DNA of 64,000 nucleotides from Eledone cirrhosa (Eukaryota): contig CAXHJY010000940.1 of assembly GCA_964016885.1 (NCBI GenBank), positions 1-64,000 on the forward strand, read 5' to 3'. This document shows positions 1-64,000 of this stretch, one piece after another; within the stretch, counting starts at the first letter, position 1; each line of letters starts with the position of its first letter. The position numbers were made by a program, and so were the translations under genes. A model generated the notes under the pieces. That model made no database searches. It saw nothing but the letters and a program-made list of their open reading frames with translations, and was not told the DNA's origin.

Positions 1-187
1 CTTCCCTAGTGTTGCAGCCATGATAGAATGCATCAAGTACACTTTGTAAAGTGTCGATATGTAAGCAAGGTGCAACTCCCAGTCCATCTGAGGAACTGAA
101 CTCAGAACATAAAGAGCTGGAACTCTTCAATGCATTTGTCCAACATTCTAACAGCTTTGCCAGTCTACTGCCCTATAATTCTTTCTA

Positions 188-352
188 AAATTGGTCGAAT
201 GTCAAAAATTTGGGGTAAGGAGAAAGTTGATTATATTGATCCAGTATTTGACTGGTACTTTATTGACCCCAGAATCCAAGTGGTTGGATTTGAACTCAGA
301 ACAAATGCAACTATACCCAACATTCTATCAATTCTGCTAATCCACCCCACCA
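188..352 (-). mobile_element. tRNA-derived SINE family A (degenerate copy)
   Basis: Reverse-strand match to the family-A core GGTACTTTATT..GACCCC..GGATTTGAACTCAG that recurs about 20 times in the window; boundaries approximate. Confidence 0.65.
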
Positions 353-812
353 GATGATGATGATGACGACGATGATGATGGTGGTAATGATGATGATGAT
401 AATGATGGTGGTGGTGGTGGTGGTGGTGGTGGTGGTTGGTGGTGCTGGCCATGATGGTGATAATGATGATGATAATGGTAATGGGGTGTTGATGATGATG
501 ATGATGATAATGATGATGATGATAATGACAACAAAGATCTCCAGAAATTGGAACCAAGATACATAAATCTAGCAAAACACAATAAAATAAAATAAACCCC
601 AGCAAAAAAAAAATATATATATATATATATATATTCTTCACATGGAATTAATTCCTATTTCCTCTTCTATTGAAAATGCTAGAGAATACCTCGCAGTATC
701 CACTATATCGGTTGTTATATAGTTCTACATTACAATAAAGTTTTTTGTTTTTTTTTAATCTCTTTAGATTTCCTAATATAATCTTTCCGAATAAAAATGA
801 AAAAAAAAAATG

Positions 813-866
<54 letters not shown>

Positions 867-1456
867 AATGCAGTCATTAAACCTTATACAATTTAGCAAT
901 TTTCTGTATGGAAATTTCAAAAAGCTCTTCTGAAAATGTTCAAAATACAATTTTCTATTGTAGAAATGTTCTATTTTGTCATTGCGTGATATTCCTATCT
1001 ATTACTTCTATTTATCTGCACAAGTAAATACAGTAATTTTCTGGAAACTAATGATCTATTATTGCATTTTGCACACACAAACAGTCTACTTCTTGTGTAT
1101 GTTGTAATGCCACCATGCCTGAAATAGATAGACACAGAGACAGAGAGTGTGTGTGTATGCGTGAGAGAGAGAGAGAGCAAGAGAGAGTGAGAGAGGGGGG
1201 GAGAGAGAGGGAGGAGGGAAAGAGAGACAGAGATAATTGTGTGTGTGTGAGAGAGAGAGAGAGTGAGAGCAAGAGAAAAAGAGAGAGAGAGCAAGAGAGA
1301 GAGAGAGGGAGGGAGGGAGAGAGAGATGAAGAGAGACAGAGATAAATAGAGAAAGAGACTTATAAAGTGATAGACAACAAATAGATAGATAGACAGATAG
1401 ATAGATAATCTATGTATCTGTCTGTCTGTATGTCTATCTATCTATCTATCTATCTC

Positions 1457-2102
<646 letters not shown>

Positions 2103-2225
2103 GAATATAGACATAGAATATTCGAAAATATTCTGTATGTTTATAATAAACATTTTGAAGACCTAATCGCTATAGAATAGAATACGTCACGTATTACAAT
2201 TAGATTCTCGATAAAAGCAAGGGAA

Positions 2226-3198
2226 GTAATCTACGCGTTTCATTCTTATTAGAAATCTTCAGGACTACATATCCAGTGCTTTTATCGAGAATGACACAGC
2301 TAGAGACTTATAGAATACTTAGCTGTGTACAGGAACTGGTTTGAAAGAGCGGTTGCCGGTCCGGCAGAAATTAGAAATTGGAATAAATGCTCTGAAATAG
2401 CGATATATATGTGAATATAGACATAGAATATTCGAAAATATTCTGTATGTTTATAATAAACATTTTGAAGACCTAATCGCTATAGAATAGAATACGTCAC
2501 GTATTACAATTAGATTCTCGATAAAAGCAAGGGAAGTAATCTACGCGTTTCATTCTTATTAGAAATCTTCAGGACTACATATCCAGTGCTTTTATCGAGA
2601 ATGACACAGCTAGAGACTTATAGAATACTTAGCTGTGTACCGGAACTGGTTTGAAAGAGCGGTTGCCGGTCCGGCAGAAATTAGAAATTGGAATAAATGC
2701 TCTGAAATAGCGATATATATGTGAATATAGACATAGAATATTCGAAAATATTCTGTATGTTTATAATAAACATTTTGAAGACCTAATCGCTATAGAATAG
2801 AATACGTCACGTATTACAATTAGATTCTCGATAAAAGCAAGGGAAGTAATCTACGCGTTTCATTCTTATTAGAAATCTTCAGGACTACATATCCAGTGCT
2901 TTTATCGAGAATGACACAGCTAGAGACTTATAGAATACTTAGCTGTGTACAGGAACTGGTTTGAAAGAGCGGTTGCCGGTCCGGCAGAAATTAGAAATTG
3001 GAATAAATGCTCTGAAATAGCGATATATATGTGAATATAGACATAGAATATTCGAAAATATTCTGTATGTTTATAATAAACATTTTGAAGACCTAATCGC
3101 TATAGAATAGAATACGTCACGTATTACAATTAGATTCTCGATAAAAGCAAGGGAAGTAATCTACGCGTTTCATTCTTATTAGAAATCTTCAGGACTAC
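2226..3198 (-). ncRNA. Four type I hammerhead ribozymes (2226-2268, 2536-2578, 2846-2888, 3156-3198)
   Basis: Reverse complement of GTAGTC-CTGAAGA-T-TTCT-AATA-AGAA-T-GAAA-CGCG-TA-GATTAC in each left-arm unit. Confidence 0.85.
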
Positions 3199-3441
3199 AT
3201 ATCCAGTGCTTTTATCGAGAATGACACAGCTAGAGACTTATAGAATACTTAGCTGTGTACAGGAACTGGTTTGAAAGAGCGGTTGCCGGTCCGGCAGAAA
3301 TTAGAAATTGGAATAAATGCTCTGAAATAGCGATATATATGTGAATATAGACATAGAATATTCGAAAATATTCTGTATGTTTATAATAAACATATTCTAT
3401 AAGTCTCTAGCTGTGTCATTCTCGATAAAAGCACTGGATAT

Positions 3442-5344
3442 GTAGTCCTGAAGATTTCTAATAAGAATGAAACGCGTAGATTACTTCCCTTGCTTTTATC
3501 GAGAATCTAATTGTAATACGTGACGTATTCTATTCTATAGCGATTAGGTCTTCAAAATGTTTATTATAAACATACAGAATATTTTCGAATATTCTATGTC
3601 TATATTCACATATATATCGCTATTTCAGAGCATTTATTCCAATTTCTAATTTCTGCCGGACCGGCAACCGCTCTTTCAAACCAGTTCCTGTACACAGCTA
3701 AGTATTCTATAAGTCTCTAGCTGTGTCATTCTCGATAAAAGCACTGGATATGTAGTCCTGAAGATTTCTAATAAGAATGAAACGCGTAGATTACTTCCCT
3801 TGCTTTTATCGAGAATCTAATTGTAATACGTGACGTATTCTATTCTATAGCGATTAGGTCTTCAAAATGTTTATTATAAACATACAGAATATTTTCGAAT
3901 ATTCTATGTCTATATTCACATATATATCGCTATTTCAGAGCATTTATTCCAATTTCTAATTTCTGCCGGACCGGCAACCGCTCTTTCAAACCAGTTCCTG
4001 TACACAGCTAAGTATTCTATAAGTCTCTAGCTGTGTCATTCTCGATAAAAGCACTGGATATGTAGTCCTGAAGATTTCTAATAAGAATGAAACGCGTAGA
4101 TTACTTCCCTTGCTTTTATCGAGAATCTAATTGTAATACGTGACGTATTCTATTCTATAGCGATTAGGTCTTCAAAATGTTTATTATAAACATACAGAAT
4201 ATTTTCGAATATTCTATGTCTATATTCACATATATATCGCTATTTCAGAGCATTTATTCCAATTTCTAATTTCTGCCGGACCGGCAACCGCTCTTTCAAA
4301 CCAGTTCCTGTACACAGCTAAGTATTCTATAAGTCTCTAGCTGTGTCATTCTCGATAAAAGCACTGGATATGTAGTCCTGAAGATTTCTAATAAGAATGA
4401 AACGCGTAGATTACTTCCCTTGCTTTTATCGAGAATCTAATTGTAATACGTGACGTATTCTATTCTATAGCGATTAGGTCTTCAAAATGTTTATTATAAA
4501 CATACAGAATATTTTCGAATATTCTATGTCTATATTCACATATATATCGCTATTTCAGAGCATTTATTCCAATTTCTAATTTCTGCCGGACCGGCAACCG
4601 CTCTTTCAAACCAGTTCCTGTACACAGCTAAGTATTCTATAAGTCTCTAGCTGTGTCATTCTCGATAAAAGCACTGGATATGTAGTCCTGAAGATTTCTA
4701 ATAAGAATGAAACGCGTAGATTACTTCCCTTGCTTTTATCGAGAATCTAATTGTAATACGTGACGTATTCTATTCTATAGCGATTAGGTCTTCAAAATGT
4801 TTATTATAAACATACAGAATATTTTCGAATATTCTATGTCTATATTCACATATATATCGCTATTTCAGAGCATTTATTCCAATTTCTAATTTCTGCCGGA
4901 CCGGCAACCGCTCTTTCAAACCAGTTCCTGTACACAGCTAAGTATTCTATAAGTCTCTAGCTGTGTCATTCTCGATAAAAGCACTGGATATGTAGTCCTG
5001 AAGATTTCTAATAAGAATGAAACGCGTAGATTACTTCCCTTGCTTTTATCGAGAATCTAATTGTAATACGTGACGTATTCTATTCTATAGCGATTAGGTC
5101 TTCAAAATGTTTATTATAAACATACAGAATATTTTCGAATATTCTATGTCTATATTCACATATATATCGCTATTTCAGAGCATTTATTCCAATTTCTAAT
5201 TTCTGCCGGACCGGCAACCGCTCTTTCAAACCAGTTCCTGTACACAGCTAAGTATTCTATAAGTCTCTAGCTGTGTCATTCTCGATAAAAGCACTGGATA
5301 TGTAGTCCTGAAGATTTCTAATAAGAATGAAACGCGTAGATTAC
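3442..5344 (+). ncRNA. Seven type I hammerhead ribozymes (3442-3484 and every +310 bp to 5302-5344)
   Basis: Stem I GTAGTC/GATTAC, core CTGAAGA (3448-3454), stem II TTCT/AGAA, GAAA (3469-3472), palindromic stem III ACGCGT, predicted cleavage after GUA (A3478). Stem I is extended by a perfect 16-bp helix (3418-3433/3491-3506). Confidence 0.85.
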
Positions 5345-5506
5345 TTCCCTTGCTTTTATCGAGAATCTAATTGTAATACGTGACGTATTCTATTCTATAG
5401 CGATTAGGTCTTCAAAATGTTTATTATAAACATACAGAATATTTTCGAATATTCTATGTCTATATTCACATATATATCGCTATTTCAGAGCATTTATTCC
5501 AATATG

Positions 5507-5639
<133 letters not shown>

Positions 5640-5851
5640 GTATGTATGTATCATCATCATCATCATTTCATTTTACGTCCGCTTTTCCCTGCTTGCAAGG
5701 GTGGGACGGGAACTGATTCTGGCTTGATTTCTACAGCTGGATGCCCTTCCTAACACCAACCTCATTTACAGTGAGTGCTGGGTGCTTTTTTGCCGTGGCA
5801 CCTACACGACCACTTTGCAGTGGAATGATAAGGACCTCAGTCCCTATCATC

Positions 5852-5994
5852 TCATTTCTACAGCTGAGTAAACTGGAGCAATTTGAAATAAAGTGTCTTG
5901 CTCAAGGAAACAACACACCACCCGGTCTGAGAATTGAACTCACAACCTTTCGATTGCAAGGCCAATGCTCTAACCACTAAGCCATGTGCCTCCA
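5852..5994 (-). mobile_element. tRNA-derived SINE family B
   Basis: Minus strand reads TGGCTTAGTGGTTAG (A box), GAGTTCAATTC (B-box-like), then CCTTGAGCAAGACACTT core. Confidence 0.75.
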
Positions 5995-6021
5995 TATATA
6001 TATATACATATATACATATAT

Positions 6022-6193
<172 letters not shown>

Positions 6194-6207
6194 ATATATA
6201 TATATAG

Positions 6208-6545
6208 TGACCTAGAGGTAAGAGTGTTGTACCTACGATCATACTGTCGTGGGTTCGATTCCTGGGTTGCGTGTTGTGTTCTTGAGCAAAACACTTCATT
6301 TCACGTTGCTCCAGTATACTCAGCTGGAAATGAGTACCAGCAATAGCTGGGGGTTTAACCCTGCGATGGACTGGCGTCCTGTCCAGGGGGGAGTCTTGTA
6401 CTTTCAGTCGCTTCACGCCATATATATATATATTGGCCTTGCAATCAAAAGGTTGTAAGTTCAATTCTCAGACCGGGTGATGTGTTGTTTCCTTGAGCAA
6501 GACACTTTATTTCACATTGCTCCAGTTTACTCAGCTGTAGAAAGA
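6208..6545 (+). mobile_element. SINE family B, two adjacent fragments
   Basis: GGGTTCGATTCC B box and CTTGAGCAAAACACTT core; 6432-6545 is an inverted copy of part of 5852-5994. Confidence 0.7.
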
Positions 6546-6614
6546 TAGACAATCAGACAGACAGACAGCTAGACAAACAATCATACAGCCAAGCAGATAG
6601 ACAGATAGATAGAT

Positions 6615-6991
6615 ATGTTTCTTTATTAGCCACAGGGGCAGAAAAGAAGGGGACAAATACAAAGGGGGAAGTTTACATACAATAAAAACGTGTAAAATGT
6701 TATCACAAATGGAATTTAAAAAGTTAGTCGATTTTCCCCAATAGGGGGAGACACTTTATATGGGTAACACATACCCCCGAAAAAATGTGCAACCCTCATC
6801 TCCAGGAGTACGAAGAGTTTGTACCCCTTTCCTCTCCTCCTCCTTTTCCTCAACCTACAGGCTGATATAGAGAGAAGGCCCATTCACTCGGGCCATTCTC
6901 GCCACTTTCACCCACCTTTCATAAAACTTGCTGGGGTACAGCACCTCTCTCTCCATCCTGATTCTTCTTCCAAAATGGTATTTGAAAAAAA
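6615..6991 (-). mobile_element. 3' end of an L1/Tx1-like LINE
   Basis: Minus strand encodes FFKYHFGRRIRMEREVLYPSKFYERWVKVARMARVNGPSLYISL*, then a 3' UTR ending AATAAAG. Clade assignment is from motif resemblance only. Confidence 0.5.
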
Positions 6992-7099
6992 GAATCAGTT
7001 GACAGATAGACAGATAGATAGAGAAGGAGAGGGAAAGAGAGTCATAAAGACAGAAAGAGAGGAGACAGACAGAATGATACAGAGACAGAGAGAAACATA

Positions 7100-7553
7100 G
7101 AGATCAACTGACAGTCAGAGAGAGATAGATAGATAGAGATAGAGAGAGAGAGGAGGAGAGAGGGAGGAGAGAGTGTGTGAGGGAGACAGAGAGTGTGGGA
7201 CAGAGAGAAAGTGTGTGTGGGAGAGGGAGAGAGGGGGGGAGAAATAGAGAGAAAGAGAGAGTTTGTAAGAGAAAGAGAGATAGATAGATAGAGAGAGGAG
7301 AGAGACGAGAGTGTTTGTGTGTGAGAGAGAGGAGAGAGGGTGTGTGAGAGAGAGAGGAGAGAGGAGAGAGGGTGTGTGTGTGAGAGAGAGAGAAGAGAGA
7401 GGGTGTGTGAGAGAGAGAGGAGAGAGGGTGTGTGAGAGAGAGGAGAGAGGAGAGAGGGTGTGTGAGAAGAGAGAGGGGGAGAGAGAGGCAGGAGAAAGAT
7501 GGGAGAGAGAGGAGATAGAAGAGGGGAGAGAGAGAGGAGAGGGAGAGTGTGTA

Positions 7554-7589
<36 letters not shown>

Positions 7590-7797
7590 ATAGAGAGAGA
7601 AAGAGAGAGTGTATCTGTGTGAAAGAGAGCGAGAGATAAATAGAGAGAGAAAGAGAGAGTGTATGTGTGAGAGAGAGAGAGAGATAAATAGAGAGAGGAA
7701 GAGAGAGTGTATGTGTGTGAGAGAGAGCGAGAGATAAATAGAGAGAAAGAGAGAGTGTATGTGTGAGAGAGAGCGAGAGATAAATAGAGAGATAAAG

Positions 7798-7829
<32 letters not shown>

Positions 7830-8520
7830 ATAAATTGAGTGAAAGAGAGAGTGTATGTGTGTGAGAGAGAGAGAGATAAATAGAGAGAGAAAGAGAGAGT
7901 GTATGTGTGTGAGAGAGAGCGAGAGATAAATAGAGAGAGAAAGAGAGAGTGTATGTGTTTGAGAGAGAGAGAGAGAGATAAATAGAGAGAGAAAGAGAGA
8001 GTGTATGTGTGTGAGAGAGAGAGAGATAAATAGAGAGAGAAAGAGAGAGTGTATGTGTTTGAGAGAGAGAGAGAGAGATAAATAGAGAGAGAAAGAGAGA
8101 GTGTATGTGTGTGAGAGAGAGCGAGAGATAAATAGAGAGAGAAAGAGAGTGTATGTGTGAGAGAGAGAGAGAGAGATAAATAGAGAGAAAGAGAGAGTGT
8201 ATGTGTGAGAGAGAGAGAGAGATAAATAGAGAGAGAAAGAGAGAGTGTATGTGTGTGAGAGAGAGAGAGATAAATAGAGAGAGAAAGAGAGAGTGTATGT
8301 GTGTGAGAGAGAGAAAGAGAGAGTGTATGTGTGTGAGAGAGAGAGAGATAAATAGAGAGAGAAAGAGAGAGTGTATGTGTGTGAGAGAGAGCGAGAGATA
8401 AATAGAGAGAGAAAGAGAGAGGTAAATAGAGAGAGAAAGAGAGAGTGTATGTGTGTGAGAGAGAGAGAGGTAAATAGAGAGAGAAAGAGAGAGTGTATGT
8501 GTGTGAGAAAGAGCGAGAGA
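7100..8520. repeat. (GA)n-derived minisatellite
   Basis: Repeating GAGAGATAAATAGAGAGAGAAAGAGAGAGTGTATGTGTGT-type units. Confidence 0.9.
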
Positions 8521-8624
8521 TACAACACTAAAGTAAAAAATATATTTCTCTGATGTTTGTCTTTTTATTTCTGCCAAACTATTCAAAAGCAATCATTGGT
8601 AATTATTCTCATTGTTTTATCTCT

Positions 8625-9978
8625 CCACACCACACCACTACACTACACCCCACACCACACCACACCACTACACTACACCACACCACACTATACTACACCA
8701 CCACCACACCACTACACGACACCCCACAGCACACCACACTACACACTACTACACCACACTACACTACACCACCACACCAATACACTACACTACACTACAC
8801 CCCACACCACACCACACTACACTACACCACCACACCACTACACCACACACCACTACACCACTACACCACACTACACTACACCACCACACCACTCCACACC
8901 ACACCACACTACACTACAACACCACCACACCACACTACACTACACCACCACCCCACACCACTACACCACCACACTACACTACAACACCACCACACTACCA
9001 CACTACACCACACCACCACACCACACCACTACACCACCACACCACACTACACTACACCACCACACCACACCACCACACTACACCACACTACACTACACCA
9101 CACCACCACACCACCACACCACTACACTACCTCACCATACCCCTCACACCACACTACTACACCACCACCACACCACACCACTCCAATACACCATATCACA
9201 CCACCACACCACACCAATACACCATACCACACTACTACACCACCACCACACCACACTACTACACCACCACCACCACACCACCACTACACCATACCACACT
9301 ACTACACCACCACCACACCACACCACCACTACACCACACCACACTACTACACCATACCACACTACTACACCACCACCACACCACACTATCACACCACCAC
9401 CACACCACACTACTACACCACCACCACACCACACTATTACACCACCACACCACCACACTACTACACCACCACTACACCATACCACACTACTACACCACCA
9501 CCACACCACACTACTACACCACCACCACACCACACTATTACACCACCACACCACCACACTACTACACCACCACTACACCACCACACCACCACTACACCAT
9601 ACCACACTACTACACCACACCACACTATTACACCACCACACTACTACACCACCACTACACCATACCACACTACTACACTCCCACACCACCACACCACACT
9701 ACTACACCACCACCACACCACCACACTACTACACCAGCACCGCACCACACCACCACTACACCATACCACACTACCACTACACCACACCACCACCACACCA
9801 TCACCACCACACCACACTACTACACCACCACACCACACTACTACACCACCACACCACCACACTACTACACCACCACACCACCACCACCACACCACACTAC
9901 TACACCACCACACCACCATCACCACACCACACTACTACACCACCACACCACCACACTACTACACCACCACAACCCACC
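8625..9978. repeat. CACCA/CACTA low-complexity tandem repeat
   Basis: Degenerate CAC/CACCA/CACTA runs; source of the spurious His/Thr ORFs. Confidence 0.9.
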
Positions 9979-10044
9979 AATAGTTTGTCTGATATTCATC
10001 ATATAAATCTCTTCATTGATTTATCCATGTCTATTGGTTTATAA

Positions 10045-11030
10045 TTGTTGTTGTTATATACCAACACAGTTGTTGTTGTTGTTGTTATATACCAACAGAG
10101 TCGTCGTTGTTGTTATATACCAACACAGTTGTTGTTGTTGTTGTTATATACCAACACAGTTGTTGTTGTTGTTATATACCAACAGAGTCGTCGTTGTTGT
10201 TATATACCAACACAGTTGTTGTTGTTGTTGTTATATACCAACACAGTTGTTGTTGTTGTTATATACCAACAGAGTCGTCGTTGTTGTTATATACCAACAC
10301 AGTTGTTGTTGTTGTTGTTATATACCAACACAGTCGTCGTTGTTGTTATATACCAACACAGTCGTCGTTGTTGTTGTTGTTGTTATATACCAACACAGTC
10401 GTCGGTGTTGTTGTTGTTGTTATATACCAACACAGTCGTCGTCGTTGTTGTTGTTATATACCAACAGAGTCGTCGTTGTTGTTGTTGTTGTTATATACCA
10501 ACACAGTCGTCGTCGGTGTTGTTGTTGTTATATACCAACACAGTCGTCGTCGTTGTTGTTGTTGTTGTTATATACCAACAGAGTCGTCGTTGTTGTTGTT
10601 GTTATATACCAACAGAGTCGTCGTTGTTGTTGTTGTTATATACCAACACAGTCATTGCTGTTGTTGTTGTTGTTATATACCAACAGAGTAATTGCTGTTG
10701 TTGTTGTTACTGTGCTTGATTAGTTGCTATTGTTTTTTGTTGTCGTTGTTAATATATACCAAAACAGTTGTTGTTGTTATAGTTGTCGTTAATACATAAC
10801 AAAACAGTTGTTGTTGTTGTTGTTAATACATATTAAATTAGCTCATCTTATTTTGACTGTTGTTATTGCCATTGTTGTTAATACCCGTTGTTATTGTTGT
10901 TATTGTTGCTGTTAATAGTTACTAAAATAGCTGTTGTTGTTGTTAATATATACCAAAACAGTCGTTGTTATTATTGTTGTTGTTAATATATACCAAAACA
11001 GTCGTTGTTGTTGTTGTTATTGTCGTTGTT
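10045..11030. repeat. TTATATACCAACACAG-(TTG)n minisatellite
   Basis: Repeating units; the array resumes at about 11655-12183 after the CRE-like insert. Confidence 0.9.
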
Positions 11031-11039
11031 AAATACAAT

Positions 11040-11654
11040 GAAAGATATATTCCTTCAATGCTACAATATTAAAGAAAATGTAAAGGAAGGGGTGAACAAC
11101 GGAGCCAACACCAGAGCAAAAGACAGCAACGTCGCGAGTACTGGGCAACCTCTCTAATGATGTTTGAGACAAGCCAGCACACTCGCAGCGTTGCCTCGGG
11201 TGATGGCGAGGCTGATGCGCTGAAACAGCCAAGCACCCTCGCGAGATTCGCCAGTCACCTCTATTAGGCGAGCCGCCAGTGAGGAAAGGAACCTCGCAGT
11301 CAGCGGCCCGACTCCCCCAAACGTCTCGAAAGCCACAAGCTGAAAAATGTAGCTGGCCGACAGATCAGAGTATTTGAGAGTCTAGCTCCGCTCGGCTGCA
11401 GAAGCTGTGACTCTCGTCCTAACCGCAGCATCCAGGATGTGGGAAAGAGCAAAAGTGTCACTAACAGTGACGTCCCAGACAAGGCACCTGCCTCTCGACA
11501 GGGTAAGACTGTCAAGTCTTTTGCCGTCACTTCTGGACAACCCAGATGGTTCCAAGACTGAGGGGATATTCGCCCGGGCCAAAGCTCTCTTCAGAATGAG
11601 GTTTAGCTCCGTGTGACGCGCGAAGCGGCCGGCATTCAGGCGGCAAGAAAGACC
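11040..11654 (-). mobile_element. 5'-truncated CRE-like (restriction-like endonuclease) non-LTR retrotransposon
   Basis: One frame with a stop at 11382-11384: LSCR..RHTELN..LEPSGLSRSDGKRLD..WDVT..AFETFG..QRISLAITRGNAASV*. These are RLE-domain C-terminal motifs, followed by a 3' UTR. Confidence 0.8.
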
Positions 11655-12849
11655 GTTGCTGTTGTCGTTATTGTCGTTGTTAATATATACCAAAACAGTC
11701 GTTGTTGTTGCTGTTGTTGTTATTGTCGTTGTTAATATATACCAACACAGTCGTTGTTGTTGCTGTTGTTGTTATTGTCGTTGTTAATATATACCAACAC
11801 AGTCGTTGTTGTTGCTGTTGTTGTTATTGTCGTTGTTAATATATACCAAAACAGTCGTTGTTATTGTAAATATACTAAAATAGTCACTGTCGTTGTTGTT
11901 ATTGTTATTGTTGTTGTTATTGTCGTTATTGTAAATATACTAAAATAGTCACTGTCGTTGTTGTTATTGTTATTGTTGTTGTTATTGTCGTTATTGTAAA
12001 TATACTAAAATAGTCACTGTCGTTGTTGTTATTGTCGTTGTTGTTGTTATTGTCGTTGTTGTTGTTATTGTCGTTGTTAATATATACCAACACAGTCGTT
12101 GTCGTTGTTGTTATTGTCGTTGTTAATATATACCAACACAGTCGTTGTCGTTGTTGTTATTGTCGTTGTTAATATATACCAAAGCATCCAAACGTTGTGG
12201 TCGTCTTTTACAACTGGAATGGTAATTTTCTTCATCTAAATTCTTACATGAGTGAATCTAGTTTTTCAGAGTACCACTTAAAGAAGAATTTCGTGGCACA
12301 CTTACATAAGCGATGTAATTATTGCTTTTTTAGAAATATGTTTCCTTTTGATGTATATGGCATGCATCTTATCTTGAGAGCTTTCCAGAAAACCAGATGA
12401 CAGTGTGCATGTATGTGAGTGTCTTTGTTTGTTTGTATGTATATGTGTGTTTGTGTCTGTTTGTGTGTGTGTTTGTGTGTCTTTGTGTATGTGTGTTTGT
12501 GTGCATGCGTGTGTTTGTGTGTGTGTGTATTTGTGTGTATGTCTGTTTGTGTGTGTGCCTATATACATACATATATTCACACACACACACACACACACAT
12601 GAATGTAAATAAACCCACGTACCCACACCCACAGATAAGAGATGTTACCAGTTAAGACTAGAAAGACAATTGTTCCATTTAGTATTCCATACATAAGAAA
12701 AATAGAATATAAATAATTACTGTAGGAGAAAATGCTTTGAAACGGTTTAAGCTTGACCGGCTGGCAGTCTATTCTATAAAAATAATTATTCACAGCTGTA
12801 TAAAAAAGAAATATAGTAATATAATGTTTGCTGAACGAAAGCACAATCA

Positions 12850-13115
12850 AATAATAATATAAAGGGAAGGCAAAACAAAAAAGGAAAGAGGAAAAGAAAG
12901 ACAAACAAACACAACACTGAAGTTAGCACACACAACTAGGACCACATACAACAAAAGGCAGGCAAAAGGGGTGGACAAACGAACCGCTACCAGAATAAAA
13001 GATAACAGAATCGCAAGGAGGACTGAGAAACCTCTCTAATGACATTTTAGGCAAGCCAGCACACTCGCGGCGTTACTTCAAGTGATGGCGAGGTTGAGGT
13101 GCTGGAACAACCAAT
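12850..13115 (-). mobile_element. Short 3' fragment of the same CRE-like family
   Basis: AACCTCTCTAATGA..CAAGCCAGCACACTCGCGGCGTT matches 11147-11230. Weaker fragments lie at about 23905-23980 and 37645-37790 (+). Confidence 0.65.
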
Positions 13116-13475
13116 GGCACAAGGCCAGCAATTTGAAGGCGAGGAAGGAAAATCGATTAAATCAACCTCAATGCATTATTGGTACTTTATTTTATCGAGG
13201 CAAAGTTGACCTCAGCGGGATTTGAACTCTAAACATAAAGAGTTGGAACAAATACAGCAAAGCGTTTGTTTGTTGCTCTAATGACAGTCAATCCATAATA
13301 ATGATAATAATAATAATAATGGTTTCGGATTTAGGCACAAGGCCAACAATTTTGGGGCAGGGGAAAGTCAATTAAATCTACCTCAGTGTGCCACTGGTAC
13401 TTTATTTTATCAACCCCCGTAAGGATGAAGAGCAAAGCTAACCTCGATGGGATTTGAACTCAGAACATAAAGAAT
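13116..13475 (-). mobile_element. Two SINE family A copies
   Basis: GGCACAAGGCCAGCAATT...GGTACTTTATTTTATC...GGGATTTGAACTC occurs twice. Confidence 0.75.
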
Positions 13476-13688
13476 CCACTTTGTTACAAACATTCAGACT
13501 ATCTATCTAACATATACATATATATAAAAAATGTGGGTAATTAAGAACATTTAATTACTAACGATCATTTCATCCAAGAACATTCTCTTATATGAATGTT
13601 AATATTTATTGTTTATGCTTTCTTCCCATATTGTGTATCCCCGGAATGTTCTTTGACAAGTTTATCTATGTTTTAACCTTTGATTTAC

Positions 13689-13733
13689 ACTCGGATGATT
13701 CCGGCCCTGTGCTTGGATGAAACAATCATTAGT
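13689..13733 (+). ncRNA. Degenerate hammerhead motif in a Penelope-type LTR fragment
   Basis: ACT-CGGATGA-T-TCC..GGA-T-GAAA-CAATCA-TT-AGT. An inverted partial copy (13541-13578) reads GAAA-TGATCG-TT. Core U4 is mutated. Confidence 0.45.
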
Positions 13734-14113
13734 AATTAAATGTTCTTAAACACTCTTTGATTGTTATATATAAAGTATATATATATATATATATATATAT
13801 CATCATCATCATCATCATCATATATATATACAAATAAAGATTCAGCGAGAATCGCATTTCGGCGGACAGGAAAAGCGAAGCGAAACGCAAAAATCAGAAA
13901 TGATACTGGCAAAGTGCTCAATAGTTAAAAACCAGAGCTAAACAATGTGTTAAGAAGTCATACAAAACTGAAAAGGTGGTCAAGAAGGCATTAACCACCC
14001 AAGCCAAATATAACCTCTGCATATATATATATATCATCATCATCATCATCATTTAATATATATATATATGTTATGGAATACTGTTAGCTTCTTGCTACAA
14101 CAATTTCTATACT

Positions 14114-14158
<45 letters not shown>

Positions 14159-14642
14159 GAGGTTATATTTAATTTTGTTGGGATTCAACAATCTTATATA
14201 TTTATCTACTTATCTATCTAGCTGTCTTTCACTGTCTCTGTCACTTTATTTATGTCTGAATGTTTGAGGCAGGATTAACCATTAAGCAAAATAAACACCA
14301 ATTTTATTTTAAAAAAACAATCTTTTATATAAGGAAGCACCATAATCTTGTAAATGCTTAGGGCCTCAAAAACACTTAATCCAGTCATGGTCTGAGGATA
14401 ATTTGTTCCCTTCCATCCACCAGTCATAGAGAGCCTAATAAGAGTAATGGGCTCTGTCCTTCATCATTTTTACAAATATTAAGCCATTACAAATATGAAA
14501 AAGAAATATTTAAAGTAATAAACTAAATCTTTTTATTACTATATCTCTAATGAAAGAGACATTGACTATGGGTTTGGAAAGGGATTTTCGAAAGGGATTT
14601 AATATAACTTTCTCATTATCAAATTTATGTTTGGGATATAAC

Positions 14643-15265
14643 TTAACTCTTTAGCATTTACATTACTCTATATGACACAGGATCATGGCCTCTGGCGTCA
14701 CGTAGTAATACAGAAGACCCGACTTTCCACGGGTACAAGCCGAAGTTGAAGCATATAGACAACATGCCCCCACCCCCTCCCACTGCAAAGTGATTGTGGA
14801 GGCGCCACGGGAAAAAAAGCACCCATCTGTAGAAATCAAGCCAGAATCAGTTCCCATATGAGCAAGACAAGGTCAGCCGACCGGGCATTGCCCACAACAG
14901 GACAACCTGTCTAACCCATTCTAGCATGGAAGAATGGACGTAAAATGGTGATGATAGTGATGATACTATTTACTCAGCTGAAAATGAGTACCAGTAATAG
15001 CTGTGATGGAATGGCGTCCTGTCCAGAGGGGAGTCTTGTACTCTCAGTCGCCTCACGCCATGAAACCAGGACAAGCCTAAATGAGCCTTCTGGCTTAAGG
15101 CAGACTTTAGACTTTAGATATTTACTATTATATGTTCATGGTAAAGGCTTTACCTCACATAATTATCTCATAATATTAAATGTATGAGATTTTGATGATA
15201 TTTATTTTGAGAACAATAAAGAGAATTCTGGCCAGATATGGCAGGTTTAAATGCTAATGGGTTAA
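14643..15265. mobile_element. piggyBac-like MITE with nested repeats
   Basis: TTAA-CTCTTTAGCATTTA ... TAAATGCTAATGGG-TTAA termini. Relatives at 26779-27245 and from 50283. Confidence 0.55.
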
Positions 15266-16394
15266 TAAAGATTTTTACATAAAATTATAACGGAAGGTTT
15301 TTAGATAAATATAAACACTTTAAAACAGGTTTGCATTGTAGAAGGGGATGGTATGTGGCAGTTTCATATTATAAGAGTTAAAGTGATACTTTTATAACTT
15401 AAAAGAAGGATGTGAATCATAATTCTTGTGACATATATAATTGAACTTAAGATAGAATGTATATATATAAAGCTAAACCACACATAACCCCCCCCCCCCT
15501 CACACACAGACACACATATCCACAAATATGCACATTACATTCAAACATGCACATATACACTTATATACATATACAGACACACACACACAGACATCCACAT
15601 GTGCACACACATATACACACATATATGCACATATACGTATACAGACACACACACACACAGACATGCACATATACATTTATATACCCATACATATACAGAT
15701 ACATGCAAATATGCACATACACTCATATACCCATGTATATATATACACACACATACACAAACATGTAGATATACTCATACATATACACACACAAACATGC
15801 ACATATACATACATATACACACACACAAACATGCATATATACACATACATGCACACACAAACGTACACATATACACACATATACACATACTTATACACAC
15901 ACAAACATGCATATATATGCATAGATGCACATATGCACATACTTATACACACACAAGCATGCATATATACACATACATGCACATACAAATGTGGACATAT
16001 ACACATACTTATACACACAGAAACCAGCATATATACTCATACATGCACACACAAATGTGGACATATACACATACTTATATACACACAGAAACATGCATAT
16101 ATACACATACATATACACACATACATATACACACGCACACATGTGCACATACAAGCATGTACATATACACATACACACACATAACCAGTGAGGCATGTAT
16201 GATCTATATAAGATATAACTATGTTCTAAATTATTGACTTGGGCTGCTTATAAATTTCCATCATATCACATTTATTAGGAAATAATTATAGATCAATAGA
16301 ATTAGGCTTTTAGTTTCAAACCTTTGTCTTTGTTAATAAATTTAATTTAAAACTGGAGCCTATCGGCTGCTTTATATACATAACACTAGTGGTA

Positions 16395-17022
16395 TATATA
16401 CACCAACATACACCAATATACACCAACATACACCAATATACACCAATATACACCAATATACACCAACATACATCAACATACACTGATATACACCAACATA
16501 CACCAATATACACCAACATACACCAATATACACCAATATACACCAACATACATCAACATACACTGATATACACCAACATACACCAATATACACCAACATA
16601 CACTGATATACAACAATATACACCAATATATACCAACATACATCAACATACACTGATATACACCAACATACACCAATATACACCAACATACACTGATATA
16701 CAACAATATACACCAATATATACCAACATACATCAACATACACTGATATACACCAACATACACCAATATACACCAACATACACTGATATACACCAATATA
16801 TACCAACATACATCAACATACACTGATATACACCAATATATACCAACATACACCAATATATACCAACATACACCAACATTCACCAATATACACCAATATA
16901 CACCAACATACACCAATATACACCAATATATACCAACATACATCAACATACACCGATATACACCAACATACACCAATATATACCAACATACACCAACATA
17001 CACCAATATACACCGATATACA
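16395..17022. repeat. 10-bp minisatellite TACACCAA(C/T)A
   Basis: Direct 10-bp periodicity. Confidence 0.95.
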
Positions 17023-17111
17023 CAGAGAGAGTAATGTATGTATGTATGTGCTTATGTATGTATGTATGTATATGTATGTATGTGTGTGTGTAAATCAATA
17101 TATCACACACC

Positions 17112-17160
<49 letters not shown>

Positions 17161-17559
17161 ATACAAGCATACACCAACACATAAACCTATATACAGACAT
17201 ATAAATTCATACATCTACACACACGAACACATAGACACACATATGCACACGCATACATACTCATACACACACAGAAAGAAAGGCCTTCACAAACACACAC
17301 ATATGATGAGGACGATGATGATGATGATGATGATGATGACGATGACGATGATGATGATGGTGTCGATCATGATGATGATGATGATGATGATATTGATGAT
17401 GATGATGATGCTGATAATGTTGATGATGATGCTGCTGCTGATGTCCATGACACCCTAATACAGCACCTCCACAAACAACAGCTGTAACATCACACCTTCA
17501 TAGTCAATTGACTACCTGCGTGCCATAGTTTGGCTTGATCAGAACTAACCTCAGGCTAT

Positions 17560-18237
17560 ACAACACCAACTACAACAACAACAACAACAGTCACCACCAG
17601 AACACCACCACAACATCACAACACCACAACAGCAACAATAACACCAACAGTAACAACAACCACCACAACCACAACAACAACAACAGCCACTACCACCACC
17701 ACCACCACAACCACCACAACCACCACCTCCACCACAACCACCACAACCACCACAACCACCATAACAACCACAACAACAACAACCACCACCACCACAACCA
17801 CAACCACAACCACCACCACCTCCACAACAACCACAACCACAACCACCACAACAACAATCACCACCATCACCACCACAACAGTAACAACCACCACCACCAC
17901 CACAACAACAACCACCACAATCACCACCATCACCACCACAACAGTAACAGTAACAACCACCACCACCACCACCACAACAGTAACAGTAACAACCACCACC
18001 ACCACAACAACAACAACAACCACCACCACCACAACAACAACAACCACCACAATCACCACCACGACAGCAACAGTAACAACCACCACTACAACCACCACCT
18101 CCATAACAACCACAACCACAACCACCATAACAACCACCACCATAACAACAACAACAACAGCAACATCCACCACCACCACCACCACCACAACAGCATCTAC
18201 CACCACCACCACCACAACAGCATCTACCACCACCACC

Positions 18238-18295
<58 letters not shown>

Positions 18296-19745
18296 GCAAC
18301 AACAACAACAACAACAACAACAACAACTACCACCACCACCACCACAACAACAACCACAACCACCACCTCCACCACAACCACCATAACAACCACAACAACA
18401 TCCATCACCACCACCACCACCACCACCACCACCACAACAACAACAACAACAACCACCACCACCACCACCACCACCATCATCACCACCACCCTGAGCACCT
18501 TTTTGATCTCCATGTGTCTAACACACGTGGACATGCCTACAAAGTCAGAAAACAGCAGAGCTCCCATGACTTTCGTAAACATTTTTTCACACTCAGAGTT
18601 GCTGAAGCATGGAACAAACTGCCTGCGTCAGTTGTTAGCTGCTGAGACACTGCATCCTTTAAAACCCTCATGCTTCCCGAAATTCGCCAAAACTACACCT
18701 GATGTCCCCCTTCCATACACATGCACACATGTGTATATCATGACTCATGCACTGTTCATTTTCCTGACGTTTGTACATTACCCTATGTACTATACATACA
18801 CTTTTGATGAGTTGTAGTGCACCTGAGCACTGTACACAATATTTTCATTATTATCATTATTTTAACAACCACAACAACATCCACCACCACCACCATAACA
18901 ACCACAACAACATCCACCACCACCACCACCACCACAATAACAAACATCACCACCACCATAACAACCACAACAACATCCACCACCACCACCACCACCACAA
19001 CAATAACCATCACCACCACCATAACAACCACAACCACCACCACCACCACAACAACAATAACAACCATCACCACCACCACCACAACAATAACAACCATCAC
19101 CACCACCATAACAACCACAACAACATCCACCACCACCACCACCACAACAATAACCATCACCACCACCATAACAACCACAACAACATCCACCACCACCACC
19201 ACCACCACCACCACAACAACAATAACAACCATCACCACCACCATAACAACCACAACAACATCCATCACCACCACAATAACAACAACAAAAACAACATCCA
19301 CCACCACCACCACAACAACAACAAACACAACAACATCCACCACCACCACCACCACCACAAGAACAAGAACAACCACCACCTCCACCACAACCACCATAAC
19401 AACATCCACCACCACAAGAACAAGAACAACCACAACAACATCCACCACCACCACCACCACAACAACAACATCCACCACCACCACAACAACAACAACAAAC
19501 ACAACATCCACAACCACCACCACCACCACCACCACCTCAAGAACAAGAACAACCACAACAACATCCACCACCACCACCACAACCACAACATCCACCACCA
19601 CCACCACCACCACAACAACAACATCCACCACAACAACAAACACAACAACATCCACAACCACCACCACCACCACCACCAGAACAACAACCACAACAACATC
19701 CACCATCACAACAACAACAACAACAACAACAACATCCACCAACAT
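17560..19745. repeat. (CAA)n/(CAC)n trinucleotide field interrupted by a CR1 fragment
   Basis: Mixed CAA/CAC runs at 17560-18490 and 18864-19745. Confidence 0.9.
18490..18860 (+). mobile_element. CR1-clade LINE 3' end
   Basis: Encodes NTRGHAYKVRKQ..FRKHFFTLRVAEAWNKLPASVVS, then a 3' UTR ending GAGTTGTAGTGCACCTGAGCACTGTACACAA-(ATT)n. Confidence 0.85.
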
Positions 19746-20029
19746 CTAAATTCTATTTCTGGTGTTCATAAGATGACACCTCATCAGACTCCATCACAAT
19801 TGCTATTCTTAAAGACTACATTAGGAATCTTATGCCAACCACATTTACCACCTGCTCACTTTATAACACTACCGCATCAAAAGGTTTTTTTCAAGATCAC
19901 TCGAAATAGCAGCCCAACCCCTTTAGGTCACACCCTATCATCATCATCACTGTCATCACTATCATCATCTTCGCCATCATACTCCACCTCCACCTCCTCA
20001 TCATCATCATTTTACATACTGGTATATAT

Positions 20030-20954
20030 GCCGAGGTATATCTAGGGTATGGCAAGCATGGCATATGCCGAGGTATATCTAGGGTATGGCAAGCATGGCA
20101 TGTGCCGAGGTATATCTAGGGTATGGCAAGCATGGCATGTGCCGAGGTATATCTAGGGTATGGCAAGCATGGCATGTGCCGAGGTATATCTAGGGTATGG
20201 CAAGCATGGCATGTGCCGAGGTATATCTAGGGTATGGCAAGCATGGCATATGCTGAGGTATATCTAGGGTATGGCAAGCATGGCATATGCTGAGGTATAT
20301 CTAGGGTATGGCAAGCATGGCATGTGCCGAGGTATATCTAGGGTATGGCAAGCATGGCATGTGCCGAGGTATATCTAGGGTATGGCAAGCATGGCATGTG
20401 CCGAGGTATATCTAGGGTATGGCAAGCATGGCATGTGCCGAGGTATATCTAGGGTATGGCAAGCATGGCATGTGCCGAGGTATATCTAGGGTATGGCAAG
20501 CATGGCATGTGCCGAGGTATATCTAGGGTATGGCAAGCATGGCATGTGCCGAGGTATATCTAGGGTATGGCAAGCATGGCATATGCTGAGGTATATCTAG
20601 GGTATGGCAAGCATGGCATATGCTGAGGTATATCTAGGGTATGGCAAGCATGGCATGTGCCGAGGTATATCTAGGGTATGGCAAGCATGGCATGTGCCAA
20701 GGTATATCTAGGGTATGGCAAGCATGGCATGTGCCGAGGTATATCTAGGGTATGGCAAGCATGGCATGTGCCGAGGTATATCTAGGGTATGGCAAGCATG
20801 GCATGTGCCGAGGTATATCTAGGGTATGGCAAGCATGGCATGTGCCGAGGTATATCTAGGGTATGGCAAGCATGGCATGTGCCGAGGTATATCTAGGGTA
20901 TGGCAAGCATGGCATGTGCTGAGGTATATCTAGGGTATGGCAAGCGTGGCATGT
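20030..20954. repeat. 37-bp minisatellite, about 25 copies
   Basis: Unit GCCGAGGTATATCTAGGGTATGGCAAGCATGGCATGT, head-to-tail with no spacers. Confidence 0.95.
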
Positions 20955-21550
20955 CCCCCCCCCCCCACACACACACTTGAAAGGGGGCACTACCTGGATA
21001 GGAACTCTTTCTATTAAAGTCAGATAAGCTATTGTCAGAGAGTGATGAAAGAAACTCCTTCAGTTGTATGATCTGTCTTTGCTTATCATGGGTGAGAAAC
21101 ACTATTGTGGCTGGATCATTAAACCATTTATATCTAGGGTATGGCAAGCGTGGCATGTCCCCCCCCCCCCCCCCCCACACACACACTTGAAAGGGGGCAC
21201 TACCTGGATAGGAACTCTTTCTATTAAAGTCAGATAAGCTATTGTCAGAGAGTGATGAAAGAAACTCCTTCAGTTGTATGATCTGTCTTTGCTTATCATG
21301 GGTGAGAAACACTATTGTGGCTGGATCATTAAACCATTTATATAAATTATTAGGCCAATACTTTACGTATACTTAAGTGTAAAGTATACCTGTAGAACAA
21401 ATGAAAATACAGTTTAATACCCTAAACACTCATTTATTTAAACTGCGCTGCCAATCCCATTGTCTAACAACTACTATATAGCTTGCTACATAGGCAGGGG
21501 TGCAATTTCAATGTTTGCCATAGGCACTATTTTCCCTTGTTACACCTCTG
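20921..21550. mobile_element. Probable non-autonomous DNA element with an internal ~204-bp tandem duplication
   Basis: Imperfect inverted termini GAGGTATATCTAGGG / CCCTTGTTACACCTC; 20925-21128 is repeated at 21129-21343. Confidence 0.5.
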
Positions 21551-22436
21551 AGTATATGTTTGCTGGGCTCTCATGCAAGACTATACAAACTGGAAGGACC
21601 TCATCTTGCTTATAGGTTCCAATGTTTGGTGTGGTTAATCTTCCCAACGCCAACACCTTACAGAGTGTAATGGGTACATTTTATGATGGTACCATCACTA
21701 CCAATGAAAGCTATGTGGTTATGTTAATGTTTGTTATGTTTTTCATAATTTTTAGCAGAGTTTTTCTTGATGGATGCCTTTCTTAATACCAGCCACTTTA
21801 TAGCATGGAGTAGTTGCATTTTATTGTGCCACCAGCACTAGAGAGGTTTCCTGTATCAGTGATTGTTCTCCTAGACAGGTTGCCTTTGCTATGACTTACA
21901 AAGCTCACATCTAGCCCATGCAGTCTTATTTATTCAGAGTGAATACCTTCCTAGGTAGGCAACCTTCCCCAAAATTTATGGAGTCTACATTTACTAATTT
22001 ACACATAACATACTTGCTATAAATTTCACAAATCACAGATTTCATAGCGAGGACAATGAAACTGTTGTTCCAGACCATTTTCAAGGACATTTTTAAGTAG
22101 AAACAGTAATCAAAACCAGCTTGTAGACTTAGAATATCAAGAACTTCTCTCCTGTTCTACATTTAGTATTTGCAAAAGTATTCAGTAAACACAAAGACAG
22201 ACAGACACACACATATATATAATGGTAGAGTTTTGGACAAAATGTTTCGCAGTATTTCTTCTGGCTATCTGCACTCTGAGTTCAAATCTCATCTACATAC
22301 ATACATCATTATCATCATCACCATCATCATTTAACATCCTCATCCCCGTTTCATGCTGGCATGGGTTGTATGAGTTGTTACAGTCTGAATTAGTTATTAA
22401 GTGGAGTTACTGCTCTCCTAAACAGATCAGTAGACC

Positions 22437-22570
22437 CAGTGCTGGATTTAGGGCCCATTACTTGGGCCCTGAAGGAGATAAACATTTTTTTGGCAGGAAG
22501 ATGAGCCCCCTCCAAACTAATGGGGCCCTGTGCTTAAGCACAGCTAAGTACAATGGTAAATCTGGCACTG
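22437..22570. mobile_element. hAT-like MITE
   Basis: TIRs CAGTGCTGGATTTA/TAAATCTGGCACTG; flanks AGTAGACC/GGTAAACC resemble an 8-bp TSD. A relative lies at about 41997-42165. Confidence 0.65.
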
Positions 22571-22670
22571 GGTAAACCATATTATTATTCTATGTACTAT
22601 ACATGCACCTTTGATGAGTTGTAGTGCACCTGAGCACTGTACACAATAATTTCATTATTATTATTATTAA

Positions 22671-22848
22671 TTTGGCAGTATCGGTAGAAGGTCGGACGCC
22701 ATTCTTTCCACCATAGTTACGTCCCTTTACGATCTGAGTTCAAATCCCGTCGAGGTTAACTTTGCCTTTCATCCTTACGGGGTCGATAAAATAAAGTACC
22801 AGTAGTGCACTGGGTAATTGCTGGCCTTGTGCCAAACGTAGAAACAAT
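22671..22848 (+). mobile_element. SINE family A
   Basis: A box TGGCAGTATCGG, B box GAGTTCAAATCC, core CTTTGCCTTTCATCCTTACGGGGTCGATAAAATAAAGTACCAG (Meta-domain-like), (ATT)n tail. Confidence 0.85.
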
Positions 22849-23289
22849 TATTATTATTATTATTATATATCTGGTAACTTCACTTATAACAGCCTATAAA
22901 TATATTCTTTTATTCCTTTACTGGTTTTCAGTCATCAGTCAGTGGCCATGCTGGGGCATGACCATGAGATATTCATTTAAAAAGATATATATATATATAT
23001 ATATTAATTCTAGAAGATGTAGTGGATAAGAAATTAATTTCCACCCCCATAGCATTGTTCCATAAGTCATGAGTTTAGAACTTGCCATGATATAGGTGTA
23101 TTGTAATAGGAAGGGATGTCCATTTGTAACCTTTGTAAATAAATAACTCGGATGTTGCAAAGTAAGAATTTTATTTAGCTTTTTAGTTTTAGTCAAGGTT
23201 ACAAGGAAGTGCTCATAACCCATTTTAGGGCTTCTGAGAGTGGGCGATATGGAGAGAAGTATCCTCAAATTGGGGGCCAAGTCTGAATG

Positions 23290-23850
23290 CTTGTAACAAA
23301 CTAGAATTTGCCCAAGAGATGTGTGGTGATCCTTGTAACAGATTAGACTCTGCTAAAGACACCCAAGATATGTGTGGTGGTGTTAAACTGAGTAACAAAT
23401 TTAAGCTACCACCAAAATAAATAGAAAAAAAGAGATGTGCAATGGTCCTTGTAAAAGACTAGACTCTCCTAAAGGCACCCAAGAGACGTGCGGTGGTCCT
23501 TATAACAGATTAGACTCTGCAAAAGATACCCAAGAGACGTGCGGTGGTCCTTATAACAGATTAGACTGCAAAAGACATCCAAGAGATGTGCAATGGTCCT
23601 TGTAACAGACTAGACTCTGCTAAAGACACCCAAGAGACATGTGGCGGTCCTTGTAACAAACTAGACTCTGCTAAAGACACCCAAGACATGTGTGTTGGTC
23701 CTTGTAACAGACTAGACTCTGCTAAAGTTACCCAAGAGATGTGTGCTGATCCTTGTAAAAGACTAGACTCTGCTAAAGATACCCAAGAGATGTGTAATGA
23801 TCCTTGTAACAGATTAGACTCTGCTAAAGACACCTAAGAGATGTGTGGTG
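23290..23850. repeat. 51-bp minisatellite
   Basis: CAAGAGATGTG..GGTCCTTGTAACAGACTAGACTCTGCTAAAGACACC units (23580 to 23631), about 9-10 copies. Confidence 0.9.
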
Positions 23851-24481
23851 GTGTTAAACTGAGTAACAAATTTAAGCTACCACCAAAATAAAGAGAAAAA
23901 AGAATCAGGCGATGCTCCTAGGGGGTGCTAGGCTGTTTCAGTACCTCAGCCTCGCTATCACCTGCAGTAATGCCTATTGTAGTATGTAATTGACAGAATA
24001 TAAATGTTTTTTTATGTTCCTTTTTATTTGTTGTGTTGATTGTTATTCAAATAAACTAATAAAACAATGAAACAAAGAACATCTCTCTCTCTCTTTTTCA
24101 CACACACACATACACAGACACACATACACACACTCACATACACACAATGCAGTTATAGTTTTCTTAACTCAGAATAATGAACTGATTGTGATTTTATTGT
24201 CTTTTATTTGTTTTATCTAAGATATTGAATAAAACATGTCATTTTTTTCTCACATACAAATCCCATAAAATAATAAATTCCCCTAATAACAAAGCCACAG
24301 AACAAATAAAAAACCACAATATATATACAAGTAAAATGTGCAATTCAGTGTCATGTATTGAAGGATTGTTAGGATAACCACAGTTTAATGTCTACTAAAG
24401 GTATTTATTCTGACTCACTGCGCTCAACTTTTGCTTTTCATCTTTTCAAGGTTGATAACGAAAGTACCCGTCTAGTACTGG

Positions 24482-25478
24482 CAGTGCGGGACTTACCTAT
24501 AAGTTAAATAAGCTACAGCTTTGCTACCCACTCTTGGGGAAGGGTCCTCATTTTTAATACTATATTTTTATTTTATCAATAGTTTTTCTTATTTAACCCT
24601 AAATCAACAAAATTATATATATCAACTAGAAATTGATTGACATATATATATATATATATATTTAAAATAAACACAGAGGATAATTTGTAAAGTGTGTAAT
24701 CACATATAGTTATGTAGGTAACTAATTAAAGTTTAACTAGAGCTTCAAATATTACCTTTTTAAAAAATGATTAATCCTCCTTGTATATATTTCATTAAAG
24801 AAATATATTTCACCATTAATCAGTAAAGTCACAGTAGTCAAATCTTGGATCTTCAACAAAGGGGGAAGATTTAACGATTTGTGCTTACACATCTAATGCA
24901 AATCTGCGAGTGAGCCATCGCACGTGTTGCATTTCTAAAACTACTAACAACATGCTCGCGTCACCACATTGGCGTGAATAGGGTGATCGACAGCTATAAA
25001 TAGCAGCCGGATCCTTTCAACTGAATGAGCTCTACAATTAAGGAGCCATTTATATATCTAAATTATATATATATTTAAGTTAACGAGGCATCGTTTAAGG
25101 CAATCCAAGTAGAGGTTATGAGTACTCTGTATTGAGGATAGTTTTAACGTTCAGCGTTCGGGTGGCCGAGTCAAGACAGTTCCTAGGTAAGCGGTTCTTG
25201 GAGTAATAATAGTAAATGAGTGAAGAATAACATGGATTGACTGTACAATAGGGTTTATTCAAAGTATTAACAATTGTTTCATTTGTCCGGTGTGTCTAAA
25301 AACCGCTATATAGATATATATATATATTTATATATAAAATTTAATTTTGTAATCATAAATAATAATCATGTATAATTATTTAATTATTTAAAATTCTTTT
25401 ACTCAGATTTTTTTTTTTTAGAGAAGGGCCTCAAATTTCATATAGCTTAGGGCCTAAGCAGGAGAAAGTCCAGCCCTG
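24482..25478. mobile_element. hAT-like non-autonomous element with perfect 8-bp TSD and a nested insert
   Basis: TIRs CAGTGCGGGACTT/AAGTCCAGCCCTG; AGTACTGG at 24474-24481 and 25479-25486. Inserted into a SINE A remnant. Confidence 0.8.
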
Positions 25479-26958
25479 AGTACTGGAGTAGTTTCTTCCT
25501 CTATCTCTATCACTTTCTCTGGAAGAAATTTGCTGTGTCCCAACATGGAGAGGGATGGATTTTTGTCAGGTTTAAAATGCCCAAGACAGGACAGTGTCCC
25601 TATGATTCCATCAGGAGTTAAGCACCCTTTACCATTTTTTTTTAGTGTCCACTGAATTTGTTTTTCATAACTTTCTTAATAATGAATATTTTTTAAATGT
25701 AATTTTGTAGAGATATATTTTCTAATTTGTAGATTACAAATGTCTTGAGATTTTAAAAATATGAAAATTTTTGACAGAGTTGGAAGGCCTAAACTGCAGT
25801 TTATTATGATTACTGGGAAATGAAAAAAGGGACATAATACTTTCATTATTGAGTTGTTCTGCTTACTAATGCTTTTATTACTGGATACATTTGATCTGTT
25901 TTTAGTAGAATAAACTCAGAAATTTGTTCATCTTCATCATACTTTCCAGTATCACATTGATTTTTGTTCTGAATCGACAAGATTCCAGACCTCATTTGCT
26001 TACTGAGTGGGTTGAAACTTGTCAGATCAAACCAAGGAAACAATGTTTCCATTGGTCTGTCCAATTACCGATACTATCTACCAGTCACAACTCCTGGCAG
26101 AAGGAGCAATGTGAAATAAAGTGTCTTTCTCAAGGACATGAAGCATTGACTGGTCTGGGAATCAAACTCACAACCCCACAATTGTGAATCCAACTCGCTA
26201 ACCACTAAGCCATGCACCTTCTCATGTTGATAATGAATAATATCATAAATATGTTCTACTGGAATGTAATGACATTATTGCAACTATGAAATGCAAAGAA
26301 GAAAAATTAACATAATCTTTACCTAAACCTTTGAAACTGCATTATTAAGAAAGTTATGAGGGAAAAAAGTTAGGGCTGGGTGCAATAAAGTGAAGATATA
26401 TCTGGTATTCTGTAGCAGCTAAAATAATTTAAAAAAAGGAGGATCTACAAAACATTTGTAGTATAAATTTTAGCATTCTGGATGCTGTGGCAAAAGTGAG
26501 GGTTGCTTCATTTGTAGCCGAATGGAATAACATTCTAAAACACTAGGAATTATCGGTAAACCAATCATTTTTTAAAAAGCCTGTGCTGTTCAAGACGTTT
26601 GGGGATCTGGGGCGCTCAAAATGAAGTTCTTGTCATTGTTGGTGGCCTGCCTTTCTGTTGTATCAGATGTCTGCAAGAGTGCTTGGATATTTTCAGCTTC
26701 TTACTTGAAAAATTATTAGAGGAAAACCTCAGCAGCCTTTGTTGTGACATGTGATTGGGTGTAAATATTTTCTGCCACTTAACCCTTTAACATTACTCTA
26801 AATTTACTATTATATTTTTGTGGTAAAGGCTTTACCTCACATAATGATCTTACTTAATATCGAATCTATGAGATTTTGATATTATTTATTCTGAAAACAA
26901 TACCTTAACATAAATATGAGCATTTGAGCGGCCAGTTACAGCTGGTTTGGACAGACGC

Positions 26959-27190
26959 TCAGAGTTGCTGAAGCATGGAACAAACTACCTCCATCAGTTA
27001 TTAGCTGCCAAGACACTGCACTCTTTAAAACCTCCATGCTTTCTGAAATTCGTCAACACTACACCTGATACCCCCCCCCCCCCCTTCATACACATGCACA
27101 CATATATATCATGACTCATACACTGTTCACTTTCCTGACGAGTTGTAGTGCACCTGAGCACTCACTGTACACAATAATTTCATTATTATT
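26959..27190 (+). mobile_element. CR1 3' end nested in a piggyBac-like MITE
   Basis: Same sequence as 18593-18850, with a deletion. Confidence 0.8.
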
Positions 27191-27640
27191 AAAGAGGCGA
27201 GCGAATTTTGGCCGGCTACTGCCGGTTTAAATGATAAAGAGTTAAACATTTCTTTCTATTTTTTCTCTTTTTTTTTTATGTAAATTGTTTAATGACTATA
27301 AATAATTAAAAAATAAACGATCAAGATTTCCCATATCAAAATAAATGCAGTATATTTAACACACATACTGTATATACATTGTATATATACTGTATAATAT
27401 ATAGTATTTTATAAATAGTACAGAAAATCTGAACTAGATTATAAATAATAACTGTTGACGAAGTATATCAGTAACAGTATCAACTGAATGTAGGCAGGAG
27501 AACACAGAGGTTCTGTTGCAAAATTTCTGCTTCAAAATTTTATAAAATTAAATAAATTTTGATGTTTTGGGTAGAGAATTTACATGAAGAAATGGTGAAG
27601 GTAGCAGTGGGATACACACACATACAAACACATGTGTGCG

Positions 27641-27716
<76 letters not shown>

Positions 27717-28083
27717 ACCCACACACACTTCATTTACAGACCTTCTAACACATATCTCTTATCTTCTCTGAAGAAGGTTCCTTTTTCAAAATGTCAGAAC
27801 ACACCTCTCTCTCTCTCTCCCTCCACAACGCACAAATTTGTCTTATTTTAGTAATGTTATTAACCGAGTGTATATATTTATGTGTGCGTGTGTATGTATG
27901 TATGGATGTGCATGTATACACACATACATACATATATATATATATATACACACACAGACACATATATATACAAACACATATATACACACACATATATGTA
28001 TACACACACATATACATACATATATATATATATACACACATCGTCAGCATTAACGTCCATTTTATGGGGATGATGTGTGTGTG

Positions 28084-28121
<38 letters not shown>

Positions 28122-28893
28122 ATGTGTGTATATATGTGTGTGTATATTTATATTTATATATATTTATGTGGGTATACAAATGCACATACAAATGCATACA
28201 CACACACACACATATATATATATACATACATACACTTACACATACATGTATATATATACACACACACACACATATATATATTTCTATATATTCCTTCATA
28301 TATATATTTTTCCTGACAAAGACTGTCACTAGTTTCCTTATTTTCTAGTTATTATTTTTTCTAAAAATTCTCCCAAATAATTTAACCTATGCCAGCTAAA
28401 ATAATGTAGGAAGTGTAATGAAAGACAAACAACATTTAAAGAAAGTTCATCTTTTACTTGCTTTTTATGAAGGCTGCGACCTTTCATATAGAATATTGAA
28501 ATAATTGTAATAAATTTAGTTTAAAAACACACATACACACACACATATATATGTTTGTGTGTATATATTATAGAATATTGAAATAATTGTAATAAATTTA
28601 GTTTAAAATATACACATACACACACACACACACATATATATATGTGTTTGTGTGTATATATATATGTGTATGTATACTGTTGCTCTGAACTAAGTCCCAT
28701 TGAACTTTTTTTTATTGAGAAACATGATCGTTACATATTTAATATATACACACACACATATATGTATGTATGTGTGTATGTATGTATGTATGTATGTATG
28801 TATGTATGTATGTATGTATGTATGTATGTATGTATGTATGTATGTATGTATGTGTGTGTGTGTGTATACATACATATATATATAAACCAAAAT

Positions 28894-29008
28894 AATAATA
28901 AATGGAAACTATATTTATAAAACCATATTTATTTTATTATATATATTTCATTGAAATATATATAATAAAATAAATATGGTTTTATAAATATAGTTTCCAT
29001 TTATTATT
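28894..29008. repeat. 115-bp AT-rich palindrome
   Basis: 57-bp inverted arms centred on T28951; one arm recurs at about 29265-29318. Confidence 0.85.
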
Positions 29009-30002
29009 CAAATCCCGCTGAGGTTAACTTTGCCTTTCATCCTTACGGGGTCGATAAAATAAAGTACCAGTAATACACTGGGTAATTGCTGGCCTTGTGC
29101 CAAAAGTAGAAACAATTATTATCTTGGAATATTTACTCCAGTAACTTGTTGAGTGCTCTATATCAGTTACAAACATTTGTTTGTCGGAATTCCAACAAAT
29201 TAAATACAACTCCTACATACACACACACACACACATACATATATATATAATATATACGATATTAAATAAATGGAAACTATATTTATAAAACCATATTTAT
29301 TTCATTATATATATTTCAGGGATATCATATTAACAATATGCTATGCATTATATAGTAAATATACTCCAAATACTTGTCGAGTGCTTTTATATCAGTTATA
29401 AATATTTACTAGTTGTAACCCAACAATTTAAATATAACTTTCCATATATAATATATATATATATATGGTGGTGGCTGCCAACTCGTTTTCGAGTACGGCC
29501 ACTACTTTATATCCATGTAGGAGAACCCTTACCGATGTGCTGAACGAATGTGACTTTAGTCCAGCCAGCGACTTGAAAACTGGTACAAACACTACACTTG
29601 TGACAATTATTGACACATAGTGCTGGGCCCATGGTACCATGTGATGACAAGTGCAGAGAGATCTCCAGATATAAAGCAATGCCTGTGCCGTGAAGCTTTT
29701 ATAGTGAGCAAAGGCACTGCACAAAGCCAGTCCCACTCTCTTAACCAAGATGATATTTACCAAAAAGAAGAACAAGTCAACATCATTGGATACCATCAGG
29801 GTTGCAGGTGTTATATCAGAGTTTTCCTTCTCCTAGAATTCTGCCTTGACAAAGGCTAAGGGGTCATCTCTCCCGGTGATTTTGGATGGCCATTGACTCT
29901 TAAGAGCTCCTTTGCCCTTTGATACACACACAAGCACAAATTTAGTTTTCAACTGTCATGGGTGAAAAAATTATATAAACATATATTGGTTTCTGATAAA
30001 GA

Positions 30003-30425
30003 TACAAGGCCAGCAATTTGGGGGGTGGGGGAAGTCGATTAAATCGACTCCAGTGCATGACTGGTACTTTATTTTACCGACCCTCGTGAGGATGAAAGGC
30101 AAAGTTAATCTCGACCGGATTTGAAATCAGAACATAAAGGGCCGTAACTCTAGCCTGTGTAACATGGTGTCCGACACTCTACTTATACTGCCAACCCACC
30201 GCCCTTAGAAAATGATTTAGACACAAGGCCAACAATTTTGTGGTGAGGATAAAGGCAATTAAATCAAACCCTAGTGCATTACTGGTACTTATTTCATCGA
30301 CCCTGTAAGGATGAAAGGCAAAGCTAACCTTGGCGGGATTTGAACTCAGAACGAAAGGAACCAGAAGAAACATCGCAATGACATTTTATCTGACAGTTAA
30401 TCAATTCTACCAATCTACCATCCCC
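30003..30425 (-). mobile_element. Two SINE family A copies
   Basis: Family A core seen twice on the minus strand. Confidence 0.8.
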
Positions 30426-30488
30426 ACCAAAAATAAATAATGAAAAAAAAAGCAAAAAGCAAAATTTGTTTCCAACTGTCACGAGCAA

Positions 30489-30519
<31 letters not shown>

Positions 30520-31254
30520 CAAAAAATAAATAAAAATAAACAAATAATAAATAAAATAAATAAATAAATGAATAAATTAAAAATAAATGAATTATGAAAT
30601 GATAATTATCAAAAAAAAAAAAAAAAATGTTAGAAAACTGTTAGAAAACTTATGTAAATATTTGGAATTGAAAAAATAAAATAAAAATTCACTCGGCATT
30701 AAGAAACAAGTTTAAATTCATTGAAAAATAACATTTTTTTCTCTCATTAATTTTGTTGTTGTTGATTATCTTAATTATCTTTGATAGATAATTTTGAATA
30801 TTAAGGACTTTATAGTAATCAATCTAATTTTTATTTACAACGCACAAGCGTGCACCCAGGCAAACAACACATACACATATATATATGTACATACGCACGT
30901 ACATACATGCACACACACATATATATACACTCTTTTACTTACATATACACACACATATCCTCTTAGCTTCGTACGGACGTATAATAACACACACACACAC
31001 TTTTACTTCCATATACACACACATATCTTCTTAGCTTCATACGGACATATAACACGCGCCCGCGAGTACACGCACGCGCACACGTATAGCTCTATATACA
31101 AAACATTTCTTTTCCATTTCAGGTAGACCCGCTCCATCATCCACTTTTCTAAAAATGATATCATACACAGTTTTCCAAGAGATAGCAACACGAATGGACC
31201 TGTTATTTTTCTCTAAAAACATTTTTTCCGATTCCATCCTGCCCGTCCCTTCAA

Positions 31255-31290
31255 TCTTCTGATGAAGGACTAGCGTCCGAAACGTTAAGA
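31255..31290 (+). ncRNA. Minimal Penelope-type hammerhead ribozyme
   Basis: TCTT-CTGATGA-A-GGAC-TAGC-GTCC-GAAA-CG-TT-AAGA: stem I TCTT/AAGA, stem II GGAC/GTCC, palindromic AACGTT, one extra A after the core. Confidence 0.7.
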
Positions 31291-31431
31291 CCCTCTTCCT
31301 GCTATTTCAAGTGTTAACCTAATATATTCCTTCCATATCCTGTATCGATTGTGTTGTTATTTCTGTTTGCTTTTTACACACACACACAAACACACACTCA
31401 TATATATATATACATACACACACACAGGCAC

Positions 31432-31466
<35 letters not shown>

Positions 31467-31983
31467 TACATTGATGTTTACAAACAAACGCACACATACT
31501 CATACATTCATACACAAACACTAACACATTTTTACTGGTTCTAGCCATTAGATTGTGTTCATACTGGGGCACCACATTCAAGGGATTTAGTCAATCACAC
31601 CGGCGACTACCAGTATTTTATTTTTTCAAGTGTGATGTTTATTTTTATCGATTTCTATCTGTCAAACCGCTAGTTTACATGACATAAACACACATACATA
31701 CATGACATAAACACACATACATACATGATGGATTTACACACACTTAAATTCTACCATTTTTCTCGCTGGGAAAAACCATCACACACACACAAACACATGA
31801 GCGTGCACATACATACACACGTATATATTGAAGGTATTTTATAAAGAAATATACGTAGAGCAAGCTAAACATTAATTGAATGTGTACTACATATATGGGA
31901 GCAGGCAGTAGATTTTAATTTTCGAAGAAAAAGGTGTAAACCCTCTGAAACTTAGAAATCATTGCCACCTTTTTAAAAAGAAT

Positions 31984-32014
<31 letters not shown>

Positions 32015-32157
32015 GTGTGTGTGTGTGTGGGGGGGGGGGTATCCCGGGTTCAATCGGGGGGTAACTACAGTAAGATACGCAATACATAGCAGAGTAGAAA
32101 TACTTTTTCTATATATATATATATGTGAGAAAAAACCCAAATCTTCCATCTCAATTA

Positions 32158-32198
32158 TACTTTTGAAAAGCAGAAGAACTGCGAAACCGGTAAAGGTA
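32158..32198 (+). ncRNA. Minimal hammerhead with U3-A8 variant core
   Basis: TACTT-TTGAAAA-GCAG-AAGAA-CTGC-GAAA-CCGG-TA-AAG(G)TA; palindromic ACCGGT stem III. Confidence 0.6.
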
Positions 32199-32724
32199 CC
32201 AAATAAATATATATTTTTATAAAAAAAAACTCCAGTTGCATTTTCGAGTTCATCTTTTTTCCTTAAACTTTCACTCGTGTAGAACACCTCGTTTTTTTTT
32301 TTCATTTTGTAAAAAAACCTCACTTTCTAATATATGTGTGTGTGTGTGTGTGTATTTTCTTTTTCCATTCTATTATACTTGAGCCGCTGGGAGGAGTGTT
32401 TGAGGACACTTCCCCCAACGACCTTCTCAGGATTAAGAGAGTGAAGAAGAAGAAGATGACTTCGAAGTTTCCAGTTTACTCCTTTTTCTTCGAACAAATA
32501 AAATCTATTATTCATATTTTAAGTTATTGTTTTTTTAATTATCTTCTTTGGTAAAATACACACGGACACGCATACATACATATACATACATATACATACA
32601 TGTATGTATATGTATATGCTACTAAAAAATATTTTAAAAGAGACATAACTTAAAATATGAATATTAAAAATACGGACAAGGAATTCTTCTACAAAAACAA
32701 TAATAATAATTATGATAAAATAAT

Positions 32725-32902
32725 TGTTTCTACTTTAGGCACAAGGCCAGCAAATACCCAGTGCATTACTGGTACTTTATTTTATCGACCCCGTAAGGAT
32801 GAAAGGCAAAGTCAACCTCGGCGGGATTTGAACTCAGATCGTAAAGGGACGTAACTATGCTGGAAAGCATGGCGTCCGACCCTCTACCGATACTGCCAAT
32901 CC
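32725..32902 (-). mobile_element. SINE family A, near full length
   Basis: Close match to the reverse complement of 22671-22848. Confidence 0.85.
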
Positions 32903-33966
32903 ATATGATAAAATAATGATAATTAAAAATATTCGGCCCACTAGGGCCAAAACAGGCGAATAATCGCCACAAGAAACTTTGGATAAATAAAACGAACATT
33001 TTAGTTGTCATTGCAAGAGATGGTCCAGTGATGGGTCAAAGGGAGATAATGAATGAAAACCAGCCTAAAAATCAGTGTGAAACTCGGGCATCTACAGATA
33101 TATGCATTACTATACTATAGATGACTACTACATTGAAGCGAATAGGCCTCTACATAGTTGGTCGGTCTGCTAGAAATAGTAGCTAAATGCCCTTAACTAA
33201 CACCTCCATCGTCTTAAAAATATCAAGGATACATTATAGAACGCAGTCTTAGAAAAATCAAACAAAGTAGTCAGGATGATCATGTTTGGAACTGCTATAA
33301 TCTTAGGTCTGCTGGATAAGGGCTGACATAGGGCTAAGTAATAACAACATCCTTTTTCTTTTCTACCCATTTTTTTTCTTTCACTTTGACAAAGACCACA
33401 AAATGACCGAACCAATTAAGAAGCCTCTAGGTGGTCACTCGGCCTGCTAGAAATAGAAGCCATATTTCCCCTCTACTAACACTCTACTGTCCTAAAAAAA
33501 AAAGGGGCTTGTTGGATAATGTAGTCCTTCATTTCATTCCTAAGAACTTTTTATCCTCTTCGTAAAAAGTGTATAATTCTGTTTTCTTTCATGTATCGTT
33601 TTTTATATCTTAAATTTATACAGGTGTGATTTATTGTGAAATAAATAAGAAAAAAACGATACCTGATAACTGGGTGGAGGGGAGGATAATGGCAGGATGA
33701 TCAGGGATAGAATTCTACTGATTATATATCTGCTCGAACCCAGGGGAAAAAGTCAAAGGGATGAAAGTCTCATTATATTTAAATACCATAAATTTATTTA
33801 AAACATTGGAAATATATATTTTGGACTCGATCATGTTTGACCTGGTGCTAAACAAGAACTAGTTCTAGACTAACCATTAAACAAGATACGTCCATATTTA
33901 GGGCCTCGAGTAAAGAGGGCCTCACAGAATGTTTCCCCGGTAGTCTATGGAAGTTTGTTTCATGCT

Positions 33967-34222
33967 TCAGAGTTGCTGAAGCATGGAACAAACTACCTGC
34001 ATCAGTTGTTAGTTGCCGAGACACTGCATCCTTTAAAACCTCCATGTTTCCTGAAATTCGCCAACACTACACCTGATATCCCCCCTCCATACATACACAC
34101 ACACATGTATATCATGTCGCATACACTGTTCACTTTCCTGACATTTGTACATTATTCTATGTACTATACATGCGCCTTTGATGAGTTGTAGTGCACCTGA
34201 GCACTGTACACAATAATTTCAT
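33967..34222 (+). mobile_element. CR1 3' end
   Basis: Same family as 18490-18860. Confidence 0.85.
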
Positions 34223-35201
34223 ACAGCACAAGGGAGCACTAAAATCTTTTCTGTGTTTAAGACCTCAAGTAAAGAGGGACCCATAGATTTTTTCCCAGTA
34301 CGAGTCTATGGAAGTTTGTTTTCCCCATATACAGTATAAGGGGGTATTATAATATTTTCAGTGCTAGGGAGCTCAAGTAAAAAGAGACCCCATAGAATTT
34401 TCCCCTCATATACAGTATCTGGGATACCATAACTTTTCAGTGCTTAGGGCCTCTAAACGTCAACGTTATGTCTACCACAGTGAATTCTCTCTGAAAGCCT
34501 GATATCTAATCCCTAGCTAAGTAAATAAGGACCCTTCTACCCAGAGACGTATCGACAATTTTTATAATAATCACTCATTTTCGAGCAAAGGCAGAACTTC
34601 TATATGGTTGTTCTACATTTTAGAAATAGCAGCTAAATCCCTCCCGTTTCTTTTTTACGAAAGGAAAAGACGTACTGGACAATGTAGCCCAGTATTTTCC
34701 TAAATTCCGGGAGAAAGGGTGTCTTTTAATATAATTTGTTTTTAAATTACTAAGTTTAGAAGTTATCAACAATGCAGATTAAAAAAAAAATGAACATTAA
34801 AAAAAATCACTACAAATTTATTTATTTTATTTTTATATGAATAACCGGTCTCTTTAAAATAAAATAAAGTACCAGTAATGTACTGGAGTCGATGTAATCA
34901 ATTTTCACCTCCCTAAAATTGTTGACCTTGTGCCTAAATTAGAAACCATTACGGGTCTGTTCAATGGCGGTAGATTGGCAGTATCGATAGAGCATAAAGA
35001 AACATGCTTTGTGGCCAGTAGTTACCCCCCTTTACGTTCTGAGTTCAAATCCCGTCAAGTTTAGCTTTGCCTTTAATCCTTACGGCGTCGAGAAAAGAAA
35101 GCACCAGTAACGCACTGAGGTGAATTTTACCGGGTTCAATCGGAGGTAACCACAGTAAGTAAAGTACTCAATACATAGCAGAGTATAAATATTTAATAAT
35201 A

Positions 35202-35306
35202 AAATGACTTCTACAGGACTTGAACTGTTTCATTCGGAAGAAATCATTAGGGCTTTCCTGATGATTTCTTCCGAATGAAACAGTTCTAATCCCGTAGAAG
35301 TCATTT
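35202..35306. repeat. Inverted repeat containing a hammerhead core
   Basis: About 46-bp arms. The right arm reads CTGATGA-T-TTC-TTCC-GAA-T-GAAA (35258-35280); the 5' strand of stem I is lost at the inversion point. Confidence 0.65.
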
Positions 35307-35689
35307 CTATTTAACCTGTTAGTTCTTTCGTTACTTTGGTATTGTATGGTTGGGTTTTGCCTACTGCAATATTCAATTGTCAAGCTATTTAAACGTATGT
35401 TATTACTCTAAGGACCTGCCTTATTGAGTGCTTTGCTAACTCATTCCTATTGTAGGTCGACTTTGCTTGGCCACAACCAAAGCTTCGATTTTAGTAAGCT
35501 TCCACTTGTATTATATATATATATATATATATATATTTAATAGAGAAATCTTCATATTCAGTAATTAAAGTATTTTTCTTTTAATTTTATTTCCACAATT
35601 ATCTGCAATGGAAATATTTACTATAATCTTCATTATATTTCAACAATGAAAATATTTTTAAGACCTTTATTGATAAACACAATTTATAT

Positions 35690-35784
<95 letters not shown>

Positions 35785-35873
35785 AACGAGTAGGACCCCG
35801 ACGGCTGAGCTCAAGCCGTTTCGACGGCTAATTCTGGACAGCCGTCGGGGTCCTACTCGGTCCTATTGACCGG

Positions 35874-35914
<41 letters not shown>

Positions 35915-36058
35915 CTACACTTTGGGAGGGTCATGTTGCCAATAAGAAACACACGCACCAGACGCTTTCACTTCAATTTATTATAATAAATTTATAAATT
36001 TAGGAATTTATAAATTTCCGATTGGTTGGTTCCACAACTAGATGGTTCTTTATATATT

Positions 36059-36101
36059 GTCAAAGTTCTTTCGTCACACATTCTGTGACCTCTTCAGTGA
36101 C
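36059..36101 (-). ncRNA. Minimal hammerhead motif
   Basis: Minus strand GTCA-CTGAAGA-G-GTCAC-AGAATGT-GTGAC-GAAA-GAAC-TT-TGAC. Confidence 0.6.
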
Positions 36102-36178
36102 TGGGATTCTTTTCTTTGTTTTTTGTGCCTCTCCTTTGTTCTGTCCTACGCCATCTTGTTTTTGTGTGTGTTCAGAAA

Positions 36179-36231
<53 letters not shown>

Positions 36232-36367
36232 AAGGTTAAACAAGGTTCAATGAATAAATCAAAGAATAAAGTTTTATAATAGGTTAGAAGCACTCCACAG
36301 TAATGGTTTTCCGGAGTTAATATTAATTCAAAATATTAACAAAAATAGACATTCGTGTGATCAAGTA

Positions 36368-36434
36368 TATTTTATTATACCTATTTCAGAGGTACTGAGC
36401 TATCTTCAACAGTACGTCCTCATCAGATAAAATA
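36368..36434 (-). ncRNA. Type I hammerhead motif
   Basis: Minus strand TATTTTAT-CTGATGA-GGAC-GTACTG..CAGTAC-CTCT-GAAA-TAGGTA-TA-ATAAAATA; 8-bp stem I. Confidence 0.7.
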
Positions 36435-37444
36435 AGATGATGCAGACATACCCTGGCTAAGTAGATGGTTAAAATTCAGTCATAGCAGTGAATAAGATAT
36501 GACAAAACTCAATATTTATATACCTTAAGATTGAGACATGAAAAAATTACATATAATACAGAGGGTGCGTTTGAGAAAGCTTCATATATATATATATATT
36601 GTTATATAAATTGTGTTTATCAATAAAGGTCTTTAAAATATTTTCATTGTTGAAATATAATGAAGATTGTAGTAAATATTTCCATTGCATATAATTGTGG
36701 AAATAAAATTAAAAGAAAAATACTTTAATTACTGAATATAAAGATTACACTTGAGAATAATTAATAAGGGTTAATACAAATGAAGAAATACGGACAACAA
36801 AGATAGTCGGATGTCACTGGGAAACATGGGTTAAAATAGTGTCACATGAATCACCAATATTGTCCCACATAATAGAGGGTGGGGGTCGAATAAGCGGGAA
36901 GGTTTGAAAATCGGCAATTTTCCTAGGTTGTCTCCGTTGATGTTTTTAAAAACCAGAATTAGTCATTTAGTTTAAATATGGCGACACCAACCCACCCTAT
37001 TTATTTTATAACGTGTGGGATTTCTAATAATGTAATTTTTTTGTCATGTATAATGTTTTTATAATGTATAAAGAAAATTAATTGTCGCAAGAATACTACG
37101 ACTTAAAATAAAATTTCACCGGACATAGATTAGCAAAATGTAATAAGTGGGGAGGTTGCAATAAGAGCGGGCGTGGGTGGGGGGCATTATTCGAGACCCG
37201 GGAGTAAACGAAATAATGGACTCCACACGAACTCATCCAAATTGAATACCTCTTATATCCTTCCATATTTACGATTTATGACATCAATTCTCGAGATTTA
37301 ATGTTCACCTCTTTTCTGGAAACCATGGAACATAGAACTGCTCCGTTTAATGTTAGAGAGTGATATGTCCACCTGTTGTGCTCAAAATTCGGTCTGTATC
37401 AGTTTTATTTATATGTTAAAGAAGAAGAAATTATCAGTAAAATA

Positions 37445-37622
37445 ATTGTTTCTACTTTTGGCACAAGGCCAGCAATTACCCAGTACATTACTGGTACTTT
37501 ATTTTATCGACCCCGTAAGGATGAAAGGCAAAGTTAACCTCGGAGGGATTTGAACTCAGACCGTAAAGGGACGTAACTATGCTAGAAAGCATGGCGTCCA
37601 ACCCTCTACCGATACTGCCAAT
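37445..37622 (-). mobile_element. SINE family A, near full length
   Basis: Family A consensus on the minus strand. Confidence 0.85.
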
Positions 37623-38319
37623 TCAAAATAATGAAATAGGGTTAACATTGGCGTTCAAGATGTTTGGAGGAGCTGGGCCGCTGTCGACGAAGTATCATGT
37701 GATGCCTGTGAGGGTGCTTGGTTGTTCCAGCGCCTTAGCCTCGCTATCATCTGCAGTATACGCTGTCAATGTGTTGGCTTGCCTAAAAAAAATATTAGAC
37801 GGAAGCTCCGGCATCCCTTGTGGTGTGTGGTCGATTAACACACTTGTGTTGACTTAATATTTTCTTTCGTTCTGATTCTATATTTTCATGTGAAATATTT
37901 ATGTAATTAAGTAATAGATATATATATATGTGTGTGTATATGTTAATTTTTGACAGCTATGGCATTTGTGTTTGTATAATATAGATAGCTTCTATATAGT
38001 CAGCATTTTTGTTTATGAAAAATAATGTGAACTTTGCTATTATAGTTCTGAGAGGAATGTAAAGCAAACTTTTGACTTGGAATATTGATTTTTAACATTG
38101 GCGTAAACTAGAAATTTTAGTGGGTGGCTAGTCAGCCTAACCGACCGCCCTTTCGATTGGTAATTACTCTATCGCTCACCCCCCCCCCCCACAAAGATAA
38201 AGAAGAAAATTGGTCTTGACAGGATTTGAACTCACATCGTTCAGAGACGTAACTAAATATGGAAAGGAATTTGTTCGGCATTCTGCCGATCCTGACTCAT
38301 GTCCTTATTTAGTTTACAG

Positions 38320-38630
38320 CAGGGGTGTGCAACATATTCCATTGGCGGGCTACTTTTGGAACAACTATTAGGGCTATTAATATTTATTAAGCAGTATTCC
38401 AAAGATTCACCACAACTTCTTTCCATAACATGGAACTGGGAAAATATAACATACATAACCCTATCAGTGAATCCCTTTAGTATAGGTCAACTAACAGAAA
38501 ATTGTATTACGGTTACGACAAAATTTCTAAATAAGCCTACAAGGTAAAAATTAAAAACGGTCATCGCGGGCCACTCTGCCTGGCTGGCAGGCCGGGTTGT
38601 GGCCCGCGGACCACCTGTTGCATGCACCTG
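38320..38630. mobile_element. hAT-like MITE
   Basis: TIRs CAGGGGTGTGCAACA/TGTTGCATGCACCTG; flanks GTTTACAG/GTTTAGTG. Confidence 0.65.
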
Positions 38631-38929
38631 GTTTAGTGTATTATATAATTGGCATTTAAAACCTTTCCAGGTCGAAACACATCCAATTTCTTTCAGAGAG
38701 AGATAAAGAATTGGATAGATATTTTATCGTCCTCAAAAGGTTGAAAAAACAAAGTTGACCTCGGCGGGATTTGGACTCAGAGCACAGCGAGCCGGTATAA
38801 ATGGAGAGGCATTTTTTAATCAAACGCACTAACGATCTGCCAATTCGCCGCATTAAAGGTTCATATTGTATCAAACCAAGTAAAATCTGGCGTAATTTAA
38901 TCACGTCAGATTTTACTTGGTTTGATATA

Positions 38930-39000
<71 letters not shown>

Positions 39001-39125
39001 GCTGTTGAAACGGCAAGAGCTCAGCCGTCGGGTTCATACTCGTTATGGTATAACCAGACACTACTGCCCCAAGTCTCGAGTACTCTGTTGAGTAATTGTC
39101 TTATCAGTTTCAAACTGAATCCACA

Positions 39126-39226
<101 letters not shown>

Positions 39227-39338
39227 GTGTTCGTTTTTCTTTTATATTCTACTATAATATACGGCTCGGAAATATCTCTTTCTTAGAGCTATTTTGTTGT
39301 AAGAGACTATTTTGAGTTCCTAACTCAATATATACCTT

Positions 39339-39410
<72 letters not shown>

Positions 39411-40529
39411 TTTGCCGTGTGTTGAGAAATCCCCAAGATCCAAGTTATGAATAAATGTTTTTAGTCTTCTAAATATGTGTCTTACTCTAATTTTCTCTGA
39501 TAACAAGTATCGAAGAAGGGAATGTTTCGCTTTAGGTATATAAAATGACAGAAAATGAAAATAAAAGTTACTTGTTTTTGTTTTTTTTTGTGAATAGATA
39601 AAAGTAATCACATTAAATCCTGATTTTATGTGTTTTCATTGTTTCTTTTATTCTTATAAATCTGTTTCCACTGTTTTAGATAAATTACATTCTTTTATGG
39701 TATTTAAATAGAACGTGATTTTTTTTTTCCCATGTGTGACTTTTTTTTTCTTCTTGGATTCGTGTTTTTCGTTGAGGATATTGACCTTTTAAAATGATTT
39801 AAATCTATAAACCGAAAAATTTATTTGTGAACATTTTTTTCCGAATGATTTATTTTCGATTTTTTTTCTCCGATACCGACCAGCTTCCTCACAACTGACT
39901 GTTTGCAGTCAATTGCTTCCTTTCTTTGCCCCCTCCTTCTATTAATTAGGTCAACAAGGCGAGACACAATCAGGTATGAGTAAAAAAAAAAAAAATCTTG
40001 CCTAAGACTCTGATAAGACTATTTAAAAAAAATTCAGTTTCTTTTTATTGTAGGGTTTTCCTTTCATTTTATTGTCTGTTATTTTACATATTTAAAGCGA
40101 AACATCCATAAAACAGGTTTTAGAACCTGTAAGGGTTGTTTAACTAGAATCTGCAACAACTGAGAGACACACGAGTAAAACTTGTTAACATATGCAAAAT
40201 CATTCAACAGCTGGCTTTACACGAGAGAGCCCCTCTGTGACCATATGATCTGCTAGAAATAGCAACCAAAACCTCTCAAATTCAATCCGCTCTAAAAATT
40301 ATAAAAATAAAATAATGCATTTACATTGGATAATGTAGATATACATATTTGAAAAATAAAAAGACAGATTGGTCATGTCTGGAATACCTTTGATTACAGG
40401 TCTGCTTAATCGGGACTGACCTGGAGCTAGGATTTCCTTACGTTAGACTGATCGAGGCATTTATCAAAATTTAAATGCTTTTATGTAGTAAAAATATCGT
40501 ACAACTAAATAACAAAGTTTTATTATTTT

Positions 40530-40890
40530 AGGATCCAGTTAAAATCTCGGAATATAGGAAAGTTTGAAATTTGCTTCACGAGTTCAAATCCTGCCGAGGT
40601 TAACTTTGCCTTTCATCCTTATGGGATCGATAACATAAAGTACCAGTCACGCACTAGGGTCAATTTAATCGACTTTCTCCTCCTCCAAAATTGCTGGCCT
40701 TGTGCCTATATAAGAAACCATTATTTCAGGATCCAGTTAAAATCTCGGAATTTAGAAAAGTTTGAAATTTTCTTCATGAGTTCAAATCCTGCCGAGGTTA
40801 ACTTTGCTTTTCATCCTTACAGGGTCAATAAAATAAAGTACCAGTAATGCACTGGGGCCTTGTGCCCCCAAAAGTAGAAACATTATTATT
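40530..40890 (+). mobile_element. Tandemly duplicated truncated SINE A with flank
   Basis: GGATCCAGTTAAAATCTCGGAAT..GAGTTCAAATCCTGCCGAGG occurs twice, about 199 bp apart. Confidence 0.75.
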
Positions 40891-41243
40891 ATTATTTACA
40901 TTACCTCACAAGCATCAAGATTTAAAAATAAAAATAAAAAATAGTTAGCTGTCGAAAAAGAGTTATGTCCCTTATCACTTGCAGCAAACGCCAACAGCTT
41001 GTTTATATATCTATCTTTTCTTTTGAGTATTTTGCCAGCTTGAAATATTAACAATAATAATAGTTAAAAAAACGCGCGCACGCGCACACGCACACATACA
41101 CACACACACATACACACACACACACACAATTATTTTTTTAAATAATATATTGAGAAACATAGAAGCATTTATTCTATGACTCATTTGATTTAAATATATA
41201 AATATATATTTAAACCTACTATTTACTGACTTTGGAGAGAGAA

Positions 41244-41303
<60 letters not shown>

Positions 41304-41441
41304 TATATATATATATATAGAGAGAGAGAGAGATCGTAATTATCAACAATTTTGATTAAACAATAGGAAATAATTCGTATATCTCACAATTCGATCAGAT
41401 ACTTTCATTCAACTTAAGAGGATTATTAAGTTCACGTAGAT

Positions 41442-41628
41442 CAGGCATGTCAAACTGAGGGTCCCCCCCCCCCCCGAGGGCTACATGGGTCACATACGAC
41501 AACTAATTGTGCACATTACAACACATTTTAAACATTTTATATTACGAAGATAAAACATGCTCGCGCTGTAAGAACGTTTGTGCGGGTCGCAACTGTGTTT
41601 GTAAAGGGCCGCATGTTTGACATGCCTG
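41442..41628. mobile_element. hAT-like MITE
   Basis: Perfect 14-bp TIRs CAGGCATGTCAAAC/GTTTGACATGCCTG. Confidence 0.7.
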
Positions 41629-42539
41629 ACATAAGGTGTTGGAGTGGCAGAATTATTAGAGTATCGAACATAATGCTTTGTAGTATTTTAGAGACGCCCC
41701 TTTACGTTATGGGTTCAAACCCCACAGAGGCCAACTTTGCCTTTCATTATTCCGAGGTCGATAAAATAAAGTTCCAGTTGATTTAATCGACTTCACCCTC
41801 GTCCAAATTGTAGTCCTTGTGTCTAAATTAGAAATCAATATTAAGTTTACGTAAGGATGATGGATTAGTAAAATCGTTAGAGCGTCGGACAATGTTTCGT
41901 GGCATTGTGTTATGGTCCTTTACGTTCTGAGTTCAAATCCTGCTTGGGTCGATAAAATAAAGTACTAATGTAGTGGGGTCAATATAAGAAGCTTACCCTG
42001 TGCCGGATTTAGGACAAATGAGGCCCTGTGCTAGTTAAGTTATGAGGCCCCTTACTTGGACCCTGAAAGAAGATAAAAATAATTTTTGGCAGGAAGATGA
42101 CCCCCACCCACCTGCCAACGGGGTCCTGTGCTGAAGCACACCCAAGCGCAATGGTAAATCGGTCACACCCCCACCAAACTTAAATCAGAAATCATTAAGT
42201 TTACGTATTGCTAGAGCGGGTTGCAAAGAGATTTTACATGGCAGAACAAAACTGCTTTCGGGCCTCAGGGTGGGATGCGAGAAGCTCCTCTCAAAATTCA
42301 AGAGGACTGAGAGATTATTCTGAGCGTTGGAGAAGGCGGTGGAACCGTCAGATATTCACGCCCTCCTCTTTGGCTCTCCGGTGCCTGAACCGATGTACTA
42401 ATTGAATACTTCTTTTATAGATCCTGCTGTTAGGCTCCATTGGATTTAGAAGAAAGAAGGAAAGGGCACTTAACTCTTGATGTTACAAGGGTGTCGTTCT
42501 GACACATGACATGTTTTGGGCGTTTAAAGCCCCGTGAAG

Positions 42540-42810
42540 CCCGTCCAGTCCAGCTGTCAAATACAACCCCTCCCACAAAGTTGGTATTTGGCCCAGGCTA
42601 GCTGTGAAATACATCCCCCTCTCCACAGAGCAGGTCCAGACCAGATGGGAAATACAGCCACTGCCCCACAAAGGAGATAATAGATCTAGTCCAGCTGAGA
42701 AATATAACCCCTTCCACAAAGCAGGTCCAAACTAGCTGTGAAATGCAGCCCCTCCACACAAAGCTGGTAATAGGGCCAGTCTAGCTGTAAATACAGCCCC
42801 TACCCCAGAC
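42540..42810. repeat. Degenerate ~40-bp tandem repeat
   Basis: AGCTGTGAAATACAGCCCC..CCACAAAG-like unit, about 6 copies. Confidence 0.7.
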
Positions 42811-43470
42811 AAATATGAAACGTAGACCCCCATTTCGAACTGTTCATTAAGTATTTTAGTCACCAAAGCTAAATACAGATGGTTATGGTTTATATACATG
42901 TATATATATATATATAAACGACAGGAATTAATTATATCGTGTAATCATAAACTAAGAAAAACATTTAAATATTATAAACCTAATTAATAACATTATTTTA
43001 GATATTAATATATAATTTAATTTAAATGTTAGTTAACCTATAAATTTAATTTAATTAAAATTCTACTACAGATGAGATTATAAAATATTGTGTAATCATA
43101 AATTGTGAAAAACTTTTAAATATTACTAATATATACTTTGTAAATTAATTTATAGATTAATTTTAATTTATTTAACCTTTTATTAAAATTCCTTTACAGA
43201 TAAAATATAACAAAATATCGTGTATTCAATGACAGAGAAATATTTTTTAATATTATAGACCTAATTAATGTACAATTTAGAAATATATTTATAATTTGGT
43301 TTTAATTTGGTTAACCTAAAAATTTAATTTAATTGGCTTAAAATTAAAATCCTAATACAGATGGATTGCAGAGTGTCATGTAATCATAGACTGAGATAGG
43401 TTTTAGATGTATACCTAGTTAATATATTCTTTGCAATTTTTGAAAAAATATGTATATGTATGTGTATGTG

Positions 43471-43518
<48 letters not shown>

Positions 43519-44089
43519 TATATGTGTGTGTATATATTAATTTTAATTTTTGTTTACCTATAATTATATTCTACTATAGATATAATACAATATCTCTTTT
43601 AATTATTATAAACCTAATTAACATATACTATAGAAATTAATATATAATTTTTAATTTAGTTAACCTATAATTTATATTCTACTACCGATGTAATACTTTA
43701 TTTGGTTTTTTTCCCTATTATTAAATTCATTTCCTAATATTGATACCATAACGTTAATAATTTTAATTTAGTTATACTATAATTAATACTCTACTACTAT
43801 TTAACTTCAAAATTCCGCTTCAAATATTATAAACCTAAGTAGTATACACCTTAGAAATCAATATATTAACTATCTTTAATTTAGTTAACCTATAATTAAT
43901 AGTCTACTTATATTAAAATGCATAATTTTGCCTTCTTTCTTACATTTCCTAATACTGAAACTACTATGTAAACACATATTATGATCTAAATGCAGATTAA
44001 TATTCTATGTTTCTTGAAACCTATATTTACTATAACCCCCCCCCCCTATTATTATTTGTATTTGTAAGCGTGGATGTATGTATGTATAT

Positions 44090-44170
44090 GTAGATAGGTA
44101 TGTATGTTTGGGTGTTTATATGTGAGTATAAAAATACATATGTGCGCATGTAAATAAGGGTGTATGATTG

Positions 44171-44246
<76 letters not shown>

Positions 44247-44503
44247 AATATATGTATCTATGTATTTATGTGGGTATATGTGTGTATATATATGTATGCG
44301 CATGTATACGTCTGTGTGTATATGTATATGTGTACGTATATGTGCATGTATATGTGAGTGTGTGTATATATATATATATGTATATATGTATATATATATA
44401 TATATATATTTGTAGTTGATATGTGTATGTGTATATGTATATGTGTATGTATATGTATGTATATGTATGTATATATATATATATATATATATAAGTGTAT
44501 ATG

Positions 44504-44535
<32 letters not shown>

Positions 44536-44945
44536 CATATTTGTCTGACTGGGTGTATTAATTAATTAATTTATTTATTTCTTTTATTTTTTTATTTCTT
44601 TATTTTTATATATATGTATATATATATGTATGTATATATATATATATATGTATATATATGTGTGTGTATGTATATGTATGTATGTATGTGTATGTATATG
44701 TGTGTGTGTGTATATGTGTGTATATATTTATATGTGTATATATATCTCTATTTATATATGTATATATGTGTATGTATATCCCTTTATTTATGTATGTCTG
44801 AGTTGTGTGAACGTGTGGTTGTGTTTGTATGTGTATACGCATACATGGATGTGTATGTATGTGTATATATGCGTATATGTATGTGTGTATGTGTGTGTGT
44901 ATATATGTATGTCTATGTATGAGTATATATATGTATGTATGTATA

Positions 44946-45001
<56 letters not shown>

Positions 45002-45065
45002 TATTATATACGTGTGTGTATATATATATATATCTTTGTATATGTGTATGTGTACATGTGTGTGT

Positions 45066-45106
<41 letters not shown>

Positions 45107-45147
45107 GGTATGTATGTGTATATGTGTATATACATGAGTGTATTTAT

Positions 45148-45193
<46 letters not shown>

Positions 45194-45212
45194 TGTGAAT
45201 GTATGTATATAT

Positions 45213-45252
<40 letters not shown>

Positions 45253-45402
45253 ATATATGTATATGTCTATGTATTTATATGTGTATATGTATGTGTCTCT
45301 ATATGTATGCGCGTGTGTGGATGTGTATGTGTATATATATGGTGTGTGTATGTATATGTATGTGTATGTATGTGTTTATGTATATGTGTATGTATATGTA
45401 TG

Positions 45403-45437
<35 letters not shown>

Positions 45438-45870
45438 GTATGTATATCGATGTATATTTTATATTTTACTTGTTTTTATATATATATATATATATATATA
45501 TTTTCTTAATATTTTTCTTTTTTCTTTTTCTTTTTATTTCTAAATTTATAGATACATTTATAAATAGGCAGTTTGCTGACACCAGTAAATACTGACCTCT
45601 TCCCCCCCCCCCACCTACTTTCTGTATCTGGATCTAAATATGTGTGGCAGTGTTTATGTGCGCGCATTAATGTCCATATGCTTATGATAATAGTATATAC
45701 ACATATATGTGTGTGGGAGTGTGTGTGTGTATGTATGTTCGTGGTTGTGTGTATGTTTATGCGTATATGCGCGTGTGTGTGTGAATGTATGTATATGTGT
45801 GAGTATATGAATGTGTATATATTTATTTTTATATTTATATGTTTATATGCGTATATGTATTTTATCTGTA
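44090..45870. repeat. (TA)n/(TG)n compound microsatellite field
   Basis: Direct inspection; source of the spurious Tyr/Ile/Val/Cys ORFs. Confidence 0.95.
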
Positions 45871-46098
45871 GATTATAAATATACAGAGACATTAGCCCTG
45901 AATTTTTGTATTTACATACATCTTTTCGGCATGCGTATGCATGTGAACATATATTTTTATGCATATCTGTGAACGAAGTTGCTTACATATATACACACAC
46001 CTAACTGTATAAACTTTTTGTGTTTCCATTGGTCAATTTGAACTCTGTTCCCAAACAGACCTGTAATTTTGAATTGTTGTTATTATCAATAAATATAT

Positions 46099-46252
46099 TT
46101 CATTATTTCTGAAGACGGCATATATATGAGTTGGTATGTATATTTGATTTTGATAGTTTGTATAATTTTGTATAATTTTGTACATAGATCTGTTAAATAT
46201 ACATGCTAATTCTAACACATATATATCCCAGAAACGATCGTTAAATAATGAA
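46099..46252 (+). ncRNA. Type I hammerhead with ~115-nt stem II
   Basis: Perfect 10-bp stem I TTCATTATTT/AAATAATGAA, CTGAAGA (46109-46115), long paired stem II, GAAA-CGATCG-TT (46231-46242). Confidence 0.75.
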
Positions 46253-46446
46253 CTTTTTTTGTTTAATATAAGGAACTGTTTCATTGTTTTATTCATTATT
46301 TTTTTAATATTTTATCTTGACTCTGTATTCCGTTTATCTTTCACCGAAAGTGATTTTTCATTGCATCTTTTCTTTCCATGATATCCGGATTACATTGAGT
46401 TCTTCATACGGATTGGACACTACCGTAAACTCTTGGTAGATTTATC

Positions 46447-46509
<63 letters not shown>

Positions 46510-46519
46510 GACATTATGC

Positions 46520-48118
46520 CGCGCACGTCCATTCCGACAAAACTGGCAATCTATATCAAGTGGAGCGCAGTACTTACCATCAACTACTACATAATGCTGT
46601 AACTAAGGATTACCGTAAAACTAATCGGTGCGTCATCAATGAAATCAACGATGCTGGGTTTAAAATCCCCTCTGATCTCAACATCCTGGACCGAACCGAA
46701 CCTCTGGATGCAACAAGGAACATTGTCGTTTTATCCAATTCGACATCAACAATTACTACTCCCCCATCACTTTACCACTTCTCCTTAGAGCTATCAATTT
46801 CGCTAAAACACTCACAGTGGTTAAGGATTTCGAAGTTGATGTCATCCTCAATGCCCGTAAGTCGGTGATTAATTTCGACGACTCTACTTGGATAAAAAAA
46901 TCCAATAGTACCCCATTCGACGTGAGTATGGGGGCCAGCGATTCTGCGGAGGTTACTGATCTTATCGGCCTTTTCCTTCTTTTCTCTATCAAGGACGAAT
47001 TCCCCAACGCGGGCGGTGGTTTGTACCGTGATGATGGTATGTTGACCATGACTAAGTGCGGACCTCGTGCTTGCGACAGGTTCAGAAAAGAACTCACAAC
47101 CTTCTTTAAAGGCTTCAACCTCTCTATACAGGTTGAGGCCAATCTCTCGGTCGTTAATTACCTCGACGTTACCCTCAATTTATCGAATGGCTTGCATTAC
47201 TCGTATAGAAAGCCGAATGATACGCTTAATTACATAAGTAAGCATTCTAACCATCCTGCCAGCATAACCAAGAACCTGGAAAGAAACGTTTCTTTGAGGC
47301 TTTCCCGTCTATCTACTAACGAGCATATTTTCAACGACCATTCCATTTATTACAATGAAGCTCTTGCTCGGAGTGGATTTGTCGATAAGGTAGCATATAC
47401 AGAGTACGCAAATAGACCTAGAAGAAATAGATCCCGTCGCATTTGTTGGTATAACCCACCATATAATATGGAGGTGGCCACACCATTAGCTAAGATCTTT
47501 CTATCCCTTATTACGAAGCATTTTCCCCCTACACATAAATATAGTAACATTTTTAATAGAAATACTATTAAAATTCCTTACTCTACGATTCCTAACCTTG
47601 CACATAACATCACAGCTTCAAATTTAGCTAAACTACCTAGCCATAGGAATACGTGCAACCATGTAGTTAGTACTAACTGTAAATGTAGGAATCGGGTTGA
47701 TTGCCCCCTATCCGGGAAAGGCCTCTCTAGTAACATTGTCTACAAATGTAAGGTTGAAACACCCACGTCCGGTAGGGCCTACATAGGGTTAACCGCCAAT
47801 AGATTCAAGCAGCGTCTTTACATGCATACCCATTCTTTTCGTTACCCTCTAAGAAGGAATATGACGTGACTTTCAGCTTATATCTGGAGTCTAAAAGACA
47901 ACCACACCCAATATAAGTTACACTGGGAGATCCTAGCTAGGGCTAGATCGTATAACGGAAATAAAAGACCATGTGACCTCTGCGCCGCTGAGGCCCTGGA
48001 AATACTCTACGCCACAGACCCCATCTTAAACAAAAAATCTGGGGCAATTTCGGCTTGTAAACATAAATTGCACAAAACTTTCCTGTATTACAGCCCCACA
48101 TTATACCCTAACGGCTAG
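46520..48118 (+). pseudogene. Penelope-like element ORF remnant: reverse transcriptase + C-terminal GIY-YIG endonuclease
   Basis: SDKTGNLY; FIQFDINNYYSPI (frame opens at about 46712); FDVSMGASDSAEV; GLYRDDG; YLDVTL; CKCRNRVDC linker; IVY..AYIGLT..FKQRLYMH. After the in-frame TGA at 47867-47869 the frame continues LSAYIWSLK..CDLCAAE..LNKKS..ACKH to TAG at 48118. 5'-truncated, with an internal deletion/frameshift near 46710. Confidence 0.92.
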
Positions 48119-48296
48119 TACGATCTATACGTGGATATTTTACGTCTTGATGTGGTAGCTAAGTATATGTTATGTTTATACCATTACTTATTTGCACAGG
48201 GAACGTTTCCACGAACCAAAGTATCGTCTTCCTGTCTTCCTCCGGTTGCAACGTTTTTTGAAATATCCACTTCTGCGTTTACAGATTGACTTTGTT

Positions 48297-48347
48297 AGTT
48301 TCAGAAGATCCCGTTAAGGGTGAAAGCAGCAATTCTTTGCTTAAACT
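48297..48347 (+). ncRNA. Hammerhead in the Penelope 3' pseudo-LTR (core mutated)
   Basis: AGTTT-CAGAAGA-T-CCC-GTTAA-GGG-T-GAAA-GCA..TGC-TT-AAACT. All three stems are present, U4 is changed to A, and AATAAA plus (TA)n follow. Confidence 0.7.
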
Positions 48348-48383
48348 TTAATCTGTTATTTTAATAAATATATATATATATAT

Positions 48384-48580
48384 AGTGGACATTATGTCCA
48401 TTATATATATATATAGTGGACATTATGTCCATTATATATATATATATAGTGGACATTATGTCCATTATATATATATATATAGTGGACATTATGTCCATTA
48501 TATATATATATATAATGGACATAATGTCCACTATATATATATATAATGGACATTATGTCCATTATATATATATATAGTAA
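48384..48580. repeat. GTGGACATTATGTCCA units alternating with (TA)n
   Basis: About 6 quasi-palindromic units in both orientations; the same 12-mer marks the Penelope 5' junction at about 46507-46519. Confidence 0.8.
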
Positions 48581-48705
48581 ACATTAATGTACGTACATGT
48601 AACAGAACAGAATAAAAGAATAAGAACTAGAGGTAAGTAAGCCACCCTTAAATTGTAGACCATGTTAACCAGTCTATCGGCTACCTCTTCTGCTCATGCC
48701 TGCCT

Positions 48706-48797
48706 GATGGATGAGTTGCATAACGTCGAGTGCTTTTTGCATATCACGCCATGGCGTAATACGAGAAAAACACTCGACGTTATGCAACTCATCCATC
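48706..48797. repeat. 92-bp fold-back hairpin
   Basis: Perfect 27-bp arms GATGGATGAGTTGCATAACGTCGAGTG/CACTCGACGTTATGCAACTCATCCATC with an imperfect inner palindrome centred on CCATGG. Confidence 0.85.
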
Positions 48798-48959
48798 TTC
48801 AATGTTGAATCATGTTGGTGGTGCGGGAAGAGTAAATATATTATAAAGTGAAATGACAGAAGGCCAAATATGTTGAATTTCCTTAATTTTTTATCGTAAA
48901 CACTATGCACATTTCAGTGGCCAGGATCCGTAAAAACTCAGTGACATCATCATCATCAT

Positions 48960-49149
<190 letters not shown>

Positions 49150-49174
49150 ATATATATATATATATAATATATAT

Positions 49175-49250
<76 letters not shown>

Positions 49251-49384
49251 CTTGAAGAAAGTTGGTTGATTAAAAACCTGCCGACTTTTTCTTAACAAAT
49301 GTGAAGCATTCTACGGATTTTATTTATTCGGAGTTTTATTATGATAAACAAGAAAGACGGTTTTATTCGTACATCCCTATTTAT

Positions 49385-49454
49385 TTTGTTATACGTATTT
49401 CAGAGACGTAAGGTAGTTGTATAATAATTGCCCTATGTGTTCTCTTCAGATAAA
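49385..49454 (-). ncRNA. Degenerate hammerhead resembling 36368-36434
   Basis: Minus strand TTTAT-CTGAAGA-..-GTCTCT-GAAA-TACGTA-TA-ACAAAA; palindromic stem III, weak stems I and II. Confidence 0.5.
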
Positions 49455-49629
49455 TATTCAAACAAGATGTAAAGTTCCATTGATATACTTGTCATACATG
49501 TTATTTACTTCGCCGACCAATAAGTATATGTCCGAATTTCTCTAGTAGTAGTTCTTATATATGCGGGGGATTATAAATTTAAGATAGTTAATTCAGCTAT
49601 AAGAAAAGAATTTGAAAAACATCCTGCCA

Positions 49630-49835
49630 TTGGCAGTATCGCTAGAGTTGGACGCCATGCTTTGCAGTATAGAGTTATGGTCCTTTACGGTCTGAGTTCA
49701 AATCTCGCCGAGGTTAACTTTGCTTTTCATCCTTACGGAGTCGATAAAATAAAGCACCAGTAACGTACTGAGGTCGATTTAATCGACTTCCCCCCCAAAA
49801 AAATTACTGGCCTTGTGCCTATATAAGAAACCATT
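49630..49835 (+). mobile_element. SINE family A
   Basis: A box, B box and core are present. Confidence 0.85.
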
Positions 49836-49944
49836 ATAGTCATCAAAGGTCATTTATTGAGTTGTTCCAGTTGGTATTGTTAATTATAAACTGGCTGGGG
49901 TATCAAGTTACAAGATTTGTCGCTTGATTCATAGTAAGGCATGT

Positions 49945-50282
49945 AATAATAATAATGAAAATATTGTGTACAGTGCTCAGGTGCACTACAACTCATCAAA
50001 AGTGTATGTATAGTAAATATGGTAATGTACAAACGTCAGGAAAATGAACAGTGCATGAGTCATGATATACACATGTGTGCATGTGTATGGAAGGGGGCCA
50101 TCAGGTGTAGTTTTGGCGAATTTCGGGAAGCATGTGGGTTTTAAAGGATGCAGTGTCTCGGCAGCTAACAACTGATGCAGAGAGTTTGTTCCGTGCTTCA
50201 GCAACTCTAAGCGTGAAAAAATGTTTCCGAAAGTCATGGGAGCTCTGCTGTTTTCTGACTTTGTAGGCATCTCCACGTGTGT
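49945..50282 (-). mobile_element. CR1 3' end
   Basis: Reverse complement of 18523-18860; a shorter copy lies at 51001-51143 (-). Confidence 0.85.
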
Positions 50283-51882
50283 TTAACCCTTTAGCATTTA
50301 CATTACTTTATATTTACCATTATATTTTCATGGAAAAGTCTTTACCTCACATAATTATCTCACATGATATCGAATCTATGAGATTTTGATATTATTTATT
50401 TTGAGAACAATACTTTAACATCAATATGAGTGGCCGGTTTGAACAGAAAGAGGTGAGAGAATTCTTGCCTGTTGATATGTACACAATGCTTTCTAATACC
50501 CAGTATGACATATAGCAGAATTTGTGCTTGGAATATACAGTGACTTACATAAATTACATAAAGACATGCGAGTCTGTGAATTCACTGATTCTGCATAACA
50601 CTCCCCTCCACGACTTCTAGTATTTTGTTAATGTGATAATTTCACATTTCCATTAACCCTTTCATGACCACACTTCTAATAAAATATGCTGTATTTGAAT
50701 TAATGTAGAATTTCAAGTGATTTACTGAAATCATTATCTCATTATTAAGATGGATTTGTAACACCATAAAGGGTTCTTATATAAAATTGTGTTGGAAGAT
50801 TTTCATTTATTTAGGAATGCTTTAAAATGAGTAGTTTTGGGCAGGTTTTCATGATGCTAATATGGTAAGATATCTACTTAACCAAGCTGATATTCCATTC
50901 TACTACATTGATATAAAGAAGTGTGTTATTGTTGTTTAACTCCACGTTGTCCCTGATCAACCAGACATGTGATCAAAAGCATTCTAGCTATGAACATCTC
51001 ATAATAATAATGAAATTATTGTGTAAAGTGCTCAGGTGCACTACAACTCGTCAAAGGTGCATGTATAGTACATAGAATAATATACAAATGTCAGGGAAGT
51101 GAATAGTGTATGAGTCATGATATACATGTGTGTATGTGTATGTAGGAACTGTTAGTCTATTTTATTATTTTTTTAATATATATTCCAATATATTTTTTAT
51201 ATATATTCCAATTAATTTTAATTTTAGATATTTGTACTTTGATGCTGATGTTATAATGTATTTATATATTTATGAATAAGTACACATATCTAAAATTAAA
51301 ATTAATATCTAAGGGAATAAAATGCTGTGATACAGCAACGGAACCCCAATAAGTAAATGCCTAGATGAATGACAGGCATTTTGTATGATCAGATGAGAGA
51401 TCCTACCCAGGTGGCGTATAAGACAACGACGTCTAGATATAGGGGTTAGCAGCAAATAAGGAAATAAGCTCCCATGGAGCAAACAGTGGCTACCCTTTAG
51501 CAAGGATCATAGAGGAAGTCAAAGGAAGTAGCATGGTGAATGTATAATCTGGGTGAAAGAGTCACAAATCGTCCTGAACCAAATACTGACTACTGTTTAG
51601 CAAGGACTAGCACCCGACAGCTACACGGCCTAGGGTCAAAGGTGAAGCCACGAGAAGCTTGTTGAATGTGACACACGTTGCTGGGTACATTAAGCTCTAT
51701 AAGGTCAATGACCTGGACCACCAATTTCTTGAAGTGTATAATTGCCAACATCTATGGAGGACCTGACAGTCACATATACTATGTTAGACAGAGTAACCTC
51801 TCTCGAAGGTCAATAACCGGAATGTCCAACTTACTGAAGTGTGCTACTGCTAATATCTTAATATCTATGGAGGACCTGACAA

Positions 51883-52275
51883 TCATCATCATCATCCGGC
51901 GGCCTCAGTCGAAATGGACTCAACAATTGATCTCCACGTGGGTCTGTCGTTTATTGCCGTTGCCAAGTCCTGGATTTCAATACCGGAATCTCTGGAGATG
52001 ACATCGGGATAGGAGAGCTTGCGACCCCTATTATTAGTGACTGCTTGTGGTTTCCAAAGCACTAATGGGGACACAGCCTTATAAGTGGCACGATCTTACT
52101 CTCCTTTTACGTACAACGACAGATATGCATGGGAGGCTGGCATATATCTCTCTCAAAGGCAGATGTCGCCATCTTATGTTCTGAATGCGTTGAAGCAGGC
52201 GAGTGTAAGTGCCATCAAGGTGCTTTTGTTGTTTGGATGAAAGCGTCCATGTTTCACTTCCATATAGCAAGATTG
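51883..52275 (-). mobile_element. RTE-like LINE 3' end
   Basis: LLYGSETWTLS..LDGTYTRLLQRI..W.. and LVLWKPQ..RGRKLSYPDVI..DRPTWR motifs; (TGA)n tail. Confidence 0.8.
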
Positions 52276-52761
52276 GTTGAATTGTTCTTTCATATAACAG
52301 TTATACATATACTATGTTAGACAGAGTAACCTGTCTCTAAGGTCAATAACCGGAATGTCCAACTTACTGAAGTGTGCTACTGCTAATATCTATAGAGCGC
52401 GCGATCACAGATCTTCAGTGAAACACTCACACAATGCTGGTCAGAATAACCTATTTGGGGTCAATGACCAAAAACCACCAAAGTCTCGAATTCCACGGCT
52501 GCTAACATCTAAAGAGACCTGGCGACAACAAATGTCATTTAACTACTGAAACATTTTTAATGACTAATCTGGCAAGTTCGGCCAGACGAGGATAAGATAA
52601 AGGGCAGAATTTAAAAAGAAAATGAAAAAATAAACCTATGTAACGCCCCCTACTCCTCCTATTCCTCATGTCTTCTTCACACACACACACACACACACAC
52701 TCATGAATCTTGATTACACACACACACACACGTGAATCCTACATTATCTCAATCTTTCATA

Positions 52762-52815
<54 letters not shown>

Positions 52816-52926
52816 ATATCTATCTATCTATCTATATATATAACAAAGGAATTGTGGTAAGGAGTCAGATGGACCATAACGCACCAGAGTACTCAATACT
52901 TAGGGTAGTAGAGTGAGAAATAGGAA

Positions 52927-53034
52927 AAAGTATGACCCCGACGGCAGAGCTCAAGCGTTTCGACGGCTATTTCTGGACTAAATTAGAATTTTTAGCCTGG
53001 TAAATAAATAGCCGAACTTGTCAAGGGGGTACTT
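52927..53034 (-). ncRNA. U3-A8 hammerhead, inverted copy
   Basis: Reverse complement of 53280-53387, with a 1-nt deletion in stem III. Confidence 0.65.
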
Positions 53035-53279
53035 CCTTATATGGGAAGATTGTAGTTGTAAAGAGGATTGGTTAAAATTTGTTGTAAACACAAATAAGTC
53101 TATCATGGCATATACATATACATATTACTTTCAACGCTTGACCGCACCACTTACTCCCCTATTGTTCTACAGGCAAGTTCAGCCACCCCTACCTCCCACC
53201 AAATGCCATGATAGACTTATTTGTGTTTACAACAAATTTTAACCAATCCTCTTGACAACTACAATCTTCCCATATAAGG

Positions 53280-53387
53280 AAGTACCCTCTTGACAAGTTC
53301 GGCTATTTATTTACCAGGCTAAAAATTCTAATTTAGTCCAGAAATAGCCGTCGAAACGGCTTGAGCTCTGCCGTCGGGGTCATACTT
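53280..53387 (+). ncRNA. Full type I hammerhead with U3-A8 core (UUGACAA)
   Basis: CCTC-TTGACAA(53290-53296)-G..CGGCTATTT/AAATAGCCG..C-GAAA-CGGC-TTGAGCTCT-GCCG-TC-GGGG; GUC site, predicted cleavage after C53375. Confidence 0.75.
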
Positions 53388-53630
53388 TTTCCTATATCTA
53401 TATATATATAACGAAGGAAGTGTGGTAAGGAACCAGGTGCACCATACATAACGCACCAGCGTACTCAATACTTAGGGTAGTAGAGTGGGTAATAGGGAAA
53501 TGTTCAAGACCCTGACGGCAGAGTTCAAGCCGTTATACATATATAAATGTGATGAATGAAGACAGATATAAATATCTGTCTTCAAGAAACCACTGGTAAA
53601 TGAAATAATTATCTTATGTTGTTTATTACA

Positions 53631-53673
<43 letters not shown>

Positions 53674-53712
53674 GTTTACATATATATATATATATATATA
53701 GATATATATATA

Positions 53713-53906
53713 TAGGAACAAGTAAGACCCCGACGGCTGAGCTCAAGCCGTTTCGACGGCTAATTCTGGACCAGAATTAGCCGTCGAAACGGCTTGAGCT
53801 CAGCCGTCGGGGTCTTACTTGTTCCTATTACCCACTCTACTACCCTAAGTATTGAGTACTTTGGTGCGTTATAGTCCACCTGGTTCCTTACCACATTTCC
53901 TTCGTT
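53713..53906. repeat. Fold-back of the same LTR family (hammerhead 3' halves head-to-head)
   Basis: Palindrome centred at about 53770 (CTGG-A-CCAG). Other fragments of this family lie at 35781-35877, 39005-39100 and 53410-53535. Confidence 0.8.
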
Positions 53907-54290
53907 ATATATATATATATATATATATATATACGTGTTTTGCAACGGGTCACTTTGTGGCTCAATGGAAAGTTAATAAATTAAATAATCAGAGCTATAT
54001 ATCGTAAAACATGTCTATAGAATCACCAGATAAATGTGTTCACTTTTCTCCTAGTTTATTTTACACCTAATTCTGTTTAATTAACTGTATATCTGGGCGA
54101 TTACGCTGTCGAAATATTCGATAAATATTCCATCGCAGCCGGCGCGAAGGGGCTGGTTTCGGTTATTTGTTGGAGATTTCTTCATAGAAGCCTTATTCTT
54201 ATAGCTTGGTCTATTCGATTTTTTATATGGTTAAGTATGCTAATTGGATATGGTATATATTTTATCTGGTGATTCTATAGACATGTTTTA

Positions 54291-54341
<51 letters not shown>

Positions 54342-54524
54342 CTTACTGTACTTTCCTACACACATCAATTCCTTGCAATCTATCTGTTATTCATTCAGTT
54401 TCTGTTTTCTCACTCTTACCTTTATTCACTCTCCCTATCCTTCTTTCGTTATTTCTTTCTTTCTTTCATTCAGTCTCTCTCTTTCTTTCTTTCTTTCTCT
54501 CTCCCTCTTATTTTATTCAATCTC

Positions 54525-54592
<68 letters not shown>

Positions 54593-54697
54593 ACCTCCTC
54601 TCCGCACTCTCACTCCTCCCTCCCTTGTCCCTCTCTCCTCAACCTCACTCCCTCCCTCCATCTCTCTCTTCCCTCTCTCCACTCCTCTTTAAAGTGT

Positions 54698-54751
<54 letters not shown>

Positions 54752-55212
54752 GCCAGACTACATTGGACAGTTATTGATTTTTCTTCTTCAGTATTGATAC
54801 ACTGAAGAAGAGTAACAGTCAATAACAACAACAACAGCAGCAACTGCCACAGCAACAATAACAACAACAACAGCAGCAACTGCCACAGCAACAATAACAA
54901 CAACAACAGCAGCAATTGCCACAGCAACTATAACAACAACAACTAGAACAACAATAACAGCAACAATTTCCACCACCACCACAACAACAACAGTAGCAAC
55001 AGCCACAACAACAGCAGCCACAACAACATCTTCCACCACAACATCAACAACAACAGCCACAACAAAAACAGCCACAACAACATCAACAACAGCCACAACA
55101 ACAACAACAACAGCTTATCAACGACGTTTCCGAAAGGGAGTAAAGAGAGTGGACGTTTGGTCCTTACTTTCAGTTCTATTTTGTTCAGTTAATCTCTCTT
55201 CTAGTCGAAACA

Positions 55213-55315
<103 letters not shown>

Positions 55316-55542
55316 ATCGTAAGTAAGAAGTGGATGTCGTTGTTGTCTACGGTAAATTATGAACTCCGAGGAGAGCGGTGATGGACTGCAGACCTGTCAA
55401 CTCTCCCCGTCCGACGGGGAGATTTCCCACCCACGTTAAGGTGGGTAAGAGATGTCTTCTCTTGTGAAAATGGGTATAGCTTTCATTATGTTAAATTTCC
55501 CCATTTTGTCATATTTCTTCCCGTTTGGGGGCACTATTTTTC

Positions 55543-55712
55543 TTGGCAGTATCGGTAGAGGGTCGGACGCCATGTTTTCCAGCATAGTTACGTCCATTTA
55601 CGGTCTGAGTTCAAATCCCGTCGAGGTTAACTTTGCCTTTCATCCTTACAGGGTCGATAAAATAAAGTACCAGTAATGTACTGGGTAATTGCTGGCCAAA
55701 AGTAGAAACAAC
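55543..55712 (+). mobile_element. SINE family A
   Basis: Family A consensus. Confidence 0.85.
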
Positions 55713-56957
55713 TATTTTTCATGGTACTCCCCATTTTGGGTTTTTAGAGGTTGGCAGGTCTGGAACTGTGTCGGTAACAGTAGGCCTAAAGAAGAATTTG
55801 ATAGTTTCAAATGGCACGGGGAACAAAAAAAAGTTTCAGGTTGTTGTCCTTGGTCAAGAAACAAAGGAAGAAAAAGTGGTTTTGTCGATCTGGGCTATAA
55901 TCTAGTAAAATAGTTAATGTTTAGCTCCAGGTCAGCTTTGATAGAGTAGTCTCATGAATGGTCAAAGATATTCAAGACAGGACAACATTATCTAATGTAT
56001 CCTTCCCTTCTTTTTAAAAACGAGAGCTAGCTGCATGTGATTTGAGGGAGATTTAACTGTTATGTCTAGCACGTAGAACTGCTCTGATAACTCGTACAGC
56101 ATGTTCTTTTCTCATGTAGGTAGCATTTGACATTTCAGACGAATGTTTCTGGATGAAAAACAGGCATGACGTGTGTCAGTTGTCTCCGACAATGCGATAA
56201 AATGGCGGTAATCTTAGCCGAGAGTGATTTAAACCACCTCGAGTGGTCCTCGCGTTTATTTGAAATCACACTGAAGTAACTCTCTCTCTCTCTCCCTCTC
56301 CCTCTCTCTCTCTCTCCCTCTCACCCTCTCTCTCTCTCTCTGTATATTTATGTACATACATATATATATATCAAAGTGACATTATTGAAAAAATGAGGGA
56401 CAATTCTTTTAAAAAAGAGTTTTATAAAGTATATAAAGTATTACCGGTTTCGATATATTAGTAAAATTCATCTTATCAAATGTTGAGTATCACAATTAAA
56501 AAGAATTAATAAGAATTAAAAACTAAAAACTAAAAATCAAAAATTAAAAATTAAGTGTTGAGGCAAGTTTTTTCATCTTCCTTGTTGAGAAGGAGACTGG
56601 AAAAATAAACTCTTGTGTATATAGAGAGAGAGGTGTCGTCATGGTAGTAGTAGCAGCAGTGGTGGTAGGTGTGTTTTTGCACACAGAACAAAATTGTTTT
56701 TAGGGAAAAGGATATATATAAAATTATGTATGTATGTATGTATGTATGTATGTATGTATGTATGTATGTATGTATGTATGTATGTACACTATGTATGTAC
56801 TAGGAATTTCTCGAGTCGATTTATCTGGAAAAGTCTGATCAACACCCAATGATACACGAAATGAATTCTTTGTTTCAGAGTGGCAATTGATTAATTATTC
56901 GATTTTGAAATGGTTGTGGAGACATGGCAAAGACAACGTGTGGACCTCATACAAAAG

Positions 56958-57006
<49 letters not shown>

Positions 57007-57072
57007 ATACACAGGAATAGATGTAAACATGGAGAGACACTAAAAACAAGATCTAATGATATAGACATAACA

Positions 57073-57651
57073 CAGTGTTTCTCAACTGGTGTTCCCCAGA
57101 ACCCTAGGGTTCTACAACAAGTCACTAGGAGTTCCGCGAGAATCAGTGATAAATAAGCTAAATTATTTTTGAGTAATTTTTGTTAATTTTATATTCGTAA
57201 TTTTACTGTACACACATGGCATATTGTTGGAAAACCCTTGGTTATTATAATAAAGGCTTCAAGGGTGGTGGATTGGCAGTATCGGTAGAGGGTCGGACGC
57301 CATGCTTTGCAGCATAGAATTATGGTCCTTTATGATCTGAGTTCAAATCCCGCCGAGGTTAACTTTGCCTTTCATCCTTACGGAGTCGATAAATTAAAGT
57401 ACCAGTCACGCACTGGGGTCGACTTAATAGACTTTCCCATCCCCCAAAATTGCTGGCCTTGTGACTATATAAGAAAGGCAAAGTTAACCTCGGCAGGATT
57501 TGAACTCAGATCATAAAGGGCCGTAACACTCTGCTGCAAAGCATGGCGTCCGCCCCTCTACCGATACTGCCAATCCACTATAATAACTTTTATGCAGGGG
57601 TTAAAACTATTTTAAGGGTTCCAGAAAGGTAAAAAAGGTTGAGAGACGCTG
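57073..57651. mobile_element. hAT-like MITE containing two opposed SINE A copies (57264-57578)
   Basis: TIRs CAGTGTTTCTCAAC/GTTGAGAGACGCTG; TSD ACATAACA/ATATAACA. Confidence 0.75.
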
Positions 57652-57824
57652 ATATAACATATGTACATTGTCCGTACCGAATCTCCGGACTACGTCGCTG
57701 TCTTTGTCAGTCAACGACCATCAATTGAAATCTTAACTATAATAAAGTAAGGAGTGCGGGACTGCATCCAGAAAATATTTCTTTACCCCGTTAGTAAAAT
57801 AAGTTGGATTACTTTGAATAAATA

Positions 57825-58008
57825 GTTGTTTCTACTTTTTGGCACAAGGCCAGCAATTACCCAGTGCATTACTGGTACTTTATTTTATCGACCCCGTAAG
57901 GATGAAAGGCAAAGTTAACCTCGGCGGGATTTGAACTCAGAATGGCAAGGGCCATAACTCTATGCGTCAAAGCATGGCGTCCGACCCTCTTGCGATACTG
58001 CCAATCCA
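57825..58008 (-). mobile_element. SINE family A
   Basis: Family A consensus. More copies lie at about 34966-35120, 41638-41980, 58815-59040 and 61212-61372. Confidence 0.85.
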
Positions 58009-58713
58009 GAATAAATAATGAATGAATATTACACAATTTATGTGCTAAATTTCGTGGCTGTTGATTAAATATATTTTATAGCTAATTTAAAGATCTTTAA
58101 AATTCACTTCTTTAACATTTTCAAATGTCAACACTTCCGGTTAGCGGCCGTTATATTATAACACATATAAAAATATTGCATATATTTCCGTCGCTAATTT
58201 TCTCCTCATGCAGTGTATATATAATATCGTCTTTTTTTAAATGTATCATGGATTACGTTACTGATTACATAAGACAGTGTAACATAGACTCCGTTCAATT
58301 TCTGTGTATATAGTCAATTACGATTTTATTTGATGTATCATATCTACATGCATATATATTTGTGTATAATATCAATATACACACTACACATGCGAGTAGA
58401 AAACCACCAGTTGGGTGGTTTTTCTGCTAGTATATGTAAGAGAACTTTATGTAGTATACGCTTGTTTGTGTATAGCACGAAACGACCATAATGTACCGGA
58501 AAACCCGGAAAAAATCGAATATGCTCTTATGAACTGTTTACAAAGCAAAATAACGACTGCTACAGGTCATGAACTATTACAAGAAGTTACGAATGTGTGT
58601 GAATATAGTATATGAAAGTGAATATATCTTACAGTTAGACTGAGAATTAGTGAGAGCATTCAATAAAAATGAAACATTAAGCTTTGAGCTATTACTTGTT
58701 TACTTATGTACTC

Positions 58714-58745
<32 letters not shown>

Positions 58746-59756
58746 CATGTGTGAGTGTACATGTGTGTGTGAACGTGTGTATGAGCAAATGTTATATATA
58801 AATATTGATTCTAATTTAGGCAGATGGCCAGAAGCTATTTCTTGGGAGGAAGGAAAAGGCAAATTAAATGCTTAATTAAATCAACTCCAGTACTTGACTG
58901 CTACTTTATTTTATCGACCTCGGAAAGACGAAAAGCAAAGTTCCCTCAGTGGGATTTGAACCCAGAATATAAAGAGAGAAAGAACAAACACTCCATTGGC
59001 ATTTTATCCGACGCTTTACCAATTCTGCCAATACAACACCCTTATCTTATATATGAATATTTCTAACTTAGGTACAAGGCCAGCAAATCTTTTTTTTTAT
59101 GAATGAAAGATTATTTTAGGGATGAGAATAGGTCATATGCTGACCTCAGAAATAATTATATTTGTTCATTGAATAAAACCAACAAAGATTTAATATAGTA
59201 GGTTTGTTTGGGAACAGGTTTTGAATTAACCAATAGAAAGGTAATAATTGGCCAAATGGTAAAATAGTAGTAATTGAAAATTATTTTGGGGTAGCAGAAG
59301 GCAGATTTCAGTTTTGAATGGAAGGAGTATGAAGAATGAAAAGTTTATTTTAAAATAGGTTAGGTCAGTAAAAGGTAACACGAAAAGTTGCTGTTATAAA
59401 GGAATAATGCCAATGTAAATATCTAAGGAGACTAAAATTTTACGATAAAAGTGTTAGTGAAAAAAATATATATGGAATTTACATCTATGAAAAGAATATA
59501 AATTAATTTAATTGATGGGTATATTTATATTGATAAAATTATATTAATGCATATAGATATGATAAATAATCTTTCATTCATAATATTCTTTCCATCCTAA
59601 ACTGAAATCTACCTTCCTCTACCCATAAATTAAGGTTCTTTTACTACTATATTACTATCTTGACCTTCACTATCTTTCTATTGGTCATTTCAAAACCTGT
59701 TCCCAAACAGACCTATTGTATTAAATCTTTGTTGGTTTTTTCAATAAACAAATATA

Positions 59757-59890
59757 ATTATTTCTGAAGACAGCATATATATGTGTAGGTATGTATACTC
59801 CCTCTGATAGTTTGTAAAAATTTTACATAGATCTATAGGATATGCATACCAACACTAACATATATATCCTAGAAACGATCGTAAAATGGT
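59757..59890 (+). ncRNA. Type I hammerhead with ~100-nt stem II (homolog of 46099-46252)
   Basis: ATTATTT-CTGAAGA(59764-59770)-long stem II-GAAA-CGATCG-TA-AAATGGT. Confidence 0.75.
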
Positions 59891-60420
59891 GAATTTTTTA
59901 ATATAAGGAACTGTTTCTTTGTTTATTCATTATTTTATTAATTTATAATTATATATATATAATTATATATATAATTATATATATAATTATATATATATAA
60001 TTATATATATATAATTATATATATATAATTATATATATATAATTATATATATAATTATATATATATATAATTATATATATAATTATATATATAATTACAT
60101 ATATAATTATATATATAAATATATATAATTACATATATAATTATATATATATATAATTATATATATATAATTATATATATAATTATATATATATAATTAT
60201 ATATATATAATTATATATATATAATTATATATATAATTATATATATATAATTATATATATATATAATTATATATATATATAATTATATATATATATAATT
60301 ATATATATATAATTATATATATAATTATATATATATATATATATAATTATATATACATATATTATTATATATATAATTATATATATAATTATATATACAT
60401 ATATAATTATATATATATAA

Positions 60421-60875
60421 TACAGCAGCACAGACTCCACTACAGCAATGAAGAGGCGGATTTTCAGGTCTCTACGAAGGTCCGACTTCCACACCGATCT
60501 CAAGCTGTGGCACGCCGCCCAGGCCTTGCTCTTCCTCTCAACCACATCATCTTCCGTATTCCCAATCTTTGCTCCCAAATACAGGAAGTCGTCAACCAAT
60601 TCCAGCGGCTTCCCGCCTACATTAGTGATCCCAACTGAGGTTGGCTGGACATGCTCACCGACATCCAGAGTTGACATTGCACTCAGTGCTCCTTTGGGAG
60701 CCCCTACATGGACACACTAGAAGAGGAAGACCAAGGTTAACATATGTTGATGCCCTAAGGACAGACACTGGTCTGTTGGAGATGCAGGATATGGCAGCGA
60801 TAATGAGGGACAGAGACCGCTGGAGAGAACTCGTTCATGGATCTCGGGAATTTTACCCGCCTTAGATAGATAGAT
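60421..60875. mobile_element. RTE-like LINE 3' fragment with 5' inversion
   Basis: Minus strand LELVDDFLYLG..KIRLFIAVVESVLLY is joined at about 60635 to plus strand LAGHAHRH..RRGRPRLTYVDAL..DRDRWR..*; embedded in a TA/TAAT tract. Confidence 0.85.
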
Positions 60876-61380
60876 ATATATAATTATATATATATATATA
60901 TATAATTATATATAATTATATATATATATAATTATATATATATATATAATTATATATATATATATAATTATATATATAATTATATATATATAATTATATA
61001 TATATAATTATATATATATATATATATAATTATATATATATATATATATATAATTATATATATAATTATATATATATACGGAAAAAATGAAACGAAATTT
61101 CATTTCCCACTCTTAGTACGGCTGTTACTTATATGTATGTACGTGTACATACTTATATATATATATAATTATATATATATATATAATTATATTTATATAT
61201 ATATATAATTATTGTTTCTACTTTTGGCACAAGGCCAGCAATTACCCACTGCATTACTGGTACTTTATTTCATCGACCCCGTGAGGATGAAAGGCAAAGT
61301 TAACCTCGGCGGGATTTGAACTCAGAATGGCAAGGGACGTAACTCTATGCGTCAAAGCATGCCAATCCACCAAATATATA

Positions 61381-62203
61381 TACTAGCAGCAGTATCCAGC
61401 GTTGCCTGGGTAGGTAAAATAATATCTGCTTTGATGAAAAGGTGTTGATCTTAGCGACTGCTTCTCGATGACTCATCTATGGCCACACACAGGCCATGCA
61501 AGGAGGGTGGTGATGACCTCTATCACTGAGAAAAACGGGTGACTGACGAAGGGGCATGCTGGGGGAGGGAGGTAATGACCTCTAACACTAAGACAAATTT
61601 CCTCACGCTACTTGATTGGAAACCGATGAATTCTCAAATACACAACTAAAAGCTCAGACGATGTCAGTGGCCATCGTTTTGCCTTTGACCATCTATAAGA
61701 TGTGCAATGATAGGTTCTATTGTAGTATAAAAGTTGAACCAAATAAATTGATTTATGTGTAAGGTGGAGCCGAGGTTTCGAATTTGAACGAATTCGCTTG
61801 TAAAATGTGGGAGCTAGAGTCGAAAAGGCGGAAATTTGAGCGAAAAGGTGGTATTTTCGAATATTTAAGCAGCTGCCCTGAACAACAAATGCAAAATATA
61901 AAGCCATTACAGGATGTGCAATGATAAATTCTATTTTGCTTTAAAATTTGAACGAAATCGGTGGCAAAATGTGGGAGCTAGAGCTAAAAATCTTATTTTT
62001 CGATACCTAAAAGAAGGTGAACCCCCTATCGATTTTTATCTGACCCCGGAATAAAAAAAACAACGATACGCTGTTATATAGAAAACACTCCCCAATGACT
62101 AATCTATGAGCCTGTAAAGTTTCATGAAAATCGGTCGTAAGATATAGGCCCCTATAGGTAATACACAGACACACACATACTTAATTTTATATATATACAG
62201 ATG
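61381..62203 (+). mobile_element. Non-autonomous Helitron/Helentron-like element
   Basis: Begins TACTAG..CCAGCGTTGCCTGGG hairpin and ends AAAATCGGTC..(AC)n..TTTTATATATATACAGAT. Recognised by pattern only. Confidence 0.5.
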
Positions 62204-62221
62204 TATATATATAGATGAGTG

Positions 62222-62266
<45 letters not shown>

Positions 62267-62927
62267 ATTTACGTTACATTATGTATGTATGCATACATAT
62301 ACATACATACGTACACGTGAAGTGGGAATAATTGAGAGTAAATATATATATATATATATTTATTTATTTACTTTCAATTATACTTAGTACACATATAACA
62401 CACACATATATATATATTTAACTTTAACACTACACACACACATATATATATATTTAACTTTACCACCACACACACACAAATGAAATACGTTTGATGTGTT
62501 TCACATTTTACCATTCCAGTTTGCATCATCATCAATTATTTCATGCAAAACATTCATATAAAAGAGCTCGGTGCAAATTGAATATTTCAGAAAAAAAACA
62601 ACAACAAAAATGTAAGAGATGTAGGCAGAGGGACCTTTTCCATCCAATTTAAGATAGATAACAAAAAATATATATATTTATATTTATATTTCCTGAAATA
62701 TCAGCTTCTCTATTTAATTGTGTGTGTGTGTGTGTATACACACACAGACATAAACACACACACACACACGCACACATATATATATTCACATACATTCATA
62801 CATGTACATTGTGAAAGGATTTAGGCGGTCGCATAGTTTGCTAGAAATAGCACACACATTCTGTCGAATTACACATTACTGTTTAAAAAAGACCGAAGCG
62901 GGGAACTCTTTTCTTCCATTTTAAGAT

Positions 62928-62978
<51 letters not shown>

Positions 62979-63205
62979 TATGTGGTTGACGGCTGAGAGA
63001 AAGGAGTACTCAATACCGAAGTAGAGTTTCGATATTCGTTTTATTAAGGCTTAAATAGTGAGTAACGAGACTCACTATTTTGCTTTAATATATATATATA
63101 TATATAAGTAGTTCCACAACAGTTAATTCACCATTGGGAAGTGAATTCTTCTGCACATGCGTATTCGTACAATTGTTTTTCCTTTTCCGTACAATTTCAT
63201 TTAAA

Positions 63206-63246
63206 CTGAGCCGATGATCCGACTAAGGTGAAACAATTGTTCTCGG
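63206..63246 (+). ncRNA. Minimal hammerhead motif (core U4>C)
   Basis: CTGAG-CCGATGA-T-CC-GACTAA-GG-T-GAAA-CAATTG-TT-CTCGG; palindromic stem III. Confidence 0.6.
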
Positions 63247-63364
63247 AAATGATGAATTAACTGTTGTAGAACTTCTACCAAACTCGTCCCATGGACTGAA
63301 TGTTCTACTACTACGGATATAACACTCCAGTGTTCTACTATTATATCAATATATATATATATAT

Positions 63365-63715
63365 ATGAATGTATGTATAGCATATTTTATAATATACTGT
63401 ATGTTTAATTAAAAGTATTTTGAAGACCATTCGCTATGAATTTTAAAGTAGTGACTATGTCACTTACTTATCCTCGGCAAAAACAAAGGGGAGTAATCGA
63501 CAGTACTGTTTCTTGCTCGTTAGGAGTTATCAAAACTATTCATCCCTGCGCTTCCGCCGAGAATTATAGAAGCTGGATTCTTATAGAATTCCAGTAATGT
63601 TTAAGAGCTGATTAAACAGAACGGTTGCTGGTCCAGCACAAATTAGGTATTAGTATTGGTGCTCTGAAATAGCGATGTATACATGAATGTATGTATGTAT
63701 AGTATATTTGATAAT
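63365..63715 (-). mobile_element. Diverged retrozyme-like monomer (~318 bp + terminal direct repeat) homologous to the 310-bp unit
   Basis: Shares, in order, TTTTGAAGACC, TCGCTAT, GTAATC, CTTATAGAAT, CGGTTGC and GCTCTGAAATAGCGAT. Hammerhead-like motif at 63493-63539 (-). The start (63365) is repeated at 63683. Confidence 0.75.
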
Positions 63716-64000
63716 TGCAAAGGTCAAATGTAGATATTCATAATTCCTTTATTCATAATAAGGAATCATGAATGCCACAGAAATATGTATTACGGTTGAT
63801 TATGAAAAAAGGAATTATGAATATCTTATGTGGCCTTCGTAATTATCAATACATATATATATATGGTTTGGCAAAGGTTTTTTTTTTTAATATGAAATCG
63901 TGTGTTGAAACAGACATTGTTATATTTGGGGAGGGTCATGTTGTTATAATATTGCCAGAAAAATACAGTAAAATACAAACATATATATTCTCTTCATTAC

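What the first reader, a model, noticed from the sequence alone, without database searches (positions are those of the whole stretch)
63365..63715. Distant homolog of the retrozyme unit with compensatory base changes
Seen: a collinear relative about 58 kb away in which helices are kept while the sequence changes: CTCGAT/ATCGAG becomes CTCGGC/GCCGAG (63473-78/63556-61), TGCCGG/CCGGCA becomes TGCTGG/CCAGCA (63626-38), and the stem III palindrome ACGCGT becomes ACAGTACTGT with a GUC site. A terminal direct repeat gives a ~318-bp unit. Inference: an old, structurally constrained and mobile family rather than a local satellite. This copy's stem II has 3 unpaired nt and may be dead.
Basis: partly seen in the sequence, partly recalled or inferred. 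Interest (0 to 1): 0.82.

Follow-up and report, generated by a model that had tools for sequence, protein, structure and literature searches.

The report
Retrozyme lineage with swapped ribozyme core
This is a decayed copy of a widespread family of small mobile elements whose self-cutting RNA motif carries a swapped catalytic base pair, and whose insertion footprints suggest they were likely pasted in by Penelope-type retrotransposons copying RNA circles.

Summary
The homology is real. The 351-bp stretch (sense on the minus strand) is 1.1 units of a 318-bp relative of the 310-bp hammerhead array at 2.1-5.5 kb. It belongs to a dispersed older family (B), about 7% diverged from its column majority.

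This copy has lesions in stems I and II and is probably dead.

All families end at two fixed sites about 30 nt apart, mostly in (TA)n. Two-armed insertions are head-to-head with one arm at each site (19 of 19 in A; 10 of 11 classifiable in B/C), which matches the Penelope 'tail' and inversion signature. Most A arrays carry one haplotype in every unit of both arms, as a monomer template predicts.

Retrozymes, natural U3-A8 cores and the Penelope link are published. These footprints on retrozymes were not found in the papers read. Cleavage, RNA circles and the partner element remain unshown.

The parts
63365..63715 (-). Family-B retrozyme copy, one 318-bp unit plus 33 nt; single-armed, 3' end at start site 1, 5'-truncated at 63715
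63473..63561 (-). Type I hammerhead with its extended stem I
63527..63533 (-). Core UUGAUAA: U3 (63533) and A8 (63528) in place of C3-G8
   Evidence: sequence; 37 of 40 B copies have U3-A8
63513..63526 (-). Stem II and loop; damaged here (C.C mismatch at 63524); commonest family form C-CGCU-AACG-AGCG-A
63499..63512 (-). GAAA, stem III and GUC triplet; predicted cut between 63499 and 63498
   Evidence: sequence; alignment A2
63493..63498 (-). Inner stem I, 3' strand (GAUUAC)
63534..63539 (-). Inner stem I, 5' strand; two private changes (core-adjacent C-G to U.G; distal G-C to A.C)
63649..63682 (-). Stretch between the family's two 3' end sites (the Penelope-like 'tail'), internal in this copy
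63349..63366 (.). (TA)n tract at the 3' junction (likely target)
   Evidence: sequence
2093..3396 (-). Family-A array, left arm, 4.2 units, 3' end at site 1 in (TA)n
3393..5503 (+). Family-A array, right arm, 6.8 units, 3' end at site 2 in (TA)n; joined head-to-head to the left arm with a 4-nt overlap

Best explanation
The stretch is a decayed 1.1-unit copy of an older non-LTR retrozyme family whose type I hammerhead has a U3-A8 core pair, and which was likely spread by a Penelope-like element's enzyme copying a predicted circular RNA into (TA)n tracts. Shown: homology to the young array; dispersal; four related subfamily groups (A, B, C, D) with covarying stems and core pair; two fixed 3' end sites; head-to-head two-armed insertions with one arm at each site; array-wide haplotypes in A; lesions in this copy. 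Inferred: a multi-unit transcript self-cleaved after GUC (alone or as a dimer through the near-palindromic stem III) and the monomer was ligated to a circle. A Penelope-type endonuclease/reverse transcriptase would cut both strands of a (TA)n tract, prime one cDNA at each of the two start sites, run a variable number of rounds, and the two cDNAs would join through 0-4 nt of overlap. This copy records one arm that started at site 1, passed the cleavage site once and stopped 33 nt past its start. It has since decayed at 17 of 314 columns and probably no longer cleaves.
For: Core: U3-A8 in 37 of 40 B, 22 of 24 C1 and 4 of 5 C2 copies; C3-G8 in 2 of 2 A and 27 of 29 D copies. With positions 3, 7 and 8 left free, a B/C-type pattern gave 124 matches; of the 100 listed, 94 are U3-A8 and none C3-G8 (counted by eye; the pattern excludes A and D by design). 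Decay of C3-G8 copies would not give this. Named structure on 62 natural copies: 90.3% of cells paired, 19 of 33 pairs with a two-sided change, 0 of 500 shuffles as high, 44-54% paired when slid. A against B column majorities: 7 of 7 two-sided changes keep the pair, 2.2 expected, permutation p 6e-5 (one of the 7 depends on the alignment). Tree without the core columns puts D inside B (99/99) and needs 2 changes of the core pair. 3' ends at the two sites: 39 of 48 B and 23 of 29 C loci. Two-armed insertions with one arm at each site: 19 of 19 loci among 25 A loci, 10 of 11 classifiable of 21 in B/C, 12 of 13 classifiable in D by eye. Penelope-like elements show an adjacent inverted 5'-truncated copy, a 30-40-bp tail at one end and (TA)n bias (PMC8557442, passages), and the tail is the gap between two reverse-transcription starts, with both target strands cut and extended (PMC11167929, main text parts 1-2). 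Locus-specific variants sit in every unit of both arms in L109, L110, L112, L113, L116, L119, L130. Natural U3-A8 hammerheads are known and active in vitro (PMC3088659, passage). A young element of this genome with intact 775-aa RT/GIY-YIG-like frames has a U3-A8 minimal hammerhead in its terminal repeat.
Against: No cleavage and no RNA of any family was observed. No autonomous partner was found: the family profile matched no terminal repeat in 12, 38 and 30 loci of RT or GIY-YIG elements, apart from retrozyme copies that had inserted nearby. The single-switch tree (A with D) is not rejected (p-AU 0.056). In L114 both arms change haplotype after two units, which fits a shared linear template better than one circle. 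B, C and D copies are mostly 1-1.5 units long, not tandem arrays. The C.A mismatch at 10.1-11.1 is not a standard pair, and two intact B copies fold the core into an inactive rod. Rfam finds no hammerhead at gathering score in the window and none in two B loci even at E 5; A and D reach only 18.5 bits against 52. Pair counts count sequences, not events. The published in-vitro work saw no difference in start site between strands and found non-homologous priming (PMC11167929).
Confidence: 0.8

Rival explanations
1. Family B was a poor or non-cleaving passenger: it moved because it kept the signals that the Penelope enzyme reads, from linear transcripts, and the hammerhead fold was kept only as a binding structure.
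For: Hammerhead core mutants did not reduce insertion by a Penelope protein in vitro (PMC11167929). B copies are short. The stem II base is a C.A mismatch (26 of 36). The core folds into a rod in L071 and L055. Eight of nine Xenopus retrozyme dimers did not cleave in vitro (10.64898/2026.07.22.740005).
Against: The 3-8 pair changes on both sides at once, probably twice. The column majorities keep U4, G5, A6, A9, GAAA, A15.1-U16.1 and a non-G base at 17 in all groups. A few B loci hold about two units (L015, L022).
Confidence: 0.2
2. The arrays were copied from linear multi-unit transcripts of already homogeneous source arrays, not from monomer circles.
For: L114: both arms read two units of one haplotype and then switch to another. 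Homogeneous source arrays would give homogeneous offspring.
Against: Many different haplotypes are each fixed across all units, which needs a single-unit bottleneck at some step. Unit-specific changes are not shared between arms in window, L112, L113, L118 or L120. Circles are the main form of retrozyme RNA in mussel (PMC7229834).
Confidence: 0.25
3. The mobiliser is a LINE doing ordinary twin priming, not a Penelope-like element.
For: Twin priming by LINEs also gives 5' inversions with microhomology (recalled). No Penelope partner was found by homology.
Against: The inverted arm here ends at a second fixed site about 30 nt from the first, and either arm may be the longer. There is no poly(A) end. 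A sampled Penelope-like family of this genome also shows two 3' ends in (TA)n.
Confidence: 0.1
4. A satellite or foldback DNA whose paired changes arise at DNA level (hairpin template switching, CpG decay), with no RNA function.
For: CpG sites diverge 17% against 6%.
Against: The 3-8 pair is a tertiary contact, not a DNA hairpin pair. Copies are dispersed with strand-specific fixed 3' ends and variable 5' ends.
Confidence: 0.03

Closest known systems
Metazoan non-LTR retrozymes of coral, mussel and axolotl (Cervera and de la Pena 2020, PMC7229834)
   Same: 150-450-bp non-coding repeat, GC under 50%, one type I hammerhead per unit, several families per genome; family A has the U.U mismatch at the base of helix II described for axolotl HHR_Amex2.
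   Different: U3-A8 core with a C.A mismatch in B and C. Head-to-head two-armed insertions with two fixed ends are not described in parts 2-4 read ('inverted' occurs 0 times in the main text; its supplement could not be read). Cleavage and circles are shown there, not here.
Minimal hammerheads of Penelope-like elements, including the U3-A8 variant of Schistosoma Cercyon (Cervera and de la Pena 2014, PMC4209133)
   Same: U3-A8 covariation in an animal mobile element (about 1,300 hits there); palindromic or near-palindromic helix III.
   Different: Here the ribozyme is full-sized (6-bp inner stem I, internal loop, long outer stem) in a non-coding unit, and the pair is traced across subfamilies.
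Endonuclease-positive Penelope-like elements (PMC8557442; PMC3846280; PMC11167929)
   Same: Adjacent inverted 5'-truncated copy, tail of about 30 nt at one end, (TA)n targets, 3' ends downstream of the hammerhead.
   Different: No RT/endonuclease frame; no homology found to sampled terminal repeats; one start site per arm in nearly every case, where the in-vitro study saw no strand difference.
Vertebrate non-LTR retrozymes as Penelope derivatives (bioRxiv 10.64898/2026.07.22.740005)
   Same: Proposes Penelope dependence; monomers, dimers and multimers coexist.
   Different: Its evidence is co-occurrence and terminal-repeat homology, and it discusses tandem growth by local amplification and unequal crossover. 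The arrays here look born in one insertion. It sampled 35 species, no mollusc.

Membership tests
Non-LTR retrozyme | Type I hammerhead topology (stems I-III around the core, NUH cut site) | tested here: met
   Family level; 12 of 60 B/C copies keep core and all three stems. This copy fails stems I and II.
Non-LTR retrozyme | Canonical core C3 U G A N G8 A | tested here: not met
   U3-A8 in 37 of 40 B copies; a published active covariant (PMC3088659), so this makes it a variant
Non-LTR retrozyme | Unit of 150-450 bp, GC under 50%, too short to encode a reverse transcriptase | tested here: met
   318 bp, GC 0.35
Non-LTR retrozyme | Tandem copies | tested here: inconclusive
   A up to 27 units per arm; B mostly 1-1.5 units, about 2 in L015 and L022; this copy 1.1
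Non-LTR retrozyme | Self-cleavage of the RNA | not testable with these tools
   needs in-vitro transcription
Non-LTR retrozyme | Accumulation as circular RNA | not testable with these tools
   only indirect: array-wide haplotypes in family A
Non-LTR retrozyme | Target-site duplication when present | not tested
   ends lie in (TA)n, where duplications cannot be read
Non-autonomous Penelope-like element | Adjacent inverted 5'-truncated copy (head-to-head) | tested here: met
   19 of 25 A loci, 21 of 77 B/C loci; not in this copy
Non-autonomous Penelope-like element | Tail of about 30-40 bp at one end | tested here: met
   two 3' sites about 26-35 nt apart, one per arm
Non-autonomous Penelope-like element | Insertion bias for microsatellites | tested here: met
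   dinucleotide tract directly after 27 of 39 site-ended B and 12 of 23 C loci, 0 of 15 ended elsewhere
Non-autonomous Penelope-like element | Homology to the terminal repeat of an autonomous element | tested here: inconclusive
   none in 80 sampled loci, a small part of the 10,596-74,490 first-look candidates

The most novel reading that the evidence does not exclude
This lineage is a genomic record of how retrozymes move: a Penelope enzyme primes one cDNA from each cut strand at a different, fixed start site on one RNA circle and rolls round it, so a whole head-to-head array is born in one event. Along the way the ribozyme flipped its catalytic 3-8 pair twice (C-G, U-A, back to C-G), each time together with the mismatch at the base of stem II (U.U with C-G; C.A or A.A with U-A), a natural case of coupled change in an active site. 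Searches that demand C3-G8 would miss such families.
Probability: 0.5. Interest if true: 0.75.

Novelty: new variant of a known kind. Interest (0 to 1): 0.55.

Why it matters
How animal retrozymes are inserted is still open; the papers read name Penelope-like elements on co-occurrence and homology. The fixed two-site ends, one per arm, give a direct footprint and two exact positions to test in the existing in-vitro Penelope assay. The same data bear on how the Penelope tail and inversion arise. The four subfamily groups give a natural series for core covariation, and show that descriptor and Rfam scans miss whole hammerhead families. The flagged copy itself is a fossil; its value is as a pointer to the family.

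Tried and rejected
Rfam: no match at gathering score in the window; at E 5 in four loci only microsatellite-driven miRNA hits and sub-threshold Hammerhead_HH9 in A and D. A DNA search of the own genome with the A unit returned nothing, because common words are skipped; patterns were used instead. Sequencing runs: no RNA holder listed; this says nothing on expression. Horizontal spread of A: six laid runs under other organism labels hold the A unit as one contig with little or no B; their three haplotypes all occur in this genome, so trace carry-over is the likelier reading; not proven. Partner search: no homology to the 713-aa family, the 775-aa family or 30 GIY-YIG loci. Pfam did not name either frame; their Penelope-like label rests on recalled motifs, the terminal repeats with hammerheads, and GIY-YIG hits over the cut-off at two places shared. 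A resemblance between the repeat at 46109/59764 and the site-1 region was not picked up by the profile at E 5 and was dropped. An antisense hammerhead was considered by eye and dropped: no conserved core. RNAalifold on decayed B copies recovers only stem I, so a named structure was counted instead. No second arm lies beside this copy. No covariance model was built and R-scape is not on hand. Earlier findings of the scan: none. Paper searches for octopus or cephalopod with hammerhead, for U3-A8 and for retrozyme with inversion/tail showed no report of this family; the library lacks most subscription papers, and one supplement could not be read and one only in part.

Full report
Observation. The stretch 63365-63715 aligns collinearly with the 310-bp array at 2093-5503: 70% by blastn, E about 1e-29, score 143 against a shuffle maximum of 35. 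The repeat at 63365 and 63683 gives a 318-bp period. The ribozyme reads on the minus strand; the 99-nt hairpin folds at z -3.8 there and -2.6 on the plus strand.

The family. The window is G000:C967:1-64000 of a 3.0-Gb genome; the taxon was not tested. A search with the copy gave 3892 first-look candidates; the 40 scored include 87-92% matches on many contigs. I call this family B. A more distant copy led to group C (1530 candidates, 40 scored, 80-91%) and a chance neighbour to group D (2004 candidates, 40 scored, 93-96%). These candidate sets may overlap and are not copy numbers. The array's family A has 1361 exact copies of one 43-nt core and 13,969 matches to a looser C3-G8 pattern, of which the 100 listed are all A. 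Mean divergence from the column majority is 6.8% in B (40 copies), 10.5% in C1 (24), 7.9% in C2 (5) and 3.4% in D (29); A units are 99-100% alike within arrays. The samples are the best hits to my queries, not random draws. One laid run under another organism label (X18) holds both an abundant A-like variant and B/C-like pieces about 80-85% alike, so the lineage is not confined to this assembly's label.

What covaries. The stronger signal is elsewhere. The core reads UUGAUAA: U3-A8 in 37 of 40 B, 22 of 24 C1, 4 of 5 C2; C3-G8 in both A rows and 27 of 29 D. In one search, 94 of 100 listed B/C-type matches are U3-A8 and none C3-G8, 23 of 26. Stem II runs UUCU/AGAA in A, CGCU/AGCG in B, CACU/AGUG in C. 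On 62 copies (62 of 71 held at that point; nine left out for indels, truncation or near-duplication) the named structure pairs 90.3% of cells, with two-sided changes at 19 of 33 pairs; no shuffle of 500 reaches this, and slid structures pair 44-54%. That control ignores kinship, so I also compared column majorities: between A and B all 7 two-sided changes keep the pair, against 2.2 expected (p 6e-5; one depends on the stem III alignment); all two-sided changes in the other five comparisons also keep it. Outside the ribozyme, a hairpin near site 1 changes A-U to U-A between A and B. A tree of 47 of 100 rows without the core columns nests D in B (99/99) and needs two changes of the 3-8 pair; the one-change tree is 13.6 log units worse but not rejected (p-AU 0.056). 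The base of stem II is U.U in A and D and mostly C.A in B and C.

This copy. It differs from the B majority at 17 of 314 columns, 3 at CpG. It keeps the core and stem III but fails the pairing test in stems I and II; 12 of 60 B/C copies pass all tests. Its hairpin folds at -29.6 kcal/mol against -41.5 and -43.0 for two intact B copies. It is probably inactive (inference).

How the family moved. Read in ribozyme sense, copies end at one of two sites: after UUCA(U/C) (site 1) or about 26-35 nt further on (site 2). This holds for 39 of 48 B and 23 of 29 C loci, about 12% being expected from the window sizes; a dinucleotide tract follows in 39 of these 62 and in 0 of the 15 others. 5' ends vary. 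Of 25 A loci (the window, the first-listed arrays on C1, one on C2), 19 are two-armed and head-to-head, and in all 19 one arm ends at site 1 and the other at site 2; six are single-armed, one cut by an assembly gap (L111 holds the same event twice). In B/C, 21 of 77 loci are two-armed; of the 11 with both ends classed, 10 are site 1 plus site 2. In D, 12 of 13 by eye; the exception shares one flank on both sides and looks like a later duplication. Penelope-like elements often carry an adjacent inverted truncated copy and a 30-40-bp tail at one end, and favour microsatellites (PMC8557442, passages; PMC3846280, passages). In vitro a Penelope protein cuts and extends both strands and starts at two internal sites whose gap is the tail (PMC11167929, parts 1-2 of 4). 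In A, locus-specific variants occur in every unit of both arms in at least seven loci, and changes in single units are not shared between arms. That is what repeated copying of one monomer gives. L114 goes against it: both arms switch haplotype after two units. The genome has abundant Penelope-like frames, many intact (713 and 775 aa), and the 775-aa family has a U3-A8 minimal hammerhead and two 3' ends in (TA)n. None of 80 sampled loci shares terminal sequence with the retrozyme, so the partner is unknown.

Comparison with what is known. It works like, and by most testable features is, a metazoan non-LTR retrozyme (PMC7229834, parts 2-4 of 6 and term search). It fails the literal core consensus, but U3-A8 is a published natural and active covariant (PMC3088659, passages) and occurs in Schistosoma Penelope hammerheads (PMC4209133, passages). 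Penelope dependence has been proposed (PMC7229834; PMC7761336, passages; bioRxiv 10.64898/2026.07.22.740005, parts 1-3 of 5). PMC7151607 and PMC6962438 were seen as passages only; the latter lists 235 hammerhead hits in a squid. In seven searches I found no description of this family, of a U3-A8 full-size retrozyme, or of tail and inversion footprints on retrozymes. The supplement of PMC7229834 could not be read and may list further invertebrate examples.

Verdict. The copy is a fossil of a real family. The family is a new variant of a known kind. The interest lies in the core-pair switches and in footprints that make the mobilisation model directly testable. Cleavage, circles and the partner are inferred. 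Interest 0.55.

Noticed in passing
window 2093-5503 and L107-L130: Young family-A arrays are head-to-head, one arm ending at each of two fixed sites, with one haplotype per array; 13,969 core matches genome-wide.
   Followed up: yes
L114 (G000:C1:136718800-136726800): Both arms of one array switch haplotype after the same two units from the 3' end; unexplained under a one-circle template.
   Followed up: partly
window 46676-47866 (+): Truncated Penelope-like RT/endonuclease frame (label from recalled motifs); 74,490 first-look candidates, many intact 713-aa frames; ends in (TA)n.
   Followed up: partly
L173-L180 (for example L173:5316-5355): Young element with near-identical 775-aa frames whose terminal repeat holds a minimal hammerhead with U3-A8 core and palindromic stem III, and two 3' ends about 60 nt apart.
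   Followed up: partly
window 31259(+), 35258(+), 36097(-), 36426(-), 46109(+), 49449(-), 59764(+): Further CUGANGA...GAAA motifs that look like minimal or long-stem-II hammerheads of other repeats; not homologous to this family by profile search.
   Followed up: no
L173:6258-6361 (-): A full-size C3-G8 type I hammerhead at the centre of a long near-perfect inverted repeat; possibly another family (profile E 0.02).
   Followed up: no
window 63694-63863: Imperfect inverted repeat (75%) that overlaps the copy's 5' junction and ends in a TA tract.
   Followed up: partly
L064:639-1877: A family-A array inserted into the TA tract at the 3' end of a two-armed family-B copy.
   Followed up: partly
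runs X4, X6, X9, X15, X19, X20 laid on L064:1018-1860: Runs under six other organism labels hold the A unit as a single contig (depth 5-410) with little or no B; likely trace carry-over, unproven.
   Followed up: partly
run X18 laid on L064:1018-1860: Another organism label with a diverged A-like variant at summed depth up to 1e6 and B/C-like pieces.
   Followed up: partly
L241 from contig position about 64000: Short-period tandem repeat (about 24 bp) begins just beyond the window's right end.
   Followed up: no
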